From Ostrea edulis (lineage: Eukaryota): a stretch of 64,000 nt of DNA. Of the stretch, positions 1 through 64,000 are shown in pieces; within the stretch, counting starts at the first letter, position 1; every line of letters begins with the position of its first letter. The position numbers and the translations under genes are program-made. The DNA lies in assembly GCF_947568905.1 (NCBI RefSeq), contig NC_079172.1, positions 23,250,001-23,314,000 of the forward strand. The letters are read 5' to 3'. The notes below the pieces were generated by a model. That model saw only the letters and a program-made list of their open reading frames with translations, made no database searches and was not told where the DNA came from.

Positions 1-439
1 TACATATAAGTTAATCTTTAATGAAGGAAATTGCTTATGAAGAAATAAACTTATCTAGCGTTTAAAAACATCAACATCAATCCATGAGTACTAGTAAATA
101 GAAAACAGAAAGAAAGAGAGAAAGAAAAAATCCAAGTTTGTCTTGTTCAAATTTATTCCACTATCTAAACACTATATCGTTAAGAAATAGAATAATGTGA
201 TCAATATTTACAATCATAAAACATTTGTGACAGTTTGATCAGTTCTACACTTATAATATTTACAACACGCTCAGCAATCATTGAGGTAGATTTTTAAAAA
301 CCTTTTACATCAGATAAAGATACAGTACAATTTACAAATATATACATGTAAATAAAATTGTAATGAAGATGACGACCAAGATCCCTCCAGTTGAAAATCC
401 ATTGGTGATTCTAGCTGCAGGTCCACCAGTATATTCAAA

Positions 440-3400
440 CTACACGGCAATTAAGGCACTATTTGTAAATCGGCCCAACCTGATCATTCCGAAAAAGGAA
501 GCATTTGAAGTAAACACAGCTCTGACACCAGACGTAGAAATGTGTCTTATAGAAATGGTATCATTTCTGTTTATCCTAAAAATACCCATGGTAAAGCACG
601 ATGTTTTGTCTTCATCATGCAACATCATATTATTGGAGTAACACGCTAAAATTGCCTCGTTGTTTTTCATCACGTGGTAGCCTTGTGTTCCGTTACCTTT
701 CAACGTTATCTAAAACAGGAAGTGCAAAGATTTTAATGCAATACAGAACTAAATGCGTACAATTATATAGTATCTCCGCGATATGTTATCATTTGATAAA
801 GTTGAATCAATCTAAAACATTAAATTGAATATTGACAAAGGGAACACATAAGAATGATAGATCATATGAATTTTACTTAACGACAGTAGCGTATATATAT
901 CAGATCAACAGAAGACGGTATTTACCCCAATTTGTAATATAATTAAAATACATGTAGAGTCATTAGAGAATCTATCGCTAGAAGTATTGCATGACTGGTT
1001 TGAAAATATCTTATTGTTAAGCTGTTTGTAACAATTGATGACACAAAATAATGTTCTATATCTAAGCATAATGATATTAAAGGTATTTTTATCATGTTTT
1101 ACATAAAGCACAAATGAAAATTATGACAGTAAATACACTTGTTAAAATTTACAGATCTGTTGATATGATGTGTAAAGATACGACAGTAAATTCATAAACG
1201 ACCGGATCATTTTATAAACAATTGTACATTGGATAATAATTATTCATTGTCAGAAATACTAACGGAGTCGTCTCCCCATAGTAACACATGTGTCCACTAT
1301 GTGTAAGATATCCATTTTAAAAAAGAACATTAAAATAAATAATCTCTTGGAGTAGACTACTTATACAAGAATAAAGTGTTAGACGTCCTCTTATACAATA
1401 ACAAATAGAGGTACATCTGAATAAGTCTTTATTTAATACACTGTTATGTCTCAATCTAGTATGCATTACATTCCAGGAGCGTTCTCCACGCGAAAATAAG
1501 AAGGCAGGGGTGGTAATAGGAAATGTAAACTGTTTTTAAAAGAATTTAGAGAAGTTGATTGTCCTGTTTCCATCGGTACTGAATTCCATTCATCTATCGC
1601 TAACGGGGCAAAGGATGATTTATACATGCTTAATTTACATTTGGGATGGTATTATTTTTTGCGATTGTCTGGTGATATGATTTGATTCATATAAACGTAT
1701 ACTTCATACATTATTTTGAAGATAGTCTGGTACCAAGTTATGATAAATTTCCATATATGATTGATTTTAATTTGACCCTTCCTCTGACAAGAAGTGGTTC
1801 CTACCCAGTTTCGAAATAGATCCTCGTGATGCCAAGGGAGATCTGTCACTATCCTCGCGGCTGCTGATTGTAGTTTTTCTATTTTTTCCCTTCAGAATCT
1901 TGATTTAAACACCTACTCCATACTTCAGATGCATATTCCAACAGAGGTCTTATCAAAATAGTGTTTAAAAGTAATAAAGTTTTAGGACTGACATTAACTG
2001 TAAGTTTTTAAGCAATCCCAGTTTCTTAAAAGCATATGCATTGGTTAATATTGAACCAATCGACCAACTGAGATCGTGTGAACAAATAATACCTAGATGT
2101 TTGTGTGTTGACACAAAATCCAAGTTACTATTGTGAAATTCTAAACTGTGCAAGTCTACATTGTTTTTGGTACTAAATAAAACTCCACCAGATTTCGTTT
2201 TGCATAACTACCAAGTGCCAGCTTGATATGTTTTTAACTGGTATCTTTGGGATGAATACAACTTTTATGATATTGTTAGATTTCATATTTACTTAGAGTA
2301 ATGGACCAACAATTTCAATGAACATGCAGTCGTCCTGGTATTTTTTGTAGTTTAATATTATCTGTTATTTTCCCATTTTACTGAACAAGTCTTTTGTAAA
2401 GCATACTCATCCTACAGACTGTGTTCACTGACTACTATCATATATACTGTCTACAGACTGTGTTCACTGACTACTATCATATACTGTCTACAGACTGTGT
2501 TCACTGACTACTATCATACAGTGTCTACAGACTGTGTTCACTGACTACTATCATATAGTGTCTACAGACTGTGTTCACTGACTACTATCATATACTGTCT
2601 ATAGACTGTGTTCACTGACTACTATCATATATACTGTCTACAGACTGTGTTCACTGACTACTATCATATACTGTCTACAGACTGTGTTCACTGACTACTA
2701 TCATATACTGTCTACAGACTGTGTTCACTGACTACTACCACAGACTGTGTTCACTGACTATCATATGGTGTCTACAGACTGTATTCACTGACTACTATCA
2801 TATAGTGTCTACAGACTGTGTTCACTGACTACTATCATATACTGTCTACAGACTGTGTTCACTGACTACTATCATATACTGTCTACAGACTGTGTTCACT
2901 GACTACTATCATATACTGTCTATAGACTGTGTTCACTGACTACTATCATACAGTGTCTATAGACTGCGTTCACTGACTACTATCATATACTGTCTACAGA
3001 CTGTGTTCACTGACTACTATCATATACTGTCTACAGACTGTGTTCACTGACTACTATCATATACTGTTTACAGACTGTGTTCACTGACTATCATATGGTG
3101 TCTACAGACTGTGTTCACTGACTACTATCATATACTGTCTACAGACTGTGTTCACTGACTACTATCATATACTGTCTACAGACTGTGTTCACTGACTACT
3201 ATCATATACTGTCTACAGACTGTGTTCACTGACTATTATCATATACTGTCTACATACTGTGTTCACTGACTACAGACTGTGTTCACTGACTACTATCATA
3301 TACTGTCTATAGACTGTGTTCACTGACTACTATCATACAGTGTCTATAGACTGTGTTCAATGACTACTATCATATACTGTCTACAGACTGTGTTCACTGA

Positions 3401-6400
3401 CTACTATCATATACTGTCTACAGACTGTGTTCACTGACTACTATCATATACTGTCTATAGACTGTGTTCACTGACTACTATCATACAGTGTTTATAGACT
3501 GTGTTCACTGACTACTATCATATACTGTCTACAGACTGTATTCACTGACTACTATCATATACTGTCTACAGACTGTGTTCACTGACTATCATATGGTGTC
3601 TACAGACTGTGTTCACTGACTACTATCATATACTGTCTACAGACTGTGTTCACTGACTACTATCATATACTGTCTACAGACTGTGTTCACTGACTACTAT
3701 CATATACTGTCTACAGACTGTGTTCACTGACTATTATCATATACTGTCTATAGACTGTGTTCACTGACTATTATCATATACTGTCTATAGACTGTGTTCA
3801 CTGACTATTATCATATACTGTCTACATACTGTGTTCACTGACTACTATCATATATACTGTCTACAGACTGTGTTCACTGACTACTATCATATACTGTCTA
3901 CAGACTGTGTTCACTGACTACTATCATACAGTGTCTATAGACTGTGTTCACTGACTACTATCATATACTGTCTACAGACTGTGTTCACTGACTACTATCA
4001 TATACTGTCTACAGACTGTGTTCACTGACTACTATCATACAGTGTCTACAGACTGTGTTCACTGACTACTATCATATACTGTCTACAGACTGTGTTCACT
4101 GACTACTATCATATAGTGTCTACAGACTGTGTTCACTGACTACTATCATATACTGTCTACAGACTGTGTTCACTGACTATTATCATATACTGTCTACAGA
4201 CTGTGTTCACTGACTACTATCATATACTGTCTACAGACTGTGTTCACTGACTACTATCATATACTGTCTACAGACTGTGTTCACTGACTACTATCATATA
4301 CTGTCTACAGACTGTGTTCACTGACTACTATCATATAGTGCCGTAGATAGTTCAACGTTTTTACTTACTTTGTAAGTCACTCAAAACTACCACTGTTCGA
4401 AAATAATTCAATCAAACATTCAGCTAAAATATCAGCAGTTTCTGGTATTTATTAAATTTAATATAGTTTATTGGACTTCGAATGAATAATTGGGACCTAA
4501 CTCAAGTTTTACTAGTTTTAAGACACCAACTCCCAATAAGTATCTGTATAATGAACTATACAGATTAAATAATGGTAATTATATGTCTTTAGTTGGATTG
4601 TTAAAAATAAAGGTAGCTAACATGCAAATCAGAGAAAGACATTTTATCATTGATATTTTTCTGTATTCTTTTTTAAATAAAAATATAAATACTTTAAAGT
4701 ATGTAAAATATATATCATTGGCCTGAAAGTTATTAAACATAACAGCTGAAAATCACCTGACCTGGACTTGTCTCCGTATTTGGTGATGATTTCCATATTT
4801 GAACGATGATAAGGGAAATAGCCCAAGAAGGACAAACTCTACATGTATAAGATGAATGCAATTTCTTTATTGAATTGCAAATTGATTTATATGTCTCTGT
4901 GTACTGCTTTGATATATTTGTTTTTTAATGGTTCAAAAAGTAGTTCGTGGAATGTATATATTCATACGCGGACAGCATACAATTAGAGTATATCATTGAG
5001 GGAGTCAGCAAGATTCCAGTTCCCCGAGAGCAAGGCTATTTTAACGAAGCAAAGCCAAGGGAAATAGGCTTCCTCAAGGGGAACTGCCATTTTACTGACT
5101 CCCTAAATGACATACTTTCACTGTTTTATTGTAGAAGCATAATAGAGAGGAGATAAAAAAACCCATAACAACTATCAATTTTAATTGAATTGATTTAAAC
5201 GTTCTAAAATAATTTAACATGTTCAAGGACGTCAAGGTCTTATTTTATATACAAACAGGTAGATTTATTTTGTGTGGTTAAGGAAACGACAACAACAATG
5301 GCCAGTGGGTCTTGGGTAAAAAAAAAAAATCAAAACAATCAATCTTTCAGAAATACATGTGAGGTAGGGACTGCTCGTGCATGATGCAATTCCGTTGTAT
5401 AATGGTTATTCCAATCGGATCACGTTCGTCCTTCTCCGTAACCGGTTACGAAAATAGTAGAGTAGTTGCAATTGATGATTATTGATGACTCAATTCGGAA
5501 GACATTAGAACTTTCCACAGATGAAATGAAGTAGCTAGGTGTTCCGAATAGGTGTGTATCAGTTCATTGATTTTCGCAGGGAATCGGTAATTATACAGTG
5601 ATTTACAGAGACTCATCAAAATATGTCTTTACATTTATTTAGTGAAAAATCAGTAGAGGTAAAATAAATCGTATTAAAGAACCGGATCTCACTAGATTGA
5701 AACAAAATGTGTCTTTATTGTTGCATATGACAAAGAAATGGATTTCAATAGAAATTTTAAAGCAGAAAACACACAGTGAATGCAAATATCATCATACGAC
5801 TGCATAGAAATAGCAAACATAAAGTTCTATTTCCACATATTGTGAATTACGGTGCTATGTGCAAGAGTGGATTCTGAGCTTATAAATCTAAAAATTTGTA
5901 CAAGAATTTAAGCTCCCCGTATTTTGCAATTTTGAATGCTTTTTAATTTCACGAACACTTGATCAAAAATGAGATCGTTAAATAAATCAGATAATTTTCC
6001 ATGAAATACTTATGTAATGCAAAACAATAGACCCACGTACCTTATCAGTCACCTGAGTATTAGTCAAAATTCACTAGCCCCTAACACTACGAAATCTATC
6101 ATAATTTTCCTGTTCTGCAAATCAAAGTTAAATTCTAATATTCAGTAGCGGTATAAAACAATGTGTTCTTTTAAAACAAAAATGCTACCGAAAGTACCCA
6201 TACTAATGAAAGATTTTACATAATATGTGTCATACTAACAGTACATGACTATTTTGGACCTCCGTCATACTAGCCTAGAACCAGAGCCCCGGGGTTGCGA
6301 AATGAACAAGTTTGTTCCTCCCCTTTCTGCTTTTCCTAAAGATCCGCTTATAAGTTTTATATAGTATCAGTAAAATTAAAGAATAAGTCTTTCAAATGAT

Positions 6401-9400
6401 AAAGGCATTAATTACTATGACGATTTTGACCACAACCTGGTAACAAAACCCCTACCCCTCAGATCATGATATTTACAATTCTGTAAAGGGCTATCTGCTC
6501 CTTCTAAATATCCATTTAGTTTCAATAGCATTAAAGGTGTTAATTAAATGTTTGCACATAAATACCATATGCCAAATTTGGCCCTGCCCTTGAGTTCGAA
6601 CCCCTACCCCGGGGATCATGGAATTCCCAATTTTGGTAGTGGCATTCCAGCTCTACATGACTATACATTTAGTTTTTCTTACGGATGTGCGGTGTAGAGA
6701 AAAGAAAAAGATTTTTTTTAAAAATTGGTAAAGTTTTGGCAGTTTTCCCCCGCCACATGTCATGTTTTCAAAGTATACAAAATTACATGCATTTTGTCTT
6801 CTTTATGCTTATAGTAATTAATTCTAAAAGTTCGTTCGCCAAAATTTTGCGATAATTAACCACAATACAGACTTAAATCTAAGTCCCGATTTCAAAAAAG
6901 TCTAGTTAATTAGGTAGGTAGTCACGTGGTACAGTGACGTCACATTTAAAGTAGTTTTAGGCATGAAAAGAATTAATTCTGCTGAAAAAATGAAAAAGTT
7001 TAGAAACAGGCCTCGGTAAGCAGGAGTCCTATAATATACAAATTTTGTCCGTCGTGTCCAAAAAATGTTTTATACCAAATATGAAAAGAATTAGAATCAA
7101 GAAAAAGTTTAAAATGTTCAATTGTTAACGCATGGCGACGGATGCAGGTTACCTAAAACACGCCGATATGTTGACACTGCGATAAGGGTTGTGCCAAATC
7201 CATGACACACTCCTATTTTTAGATTGTTTCCAGTATAATGAGCCAATAGAAGCACGCAAGATATGATGGTATAAAGATATGAAAATATTAAATTTTACAA
7301 ATTTCTGTCAAAAGTACCGACCTGTGAATAGAGAAGATATAGTCCATCTTGCTTCACTGTCAGGCATCCATTTCCAAAATCCAGTTCGAACTGTTTTTTT
7401 CTTTGCTTTTCCCTTAACTTAAAAAACCATTCTGCATATTCCCACTTGTGGAATGTTCCTGAAAGAGTTTCTGTAAATGAAGATCATGTATTTAGATGCA
7501 GTAATAAATAATTATTACATTATTATATTATTGTGACTTTGATACTTTGAGATATCATGAAATTTTATGTTCTTCAAAAATTATTTGAGATGAATAACTT
7601 TTCCCTGATAAATTCGTTTTGAAATTCAAGGTACACGTATAAGGTAATTGATCTTTCTCTTTCAAGGTACTGCACTCATTGAGCAGTGCTATAGTTTTAT
7701 CCATGCTTCTAATCTTGAAAAAAGTTCTGCAGTTTTGCTATAGCAATATACTATAAAATAATTGTATATTCATCCATAAAGTTCAAATTTTGCAAATCTT
7801 CAAATACATTCCAAAACGGTCTTGCTACAATTCAAAAACATGCACCTGCATTATTAAAAATAAAAACTAGCCATATTGAAAACAGAAACTAGCAGAACAA
7901 TAACTTGATGGATATCATGTACAGTATTTGATATTTAAGGCAAGTATTACCGTCGTTTTGGTAACCACCTCTCCCAGATGAATGCAAAGCAGGAAGCACA
8001 ACAGTCTAGAAAAATAAGGGTGACTAAAATTGTCACGTTCGTTTATTTCTTTTTTTATCTCTCAGGACCATTTTCAAATCCAGCTATATGTAAGTGCACT
8101 CTCCTGTATCCCTGCACACAAAAGCCATGCATTGCTAAAACTAACTTGCATATAGAGAAAACTTAGAAATAAGGGTGGAATTACCATTTGGTCTATGCTC
8201 TCCGTCATACCCAACCACCTGCAGCCCAGTTAACTACAAAAGGAAATATGACTAGATTTACCGTAAGCCCAGTGGTCAAATTCTATTCCCTCATTGTTTA
8301 TTTCGCCCTCAATCTGGATAGCTTCTACAGCTGTCTACAATTAGAATGAGTGGCATGAAGTCTTCTTGTTGGAACTTTGTCGTTATCTAATTCCTCATAA
8401 GAATTCATATTCGTAGACGGTGTTCGCTTGGAAAAGAAGCAAGTGCATTGATATGTGATGCAGGACGCTGGGTGAGTGGTGTATCTGGGATTGATAAACA
8501 ATGAAAAAAAAGTTCAAAGATAAAAATATTCATCATACGTGCGTAAGAATATTTTGTCTTTTATATGCCAGTGAAAGAACAAAGTCTATTGTTCGCAGAT
8601 TAAACGTCATATGATTTTGTTACAGCACACCACGAATATGAGAGCACTCCACCCATCTTTCACAAAGCAAGTTAAATTAATCACTACTCGTTATCTTCAC
8701 TTTGTTCAACTAGATACCAAGTATTAATGATTCATAAACACGAAATGACGGAGTTGTATATGTAGTTTCCTACCCTAGAACTTTTAAACTAAAAAAAAGG
8801 GGGGGGGGAGAAAAACCATGAAAATAATGCAAATGTGTGTGTGTATGTGTGAAAAATATAGAACTGAGGACCGCACCCATGAAGAATTGTGTAACAGGAA
8901 CTTGACTAAGGCTACGCCCAATACCAGGATGATATAATACATGTCAAGGCTATACCCAAGGCAAAGTTAAAATGAACTAGATTAATAAACAAGGTAAACA
9001 AACTACGATTTTAATCGTCAGGCATATATTTGCTTTGTTTAATTTTTAGGCTGCATTCCAGTTTTTCCCCACTCATGTAGAGACACTACCACCTTTAGTT
9101 GTGAGCTTAATCATTGATGACATTGCGATTTACTCCTTGAATTTTCTATTTTAAGTCGAGAAACCAATATTTAAAGAACTGAGTACCGTATGGCAAATAA
9201 ATGTATCTCTTCCAACGATTTGTTTTTGATAATATATAATATACTACAACAATTTTGATCGTCATGATTGCTCAAAGTATCATCTAAAATGCTATGATTT
9301 CATGCCATTAGAAAAGACTTATATTTACCCCTGGGAAAATCAGGATAACTTTCACCCCCTGTCCCTTCTATATGAACAGCATCAATCTTAAAGATAATGA

Positions 9401-12400
9401 GAATACATGTTATATTAGTACAAATACAAATTGACGCTTTCCACGTAGAAAAAAGACAAACGAGTATTAGTTATGAGACCCTTAGTTATCGCCCCTGTTT
9501 AGAAGAAATTAATCTGGTCTTGGCGAAGCTTTACGGTGGTGTCTAAATGTCGTTATTGCATGCATATAATGTATATATACACACATGTATATGGTCTACA
9601 TAAAATTTCAGATTGATTTAAAGAATTCCAACTTTTGGAATAACTTACAATTCTTGCCAATACAATTCATATCAAACAAGTCCATATTAGGAAAATTAAG
9701 TAAACAATTTTCAGTGTGCGTCCTTTGTCCATCCAGTGCTTCATATACAATGTAATTTTATATATGTGATAAAATGATACCTCGTGAATTTCTGAGATCC
9801 CACATCCTTGTGTTTATAATATATTCAAATTGAACAAAGCATTAAAGATTATACTTTCTGACGCAAAAATAGTTAAAAATTTTATTTCTTTATGTCAAGT
9901 GGCATTCCTTGACCTCTTTAAACAAGTAATAGTCTTTGGTAAACATTTCATTGGTTTCTAGAATTTACCAGTTTGTATGGGGTTTGGGTTGTTGGTGTAG
10001 CTTTATATCTATATATATGTTGGTGAATATCAATCAAATATTAAGGTGGATCCCTCCTCATGTGATGTCATATGTTTTTGCAATTAAAAAAAATAAAATA
10101 AATTAAACTTTGCACATGATAAAAATATATCTTTCAAAGGAATTGTATGAAATGGATAAAACTATTTGTAAACTATTGATAGTGACAAAGTTTATATTTT
10201 CCTAAGATAATTAATTATTTATAATTTCAAAAATGTTGTCATGAGCAATAACTCCTATGCTGGCATTTCCACTATAGTATATCTAATACAATGATTTTCG
10301 TAATATCCACTATTGATTTATGCACATTTATAAATTAGCAATTTTCTAAACAGTTGACGCTAATTTTATCATTCTGTTTTAGCGTGATTTACTGATCAAT
10401 GTTAACCTACACTTCAAACTCTGTTGTTTTGTATGTCTACGATCTTAAAAAAAAAGGTGACAACATTCACATTTTCTTTGGTTATTAATTAAATTAAACT
10501 ATATTGAGTGGAAATTAATACACTTTTTCTACTTCCAATCATTATAAGTGATAAGTCACGATGGTGGAACTACCTTAAAGGAGTTTCTCAATAAAAGAGC
10601 TCAAATCAAATCAATAGTAGTGAATGGAAAACTATATATATATATATATATATATATAAGAGAGAGAGAGAGAATGAATGTGATGTTCATTTTGCATAAT
10701 AATGAACACACTCCCTCCAAAATTATTTGAGGTATCATCAAACATCGCATTCTAATATTGTGTGCCGCCATCTTTGATTTGATGTGTAATTTTCATTGAT
10801 ATTGGCGTTCATTCCCAATGGGCTTCTATTGGGGAAAAAATGTTAAATGCATTGAAAAGATATGAAATGTAAATTATTCTTTAGTACAGGTTATATTTTA
10901 AATCGAAATGAGATCAAATGGAAATTAATCTTTTAAACATGAAAATATTTCAGCCATATTGTCGGCTAATGGCTTATCAGTATTATAAACTCGATTTCTA
11001 ACATAAATAATTTGTTATAGGTAATAGAAATGGTTATTACATGATACAACAAAGTTTGAAATTAATAGGGAACAGTAAACTGGCAAATGCTTAAATCGCT
11101 GATGTTTAAGAGTTACTGAAATTATTTTCTATTCAAATATTTTTTTATTGTCTTCACTTTCAAGACCCCCGAAACTAGAAAAAAAAAATAATACTCAGAA
11201 TGAAAACATATTCAATTACTTTTCGTTGATTGCATTTTCTAACCGATTGATCCTCAAATTATAACGTATCGATAAATCAACGTCAACCGTGAATAAAAAT
11301 AAATCTTACTGTAACTTGTACCATAGATTTTGCAGACAGAACATTTAGAACCCATGCTTCAAACTTTATTGCTTAGTAATGAAGTGTAAATCTAAGGTAA
11401 GAAGCTCACATAATTTAAGCAAGAAGATATGAGAGTGACGAATTTTACGCTGTAAATGTACAACAATCCGTTCACAAAAACAGTTTATCCATGCATATCT
11501 ACCAGTGATAAAAATATGCTGTTTCAACGTATTTCATTTCTTGATTAACCTCTCAACATAACATAAGACGTACATATATGATATAGATTATAAATATAAG
11601 ATATACATGCTTAGTTTGATGGTAATATGAGGGTTATAAAATTAATGGAAGCATAATAGATTTTTTAACCCAGTGATTCAATTATTTTATTCCCCCATGA
11701 TATCAGTAACCTAGACATTTATTCCTTAACGACAATTTATAAATTATATCATGCATTAGTTGCCTTGGGCACCTATATTAAATTGCATTTTCTATTCTAT
11801 AAATTTCTCTGCATTTTCTGAAGAAAAAAACCCATTTTTACACGCCTTAAACAAGATACCTAAAAGAAACTAGATGACCAGAAATTTCAGTTTTAAAAAT
11901 GTATTCATAAAAATTTCTGCTTGGTTTTGAATTGCATGTAGATGAATATCAAAAAATCATAATAACTCCAATTTTCGAATGCAAAAAACTAATTACTTCC
12001 GTTAACACACCCGATCTTCGGCGATGAACTACAGGTAAATTAGTGGATTAGTTTTATCAAAGCGAGTGAAAACCATACTTCTCATGAGGTAAGAATTAAA
12101 TATTCGGGAAACGCATACAGTTCACCACTATTAATTCTAAAATGTTCATTAAAACATTATTATGTTCGAGTATCCAGGTTTCCATTTAATATTTTGCTGC
12201 AAACAAAACTTCTTTACCTATACTAGACACAGGTACAACATATATTTAGATATAGGACTTGACCAGGTGAGCAGGTCAAGAAAGTCAGTATGACACAGAG
12301 GGTGTATATGTCTAAGCCACGGTTTGTTCTGATCAACTTAGAGATAATTTTTTTATCTACCAGGAAGTTTATTTTCATTGGTTAAAAATTTTGACCAATT

Positions 12401-24115: not shown

Positions 24116-24989
24116 TTGTTCAAGATTATAATTCAATATCTATGGTACCCTGAGATGATCACTTATCGGTACATGTCAAATATCAGAGGCCTACCGCAAA
24201 AGACAAAACAGTAACAACCCGGGCACAATTTGTAGCAAGTATCGATACAAATTATTCTTTTGAAGTCTTCAAAAATCATGATTGCCTCTTCCTTCGTTGT
24301 TTACATAAAGTATTCCCGCAAAAATATACAACGTGCATATGCAAATGATGTTAACTCGTTCGTTGTTTATTTATTTAAACAAAATATGAAGATAACGAAC
24401 AAAGCAAATATAGAATTCGTTAATTAATTTCAGATACATTTTCGTCAGAAATCTGTTAAAATATTAGATCGAGAATCACCATTTCATTAATTTTCACAGA
24501 AAGTTAAATGCAATAAATATTGAAGTCCTTATTCATCTAATTCGAGTTCTAACCCAACCCCCCCCCCCCCCCCTCTTTATATTCATCCGCGATTAAAAAT
24601 ATCATTTCGATAGGCTTCATAAGTCTTGAACCTAAATTTACAGTAGCTAAAATTTGAATACATCATACATGACTTTATTAACCATATTAACAAATCTTAA
24701 ACTCAATGAAAGACATACAATGTCTGCTTTCATACCCGCAGGGTCTCATCTCCCGATTGGATTCAGTTGCAGACCTGCTAGGTCGATGCCAGATTCTAAA
24801 ATATTTTCACATTCTTTCACAAAGTGTGTGCGTTTTATTGACATTATCAAGGATCATATGTGCACGGCAATGATTTTATTTCACAAAACATAGACTGGCA
24901 GTCAAACTATATTCAGTTGCGTATGAGCTAGGGTGGTAGTGAAGCGGTGAATCGGCAAGACGGACCCAATGCAAAGGAGTAGCTCGCTA

Positions 24990-25560
24990 CGCGAGTCGAC
25001 TAAAACACCGACCATACGCAAAACAAGCTCTTGCGTATCGAATCAGTTGAGAGATATAATCACCATATGCAGGTGATAATGGAATATTGCTACATAAATA
25101 TGGGAAGTGGACGATGGAGAAACTGAAATCATCCCGTTTGTCATAATGTGGAGTTGTTAGTTTGTCGTTAATATTTATTTTCAATATTTAAGCAGATGTA
25201 GAGGACTCTATGGTGTGTTTTATTTGGAGTTCACAGGGATATATCGAATCGACATATGAACGAAAATGATTATTGTTAATAGATAAAAACGTCATCGATA
25301 TACAGTTGTATCTAAATGTCGAGTCGAGGTCCATAGCAAGAGATTATTTCTTCTCATGTATATGCTTCATAAGAATAAAAAAAAAAAAACAACCCAGGTC
25401 AGCCAACAAAGGAGCACAATTAGTGCCCATGGGAATTCCAACAGACTGTTGGAAGACCTGATCACCAAAGACTACGAAGTTATTGTCACTGAGGAACCCC
25501 AGCATATTCTTTCATTTCAAATTCAGAGTACTTGTGCGTGGAATCAGAGTAGTCTTTAAC
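24990..25560 (-). mobile_element. Penelope-like retroelement RT fragment (degenerate)
   Basis: FQQSVGIPMGTNCAPLLADL, YIDDV and YDKRDDFSFSIVHFPYLCSNIPLSPAYGDYISQLIRYARAC motifs in broken frames. Confidence 0.85.
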
Positions 25561-25684
25561 ACAGTAATCATTGGATGACTGATCACTAGATATGTGACCT
25601 TTACCTCACAAACAAGGTGGACCACCTTTTCGTAATAGACTTTTCCTGTGAAGTTGCACTCCAAAGCTCATGTAATATTTACAT

Positions 25685-26140
25685 CGGTCACGACAGCATA
25701 GTGGTTAGGGCTTTCACATCTCAAACGACAGGCCAGAGTTTTATCCTGACACCGTGTCAAGCATTTTACACAGGTAATTAATAGTTGAAATACTAATATT
25801 ATCCTGGATCAATTCATGCCAAATGTCAGCTACAGACACAGACCCCCGCCCTCTAAAAAAAAAAACATCATCAGGGGCGGATCCAGGAATTGCGGTTAGG
25901 GGGACGCAACTTTATGAGGCAGTCACTGTGGGTCCAGCCTCTGGAAGCTCCTAGATCTTAGTTTTATAGGGCTTGATATATGTCTCGTATGTCGTCATTT
26001 TGACTATTTCCTTTTATTTTTAAAGAACTTTCACTACTACGGCCGTAAGCATAGGTCTAAATTTGTGGTACTTCACCTACAACTGGTGACGTCCCAGTAT
26101 GAGTGAGAAGTTCTAGACGGGACGTAAGGCAAACATACGA
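25685..26140 (+). mobile_element. Degenerate SINE pieces with a nested caggggcggatccag-type MITE (~25870-26030)
   Basis: tRNA-like head at ~25690 and SINE tail ggtgacgtcccagtatgagtgagaagttctag at ~26085. Confidence 0.4.
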
Positions 26141-26284
26141 CCATAAGACGTCAACAGAGTAATGACGTTTCATTGCTGAAGCTCAAGGGGTATTTGAAGT
26201 ACCAGAAAAAAGCAAGGTACTACCGTACAAATCAGCGTTTGGTCTAAATTAACATACCACGCTTTTGAGAAAGAAAGTGGATTG

Positions 26285-26545
26285 CTGTTTGTTTGTACGC
26301 TGTTTTATGCCCCATTCGAGAATTTTTCACTCATGAATATAAAGACAATGCCAGCTTTAGGTGAAATTATGACCCATGTATAGTACTCATGGCCGCAGCA
26401 TTGAGGATTCTTTATCGTCTCAGCGTCCACCGTGACAAATGACCACCTATTTTAAACATCTTAAGTTTAGACGCCGGGATCGATAATGGAACCCAGGACC
26501 TCTCGGTTACAAAGCGAAGGCCCTAACCTCCAGGTTACAACGACC
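26285..26545 (-). mobile_element. SINE, reverse orientation
   Basis: Reverse complement of the tail (atgagtgaaaaattctcga) and core (gataaagaatcctcaatg), plus a tRNA-like head. Confidence 0.6.
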
Positions 26546-26900
26546 GATGGAAAAAATACTCAATTCATGGACCAGAAGTAAATTAAATATTTCACAATTT
26601 ATTTTTTGTAGCAAACATTGTGATGAAAAAAGACATGGATATATTACAGTGAAAGTGAAAACGAATGAATAGTGCAGCATAATCCACTAAGCGAGGAAAC
26701 CACATCGAGCACTGCTGTAACCCGTATCTCTACTCATCTTCATTCCATCACATGGCATTTCAATGAGATCAAATTGTAAGTATTTCGCTAATGGGATTGC
26801 AAGTCAGTAGTAGAAGATGACTATGTAAGGAAACCTGACAAACTCCATTTTCTTCTGCTTCCATAGCAGTTTATCTTTCAAACATGAAACCATGGCAACT

Positions 26901-29900
26901 CTAAGAGAATAAAAGGGCACCGAAGAAGGTTTTGTCATGACTTATTGATACTGGTGTGTTTCGTGTAAGTATTTTGATCTGTACGATGTCACCTTTGTTT
27001 AAATAATGCAACCCCATCATATTGCAAGTCTTCTCCTTTGCATTGAAAAACTCCGAAATCTCGCTTGGTTGGTAATTGTCAATACTGTCAGCGCAGTGAA
27101 AAACCCTTTTATCCGAAACAAAAAGCCCGAAGTATTCTCTGGGATCTTTTGTAAACTTCTCTATCTGAAAAACAACGATAGTCGAAAGATAATGCAGAAA
27201 ACTCGAAACCAATGCAAGAATCTCTTTCAATCTAATACGCAACTTTCTAGGTATCAGCTCTTCTGGGAAAGAGGTACGTTCAGTGTTTTGTTGAACGCTT
27301 GGGTGGGTACAAGATAAACTATATACTACAGATTAGCTATGTAAATACGGATAAAAGTAATGAAAGTGTAAATTTTGTTTATATCAGCCGTTGATATACA
27401 TTAAACTGACCATATCAAGAATAATATTTTATTGAATTAGGCCATTAAATTGAAAATGAAATTATTTTTTATTTCCTCTTCTGTACGAGTGATATTTTAA
27501 TCAAAGAAAAAAAAAGTGATTATCGATTTTTGTTTGAGTTATCTTATTATTTAATACCAATAAACTTACTAATATTGTGTGTCCCTGCAGGTTGGGTGGT
27601 TGTATGATGTCTGATAATCGGCCTTTAGGCAATATATGAAGGCAGCGATAAACATTTGTACCCACCGCGTGTGGACGATAGTATGTTGTGCGTCTCACTG
27701 TGCGTAAGAGTTCCACAAAGGGAAAGAACTATTGGGCAACTCGGAAATTGCGTATGCAATTTCAATCTAATCAAATCAATCTCTTTCAGAGAAAACTCAC
27801 ACCTCTGTCATACTATGTTTTAAACATGTAAAATCTTATCCGATAATAAATTCCAGAAAAAAATCCTCATGTTTAAACCAATTTGACAAATTTTTCTGAC
27901 TCCGTGATATTGACTTCATATTTACCTAATAATATTCCTGACATGATATCAACAGAAAATTCAATTTCGTCCCCCTCTCAGAAATCAACACCAATCTGTT
28001 CCTTGCTATATACTTCGTGGATATTTTCTTTCAGTTAATCAATTAGACTTTTTGAATTTCATATCAGTAAAATTTTAACCTGATGAGACACTGTGATGCC
28101 TTATTCCTGAGAAAAGATACTGTGAGGAATCTAACATGTGACAGACGGAGAGACGGGTTGTATACTGGTAAAGATAGACACATATTCACTACGAACCTTA
28201 ATACACATGTACATGTTTGTGTCCGGGGCATTAAAGCGAAGAGCATGAAAGGTAGGACGCAGACAACATAGCTATCCAAGAGGGACATGTGAATTAAGAA
28301 TTAGGATGGAGGAGTACAATGGAAGCCTTTCAAATTTTGATGACAAAGGTATACTCAAAATATTTTATTACCTGGACATACAAAAGATAGAGTCCTGCCT
28401 GAAGCACTTCAAATGCGGATCTGTCTGTATTCTGTTTCATTATCATGTTTAGATGTTTATTTTTCATCCACTCAGCCTCTTGAAAATATGGAATAAGCAT
28501 GTTTTTTTCTGTAAAGAATGAGAGATTCAAAAGTTAGGCAGAGCAAATACCGATATCATTTATCTGCTTTACATTGTAGCTCTATTCATTCCGTAAAACA
28601 CAACAATTTTACCATTCAAGAATTACAGATAAATCCTAATAGATCCCATTAAAGCATTTATTACCTTACATGTACACCTGCAGTGAAGATAATAAACATA
28701 GCCTTTCCAAAAACCAAAATTTTAAAACGAAAAAAAAAAAGTATTTCGTTTCGAAAACATGAAAATAACCAGGCTCTGGAGGGAATTCAAAGCTGTAAGT
28801 GAAATGCTTGCTTCTCGTATACAGAGAACAAGTTTCCATATATTTCCTTAGTTTCAACCTGTTTACATGTCAAATACAATGTAGAGAAATGTCTGTGGAA
28901 TTATTTGATTTGTGCAAAGATATGTTGAGTTTGAAATGTGTAGATATGCACAGTCCCAACTATTTCATTAATGCTTTGTTCATAACAGCCCCTGAAAAAT
29001 TAATACCTGAACTCCAAAATGTTTTATTTGTAGGACAGTAAACGGTGTTTTCATCAAGAATGCAATCTACAAAACATAAAAAAAATCATCTTTGGTGGAT
29101 TATTGCTGAAAATTAATGTCTACACTTACATAAATAAAAAAAAGTTCAAGATAAAATAACTAAATCGGCAATACAATCATATCGTTTCCTTCAGAAGTAT
29201 TCAACTCATCATGAATTCAAAACAAGGTTTAAACCACTGGCAAGATGTTGAGAGGTAAAATAAACGACGTTTTTCGATGACACTCTTCTCGCAATTGATC
29301 TTTCGTAAATTAATTCATTTACATCCTTTGATTTTAATGTCAGCTTTTGTAAAACATACCTCTGGTATTCGGTGGACTGGTTACAAAATGAGCAGCTCTG
29401 ATGTTTCCCTATGGTTAAATCAAAAGAAAATGGGCATGAAAAAGGAAACGTTTTATTGAAATATTGTTATTAAGAATGAACAAAAGAAAATATAGGCACG
29501 AAAATTGAAACGTTTTATTGTTATTCAGAATGAGTAGAAGTATGATGTAATTACATCATGTCAGGGACGCCTCTTAATGCAGCCCATGATGGTAAAACAA
29601 ATACCTCTTCAGATGCAGTGTGAAAAAGATAATATGATTTCTTATTGAAAATCAGCCGATTTACCTTCAGCATGTCTGATTTACCCGAAACAGGACATTA
29701 TGCCTGATAGAGATTAAAGTAAAAATTAACTTACAGGAGCACCTTGTACACCTGGGCTTCCTGAAAAAGATCAAGCGTGAACAATATTAGTTCCAGAGGA
29801 CCATAGACAGAGACGGGTTTATCAGCAGCTCGAGGCAGTCATTCTTAACTTGACCAAATCGAAAATTTGCATATTAGGTCACGTGAAAGAGTTTTCTAAA

Positions 29901-30371
29901 CATACATGCAGTTCCTAATTCTTAATATATATACACATGTACATGTTTTGTTATATTACGACTTACTATGAATAAACAAATTTGCAATTTAAATGAAAGG
30001 TGAAGATAACGGCAGTAATCAATCTCATACACTCCTGTATGCAATACAAAATAGAAAAATATGATACCACATATAAGTAATGTATGACAGGAATGCTATC
30101 CAAATTGTAGTTTTAGGTATGTCGGTAAATGAATTGCTTCAAAATATGATTATTCACTTGAGTGTTGCAGCATAAGCAAATGAGCAAACAATACTTCCGT
30201 TTCATAAATTTCTGCAAAAAAATGGTTTAAGAAAATATTTCCTCTGATAGAAATACCGATATGTTTCTATCTTTTCGGGGTTCTTTATTATGTACTTCTA
30301 TAGTGTATCGTCTAAGATAACTACCAAAATTATTTTCATGAAGCTTTTGTTTGAGTTCATGAGAGAGAGGG

Positions 30372-30404
<33 letters not shown>

Positions 30405-31623
30405 ATTTTTCATTCACGTATACTTGAATAAACCTTTAAGATAAATCACCAACCCGTTTTTCCCTTCTCTCCGCGAGGTCCCTGTGGACCAGCGGGACAT
30501 TTACATCTTCTGCGTCTATTTTTCCTGCGTTTCTTGTTTAGCTTCTGCCTTGGCTTTTTATCTATAAAATCAAGAACATAAATCATTTACGAGAACCTTT
30601 TAATTATTTAAAGTCCCATAACTCTTCCTAAATCTGCCTTCACATGTGCGCATTTCTCATAATCGAATTAGAAGAAGAAAATCTCAAATTAGTATGCATG
30701 GTTCTATCTTAAGAAGATATATATGGCGTTCTTTGTGGGGAGATACCATTATAAATACACTTTTCTGTGAGGAGATATACACCTCTGTCAGCTGATATAT
30801 CAGTCTGATTAAAATCAGACCCCAAACTCATTATCATATCGTTGGCCCAACGATATGATGAGTATGGGGTCTGATTTTAATCAGACTGCTGATATATCAA
30901 CATCAGTGATATTCTGTGAGGATATATAAACAACGATACACTGCTCTGAGAGAAGCCATCAACATCAATGGCACAGTTCACCCTAAGGATATATACATAG
31001 GAACATCAACGACACACACAGTATACCTTTATTGACGCTTCTCCTTAGACGAAATCTTTCCACTTCTACAACACCGACAGTGGAAACTAACTCAACAGAA
31101 TTCTGAAATTCATATTTAACCATACTTTAATATGATTATTATATACAAATAGATCAAGCAAATCAGGGTTTCTATCATTATACCCTGTCGACATGGGACT
31201 TCAAAATTATGATAATATCAGTAACTCTAAATGGCCAATCTGATTGAAAATCAAAATTTTGATCCGCTCCGGTAATATTATGTCGCTAAACAAGCGGCAT
31301 AGTATTACCAGAGCAGATCAAATAGTTTGAAGAAATGTCAGTAGAATAAACAGGTGATACTTTCTTATAAAAATTAACGTTTTTTGTTAGTTTCAATGCC
31401 TATACGTGATCTTACTTACTGTTGCAGCATCTTTGCTTTCAGGGAAAGGAATGGATGCTACGATTCTGGAAAGTTCCCTCACTTCGCTCTTCAGAGCTGA
31501 TATTTCGTATGCCGACCAAACCAAGTAGAAGAGCACAATGACAAGCAGTGCGTGCTTCGCAACACAAAATGCAGATAACGTTGTAGAATATATATATTCT
31601 ACTTTCTTTTTCGGTTCAGACAT
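26901..31623 (-). CDS. TNF-C: ectodysplasin-A-like TNF ligand with TM, furin sites, short collagen segment and TNF domain; 7 exons, 276 aa
   Basis: Exons 31623-31416 (TM), 31065-31027 (RLRRSV), 30561-30454 (KKRRKNRRRRCKCPAGPQGPRGEKGKTG), 29760-29735 (SPGVQGAP), 29408-29360 (GNIRAAHFVTS), 28508-28372 (EAEW...AGLYLLYVQ) and 27164-26901 (TCNMMGLHYLNKGD...TFFGALLFS*). Total 831 nt, in frame. Confidence 0.9.
27234..27755. repeat. Dispersed ~520-bp repeat, copy 1 (last intron of TNF-C)
   Basis: Highly similar to 48057-48140 plus 48540-48960. Confidence 0.85.
30361..30402. repeat. (GA)n microsatellite
   Basis: Direct reading. Confidence 0.9.
30801..30888. mobile_element. 88-bp hairpin MITE with 9-bp TSD (Mutator-like)
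   Basis: Near-perfect palindrome cagtctgattaaaatcagacccc...ggggtctgattttaatcagactg, flanked by the direct repeat ctgatatat. Confidence 0.8.
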
Positions 31624-32930
31624 TTTACGTTTGCAATTAGAGTTTTAAAATACGATATAAAAAAACAATATTTCCAGAATTATTTGCTTTTGAAAGTAAT
31701 CCCGTTGCACATATTTCCTTTGAATTTGCTTCCTATTTTCCCGGGACGAAGCATATAAAGTTAACTTCCTGTGTAATTACAAGAAAGATGTTACACAGTT
31801 CGCGGAATTCTGGCAGGTGACCCTGCTTAGCATAATAAGTATGAATTTTACGGTATAAATATGTATTTATTTTGACTGAAGAAGGTTTGCAATGTATATT
31901 TCACATCGACCTGTCTAAAATTTAATACCAATTAAGCGAATGACCTTGTAGTAATTCGCATGTGGCTATGATAATAATATTTACATATTTGATAATATAC
32001 AGGGCTTACAATAGTGCGCAATACAGTGGCATGTGATCCCTTTAATTTAAATATATATGTACACAAAAACGCACCACGGCTCGCTAGGTCACGAAATTTA
32101 GCGTTTAAATCTCGGAGAGGTTCTCGCTACACAAGATATAGAAAGCAAATAGTCTCTTCGTTGTTATATTAATAATCATTCCTTTTATACGGGAGATCTT
32201 GATATCTCTAAACATTTGTAGACGTCGAATGACGAGAACATGAATTCATGAATCGACTGTTATCTCGAGTTTGAGATAACTGTAACCCTTCACGTTGGCA
32301 AGAAAAGTAGGCCGGTGTGAAACGCTGCAGTTCATACTCTCATACATTTTCAAAAATGAAGTTTATCTCATATCTACATTCTACTTTCATTTTTATAGAA
32401 CTCCCAGCCATTAAAATAGACGTACTACATTTATTAAGATTAATACGCACATTGTTCACAACTGCATCACATTCGTCACTAAAATTAGTAAAGATATCGA
32501 AGGCAAAAATATTCGAAATTTAAATATTTAAGAATCGACAGTATCAATGAGTATATAACCGTGCCTAATCTCATTACCGGGGGATATGTAGACTGGGAAG
32601 GATTAAACTTTTTAAGTTTCAAATTATGAAAACAAGCATCAAATAATGAAGTGCATGGGCTACATCAGTTGGGGAAAAAATGCGTTGGTGTTCATGTGAA
32701 TGGTAGAGAACTATATATGTACGTCGAAGATTCGTTGTTTAAAGCGGTATAGTCCGATGTTCACCAGTTGTTGGTTTTTTTCTTTCAAAGTGCACAGATT
32801 CACTTTAATGCAATTTAATTAGTTTTAAAAGTTATTAACCTTCCCTTAATTATATGCTTGAAAAGCTCGTGATGGAAACTCCTTTGCATGCGTATTATAT
32901 TCGATTCAAATAGTGAAACACGGAGTCCAG

Positions 32931-33041
32931 TAGTTTCTGTGGAAACGAGGGGGTTATTTATATTCGGTCTTTCCTATCCCCCTCGTTTGAGGGGGGTAGA
33001 AAAGACCGAATATATATAACCCCTCGTTTCCAAAGAAACTA
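32931..33041. mobile_element. Hairpin MITE
   Basis: tagtttctgtggaaacgagggg...cccctcgtttccaaagaaacta; ggagtccag occurs on both flanks. Confidence 0.7.
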
Positions 33042-33476
33042 GGAGTAGGAGTCCAGTAGATGCATCATAATTTATGCTATCTCAACTTTTTTTTTCTTCC
33101 ACCGTTATTCAAACGTGTGGTCTGTTCTTTTTGGACTGGTGTCATTTCTCGCCGACTCGAAGACTATCTGCTATGCGTTTATAAATAGTCCCATGCGCAC
33201 GACGGAAATCCCAACATGATGTACATAACGTCTAAATTTTGGTTTGAAAGAGCGTAAAACAACGAAGATATCTAGAAAAATTTACTAACAGGTATTTGAT
33301 ATTTTTATTTCTCTTTAAACAAAATCGTGAAACACTTACGGTCCGGTATTGTAGTAACAAAAATACATATCTTTACACAGATAAGGCCACCGATGACGTT
33401 ACTTCTGAAAGTCTGAAATGGACATGCGACTCTCATTTGATTTATCTTCTGAATATGCATTAGGAATTGCTCAGTG

Positions 33477-33798
33477 CAGGGCCGTAAATTAACCTTCAAT
33501 TTGGAGGAGGCAGGAAATTAGGCGGGGGTCTGGGGGCCGCCCAGGCCCCCAGACGTTGAGCACATTTTGTGCACACTGAACACGTTTCGTGCAAAATCCT
33601 TGATTCTAGGGCCTTCTAAGATGTTACTTGACTAACTCATTCTAAAAGAAAGATTTGGAATGCTTTTTAAGGGAGGTATCATGTTCTTAGTTATTGGAAA
33701 CAACATAAATTCTAATGAACTTTAAATTTTAATTTTTTTTGGCTCAAAAGTTGGAGGAGGCAGCTGCCTCCTCCGCCTCCATGTAATTTACGGCCCTG
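33477..33798. mobile_element. MITE with 15-bp TIRs (hAT-like)
   Basis: cagggccgtaaatta ... taatttacggccctg; TSD not clean. Confidence 0.75.
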
Positions 33799-33898
33799 TG
33801 AGTGACCGTTGTTTGTAAACCAAATAATTCTGGTTAAACAGGCGAAATAATGTACGACATGTTATACAGCCTCATAAATACGTACGTGCGACAATTTA

Positions 33899-34218
33899 AC
33901 CGCAGCGGTGGTCTGAAGGTTCTAAATCGTTCACCCCGCATGCGGAAGGTCGGGGTTCGAATCCCGGCCGCAACAGACCCATGTCGTTAAAACAGTTAAT
34001 GAGTTCCATCACCAAACGCTCGGCCTCAGGTGTGAAAGTCACGGGTCCTCGGAGGTGACCTTAAAAAGGATGTACCATGTCACAGTAGGTGTGGCACGCT
34101 AAAGAACCCTCACTGCTCAATGGCCGTACGCGCCTAAATTTGAAGCCCTTCACCGGTCTTGGTGACGTCTCCATGAGTGAAAAATTCTCGAGAGGGGCGT
34201 TACGATACGATACAATCA
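33899..34218 (+). mobile_element. Near full-length tRNA-derived SINE
   Basis: A-box-like tggtctgaagg, B box ggttcgaatcc, conserved core and (caat)-type tail. Confidence 0.85.
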
Positions 34219-34448
34219 ATTTCAGTGTTTTTACACCGTAGACAAAATTTGTTGAAAGTCGGACGATACAACATTATATACCGTATTGTCCGGCGATTGG
34301 ATATGGGAATGTATCTTTGATATTCATTCGGGAAATGTCACCACTATCTTTTTTTCACGTTGCATTTGACAAGAGTCTATAAGCTTTAAAAAAATGTTTG
34401 ATTTCTTTATTTTGATATTGTTTAAGTTCTCTAGTTTTGTACATTCTG

Positions 34449-37033
34449 TCATGTTTTCAGCAATACTACCCCAAAGTTTGTATTTTCTGGCTTGAGTATG
34501 ACCGCCGTGTTTGTGGTAAGGATTCTGATGGAGAGCAGACTGCTTTGTTGTAAGAAGAATACTCCGGATATACTGCAGGTTTTGCCTTTTGAGTACATAA
34601 AGGGATTCGAGGCATCAGATCTGACGTAGTCAAGACTTTCACGACAGTCCAGCTTTCGATCGCTATCGATGTAAATTGCTATGTCGTGTGATGATTTGGT
34701 AGCCTGTATCAGTATCTAGAAACGAGAGAACACTTTGTGATTCGATCAACAGAGAGTGGATAAAGAATGGTGGTTTGGTTGTTGAAGTTACAGTGGAGAT
34801 TGTATATGTGGACTGGATATTGTAAATCACCCGACGTTTACATGTAATGTAGGGGGAAATGACACATCACGATACTAGGGTTATTGGGATGGAGACATCA
34901 CGATACTAGGGTTATTGGGATGGAGACATCACGATACTAGGGTTATTGGGATGGAGACATCACGATACTAGGGTTATTGGGATGGAGACATCACGATACT
35001 AGGGATATTGGGATGGACACATCACGATACTAGGGATATTGGGATGGAGACATCACGATACTAGGGATATTGGGATGGAGACATGTTCAGTCAGACAGGG
35101 ATCTTCAAATGTTGCAGTGGCGAAAACTTGAAATTCAGTGATCATTGTCATGGTAATCAAACATTCAAAACACGGATTGTAATCAATCAGCAGAGACCAT
35201 TGTGGCCGGACATTTATTTTCTGTTCACTTGTACATGTGTGGCGATCAAAATGTTGGAGGAAAACCAATTCATACACAATTTATTTCGTCATAACTCATT
35301 TCAGGAAAAGACGAGACTTGGATGAACAAAAAGAACGCCCTATCAGTAAATATTACTTTTTACTGAAAAAAATGTCTTTTTTAAAATGCCTTTTCTTGTG
35401 CATTTAGAAATCTTATTTTTTATTCGTTAGAATGTGCGTGATTTCTAGACATAAAAAAAAAAAAAAAGATGAGTTTCAACTAGTTACAGACTTACCAAGG
35501 TTAATTGATTGTATATTACAAACATATGCAACAACTATACTAAATAGATGAAAGATGCATTGGCACCATAACACACAGAGGGGGATAGATAAATCACCAG
35601 CTTACGTTGAGGTATAGAAGATGGATTCCAGACTTGGTGACCGTGAATAGACTTGTGTCTGTCTGGCTCTGTAACAGGGGCGTGACCTCTTCTATATGCT
35701 GCACCTCCATCCATGGTGAGGGTTTGAAAAACAAGACACCATGGTGAGGATCTGAAATTACAAATGCTGATTAGCATAATTACGATAACCATGGGACTGA
35801 AACGTTGGGTTCCTGTTCAACAGCGTCATGCTCACCAGTGCTCAAGAATGTTTGGTTTGCACAGAAAGTTCCTGACCAGACAGAACAGCAGGTACCTGTT
35901 TTAATGATATAAATATATAATAATTTTAGGAGGGAAGTCACACATCACAGTGGGGTATCATAAAGCACATTAGCGTTACGGTAGTTGGCTAATTTAACAT
36001 GTTTAATTATGATTCGTTATTATGTAAGAAATCTCAAGATTCATTAAAGACAGATTTACACCAATGTTCAGAAATTTCATGTCTGACCTCTACATGGTGT
36101 ACCTGCTTTCCCAGAGATGTCACGGTACTCGTGCGGGACATAGTGGACGGCAGTTACTCCCGAATCGAGCTAAAGGTTTTAACATACTTGTAGAATACAT
36201 ACAACATACATGCAAATAAAGGGATCAAGCGAATTTGTAAGCAAAATAATAATCTAACCAATCGCACACAAGTGAATACTTACATTACTTCTCAGCAATT
36301 CCAAACCTAAGAGTGTTAAATTAAAAAAAAGAATGTAATAAAAAAACAAATGTAATACGTTACAACATTAACGTTGTCCGAAATTAAATTTCAATGAAAA
36401 TGAATACATTACTTGGAGCTCCAGACAAAAATCTCTTCGTTTTCTTAACTGAAAAACACAATTGTTATTATTCTGGGTGTGTATTTCACTGCTCTTACAT
36501 ATGTATTTCCCACTTTCGCGTACTCAAAATAGATAATGTATCATAAAGTTATTTGAAATTGTTTTAGATCAACCTCTTTATTCAACAATAAAAATAAACC
36601 CCACCTCTAAAGGTCATAGAAGGCGTCTCCTTGTTGCTACCCATATGAGCGTTCGATTTATTTTGTATTTTTTCAAAATCTAATATTGATGCGGACTCCA
36701 TACTCTGCAAGAGAAGTTTAATGCATACACATGTCAGTGTCTCGGACACATTAAAAATGATCGAATTTTCAAACAAGTGCATGTATTTCCTGACTTAGAA
36801 CTGAAACATACCGTACTATTCCCATTGTAAAGTTTTGAAGAATACAAGATTCTGCTCATATTATTCACTCTGCCCATTAAGCTGTGTACTTCATCTGTCA
36901 GCTTTATGCAAAGCACGAGCAAACAACTGCATATTCCTAGGGTCACCACAAACAGCAACAAAATTGCGAGCGTGAGCCCTGCTCGCTTTTTGTTTTGGAT
37001 TTCTTCCTTACAAGTTGGTTTCATTTCGCTCAT
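34449..37033 (-). CDS. TNF-D: divergent TNF-superfamily ligand, about 265-300 aa
   Basis: Exons 37033-36812 (TM AGLTLAILLLFVVTLGICSCLLVLCI), a possible 36704-36600 (weak donor), 36448-36413 (LRKRRD), 36169-36103 (VTAVHYVP), 35895-35836 (GTCCSVWSGTFC), 35751-35606 (SPWM...KSGIHLLYLN) and 34715-34449 (LDCRES...KTCSISGVFFL...NFGVVLLKT*). Confidence 0.87.
34861..35083. repeat. 31-bp minisatellite, about 7 copies (last intron of TNF-D)
   Basis: Unit gatggagacatcacgatactagggttattgg. Confidence 0.95.
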
Positions 37034-37245
37034 GGAACAACACAATTTCTCATTAATACAAATCAGAATTCAATTTGTTTTGCGAGTGTCAATAAACTGA
37101 TAAAGCCTCAAGTTATAATCAAAACAAACATTGGAATACAGTGATATTCATATACTAACAAACTAGTACATATGTATATACATGTATATATATGGATGAT
37201 CAGATTAATTGGAAATCGGCTATCAAACAGGATATACGGTTCTGC

Positions 37246-37352
37246 GTAAACGGTTCCCCAGCAGTCCGATATTACACACATCCACTCCCTCAGACACGTA
37301 AACGGTTCCCAAGCAGTCCGAGATTACACACATCCACTCCCTCAGACACGTA
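37246..37352. repeat. 52-bp direct duplication about 210 bp upstream of the TNF-D ATG
   Basis: gtaaacggttcc(c/c)(c/a)agcagtccga(t/g)attacacacatccactccctcagacac x2, with 2 differences. Confidence 0.95.
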
Positions 37353-38802
37353 ACAACACATTGCTTTCTTGACCTTTTCTTCATTTTAATTTCAAAATTA
37401 TAAAAAAAAAAAAAATCAAATTATTCTAATATTAAAAGCGTGAAATCAGTGCGAAGCTGTATTTAATATTTATATACATGTATACGTTGCAAATATTCAG
37501 GATTCCCAGTTCAGAAGACTGTTTCTTCATGTACATTGTATATATTAAGTATACACCCGTTCCAAGGAAGCCGTCCGAGATAACGCACTCAAATGCATGT
37601 GCAGGTATTGACATACACTACCCATCATAAAAAGTATACACATAAGGTTTTCGTTTTTTATAATACACATTTTGGAATGAAAATTATTCAATATAATGAA
37701 AAAGAGCTGAATCCACTGTGTATAACTTTCTATCAGTAAAATAATCATTTAAGGGTGCAACTTCAATTTTTTTGAAACAATAATGGACATTCAATATTTT
37801 TGGCTTACTCTGTTAAATTGTGACATTGATTTATTTAAGGTGAAAAATCAAATGGTCTTCTAAAAGTATACATTTAATACACAATAATATGTATTAGTAA
37901 TTAGTTTAAAATGGTTTCAAGATAAAAGTTTGCATAATATCTCTTTTTAGAAAATTCAAACCTTCAGAAATGAAGTATTTTGATATAAAATAAGGATATA
38001 AAAAGTTGAAAGCCTAAGGTCATCTACTCATATGTAAGAGTTATGTATTTTGCATCGAAAAATCTGTATCTATGATGTAACCCGTATTCATTATGCACAA
38101 GTAACTTATTTTGGTGAGTGTACACTTATTTATGGTGGGCAGTGTAGTAGTAAGCAGGGGTCAATTCCGCAGCAGATCAATCCCCAACTGTTACTGAGAG
38201 AGGACTAATTTTCTACAATCAGGACGCTACGATGTATTGATAACAGGTAATACGTACATACGAGTATCATCGGTATATTTCGTACTTCCATTACTACAAA
38301 AATTCTATAAAAGAAATAAAACACACTGCAAAAAATTCAATGCATTATGATTTGTAAAAGGATTCATGAACACATATTACAGATCAATTTCTCTGATAAG
38401 AATGAACATTCAATGGATTTCGAATACGGAAGGTGTAACCTTTCGTCACATAGGTACCAGTATACCACTTTAGTTCATTATACACTGACATGAGTCTTTT
38501 GTACAGTCCTAAATTCAATGAACACTCACCTAATGATGTACAAGAAGTTAAGGACGTATACCACACCACAGAAAACTGTTATGGATGAAAAGAGGTGTGG
38601 GAGGGGGAAATTACAATAACTGAAATCTTTTAGAATTAACTTTATCTAGTGAAAAAAAATGCAGTTTTAGAAGAACGTAACCCGGGGGGTGGGGGGGGGG
38701 GGGGGGTGAAAACCCCTCCAAGACTTGAATTCCCCATCTACAGATCAGAACTCCCCATTTACAAATCAGAAACTCTGCAAGTTAAAACTTTTAGCTAATA
38801 CC

Positions 38803-39815
38803 ACCTTCACACTCACGGATTTTTCTTACGAGTTCTTACGGATCTCCGACTCGTAGTCAATCGCAAGCATTCGTAAATCACTCGTCGGTATCCGTTAATA
38901 ACTCGTCACAACTGGCACACACTCGTAAGGATCCGTGAAAGTAGGGACAACTTTTTTGACATGTCAAAACAAATTTTTCACGATTATCCACGGATTTCAT
39001 TTCCCGTAAATAACTTGTAACAATCCGGAAGTATCGTAAACTGGTCGCAAGAACACGTAAACTGCTCGTAAAAATCCGTAATTTTTTTTAACGAATCTTT
39101 GCGGTTAGTTTACGATATGTTACGGATAGTTTACGAGTTGTTTACAGTTTATTACGAATGCCTAAGTGATATTTACGATTTCTTTCACGTCGGGTTACAA
39201 TCGCTTTACGGATTGTTCAGAGTCATTACGAGCACTTTACGTATAGACAGGATACTTTACGAGTACATACTTAAACTTTACGATTAAGGAAAGGTATAAA
39301 AGACGCAAAATCTGACAGTTTCTTTCAGTTGCTATCAAGACATCAAAGAAGTTACCTATCTTGCATACAATATACATACATGCTGTTACAAGTAATGCCA
39401 GCTGTCGAATGATGATACAAAGTCAATTGCGAACACTTCTGAGTTAAAAACGTAAACAATCGTAACTAACTCCTAACTATTCGTAACATCACGTTATCAA
39501 CACGTTAACAGGTCGTGATTTACACGTAAAAGCTAAGCTAAATCGTAAATTTCCGCAATATACTCGTAACAATCCCTAAAAAGCTCGTAAAATGTCGTAA
39601 ATTGCTCGTATTTATCCGTGTTCACTCGGAACAAATCGTAAATGTGTGCCGTAAATGCATCGCAAGAACTCGTAATAGACCGCAAATGGCCCGTTAATAC
39701 TCTTAAAACGTTCTTAAATAGCTCTTTAAAGTGTCTAAATCGTAACAATCCGTGTACTTTTACGGATTTGTGGAATACGTAAGGATCCGTAAGAAAAATT
39801 CGTGAGTGTGAAGGT
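38803..39815. mobile_element. ~1-kb non-autonomous TIR DNA transposon with a tacg/cgta-rich interior
   Basis: TIRs accttcacactcacggatttttcttacg / cgtaagaaaaattcgtgagtgtgaaggt; no transposase. Confidence 0.8.
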
Positions 39816-40230
39816 ACCATAATCAGTTAAGAACTTAAGTGTAAAAGGACAGAAATATATTACTGAATTTTTGGTATAATTTATGGTTTTAAAGGAAGTT
39901 GACCATTATGACAATGTGTTATTCTTCTTCAACAAATCTTAATTCAAACAAGATACGATTACAATCTGCCTATCAAAGTCTCCCAAATGAAGTACTGGCT
40001 GTATAAAAGGCCTTTTTCTGAGTACTACCATTTTCATTAACTCCCTTGCACAAAATCCATGCCAATTTTAATCATAAAGACCTTAATTTAAAAAAAATCC
40101 CCTAATTTCATTTAGTAAAACTGGTGTCATTTAATTTTGATCTTAGCTTGTGGGTCCCAATATCCTCTCATCACTTCTGAAGATTCTAGGTCCCAATCAG
40201 ATCTGGTTCTAAAGTTGTACAATCCTGTGG

Positions 40231-40470
40231 AGATCTGGCTTAGAATAAGTCCTCAGTACCCCTTGCTTGTCAAAAGAGGTGACTAAATGGGGCGGTCCTT
40301 CAGATGAAATTGAAAAACCGAGGTCCCGTGTCACAGCAGGTGTGGCACGATAAAGATCCCTTCCTGCTTAAAGGCCATAAGCGCCAAGCATAGGCCTAAA
40401 TTTTGCAGCCCTTCAATGTTGACTTCTCCATATGAGTGAAAAATTCTCAAAAGGGATGTTAAACAATGTA
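40231..40470 (+). mobile_element. SINE, partial, nested in a degenerate repeat (~40030-41030)
   Basis: Core gtgtcacagcaggtgtggcacgataaagatccc and tail atgagtgaaaaattctc. Confidence 0.75.
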
Positions 40471-41744
40471 CAATAAGTTTTCATGTTTTTTCAGCTTTTA
40501 AATATTACAATAAGTTTTCATGATCAAGGTCACTGGAGTCACTTAACCTTGATACTAGTTGAAGCCTATCACCCTTTTATCATTTCTGAAGATCCCATGT
40601 TTTTAATAGTCTCGATTCTAAAGTTATACCAGCTTTTATGTTCATGGTAATAGGTGAAGGTCACTGGAGTTCTTTGAAGTTTGTAGTCCTGTCATTCTCT
40701 TCTCATTTCAAGGATTTTATCTATCATATTCGTTAAATCTGTTGAATTTTGGAATTGCGTGTAATTTCCCCCCCATAGATTTCAATGTTAGACCTCACTC
40801 CTATTTGATCCCCCCTCCAAAATGTACCCTAATCTCCTGAAATCTGATGTACACAACTACTTACATTGGCCTTTCATAACCTTGAATACCTAATACTTTC
40901 ATCTATGAGTTATGGAGAATGCCTGTTGGACATTTTCAGACACGAGGAAGAAGAAGAACACGAAGAGGAAGGATAACAACAAAAACTGAGCAAACACAAC
41001 AAGTCTCCAAACTTTGTTAGGGACACTTAAATACCATCAAAAAGAAGTTTGTTCACAAGAGTTTCATGGTGCCGTAAAACATACATTAATCTTGAAAATC
41101 TATTGCACCTCCACCACTTGTGTGAAAGGTTTTAAAGAAACATTGGCTGTCAAAGCCAGGTTTGCCGATTATAACCAATTTTACTAAAACAGAAAAAAAA
41201 ACCAAATAAATACATGCATCAAAATTCATACATCCTTCAAAACTTTTGTTGTAATTTTGGAATAAACTTTCTTTTTGTTTAATAAAGAAATGATGTGCAG
41301 AACAATTAATAAAGTGTAATGCTTTTCTCATAGATATGGTTTTGTCATAGTTTGGGCCGGAAACATTGTCTATGATATCAAAACTGGGGGACTTTAGTGG
41401 CCTGTCTTCAAATACATGTAGAAGTAAATAGTTTAACAGCAATATCTAGCAATCATAATCTGTTAAACAAATTGTTCCTGTGCAAAATCATTATTCAAAA
41501 GACGTAAAAAAAAATATTCCAATCAGAGGTTCAGAAATCTTTAATCTGAGTGTTACCTGTTTATTGAAATACACATATATAAAAACAGTATAAATCTAAT
41601 ACATATAATTAATCTATGTGTATAAAGAAAGATGAACACTCATCACAACTGATTAATGCGAGAATACCTTGTTTTATTACTGCTGTTCAGTAGATATGAT
41701 TATTGATCTGATGCACAACCCTGTATAAAAATTTGATCTGTAAC

Positions 41745-44700
41745 CTATGTCTGTTGTTTGTACACATCATGCTGTATATTGGCGACAACACAACCAAATG
41801 TGCTCATCACCGTGGGCAACTCTTGCCCCTCCACCCAAGTCTGTTTGCCATTTTCTTCCTTTAACCAACACAGGCCAGCCATCCAACTCTTGTCATCTTC
41901 ACCACCCACAATTAAAATTGTATTGCTGTATTTTACAATGCCTGAAATGGATCAAATACATGTACAGAACATGCATGTATCAAGAGGGAAAAGACATCTC
42001 TTTGAAGCATTTTTTCTTTCTTCTTTTTTTTTTGTTTTTTGTTTTGGTGTGTACGAGTGCCTATTTATAAAATTCATACACATAACAAAAATATTTGCCG
42101 ACTTTTAAATGAAGAAAGGGAGATAATGAGTGTTCAAATATATTCAATCTTGTAAAATACAACCTTACTTTAAATCATATATTTCCACTAATCGGAAATA
42201 TAAAAGACTTATAAATGCCTTATGTGATTTCTCTTACAAACGCTAATCCATGTTTATTTTACCTGCTCCACAGAGAGCATTTGGAAGTTCTGGGCCCTCA
42301 CTCCAGGTGTCTGAGGCTGGATCAAACACTTCTACTGAACTCACACAATGTTCAGGGAGGAACTCCTTCTTCCATTTATCACTGAGTTCTGAATTTCCTC
42401 CTATAAATCAAAGGAAAAGCTCAGTTCATTAACTAACTTTTATATAAATGTCAAGAAGTATAAACATTAAGAAAACAATCTAGAAAAACTAGAACTGTTT
42501 TAATGGGACTAAAACCTCTGCATGGCCTATTCCTAATCTGTTATATTTTGAATGTGTCATAGAAAGCAAGATTTCAAATTCAGAAGTGTGTCTCAAAAAT
42601 CGAGATCCTGACTGATGTTGACGTCCCAATAATAAATGGATGAATGAAAAGCAGACAGACATGCACACAGACAGACTAGGCAAAACCAGTTTATATTGTC
42701 CCAATAATGGATGGATAAAAAGATGGATATGGTGACAGCAATACACCCCCAAAAGCTGTATGTAGGGGTTAGGAAACTGGAAGAATGTACAAAAATATGA
42801 AAAAATAATGACAAAATTGAGCAAATCAATCTGAAATTGTAAATGCACAGCCTCCAAGAAAATCTCCAGAAAGCCATACAAAGTAAAATCCACTTGCTCC
42901 AGTTAACCTGTCAATAAACCTTTTCTTTTCAAACAAAATATAAGTAAATGATGCCTTCATATATACACGTATACAAACAACAGCTAAGTTGGTACATGTA
43001 GTAATCCATTTGCAGCAAGCATGAATTCAAATCCTTTTCAGGCCTGACCCTCAATTTTAAATTGATTTGTGACTGTTTGTTCCCTTACCAAACACTTGGC
43101 AAGAGAAGTGAAATTCACATGTTCTTCAAATGCAGTCATTTCAATAACCTGAGATTTCATCACAACAAGCACTAATACATGTTATGATAAAGATTCCTTA
43201 CTCTAGAGTGCATAGAATAGATTACATTTGGCTTAATACACATAATGCTGGTTTTGTTTTCATTCAGGTGAAATATTCATTCTGGGATATATAATATTTT
43301 ATACAGGTACATCCTCACACCAAATAATTCCTTACATACATTCATATTAAAGTTGTTGTTTTGGTCATAGCAGGGCTTTTTATTTTATTTTATACCAATC
43401 TAAAAAATGTATGTAGTCTGTAGCATTCAAGCATGACTTCCAGTATGCACCCATGCAGGTATGCACTAGCTAAAGTTTATAGTCTCTTGGGATGTGACCA
43501 TTTCTAAAACATTTTACCTTGATGGCAGGCAACAGCATACATTCTCCACTACTTCCCTGACCTTTTGCTGTTATTTCAAAACACTTAAACCATGGTAATA
43601 TCATTTTCTAATTATTGCAAGGAGTGTTTGCCAAAAATATACACTAGCCCAATCTGGATTATATTAGTATACAGTGACTTTATCATGCCTCAGACAAAAT
43701 TGTTGATATCTAATTGGTCACATGATGCCGTGAAAAAAAAACCGCATCATGCGAGAAAAATCCGTATTGAGTGAGTAATTTACTGTCTGGTTCAACTTGC
43801 AACAGTGACAAAATACAAAAGGAAAGGCATTTGACAAAGTCGTATGATATAGATCCCCACATATACAGTTAGGTCTTTGATGTGATAAATTCATTACAGT
43901 TAATTAGTGACCTGATACGGAAAAATACATGGTGTGAAAAGAAAACCTGTCTTGTTTTCTTTTCACACCATGTATTTCTCCATATCAGGTCACTAACTAA
44001 CTGTGTAACTAATAATATCAATTTTGACATTACTGGCCCAAATTCTTCATAACAATAGTAATACAATAAAAGATATTGGTACACTGGTGATAGATTTTGA
44101 CAATATCATCTTAGTTTAGTATGTTTTTCATCTGTCTTCAGTCAAATAAAATTAGAACATCTATCTGGGTCGTTTAGTCATGTTTTTATTAGATATTCAT
44201 ATCATGCACCAAATCACAGCAAAATTTGGACTCTATAATCTCTTAAGCACAAACAAAACACCTTTTTTATCATTTCAAAAAAAATAAAAATAAAAAAATC
44301 CCCAAAAGTCACATGAAATATTTGAGAGCTTGTACAATGTATTACTTTTTCATGGTGAAATCATACAAGGTGCTTAAATAAACCACCTAACCCAGTCATA
44401 TTTGGGTGTACCAACATTTACTAGCCGGAAGTTTTACTTGTGTTTTGGTACATAATGCATAGGTTCGGAATATTCTACATCAATCTATATTTGTAACTCA
44501 CCTATCACATAAATCTTGTCTTTATGTACCACACATCCTGCCAACACTCTGGATGTAGACATGGGAGGTAACTCCACCCAGGTATCATCAGCTGGATCAT
44601 ACCTGTAATATCCAGATTGCATTGAAATCAACCTACAACACCCAGTAATGTAATCATATCATTTTGCTCATCTTCTTAAGTTTTGATTTTTTATGCATCC

Positions 44701-47700
44701 TCTTGCTTTCCATTTCATATAGATTTTGTGATCTGACATTGTTTAAAATCCAAGGTAAACCGTATGTATACTGTAATTTCAATTTCAAAATCTGTCCATC
44801 TCTAATGTGTGCTAAGTACAGGCAAAGTTGAATAAAACTGTAGCAGTAGATAGGACACATATCTAGGTGCCTACAACAATACTACACTATACAATGACAA
44901 ATATGCCCAAGATCTACACACAAAAACCTTTGAGACCAAAATTGTTTAAAAAACCTCCAAAAATAAAGATATATATATATACAATTTAGCTGCAACTGTG
45001 AAGTTTGAATAATGTTTTAAAAAATGCATCTTGCAGATTGACTTTGTCTTAATTTGGAAGGAAACACGGAGAAAATCCAATAGTTCTATGTGCTTGCTTC
45101 TCACAATGCAGACAGAAATGTGACAGTATATACCTGTATGCTGTTTTACTGATTTTGTCGGTTGTTTCTCCTCCAAACACATAAAGTTTTCCTCTGTAGC
45201 TAATGCTGGTCATAAATCTCAGAGGTATTGCAAGAGGAGCCACAAGTATCCAGGCATTGGTGTGCGGGTCGTAACGTTCAACTGCACTCAGAATTTCTGA
45301 TCCATCCTGACCACCAATTGCAAAAGCAAATCTGTAGAATTGATATAAAATCTTAATTTGATATAAAACCAAGCTTACTAAATTTTGAGCAGAGCATATG
45401 ACAGAGTGGGATAGTGAGTAGAGGTGGTAAGTGGTAAGTGGAAAATGGGTACACAATATTACATTTTGTGTCTTTAGACAAGGCTGTTTATCTGCAATGT
45501 CTCAGTCCATCAGGTATCTTATGTACATTCTACGGGGAATCTTTGACTTCCATTTACGTATGGCACCAGGAAAACAAGAGACCAATATAAATTGATTTGC
45601 AGGATCTATTCTTGGGCATCAAAAGAAAGCACATCCAAAACAAATTCCTAATTTATCAAAAAATTCACAAATAATATATCTTTTATGCTATTCAATGGGC
45701 ATGGTGGATGCATTTTCAATCTCCAAAAACAAATAAGAAATCAACATAAGAAAAAAATAAGAGATGTTTTAGAAACACATATGCCCCCATGTGGCAATAT
45801 TGAAAAGGATAAAACTTTTCATTTTAGAATGTCTGCAGTGATGGTGACAAATATGGGTTATCTACTAGTCAGTAATAACCATAATAATTAGTTTTATCTC
45901 TGAAGATACTGAGCAGACATTTCCAAATAAGCAGTCATTTGAGTCATGACATTTGACCTTGTGATCTTAAAACCAATGGGAGCCATGTACAATTTAGGAA
46001 ACACCAGTGTACCAAGTTTGATGTCTGTCAAGGATATGGTTTTCAAGATATTGAGTGAATAAAATTTTATTTCCAGTTTGACTCTTCACCCTGAAATCTC
46101 AAAATTGATACAGGTCATGTTCTCCTTTATAGGTAGAACCAGAGTACCAAGTTTGATATCTATCGAGCAAAGCATTTTCAAGATATTGAGCAGAAAATAT
46201 CTTACTATGTCCAGTTTGACCCTGAACCTTCTGACCTGAAAAAAATTGGGGTCATCTATTATCTAGGGGCAACCACTGTACCAAGTTTGGTAACTTTCAA
46301 GCAAAGGGTTCTTAAGATATTGAGTGGTCTAGCTAAACACCAACCAACAGGTTCAAAACAATATGTCCCCTCTTTTTTAAAAAGTGGGAAAGGGGGGCAT
46401 AAATGTGAGAAATAGTAATTACCCGTCAACAATGACCAAAGAAAACTGTGAACGGGACATGTGCATTTTGGCTTTTGGAGTCCAACTCTTCTCTATCTGG
46501 TCAAACACATAAAAGGTATTGGATACCCCCTCAGTTGTTACTGATCCTCGATAGTTCAGCTTTCGTATGGATCCCCCTGCCAAGTAAATCTGGTTATCTC
46601 CAGTAATAGCACATCCTACAAAGAAATTAAAAATGATAGATCATACATGCATGTCTGACAATTTAATAGTATGTAGATTTCACAGCTAACCAATTTCAGC
46701 ACTTACTGAGATGAATATGAATGATATGCAACCATATCTTTGTTGTTATCACTTTCACATGCAAGAGAAATCAAATCATGCAATCAAATACAACCGAGCT
46801 CTGTACCATTACAAACCTGGAGTATATAAGCTTTGTGGCAATTTACAAATAGTAATGACTTCTCCAGTTTTTGGTAACAGCATTTCCATACTATTGAACT
46901 TTTTCATTTGTTCCTCTGTATAAGGATTTGCAATGATCATCACTCCAGTTTCATAAACCATTCCTTTTCGAGGCATGAGGTTCAAATCCATTTCATGCTG
47001 TCTGTTGCGTAGCATATGAAAGTACCTCACAGTGTCCAGGACTTTCCTCAGAGATTCACAATCTTTCAGTGTTTTACTTCTGTCAATTCTATCACAGAAA
47101 TAATATGAGCTAATATTTGCAAATCTAACACAATTCATGATTTCCATGAGATGTGCCATTCTTTTCTCTTTGTCTGTCATGAGCCATTCCATGCAAGCTT
47201 CATATACAATTTCTTCATTGGTCACATTAATCTCATCATCACTAATAATCTCAACTAATTTATCTGAGGGTAAAGACAAAAATTCCTGTTGCTTGCAGAG
47301 AACAGAAAATTGATTGTTGACAATTTCTTTGGCTTTTGTGGCAAGGTCAGTACATTCATGGGCTTTAGCAAAGAAATAGACCCCAATACAGTTTGATACA
47401 GTAATGTGATTCATCATGAATTCTGCACATCCACTTCTAAGTGAAAGCAGTTGAAATCTGTTGGAGGCTGACAGTAAATGCTGTACTGTTTCCTCGGACA
47501 GCATGACTTGTCCTGTGTAGATGTAGTCCAGCACCAGACCCATAGTCAGTGGATCTAACTCCTTCAAAGTGATTTTGTTCTGTTGACTTTCTGCCATATT
47601 CGTAGAAAACATGGCCATGAAGAAAGGACTTGATATTGCAAGAACATTTTTGTGACACGGAAATTCTGCTTCATCCACACACAGTGTCACATCCACAAAT

Positions 47701-47855
47701 TCTTTTTCTTTGTACAGTTTTGAGAATCCTTGGAGCAAATTTATAGCTCGTTCTTTGTCCACAAACTTATCTTCATTGTGAGAGTCATACTGGGTTTGGG
47801 AATCCAGCATACCGTCCTGGTCTTGGGTACTAGGAGGGTCATCTGGGCTGTTCAT
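41745..47855 (-). CDS. Kelch-like protein (BTB-BACK-Kelch), 6 coding exons, 621 aa
   Basis: Exons 47855-46817 (BTB: FVDVTLCVDEAEFPCHKNVLAISSPFFMAMF; BACK), 46615-46423, 45331-45134, 44602-44502, 42400-42263 and 41941-41745. They carry GG...VERYDP...W kelch repeats; 1866 nt in frame. An acceptor 6 nt before the ATG implies an upstream non-coding exon. Specific KLHL orthologue not assigned. Confidence 0.93.
43897..44003. mobile_element. Hairpin element in a kelch intron
   Basis: cagttaattagtgacctgatacgg...gaaaagaaaac / gttttcttttc...atatcaggtcactaactaactg. Confidence 0.7.
45900..46403 (+). mobile_element. Diverged copy of the HINE family seen at 22891
   Basis: ccagtgtaccaagtttgatgtctgtcaag monomer and tcccc...ggggggcat 3' hairpin. 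Confidence 0.7.
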
Positions 47856-48056
47856 TTTCTCCTAAAACAGTAGTTTGAATTTTCAGATATCTAAAATATA
47901 TCGCATTGATTTAATTTTTTCAACCACATTCATGTCTACATGTTAGTAATTGTGTGCATGCTGGGTATTTTGGAGAGATCTAAAGCTAGCAAGAATCTAA
48001 TACAGGACTTCAATTGTTCATGATTTAAGGAAGTTTGCTCCTGAGCTTTTGAGCAC

Positions 48057-48960
48057 AATACGCAACTTCTGAGATATCAGCTCTTCTGTGGTAGAGGTAC
48101 GTTCAGTGTTCTGTTGAACACTTGGGTGGGTACAAGATGTATACATATATTAATTATTATATACTTTCAATTTTATCTCTTCTTTTTTCTTTAAAAGTTT
48201 GCGGGCATATATCACACGATATATGCCCGGAAACATTCCGGCCCGCAAACATTACGTCACAATCAATACACAAGCAAATTACTACGTCGTTCATTTTCAA
48301 ATTTTTCGTGTTTTTCATCTTTTACTCAGTTAAACCAATAAAGAAATTGTAAAAAAATAAATCATTGTTAGTTTCTAAATGAAATTGAAAGTACATAATA
48401 AAAAGGTTATAGACTTTGTATGGGAAATATGACGACCTTGTTTTTTGTCGCGAACGGACCTCGCAAGCTCGGTCCATCTACGCGCCCAAAAACTCGGTCG
48501 TCATATTTTCCCATACAAAGTCTATAACCTATAATTATAGACTAGCTATGTAAATAAAGATAAAAGTTATGAAAGTGTAAATTTTGCTTATATCAGCCGT
48601 TGGTATACAGTAAACTGACCATATCAAGAATAATATTTGATTGAATTAGGTCATTAAATTAAATATGAAATTATTTTATATTTCCTCTTCTGCACGAGTG
48701 ATATTTTAATCAAAGAAAATGGTGATTATTGATTTTTGTTTGAGCTATTTTATTATTAAATACTAATAAACTTACTAATATTGTGTGTCCTTGCAATTTG
48801 GGTGGTTGCATGATGTCTGATAATCAGCCTTTAGGCAATATATGAAGGCAGCGATAAGCATTTGTACCCACCGCGTGTGGACGATAGTATGTTTTGCGTC
48901 TCACTGTGCGTAAGAGTTCCATAAAGGGAAAAAACGATTGGGCAACTCGGAAATTGCATA
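48057..48960. repeat. Copy 2 of the ~520-bp repeat, interrupted by a ~400-bp insert ending in a long hairpin (48404-48530)
   Basis: Both flanks align to 27234-27755; hairpin arms aggttatagactttgtatgggaaatatgacgacc / ggtcgtcatattttcccatacaaagtctataacct. Confidence 0.85.
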
Positions 48961-49450
48961 TTGTGCAGGATGCTACAACTAAGTATTTACTGGTTCAATA
49001 CTGATCCCATTGGTGAAAACATATTACACATCTATTACTGAACCCTATGCAGTTGAATTTTTTTTGTGTCAATTCAAATTTTGAAAGGGTTTTGCAGGGA
49101 CTATATTTCCTCGCAGAAAGATTGATTAATCAAAAAGTTCTAAATCTGCGTGATATTACAGTTTCTGGTTCATAAAATATATCTTCTATTTTTATACTCC
49201 TATAACATACACAATGTAAGATAAGTTTATTCCAATTTTGGGCCTATATGTGTATTTCAGTTTTATAATTTATGATACAAGTAGTTGAGACTTGGAACTA
49301 TAGATCAAATGCTGTAATTTAATACAAAATATTTATGTAGCTACGCATGTTCAAATGGTAGCATCATCAGCATATTATTCAAAGAAATAGTTTCAAGTAT
49401 TACTTGTATCTCATAGTATCTAGGATCCCTGGAAATTTGTCATTACGTTG

Positions 49451-50067
49451 GGGCATACCTAATTGAAGACCTACGGGTAATTGAAGACCTACAGAAGACT
49501 TACAGAAGATCTACAAAAATGTGGGCTATATACATCAAAACTAATATGATTTTCTGATTAAGTATGTCTCAAATATAAAATAAACACAAACAATTTTGAT
49601 GAAAATAAATTTTAAAGTGTATTTATAAAGCTCGGTATGGGGAACATTTTTTTCTATTAGACGACCTAATGCAAGAGCGACAACTCGCATAAATATATAT
49701 CTGCAAAGCAGCTGTTCAATTGTTATTCATTTCTTTTATTTTTTAAGATACAATTTTGAAACATTTTCCCGATCTTTTAACAAAGAAAATATACAAGAAA
49801 TAATTATTAATTGAACAGCCGATTTGCAAGTATGGCATTTATACGAGTTATCGTTCTTGCGCTAGATCGTCAAAAGAGAAAAATAGTTGCCCCTACCCAG
49901 CTTTGAAAATGCACTTTAAAACTTATTTTTATCAAACTTTTTTGTTTATAATATTAGATATTTGAGACATGCTTAATGAGAAAATCATATTAGTTTTGAT
50001 GTAAATAGCCTTTTTGTAAGTCTCCCATAGGTCTTCAATTACCTGTGGGTCTTCAATTATGCAGGCC
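49451..50067. mobile_element. Foldback element with ~270-bp inverted arms and a 9-bp TSD (Mutator-like)
   Basis: Arms begin with repeated aattgaagacc motifs; flanks attacgttg / gttacgttg. Confidence 0.75.
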
Positions 50068-50911
50068 GTTACGTTGTATTGTTTTGATATAATTTTTAGA
50101 ATCTACTAGATGTTATTAATTAGAGTCAAGCCAATTATCAAATGCATTGTTATTTCAAGAAATCAGAACATATATTTTCATGTTTAACATGTGACACTAA
50201 CATATTGTACAGAGGGTTGTAAACTGTTCTAGAATATGTAGAAGACGTTATGAAGTGTAAGAGCGTGTTTACACTCAGTCGTACTTCTAGGAATATCGAA
50301 TATAACACCTGGTTAATTACTGAATTACTCTGGTACCGTACTTATAATAGTATAGAAGTTTTATACTAGGTACAATATCTAAAACCACAACATTTCAACA
50401 AACTGTTGCACAAATCTTATTTAGTTGACTGATCAAGTAACGGCAAGATAAAATGTAAACAATACCATTTCGAATTTCCTCTATATGGCACAGTGCATTT
50501 TGATTACTTCATCACCGAGGTAGTGGCATATTCCAAAAGAAAATTTACAAAGTTCCATTTTATCATTACAAATAATTATCCGAATACAATTTCTTCAGTA
50601 AATTTCCATTTTTAGCAAGAGCACCATGTGCACGATAAAAAAATATTTTGATATTTTTGTTGAATTTTTATTAGCTTTTCCACCGGAAGCAGCAGAGTGA
50701 CTTCCCTTTAAAAGTAGTGCGTGTATGATTTCCTCATTAAAATAATTTTACACTGCATTTTGTATAATTATACACAGATAGAAGTCAAATTTACTTTAAA
50801 ATTCACTTGTATTAATTAAACAACGGATATGTTTCATCTACTTATTTATTTCAATTTTGCAATCAAACTATTTCTTTTCGGTCGCCGTGCGGAATGACAT
50901 TGCTAAGTCGT

Positions 50912-50924
50912 GTTCCTTAGTAAC
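50912..50924 (+). promoter_or_regulatory. Candidate RFX X-box upstream of EFHC2
   Basis: GTTCCTTAGTAAC (perfect RGYAAC half-site) 80 nt before the ATG of a ciliary gene. Confidence 0.4.
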
Positions 50925-51004
50925 CACACAAACTCTTCACTGTGTTGGTTTCAGTCAATGTTCATGTGGTAGTGTATAACCGGGGAAAGACAAAAAATTA
51001 AGCT

Positions 51005-54000
51005 ATGGCATTACCGTTTCTCCCGGGAAACTCCTTCAACAACAGCGTAAGTAAATTAATCTAACAGTTTTCAGCTGTGCATGCGATTTATGCCCCTCAA
51101 GTTCTAATTTTTTTCAACAAAAAATTGTTGAGAATGCATGCTTGAGGTATTATGACAGATCTATGCAAATTTATGAATACATATAACTGCATATCCTAAA
51201 AATCAACCAATCTAAGTAACAAGTATGTCTGCGTTCCATGTATATCATATATGAATTTGGGAATATATGAAAAATAAAAATGTCTTCCAGCTTGGTAAAA
51301 CAAAGTACCACAAGTCACATCACTTTGACTACAAAAATGAGGTGTCTATGTTGGTTGGAGAAGAAAAACCTGGTATAGGTGGGGAACTTCTTCGAGGACA
51401 AAAAGTAAGACCCCAAAATACTGTTTTCCCAAAAGGAGAGGGCAGCAACTTGCCTGCCTGGGTGGCATTTGACAGACAGGTCCTATGCTTTGATGCTTAT
51501 TTCCAAGAGGCTGTTTTTGAGAAGCGCGAGGAGCAGTACAGAGTTCGCAACTGCAAGGTCTATTTCTACTTAGAAGATGATTCCATTCAGGTTATTGAAC
51601 CCAGAGAGAAGAACAGTGGAGTCCCACAAGGTAAAATTTAGCAAATGTGTGCCCCTTTACATGAAATTCTCTACTACATGCTGTTATATTTCTTTAAGTT
51701 TTACTCTGATAAAGGATTTTATTATTCCACTGAGATTCTTGGAAATTAATTATTTACATCTTAAAGGAATGACATCAAATGAATGTGAAATGCTTTTTTA
51801 TGACAGGTCCATTGATCCGAAGACACAGAATTCCCAAACCAGCCCCACATGATGATCAATATTACACTGCTGAGGACTTCAACATTGGCTGTGAAATTAA
51901 CCTCTACTCCAAAGTTTTCAAGCTCACCAATGCTGATGAGTTCACAAAGAACTTTCTTAGGAAAATGGGAGTCCGAGTTAATGATATTGAGAGTAAACCA
52001 GAAAATCCTTACACCAAATACAGAAAAGCTGTGAGTGATAACATTTTTAGCTCATCAAAAACCTTCATCTAAATACTGGCATAAGCAATATCAAGAGTGT
52101 AAAATTTACCAGTACATGTATTTAAAATTTATTTACATGATATACTGTAGAATCCTTATTTTATGGGAATACTTAATACAGCAAAATGACTTGTTTGAAT
52201 GTCAAATTGCGTGAACATGAATTCGCATGTCGTTTGTTAATCAAGAGTTCTTGCATGTATTTTTGCAACAGAAAAGTAAAAGCGAGTAATTTTATATCGC
52301 AAATGATGTCTTTCGTAAGAGTACATGATAATAAATTCCTTGCATATATTTAGGATCTACATTAATAAAACTGAATAAACTAAAAATATGGGCGTTAATT
52401 AGATATGGTGAAGAGTGATTATTTATTTTCTCAGTTCTTGGAAATTCATTACCAAATGTCTGGGTTTATTTTTTCTAGATGGATGAAAGCATGCAGCCAC
52501 TCCGGCCATATGAAAAGCATGACACCCTGAAGCAGTTCTTGGACCATGATCGTCATGTCCTGCGGTTCTTCTGCTACTGGGATGACACGGACAGCATGTT
52601 TGGTGATCCTCGTGAGATGGTGCTCCATTATTTCTTGGCTGACGATACTATTGAAATCCGAGAAGTCATCCCGGCCAACTCCGGCAGAGATGCTGCGCCA
52701 ATGTTCCTGAGACGTGGCAGGCTTCCTAAGAACATTGAATCTCTTAGGCAGCCAGGCGAGATTACAAACAGAACTGTACTTAATGTGTTTGGACCAACTG
52801 GTCACGGTGGCAGATATATCTTAGATAGCTTAAAGGTACATGATTACCATATTCTTCATTTTACAAATATGTATAGCATTTTACCAGCACTTTGATGGTG
52901 TTAGGTTTCATTACTGACTATACAAATGGAAAAAGATGATGGAATCTCTGATATTTAAGACATTTCAAACATATAGTGCATGTATTAGATGTGCTTCTGA
53001 CACACCATCATAACTTTCACATTGTTATATACTTATTTTGGTGGGATTCATATTTTAGAGCCTTTGGCGGTGAAGCATGAACACTAATCTATGGTTGCTT
53101 TAAAATATTTAAATCATTTCTGATCCATCATCATACACAGAAGAATCAATAAATCATAATTACACCAAATAGTGCATAGCTCCAAATTTTAAACACACTA
53201 GAGTAAGTACATATATATATAGTCAATACACTATGCAAGTTCTACTAATGACATTTTTGATGTTCTACATTCTGTGTTACAGACTGGAGCTGTGAACACA
53301 GATTTCTATAAAGACAGTGATCTTACCTTGGGATCTGTCATCAATGTTTGGGGAAGAAAACTCTTGTTGTGCGACTGTGATGATTTCACAAAAGAATACT
53401 ATCGCACTAAGTTTGGAATTGGTAAGTTAAACCTTTATAAACATGCATTTGACTAGAGTGAAATGTCCACTGTTTACAATTCATTTCAATAACTATAAAT
53501 TCACTTACCTTGACCTTTCAGAGGACTTCTCAACAGTCCAATACAAGAAGAACCCAGCTGGTAACCCGCCACGCCAGTTCCCTCCTTACAACGGATGGGG
53601 AAGTGAAGAGGATTCACTCTGCTCCTGCATGGGTCTCCTACCAAAACCACCCAAGAGGGACTTCATCAAGTTCATGGAAAAGGACAGACGTGGGCTGGAC
53701 AGCAATGTTCTCCGATTCTTGGCTCGCATGGACACCACCAAACCCATCGACCAAGAGCGCCGCTTCATTATCTCTTACTTCCTGTCTGACGATACCATCT
53801 CCGTCTTTGAGCCTCCTGTCAGAAACTCAGGTAATTACATGAATATATGGATAATAAATACATTGATATATAAATACCAATCTTCAATCTTATTAAAATC
53901 AGGTATATGCTGGTAGTAGTGAATGGAAATGACCTGATTTTGACAAGATTTTATACATCTGAGAGCTGAAAATAAGCAGTGTATTTGCATATTCTAAGAA

Positions 54001-54383
54001 TATAATTTCATTAGGTTGCATCAAATATTTATTACAACCTATGCATATTTTCATACAGACAATTCTTGGATATTTCATGTATTTTTTTGTCACTAACATG
54101 ACTGAACAATGTTTTAAAAAATTCACATGTTTTCTAAGTTGTATGATTAAGTATCTACTACAAATTAAGAAATCAACCCATGAACTAAGATACCCATGTA
54201 TAGTGAAAATATCCAAGTGGACTCTAAACCTATATTGTTCAAATTCTCACATTATCTGAATTGACTTACATTTAAGAATAATGAAAGATTCTCCACGTAC
54301 TTTTTTTTAAAAGTTTTTTTTCCTTCTTTTTTTCTTGAATTAAATCCAAAGAGATAAAACTCCACATTGGTTATGACACACAC

Positions 54384-54433
<50 letters not shown>

Positions 54434-56578
54434 ATACTTTATTTACTTTGATGATGCATGAATTATCTCCCTTTTGATAGGAATCATTGGCGGTAAATTC
54501 TTGGAGAGGACAAGGATTAAGAAGCCCAGTCAGCAGGCATACAGTACTGAGATGTCCCAGTACTATCTGTCTAGTGACCTGTTTGTCGGTACTTGTGTCA
54601 ACTTTAACAGCCACATATTTGTCCTTATTGATGCTGACGAGTATGCATTTAGATACTTGGAACAGAATTCTGGAGTAAGTACAACAATTGTATACAAACT
54701 GGTAGTGTGTTTTTTACTATCCTAGTATCAGTATTGGTGATTACTGTTGTTTCATTGTTGGATAATACCAAGATTGCCTGCTGGAAACGTTATAAATACA
54801 CTATGGCAAATACTCTGTAGACATTAATTGTCCACTGGCAGTTGCTTTTTCCAACAGTCAATGCATTGCAAATTAGAAGCATATATATCTTGAAACAAAT
54901 ATAGAAAAATCTAAACTTTAAAATGTATTTCTTGCTGTTACAGTTCCCCCGGGCCAACATTACTTCCATTTTGCAAAGACTAGTCAGCTCAGTTGGGAAC
55001 AACCAGGACGAGATTCGGTCATTCTTTATGAGAAATGATCCCAATGGCTCTGGCTGCATGGCATACGACCAGTTGGTCTCCCTCCTCCGTCAAATTAACC
55101 CTAATATCAGTGATCATGAGATCATGACTGTGGCTCGTCACTATAGCCAGAGGACACAAGAGGATGCCATTGACTCTAACAAACTTGTTGCTATTGTCCA
55201 GGAACAACTCAGAAAGAGAAACTATGAGGGATTTGGAAAACTATTAGAGGACTGCATGCAGAATGACAAAGGAAAGTAAGTTAAATTTTTCTGAAAACAA
55301 TTTTGAAAGGAATCTGTTGTCAGCCCTGCCATTAATTTTATTGACATCTCCATACCAGAATAATATATATTATCAATTATTGATATCACCATGTTGGACT
55401 CTCAGTCAAACTAATGAGAAAAGAAACAATATCAGTTGATGTTGAACAAAATTTACAGATCCTATAAATAGCTTACATGTTGTAATGTTAGCCTGGTCCC
55501 CCTCCTCCAGTACTGCATTTCATTTGTTAGGATACTGCCAAACATATATTTACAATTTTGTTTACTTTACAGACAAGGCATGTTAGACGCTGAAATTGTC
55601 AGGACCATTTTCCGAGCCCACAATGTTCCCCTCCCTGATGACCTCCTGCGAGCAGCATTGTCATTGTAAGCATGAACAGATTTTATAGTTCTTCATTACT
55701 GCATTCACAGATTTAACATAGATGAACCCATATACCATAGGATGCAAAAATTCATTTTTTAATAGGATTTCGTATATGGCCATCCAATATTCCCAATCAT
55801 TGATCATTATTGATGTGGAATTTGAAAATCTCAATGGGTATTTCAAAGAAATATTTAATAGGAACTGTCTTGTAGTACTGCAATATATATTTTGTATATA
55901 ATAGTTTTTGTATTTCATTTTCTCTCTGAGTGCTAATCACAAGTTTCAAAATTAATAAAATCAAAATCAAACCAAAGAAAGTCTGAAACTTACTGTTCAC
56001 AAAATTTGTTTTGAATTTTATAATTAGGTTCCTGGATAACTCTAAGCACTTAATCTTGCATTGGTTTGTCAATGATTCTATTTTCTGTACAAATTCCATT
56101 AGAAATGGCATGAAAATTCTTAATATAGATCTATAGTTCTTTCTTAGCCTTAGATACAGTACTGAAACCTAAATTGTTCCAGCATTATATTTTTTGTAAT
56201 TTGATATTAAATGAATGGTAATTTTGATGCTAATATTTTGTTTATGCTTACTATAATGCTGATTTATGTATCAGAATTGGGCCACTATACTGTACATGCT
56301 TTTAGAATCATAAAACACATTTAGAAATTTGAAACAAATACTGTAAGTTCTATTACTGATTGCACTTCAGGGCCATTGCCACAGAGAGAGGTGAGGTAGC
56401 TTACAACAACCTCATCAGCCAGATGAACTGGAGGGACTGCCCTGTACCCCCGATGCAATATGAACCCTCGTCTGACCCTAACTGGCAAGGAACACAGCAA
56501 GGCAGAGGAAGTGTATCTGTTATAAACTATCAGAATCTCCTTGATGACTGCTTTGGAAAAGCAAAAGCATCTTCATAA
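51005..56578 (+). CDS. EFHC2: EF-hand domain-containing family member C2 (three DM10 domains plus a degenerate EF-hand region; axonemal microtubule inner protein), 10 exons, 745 aa
   Basis: Exons 51005-51046, 51291-51630, 51807-52030, 52479-52835, 53283-53421, 53522-53830, 54481-54674, 54944-55275, 55573-55665 and 56371-56578 (2238 nt). The N-terminus MALPFLPGNSF..., EKPGIGGE, FPPYNGWGSEEDSL and LPDDLL match EFHC2 as recalled. Confidence 0.95.
54393..54431. repeat. (AG)n microsatellite in an EFHC2 intron
   Basis: Direct reading. Confidence 0.95.
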
Positions 56579-56789
56579 AGACACACAGTGCTTAGGAGTT
56601 TATAAAATCATCTGTGATCCAAGACTTGTAACAGTTTTTTTTAAAGTTGTGCCAATACTCCTGTGTATTTCTGAACATTTATTGTATTGTAAAAGACAAA
56701 AAATAACAAATTTCAACAGATATGCAAAAAATTAATAGCATTGAAAGATAATTTGGCACAGATACAGTGTTTATGAAGTTTATGTACAT

Positions 56790-56816
56790 AATAAATATAT
56801 TTTAAATGTGAATAAA
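56790..56816 (+). terminator. Candidate EFHC2 polyadenylation signals
   Basis: AATAAA at 56790 and 56811, about 210-240 nt after the stop. Confidence 0.45.
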
Positions 56817-57010
56817 AATAATGAACATATAACTATACATTTCATATTTGTTTATAATACATGTAGTAATTCTAAGTCAACAACTAGTCAAACTTCAAAA
56901 TATTTTCTACAGTTGCTACTTTTCTAGTAGTAAATTTATGTGAATTAATTGCAAATACTAAATCTTGGAAAAGATCAAAAAGAAATTAAAGTCCCTTCAA
57001 AACAATCATT

Positions 57011-58436
57011 TTATTTTTTCAAGCTTGCCACTTTCTCTTCTATTTCTTTCAGTTTCTCCTTTTTCCTTCTCAAGAGCCCTTTTGAAGCAGCATTTTCTTC
57101 TTTGAACAAAGCCCTGAAGATGCACAACATCAACTTAATCAGCCCGTAAATGTCACAATTGAATTTGGTACAAAACATTTACGCACCAGGATTTTCTTTG
57201 TTGAGGTTGATAGAATGCACTAAAGAACACAGTGTACATAAAGCTGACACTAACCTAATTTCTTTTCGAAATTCCAGTGGAATGTCTTGGTATTTGCGAA
57301 GTTTGTTACAGGCTGACACGTTAGCCAGTTGTTGCTGGAGATCTAAATGGTCTTGATGACAAACTTCAGCTAGAAGAATATCAGGTTGGATTATGAAAAT
57401 TTTCATGTGATTTTTCCTCTTTTTAGAGGACATTCTCTGATTGGCTCAATTTTCAAAAAAAGAAGGAAAGAAAAAAAGGAAACACTCAGGGTTTGATATA
57501 AAGTGACAAAAATGTATGAATAAAAGTCTCAAGAACTTTTACTTTTTCTCTCAGTAATTTTGCCCACTTTACCATAGTCCAGTTCTGATATACATGTACT
57601 CTTTGAATCAGTATATTCTTTATATGGTCAGTACAAAAATTTTGAACTTCCTCAAGTGACCTTGATATTATAAGAATGACTGTGCATGGAGAAGGGTCAA
57701 GGCAGATCACCTGTGGGTCATAAATAATCGTGTGAACTACACTGTACATGTATATATAGGTATGGAAATCTATTGGTTGCATCTTTTCTACAGGGTCATG
57801 ACATACCCTCAATTCATAAGTAATCTACAGTAAAACATGATTATAGTGAACCTCCAAGGCCAGCGAAAAACAGTTCATTGTAACTAAACTTCATTATACA
57901 GTAAAACATGGTTATAGTGAACCTCCAGGGCCAGAGAAAAACAGATCATTATAACCAAGCTTTGTTACAGTAAAACACCATTATAGTGAACCTCCACGGC
58001 CAGCGAAAAACAGGTCATTGTAACCAAACTTCAATAATATTCATTAAATTTTCATTATTTTCCTCTTGTAGAGGAATAAATTTTACTTCGCAATAAGCAT
58101 GAATTTGTGTTCGTTAAAAGTGTGTTTTACTACAAGGTATGAGAATCTAATGTTTCTTTGCTAAACACTTTTGGACAGAACAGTTCTTAACTTAGGCAAG
58201 GATTATGACATACCCTCAGGGCATAAGCATTCTCTCTTTGTACAGTAAAAGCATCTTCTGGTTTTTGTTACAAAGTTGTGTCCTGGACAAAGATGAACCA
58301 CAGTCAGTAATTCTTATATATACCCTAAAACTTCATTTGCTGAGATGAGTGGGTATATTGTATAACTACCTTTGCTTTGTAAATTTGTCTTGTGAAATTC
58401 TGTCTCTCCAATAACTTTCTTTAGAGCTGAATCTTC
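57011..58436 (-). CDS. 3' exons of an unidentified protein-coding gene convergent with EFHC2
   Basis: Exons 58436-58370, 57660-57573, 57436(or 57369)-57183 and 57113-57011 give RFSSKESYWRD...RSLEEVQNFC...EVCHQDHLDLQQQL...DIPLEFRKEIRL...ENPGAALFKEENAASKGLLRRKKEKLKEIEEKVASLKK*. A further good candidate exon lies at 61020-60957. One junction is uncertain; no family recognised. Confidence 0.55.
57828..58133. mobile_element. Tc1/mariner-type MITE with its ~70-bp head triplicated
   Basis: cagtaaaacatg.ttatagtgaacctcc at ~57828, ~57900 and ~57968; gtgttttacta end. Confidence 0.55.
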
Positions 58437-58569
58437 CTACAATTGCACATGATCACTATGCAAATAATGTTATACTGGATGCAAATAATGTTATACAGTG
58501 TATAGGCTATCTCCCATTTCACTTAAAAATTCACAACAATGAAATAATATGATTTATAACACTATATAA

Positions 58570-58930
58570 ACAATGATGGCCCCATATGGCAATATTCCAA
58601 GGTCATGGTCATGAGGTAAAGAAGTTTGACACACAAAGAAAATTCTTTTCACAAGGAATACACATGTGAAATATAAAAGCCCTAGCATTAACCATTCAAA
58701 AGTTATGGGCAAGGTTAAAGTTTTTCGGAAAAAAAAGGTTAAACCCCTACAGGAAAAGGTCACATGGTCAAAAATTTTGGTACCAAAAGAATGGTCTTGT
58801 CATAAAAATAAACATGCAAAATATGCAAGCATTATCACCATCCATTCAAAAGTTATGGCCAGGTTAAAGTTTTTGTAGACAAACAGACCAACCAAAAACT
58901 ATGCTTCTGAATCTCCATTTACAGGCATCA
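58570..58930 (+). mobile_element. Satellite-monomer-bearing element (about 2 monomers of ~165 bp, Cg170-like by recall)
   Basis: caaggaatacacatgtgaaatat...ccattcaaaagttatgg..aggttaaagtttt repeated twice; gacagacc tail. Confidence 0.55.
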
Positions 58931-59258
58931 TAAGATTTGTCCAAAACTAATTCTGCAACTTTAGAACAATGAATGAATTTGATTAAATGTAACGACATTT
59001 AAAATTCACCCATATACAATGACTGTACAAATGTAAAATGAAGGAAAACAAAACGGGGATAAACAAATTTCTCTGTATACAAAACTTGAGAAAGATTTTC
59101 TATGCAAGCCTTGATTGTCCCCTTATTGCGGCCCCACTCTTTGCCCAGTGGAAGGGGAAAGCATGAATTGAATAGAACTGAAGGGTCAATTCAGAGTAAC
59201 AAAAGAAAAGGCCTATACGGGAGAATAATTTTCTGGGAAAAGTAGATTGTTATATTAA

Positions 59259-59774
59259 AGGGACTGATTCACAATTTCCCCCAAAATTTTCTTTTTCACT
59301 TTTAATGATCAAAATCTACTGCCTATTGTGTTTAAAAGATTTCACATAAAAATTAAGGTTATACATTATCACAGAAGCTCATTGTAGAGAGTTTATTATT
59401 TGTTTTGTAAACAAAGATTGCGGTATGTTCTTGTTTACGAAATTTTCAAAAGAAATGTATATCGATCTAAGTTTATTATATCTTTCACATTTCAAACATT
59501 TTTGGGGTAAATTGTGTCATCTAAAAGTTAAAATTTGTGACTACGCAAAATTAAGATGCTTTATTTTACAAAATCAATATCACTTGCTTGTTTGTATACA
59601 TAAAATGACTCGAGTCTTTGTTTACATAACACAGATTCAAGGCTAAAATATTGATTTTATTCTTGCATTGACAGAAGGTCAAAATTTTGGCTGTCAACAT
59701 TAAATGAGTTATATTTTTAATGTTTAACATCAAAAATGAAAAATATTTTTATCAAATATCGTGAACCAATCCCT
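59259..59774. mobile_element. Kolobok-like MITE
   Basis: TTAA|agggactgattcacaattt ... aaatatcgtgaaccaatccct|TTAA. Confidence 0.7.
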
Positions 59775-61120
59775 TTAAGTTTCTTTTAGTTAGTTTCTGT
59801 CATACAAATATGTATGTATGGAATTTTTCATTTTTCATTCTGAACCTATAACTCATTATGTAAATGTTGAAAATAACCTTCAAAGTTGGCCTAACGGCAC
59901 TTTCCCATTTAAACACAGATTTTGACATGAATTTTGGCTTTGAAATCCTTCAAGGCAGGCCTGCCCCTATGATTTATTTTGATAGGTTATAATCTTAAGA
60001 ACAAGTTATAATAGTATTTTTTTAAAGACATGAGCCCCTGCCTTGGGGTTGAAATTCATGAAAAACCACCAATAAATTTGGGGTACTGTTTTTGAAAACC
60101 TGCAGGTTCATTATTAATTTACACAGATATATTACCAGTACTTGTGCTTAGAATAGCTCAGCAGTCAGCTGCGCTGGCAGTATATGCTGTGATTATTTTT
60201 TGCCATGGTTTGAATCCACCTCACACCACACTTTCATTTTTAGTTTTTATTTCGCATTTTCAACAATTTTTTCATATTTTATATGTATATTTTCCTTCAA
60301 TAATCTAGTTTAAAAGCATATCCATTCTATATATAAAGGGAAGTAAAAGAGATTATACAAATGCAGTCAAGTGGAACTATCCTTGACACGGTTGATTTTA
60401 TTCCAAGGACAATAATAATTCATTCTGCGTTACTTAACGGAAGCACATGCATGCACGATGAATACCATAAGCATGTCATACAAGATTATTTCATATTCTT
60501 ACTCAAGGTTGACACTTAATTCTTCAACCAAAAAGATTCTTGCAGTTCTCACTTACAATATAATGAAGATTATTTTTCAATACACCACCCTATTTTCACA
60601 TTGCACATTTCTCCTTGGAATAGGTCATGACCTTTCTTTTGAAGATGCTCTGTGCCAAGTTTGGTTGAAACGATGTTCTGTGATTCTTAAAAGGAATCTT
60701 GAGAAGTCCAAAAAAAATTAGTTTGAACCAGTGTACAGAGAAGTCAGCCAGCAAGATGGACATGCATATTTTGTACTGACTACAGAAAGCTTACTTGAGC
60801 TTTTAACTCGGGTGAACTAATAAAAGGTTATATATCTGAAAGTCAGTTCCATGTAGTCTTCAGTAGTATAAAAACATATCTCTGATGGTGATCATTGAAT
60901 GCCATCAGAATTAAATTAATTAATATCTTATGATAATATTCAAGGACAAAACTTACGTAAAATGACCTTGCATTGATTAGATGGTTGACAATGTCTGACA
61001 ATTGCTTTTCAAAGTTTCCTCTGAAATGGAAATAGGAATAGTCAGATATATGAAAAGTGAAGACTGAATCTATTAAACATGAATCCATTACAAGAATAGT
61101 ATTGCTTTTGAATAACTCCA

Positions 61121-61199
61121 TGGAGGGCTTGCTTTAAATATCTGGAGGGCTTGCTTTAAATAACTGGAGGGCTTGCTTTAAATAACTGGAGGGCTTGCT
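61121..61199. repeat. 22-bp tandem repeat, about 3.5 copies
   Basis: tggagggcttgctttaaataac. Confidence 0.9.
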
Positions 61200-61219
61200 G
61201 ATATCATGAAAGTGAAAAC

Positions 61220-62270
61220 AACAAAGAGATGTTTGTAAAACAAATATGCAACAACCCCACCCCCACCCCCCAAATGGTGCAAAATTGTAAAGGGTTATAC
61301 ACATACATCATTTAATTGATAGTAGTGCCAAACCAATTCAAGATATTGAGCAGACAATATCTTCCTTATGTCAAGAGTGGATTAACCATATGACCTAAAA
61401 ATCAATAGGGGTCATCTATTCCTTATGCTGTACCAGTGTACCAAGTTTGATGTCAATCAAGCAAATAATTCTTAAAATATAGGAGACAATATATTACTAT
61501 GTCCAGTTTGACCCTTGACCTTTGACCATGCAACTTCAAAATCAATAGGGGTCATCTGAAGATGTACCAGTATACTAAGTTCGATGTCTGTCTAGCAAAA
61601 GATTCTCATGATATTGAATGGACAGTATATTCAAATGTCCAGTTTGACCCTTGACCTTTGACCATGTGACCTCAAAATCAATACGGGTCATCTTCTCCTG
61701 AAAGATGTACATGTACCAGTGTACCAAGTTCGATGTCTGTCAAGCAAAGGGTTCTCAAGATATTGAACGGACAGTATATTCCAATGTCCAGTTTGACCCT
61801 TGACCTTTGACCATGTGACCTCAAAATCAATACGGATCATCTACTCTTAAAGATGTACCAGTGTACCAAGTTTGATGTCTGTCAAGCAAAGGGTTCTCAA
61901 GATATTGAGCGGACAGAATATTCCAATGTCCAGTCTCACACTTGACCTTTGATCATGTGACCTCAAAATCAATAGGGGTCATTTACTCCTTAGGATGTAC
62001 CAGCTAGTATACTAACTTTGATGTCTGTCATGCAAAGGGTTCTCAAGATATTGAGCAGACAGTATATTCCTATGTCCAGGGTAGATTGACCCTTGACTTT
62101 TTGACCTGAAAAACAATAGGGGTTCTCTTAGAACTACTCAAAACCATCCGACATATGAAATATCATTCCGATCAAGTGAATGGTTCTCAAGATATTAAGC
62201 GGACAACATGTGGTCTACTGACCGACAGGTGCATAGCAATATGCCCCTCTTCTTTGAAGGGGGGCATCAA
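61220..62270 (+). mobile_element. HINE/Pearl-like element, same family as 22891-24115
   Basis: Same 5' end, internal ~140-bp monomers, gacc tail and 3' hairpin. Confidence 0.82.
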
Positions 62271-62924
62271 TATAAGCACTCGAATTTCATTCTTAAAAGA
62301 GAATATCATATGAACTGCAACACTTCATGAAGTGCGTATGCCAGCGTAAGCGTTGCAGTTCATATCATGTATTTTCAAACTAGGATTTATACTCTATTTT
62401 CATATCTGTTGGAATTCCCAGCTGTTTAAATGGATATACATTTACTATATCTATTAAGATTTATACATACATTGTTCACAGCTGCATGCAGTTTGTAAAG
62501 ATAAGGCAAAACATCGGAATTACAAATACAATGTATATTTAAAAAGTATAGCACCCAGAGAAGATTGTAACACAACTGATATCAAGCCCACCTAACATTC
62601 GAAGGATTAATTGTTCTTTTGATATCATTTTTAATCAGGCTGTTCATTTATGCATTAAATAGCATTTTAAACGTTTTTTTAAAAAAAAGATGATCATGAT
62701 TACATGCTGGGAATTATCAATACCATCTCTGGGGTGACCCAGGTCGATATATAAGGCCCCGTTCCCAATACAAGGCTCATTTTCCCCCAATTTGATTGTA
62801 TAAACTCCCAAAAATGATATATATGAAAACAAATGGGTTGTTTTGATTTCATGCTGAGGCTTATAATTCATGTAAACTTAATATAGCAATACATGTACTA
62901 TAAAGATCACATACTTTTTAAGTA

Positions 62925-63071
62925 CAGTTGAACTTCAGTATCTTGAACACCATGATTCAGAAGTCCCAAACACTTATTCTTTAAGTATTTTACCCTCGAT
63001 ATCTCAAATCCTCAGATATCTCTTAAGTTTTTTCTCAGTCCCATCGAGTTCATGATAACAAGGTTTGACTG
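62925..63071. mobile_element. Short mariner/pogo-type MITE
   Basis: TA|cagttgaactt ... aggtttgactg|TA. Confidence 0.55.
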
Positions 63072-63414
63072 TACATGTATATCATTAGTAAATGTGCAGA
63101 ACAAATGTCATTTTCTCTAAACATGCAATCCCATGCATGTGAATGCATTAAAATTGGATGTTTGGTACACTAACTGGATTTGCCCAACCTTTCGGTTTTC
63201 CATGAAATCACTTAAATTTCATATCACACATATATCTTTAAACTAAATGGCATAGTCAAAATCACCAGCCTGTACTCACATGCATGTGTGCTTCAATTTG
63301 ATTGGATAATAATAAAATATCTCAAACTTGATCATCAATGAAGAAAATTGAAAGATTTTCACAGCATACATTGTAAGTAGATAATGTAAGTATCTAAATG
63401 TTAGTGTTATAAAC

Positions 63415-64000
63415 AGGCCCAAGTGCCACATCACTCACCTGAGTCACCTTAGCCTGGCTGTTCAGGTGTTTTGATTTTAAAATTTAAAGATTTTTTTCAT
63501 TTCTTATTCCCATGATTAATTTGGACCCACCCAAGCATAGGGTTGCAAAATTTACAATTTGGTACATTCCTTTCTGCTATTCCTGAATATGCATTAAGTT
63601 TTTACACAATATCAGCAAAACTAAAGATGTCTTTCAAATGACAAAGACAATAATCACAATAATAATTTTGATCACTACCCCTGGGATCTTGAAATTTACT
63701 ATTTTGGTAAAGAGCTACCTGCATGCTCCTTCTAAACATGCATTTAGTTTCAATTAAGTATCAATAGCACAAAAGAAGAATTTATTTAAATGTTTTACAT
63801 ATAAACACTATATACCAAGTTTGGCATCACCCTGGAGTCAGAACCTCTACCCCTGGGATCCGGACATTTTTAATTTTGGTAGAGGTTTTGATTTGAACAT
63901 ATTTTATTGTTTGGTTGTTATTACAAATGGATTGAGCACAAGTTCTTAAAACTCTACATCACTATGCATTTAGTTTTCCTTACACATGTGCGTTTCTAGA
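63415..64000 (+). mobile_element. Satellite-bearing Helitron/Helentron-like element running off the window end
   Basis: Starts aacaggcccaagtgccacatcactcacctgagtc; internal monomers related to 6240-6760. Confidence 0.5.

What the first reader, a model, noticed from the sequence alone, without database searches (positions are those of the whole stretch)
7951..9386. Mutually exclusive exon cassette inside a TNF ligand gene, swapping strand A and the following loop
Seen: exon 2 ends in phase 0 and the 137-nt TNF-domain exon starts in phase 1. Between them are four well-flanked 0->1 exons (58, 73, 49, 55 nt) sharing the motif xx[AG]h[HQ]xxG (IDAVHIEG, VEAIQIEG, LTGLQVVG, LPALHSSG). They all end in G|gtaa. 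V4 and V6 share the same acceptor layout (TAGTCA-7nt-TTTTNTAG). Each alone yields a full ORF (888-912 nt). V3, V4 or V6 read in phase 1 after another variant gives a premature stop. The paralogues TNF-C and TNF-D have a single such exon. Established: the AA'' loop of TRAIL and RANKL contacts receptor, and a 2-aa splice difference switches EDA-A1/A2 between EDAR and XEDAR. Inference: one gene makes four or more ligands with different receptor-facing loops, a Dscam-style design that I do not recall being described for a TNF ligand.
Basis: partly seen in the sequence, partly recalled or inferred. Interest (0 to 1): 0.92.

Follow-up and report, generated by a model that had tools for sequence, protein, structure and literature searches.

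The report
Four-way exon switch in oyster TNF ligand
A flat-oyster TNF-family cytokine gene carries four tandem alternative exons, only one of which enters each mRNA, that rewrite the first strand and adjoining loop of the signalling domain; the design is conserved across oysters and, in related form, in pearl oysters and mussels, and I found no paper describing it.

Summary
The window is Ostrea edulis. The minus-strand gene is LOC125660281, an EDA/Eiger-like TNF ligand.

Four tandem exons lie between exon 2 and the next TNF-domain exon:
- A: 9386-9329
- B: 8334-8262
- C: 8233-8185
- D: 8005-7951

All four run phase 0 to phase 1. Of the 32 combinations tested, only single inclusion gives a full ORF.

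RefSeq already models eight isoforms, which are exactly these four exons times two tandem acceptors (7470 and 7458, with or without ETLS).

The same four exon types, the dual acceptor and a 28-nt B-to-C intron recur in Saccostrea and Crassostrea/Magallana. Pinctada has three tandem copies in its genome. Mytilus isoform models show at least three alternatives.

Spliced RNA contigs from Crassostrea-type samples contain B alone, C alone and a non-productive A+D.

AlphaFold models place the variable part on strand A and the short strand after it. In the nearest solved fold, EDA-A1, the equivalent segment is the main EDAR-contact patch.

I also found three conserved intronic elements (D0, D1, D2) whose competing pairing could choose A versus B, C or D.

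Receptor switching and the RNA switch are inferred, not shown. No paper describing this was found. The scan holds no note of this cassette on other DNA.

The parts
14325..14606 (-). Exon 1: start codon, cytoplasmic tail, transmembrane segment, start of stalk (94 codons, ends in phase 0)
   Evidence: identical to residues 1-94 of RefSeq isoforms
13529..13678 (-). Exon 2: basic stalk with an REKR furin-like motif (50 codons, ends in phase 0)
13480..13492 (-). D0: intronic element 37 nt after exon 2, complementary to D1. Partly decayed in O. edulis (about 10 bp core); strong in Saccostrea and Magallana
9355..9462 (-). O. edulis-specific hairpin pairing upstream intron with the acceptor and first ~30 nt of exon A (-30 kcal/mol, z -4.3). 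Not conserved in other oysters
9329..9386 (-). Variant exon A (58 nt). Its peptide is identical in Ostrea and both Saccostrea species. It has counterparts in Pinctada and Mytilus
9263..9281 (-). D1: 19-nt intronic element (GATACTTTGAGCAATCATG) 48 nt after exon A, identical in four oyster species. Candidate selector
8262..8334 (-). Variant exon B (73 nt; 70 nt in Saccostrea and C. angulata, 55 nt inferred from the 18-residue C. virginica segment; always 3n+1)
8234..8261 (-). 28-nt B-to-C intron, too short to be spliced out. The length is identical in four species of three genera
8185..8233 (-). Variant exon C (49 nt)
8126..8131 (-). TGCATG inside a 13-nt block of the C-to-D intron that is conserved in the three oyster loci aligned. 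It matches the Rbfox-type motif as I recall it
   Evidence: the motif identity is from memory, not tested
7951..8005 (-). Variant exon D (55 nt)
7541..7559 (-). D2: 19-nt intronic element 89 nt before the next exon, complementary to D1 (-25 kcal/mol). Candidate docking site
7322..7470 (-). Next TNF-domain exon with two tandem acceptors (7470 gives 149 nt with ETLS; 7458 gives 137 nt)
   Evidence: the dual acceptor is also present in Pinctada
440..709 (-). Last exon: the rest of the TNF domain and the stop codon

Best explanation
**Shown.**
- This is a real, conserved cluster of four tandem-duplicated, mutually exclusive exons in an EDA/Eiger-like TNF ligand gene of Ostrea edulis (LOC125660281).
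- Each mRNA takes one of exons A to D between exon 2 and the next TNF-domain exon.
- A tandem acceptor on that next exon adds or omits four residues, giving eight proteins.
- The proteins differ only in strand A, the short strand after it, and the loop up to the conserved tryptophan.

**How exclusion is enforced (inferred from the sequence).**
- B and C are 28 nt apart, too close to be spliced to each other.
- All four exons are 3n+1 nt long. Skipping all of them, or including more than one, shifts the frame and gives a stop codon at least 92 nt before the last junction. By the usual distance rule such mRNAs should be degraded.

**How the choice is made (inferred).**
- A selector just after exon A (D1) can pair with a docking element just before the next exon (D2). 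This loops out B, C and D and favours A.
- D1 can instead pair with a similar element just after exon 2 (D0). This loops out A and favours B, C or D.

**What it does (inferred).** In EDA-A1 the equivalent segment is the main EDAR-contact patch. The eight ligands therefore most likely differ in receptor binding.
For: **Isoform models**
- RefSeq isoforms X1-X8 are exactly 4 exons times 2 acceptors.
- The same four exon types and the dual acceptor are modelled in Saccostrea cucullata, Crassostrea virginica, C. gigas and C. angulata.

**Genomes**
- The loci of S. cucullata, S. echinata and C. angulata keep the exon order, the G|GTAA donors, the 3n+1 lengths and the 28-nt B-to-C spacing.
- S. echinata keeps all four exons even though only one isoform is annotated there.

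**Conservation**
- The exon A peptide is 19/19 identical between Ostrea and Saccostrea, while the whole protein is about 59% identical.
- Pooled synonymous divergence is 0.27-0.46 in the variant exons. It is above 1 or saturated in the constitutive exons, a pattern I recall as typical of regulated alternative exons.

**RNA**
- Contigs from Crassostrea-type samples are spliced E1-E2-B-E4-E5 and E1-E2-C-E4-E5.

**Beyond oysters**
- Pinctada has three tandem 3n+1 copies.
- Mytilus isoforms carry at least three alternatives plus a four-residue acceptor variant.

**Frame**
- Frame analysis of all 32 combinations.

**Structure**
- Models of the A and D forms have pLDDT 87 and 89.5. Strand A lies inside the variable exon in both.
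- The nearest folds are EDA-A1 and Eiger.
- EDA residues 256-265 contact EDAR. Anchored on the VH..G motif and the conserved Trp, they align with the variable segment.

**Intronic RNA elements**
- D1 and D2 are each other's best partner in three species at -22 to -25 kcal/mol. The next-best D2 hit is about -15 in all three species, but in S. cucullata and C. angulata D1 also pairs with D0 about as strongly (-29.5 and -24.4).
- D1 and D2 are also present in S. echinata.
- None of 2000 shuffles reaches the observed energy; z is -7.4.
- D0:D1 pairing is -17 to -45 kcal/mol.
Against: - **No O. edulis reads.** I could not inspect any O. edulis RNA reads. For this species the evidence is RefSeq models plus conservation.
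- **Combinatorial models.** Gnomon may have combined exons and acceptors combinatorially, so not all eight products need exist.
- **Leaky exclusion.** An A+D transcript exists. Older C. virginica models contain A+C and C+D read in shifted frames.
- **Weak covariation.** D0, D1 and D2 are almost invariant, so there is essentially one covarying pair. D0 is weak in O. edulis itself. Nothing equivalent stood out in Pinctada.
- **Untested binding.** Receptor contact is by analogy. For Eiger, a docking model places the receptor on the CD and GH loops and strand D, not on this segment (PMC6684607).
- **B and D evolve fast.** Between Ostrea or Saccostrea and Magallana, dN is about equal to dS in exon D (both comparisons) and in exon B between Saccostrea and Magallana; in exon B between Ostrea and Magallana dN is about half of dS.
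Confidence: 0.85

Rival explanations
1. The cluster is real, but what it varies is trimer assembly rather than receptor choice. On this view the four strand-A versions decide which protomers can co-assemble (homo- versus heterotrimers), or set ligand stability or shedding.
For: - The models place the [HQ]xxG core of the exon in strand A. From my own knowledge of the TNF fold, strand A belongs to the inner sheet that packs in the trimer.
- The Eiger receptor-docking model does not use this segment.
- Two cysteines sit just before the variable exon.
Against: - The most variable residues follow the conserved G. They map to the outward-facing short strand that contacts EDAR in EDA-A1.
- The strand-A core pattern ([AG]h[HQ]xxG) is kept in all four variants.
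Confidence: 0.2
2. Only exon A, the ancestral and most conserved version, makes the working ligand. On this view B, C and D mainly serve regulated unproductive or low-level splicing that tunes the amount of ligand.
For: - Exon A has dN of 0 to 0.035. B and D reach dN of 0.3-0.44 against Magallana.
- Only A has clear counterparts in Pinctada and Mytilus.
- Non-productive A+D transcripts exist.
Against: - Every single-inclusion mRNA is fully in frame.
- B, C and D keep their open frames, 3n+1 lengths and splice sites in four genomes, and B does so despite indels.
- Full-length spliced RNA contigs carry B alone and C alone (proteins P0018, P0019, P0021).
- The D form folds as confidently as the A form.
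Confidence: 0.1
3. The isoforms are an annotation artefact. On this view the extra exons are decaying remnants of a partial gene duplication that gene predictors string together.
For: RefSeq models are automatic, and I had no read-level evidence for O. edulis.
Against: - The four exon types are orthologous one to one across three genera, with conserved splice sites.
- Independent RNA contigs contain them.
- The flanking intronic elements are conserved.
- No other part of the gene is duplicated in the window.
Confidence: 0.03

Closest known systems
EDA-A1 / EDA-A2 (vertebrate ectodysplasin splice variants)
   Same: - It is the nearest solved fold (TM-score 0.79 normalised on the model and 0.86-0.90 on the EDA chain).
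- It is also a TNF ligand in which a small splice difference inside the TNF domain changes receptor specificity (PMC9918506).
- EDA's main EDAR patch (residues 256-265) is the counterpart of the oyster variable segment.
   Different: - EDA uses one alternative splice choice that adds or removes two residues at the end of strand C.
- The oyster gene replaces 16-24 residues at strand A with one of four duplicated exons, and adds a four-residue acceptor choice.
- Oyster receptor specificity is untested.
Eiger (arthropod TNF ligand)
   Same: - RefSeq names the Saccostrea orthologue 'eiger-like'.
- It is the second-closest family of solved folds after EDA (6i50, 6zt0).
- It has the same type II membrane layout.
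   Different: - From my own knowledge, no mutually exclusive exon cluster is described for eiger.
- The Eiger receptor model uses other loops.
Mutually exclusive exon clusters governed by docking and selector RNA pairing (as summarised in PMC6071210; from memory: Dscam1, 14-3-3 zeta, human ATE1)
   Same: - Tandem-duplicated homologous exons with one chosen per mRNA.
- Conserved intronic elements that are all complementary to one partner.
- A selector after the variable exon and a docking site before the next constitutive exon.
   Different: - There are only four variants.
- Only exon A has a recognisable selector.
- The competitor (D0) lies upstream of exon A, so the proposed switch is A versus the rest, not one selector per exon.
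- It has not been tested experimentally.
Sterically exclusive exon pairs (alpha-tropomyosin exons 2 and 3; from memory)
   Same: Two adjacent alternative exons lie too close for the intron between them to be removed. Here that intron is 28 nt, and the likely branch region TAGTCAT starts 8 nt after the B donor.
   Different: This mechanism covers only the B/C pair. The other pairs rely on frame and, as inferred, on RNA pairing.
Other mutually exclusive exons reported in bivalves (alternative oxidase in C. virginica, PMC5589949; coq-2, PMC7434440)
   Same: Duplicated-exon substitution events are already reported in molluscs.
   Different: Those concern metabolic enzymes and exon pairs. None concerns a cytokine or a four-exon cluster.

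Membership tests
TNF superfamily ligand | TNF homology domain recognised by the Pfam model PF00229 above its curated threshold | tested here: met
   40.7-40.8 bits against a cut-off of 23 for all four variant types
TNF superfamily ligand | Jelly-roll fold matching solved TNF ligands | tested here: met
   Models have pLDDT 87 and 89.5. Top matches are EDA-A1/A2, Eiger and APRIL
TNF superfamily ligand | Type II membrane protein: N-terminal tail, one hydrophobic span, stalk, C-terminal domain | tested here: met
   By inspection of exon 1 (a hydrophobic run of about 25 residues) and the basic stalk with REKR. No predictor was run
TNF superfamily ligand | Homotrimer that binds cysteine-rich TNF receptors | not testable with these tools
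   Needs biochemistry
Mutually exclusive (tandem-duplicated) exon cluster | Adjacent exons that are homologous, share phase and have similar length | tested here: met
   Four exons of 49-73 nt, all phase 0 to 1, sharing the [AG]h[HQ]xxG core
Mutually exclusive (tandem-duplicated) exon cluster | Mature productive mRNAs contain exactly one of them | tested here: met
   RefSeq models in five species and RNA contigs with B alone and C alone. One A+D contig is out of frame. O. edulis reads were not seen
Mutually exclusive (tandem-duplicated) exon cluster | A mechanism that prevents joint inclusion | tested here: met
   A conserved 28-nt B-to-C intron. A frame shift with an early stop in all 24 combinations that include no variant or several variants
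Docking/selector competing RNA structures | Conserved intronic elements complementary to a shared partner | tested here: met
   D0 and D2 both pair with D1 in four species. D1:D2 is the top-ranked duplex for D2 in the three species scanned; for D1 it ranks first in O. edulis and C. angulata and second to D0 in S. cucullata
Docking/selector competing RNA structures | Pairing supported by compensatory changes or mutagenesis | tested here: inconclusive
   The cores are invariant. There is one covarying position next to the core, and lineage-specific complementary flanks in C. angulata. No experiment was possible
Dscam-type hypervariable gene | Many variants in several clusters giving hundreds to thousands of isoforms | tested here: not met
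   There is one cluster of four exons. The motif scan finds no further copies in the intron or the window
EDA-type splice switch of receptor specificity | Isoforms bind different receptors | not testable with these tools
   There is only positional homology of the variable segment to the EDAR-contact patch

The most novel reading that the evidence does not exclude
- Bivalves encode part of their TNF ligand repertoire by splicing rather than by gene number.
- The system would be an ancient cluster, with exon A predating the split of oysters, pearl oysters and mussels, combined with a conserved four-residue acceptor choice.
- It would yield up to eight ligands whose counterpart of the EDA receptor saddle differs.
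- Each ligand would address a different subset of the expanded bivalve TNF receptors.
- The choice would be set by a three-element competing RNA switch (D0, D1, D2) and tissue factors.
Probability: 0.4. Interest if true: 0.85.

Novelty: new variant of a known kind. Interest (0 to 1): 0.72.

Why it matters
- **A new way to diversify a TNF ligand.** From my knowledge, TNF ligands are known to diversify by gene duplication and by minor splice changes such as EDA-A1/A2. I did not find a cluster of mutually exclusive exons that rewrites a surface shown to bind receptor in the closest solved homologue.
- **Relevance to bivalve immunity.** As I recall, bivalves have greatly expanded TNF and TNF-receptor families, and oysters are farmed animals that suffer mass mortalities. 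A single gene giving eight ligand forms offers a tractable way to ask how invertebrate cytokine specificity is generated.
- **A small model for RNA-structure-guided exon choice.** The conserved 19-nt complementary elements make this cluster a compact model outside arthropods and vertebrates.
- **An annotation lesson.** The isoforms have been in RefSeq for some years, apparently without comment. Double-inclusion transcripts have produced odd RefSeq protein models in C. virginica.

Tried and rejected
- **Extra exon copies.** I looked for further copies of the cassette exon, or a second copy of the 137/149-nt exon, in the window. None was found.
- **The O. edulis hairpin.** I tested whether the inverted repeat upstream of exon A is a conserved docking stem. 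It folds well but is absent from Saccostrea and C. angulata. It is a species-specific feature at most.
- **D1 and D2 in Pinctada.** No match with up to 4 mismatches was found, and no duplex stood out.
- **Known RNA families.** Rfam gave no hits over 7000-14700.
- **O. edulis transcripts.** The protein collection held only genomic read-through ORFs (P0002, P0034).
- **Loci not fetched.** The C. virginica and Mytilus genomic loci could not be fetched. Four exact-protein look-ups failed.
- **Sequence-only PDB search.** It did not reach strand A. A profile search and fold search were needed.
- **Literature.** Seven full-text searches found no description of this cassette. An eighth, on genome-wide surveys of alternative splicing in Crassostrea, was judged from titles and abstracts only. 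Subscription journals are not covered.
Full report
**Identity and gene model**

A search with the exon 1 region returned a 100% match to 'uncharacterized protein LOC125660281 isoform X3 [Ostrea edulis]', which carries Pfam PF00229. The gene lies on the minus strand:

| Part | Window coordinates | Note |
|---|---|---|
| Exon 1 | 14606-14325 | 94 codons: tail, membrane span, start of stalk |
| Exon 2 | 13678-13529 | 50 codons: basic stalk with REKR; ends in phase 0 |
| Variable exon | one of A to D | see below |
| Next exon | 7470 or 7458 to 7322 | two tandem acceptors |
| Last exon | 709-440 | rest of the domain and stop codon |

The window contains no N.

The four exons are A 9386-9329 (58 nt), B 8334-8262 (73 nt), C 8233-8185 (49 nt) and D 8005-7951 (55 nt).
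- All follow pyrimidine-rich AG acceptors, end G|GTAA and are 3n+1 nt long.
- C and D share the TAGTCA-7nt-TTTTNTAG acceptor.
- Intron lengths are 4142, 994, 28, 179 and 480 nt from exon 2 onward.
- I built all 16 subsets with both acceptors. Only the eight single-inclusion mRNAs are open. The other 24 stop at least 92 nt before the last junction, which fits the usual rule for nonsense-mediated decay.
- A scan of the whole window, both strands, for splice-flanked open exons with the core motif finds these four (plus one alternative-donor extension of exon B), and otherwise only one 77-nt and one 47-nt hit, neither 3n+1, and three nested candidates just past the stop codon.

- Exon D in phase 1 has no internal stop; the stop is in the next exon.
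- The next exon also has a 149-nt form.
- The statement about the paralogues was not tested. One paralogue lies at about 26.9-28.5 kb on the minus strand.

**The isoforms are already modelled**

The RefSeq cluster holds isoforms X1-X8 of 295-307 residues. Aligned, they are identical except for one of the four exon peptides and the presence or absence of ETLS. That is exactly 4 exons times 2 acceptors. X9 and X10 differ only at the N terminus.

**Conservation**

A full-length search found orthologues with many isoforms:
- Saccostrea cucullata, 'eiger-like', X1-X8.
- Crassostrea virginica LOC111136382, up to X15.
- C. gigas LOC105343082, X1-X8.
- C. angulata LOC128179810, X1-X10.

Their variable regions fall into the same four types, one to one, each with or without E[TN]LS.

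The genomic loci of S. cucullata (L001), C. angulata (L002) and S. echinata (L007) show the same order, the same donors and acceptors, and a B-to-C intron of exactly 28 nt. S. echinata keeps all four exons although only one isoform is annotated there.

Rates of change differ between the exon classes:
- The exon A peptide is identical in Ostrea and both Saccostrea species and differs at one residue in Magallana. The whole protein is only 50-59% identical.
- Exon B changes length (73 nt, 70 nt, and 55 nt inferred for C. virginica) but always stays 3n+1.
- Pooled synonymous divergence is 0.27-0.46 in the variant exons. It is above 1 or saturated in the constitutive exons. I recall this pattern as typical of regulated alternative exons.
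- Between Ostrea or Saccostrea and Magallana, dN is about equal to dS in exon D in both comparisons and in exon B for Saccostrea; for exon B between Ostrea and Magallana, dN is about half of dS.

**RNA evidence**

Logan contigs about 1 kb long, aligned to the C. angulata locus, are fully spliced:
- L004 is E1-E2-B-E4(short)-E5.
- L005 is E1-E2-C-E4(long)-E5.
- L003 is E1-E2-A-D-E4-E5, a frame-shifted double inclusion.

Exclusion is therefore strong but not absolute. Some older C. virginica RefSeq models (X2, X3) are ORFs read through A+C or C+D in shifted frames. I found no O. edulis transcript contigs.

**Beyond oysters**

- The nearest non-oyster relative is Mytilus californianus LOC127737276, with at least 11 isoforms. 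Its isoforms and those of other Mytilus species carry at least three alternative strand-A segments, a four-residue acceptor variant (DNFA) and an optional 12-residue exon.
- The Pinctada imbricata locus (L006) has three tandem 3n+1 candidate exons with GTAA donors and the same dual acceptor.
- Exon A has clear counterparts in Pinctada and Mytilus. B, C and D look oyster-specific.
- A scallop gene (at least 17 isoforms) shows the four-residue acceptor variant. Its strand-A exons were not examined.

**Where the variable part sits**

AlphaFold models were made of the A form (pLDDT 87.2) and the D form (pLDDT 89.5).
- Both give the same jelly roll.
- The [HQ]xxG core forms strand A. A short strand follows (DSSP marks two to three residues there). 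The four optional residues lie in the loop before the conserved Trp.
- The best solved matches are EDA-A1/A2 (TM-score 0.75-0.79 normalised on the model, 0.85-0.90 on the target) and Spodoptera Eiger.
- In the EDA-A1/EDAR complex, the second of three charged contact patches is described as contributing most of the contacts (the paper's word is "electronic"). It uses Gln256, Gln261, Asp265 and Asp273. Ser258, Ala259 and Gln261 of strand A'' form a saddle that holds the receptor (PMC9918506).
- The EDA chain shown reads [21 protein letters not shown], so those residues begin right after the VHLQG motif.
- Anchored on that motif and on the Trp, EDA 256-265 corresponds to the part of the oyster exon that differs most between variants. 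The optional four residues fall between the counterparts of Asp265 and Asp273. This is positional homology, not a binding test.
- The Eiger paper's docking model uses other loops.
- The EDA-A1/A2 difference itself lies at the end of strand C, a different site from this cassette.

**How the choice may be made**

Cross-species comparison of the introns leaves few conserved blocks. Two of them are complementary 19-mers:
- D1 (GATACTTTGAGCAATCATG, 9281-9263) lies 48 nt after exon A.
- D2 (7559-7541) lies 89 nt before the next exon.

Support for pairing:
- In O. edulis, S. cucullata and C. angulata, D2's best partner anywhere between exon 2 and the next exon is D1, at -22 to -25 kcal/mol. The next best is about -15.
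- Both elements are also present in S. echinata.
- None of 2000 shuffles reaches the observed energy; z is -7.4.
- D1 has a second partner, D0, about 37-80 nt after exon 2. Pairing energy is -17 to -19 kcal/mol in O. edulis, -29 to -33 in Saccostrea and about -44 in C. angulata, where the complementarity extends into non-conserved flanks.

My reading:
- D0 and D2 resemble each other and compete for D1.
- D1:D2 loops out B, C and D and brings the exon A donor to the next acceptor.
- D0:D1 loops out exon A.
- This matches the docking/selector principle for such clusters (abstract of PMC6071210).
- It rests on conservation and predicted energies, with essentially one covarying pair.

Other features:
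- O. edulis has a weak D0 but a private hairpin over the exon A acceptor (-30 kcal/mol, z -4.3). That hairpin is absent from the other oysters.
- B versus C is settled sterically by the 28-nt intron.
- A TGCATG conserved in the three loci aligned sits between C and D. From memory it matches the Rbfox-type motif.

**Novelty**

Seven full-text searches found nothing on this cassette. They covered the gene and protein accessions; TNF with oyster or bivalve and mutually exclusive splicing; CgTNF and splicing; and surveys of mutually exclusive exons in molluscs. An eighth search, on genome-wide surveys of alternative splicing in Crassostrea, was judged from titles and abstracts only.

Mutually exclusive exons are known in bivalve enzymes (PMC5589949, PMC7434440). 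The isoforms exist in RefSeq, so the data are public but apparently undescribed. Subscription journals could not be searched.

I class this as a new variant of a known kind.

**Earlier scan notes**

Two other notes on this window were checked.
- The 28-nt spacing note holds and is conserved across species.
- The inverted-copy note is real in O. edulis but not conserved.

The scan's other mutually-exclusive-exon notes for this genome concern other genes.

Noticed in passing
window 12353-12406 (-): A deep-intronic block about 1.1 kb after exon 2 is conserved in Ostrea, Saccostrea and Magallana. It holds two inverted CCAAT/ATTGG boxes and a GAAATAAACTTCCTGGT run. It looks more like a transcriptional element than an RNA docking site.
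   Followed up: partly
window 15193-15417 (-): RefSeq isoforms X9 and X10 start in an upstream ORF here and join the middle of exon 1. This removes the cytoplasmic tail and the membrane span. It may be an alternative promoter or an annotation artefact.
   Followed up: no
L005:531-689, compared with L002:9890-10033: In Crassostrea-type RNA contigs the 137/149-nt exon occurs in strongly divergent versions: about 80% nucleotide identity with a 15-nt insertion, while the neighbouring exons are 97-100% identical. Several distinct peptides appear in P0023, P0030, P0074 and P0078. This could be extreme allelic variation, gene conversion or an unassembled alternative exon.
   Followed up: partly
proteins P0094 and P0225 (Mercenaria mercenaria LOC123553845 X4 and X3): The hard-clam relative has two isoforms that are identical up to the YAQ motif and then differ throughout. 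This suggests alternative last exons that swap the C-terminal half of the TNF domain.
   Followed up: no
window 1320-2207 (-): ORF fragments that look to me like a retroelement insertion (not checked against any library) lie inside the 6.6-kb intron before the last exon.
   Followed up: no
window 26904-28533 (-): A paralogous TNF ligand gene lies here, with exons containing GLYLLYVQ and FFGALL motifs. A possible strand-A exon (LLQIEG) lies near 33545.
   Followed up: partly
proteins P0032, P0033 (older C. virginica models X2, X3): These RefSeq proteins read one cassette exon in a shifted frame and the next in the correct frame. They derive from double-inclusion transcripts and are probably not real proteins.
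   Followed up: partly
window 9355-9462 (-): A hairpin private to O. edulis covers the exon A acceptor (-30 kcal/mol, z -4.3). It might replace the weakened D0 element in this species.
   Followed up: partly
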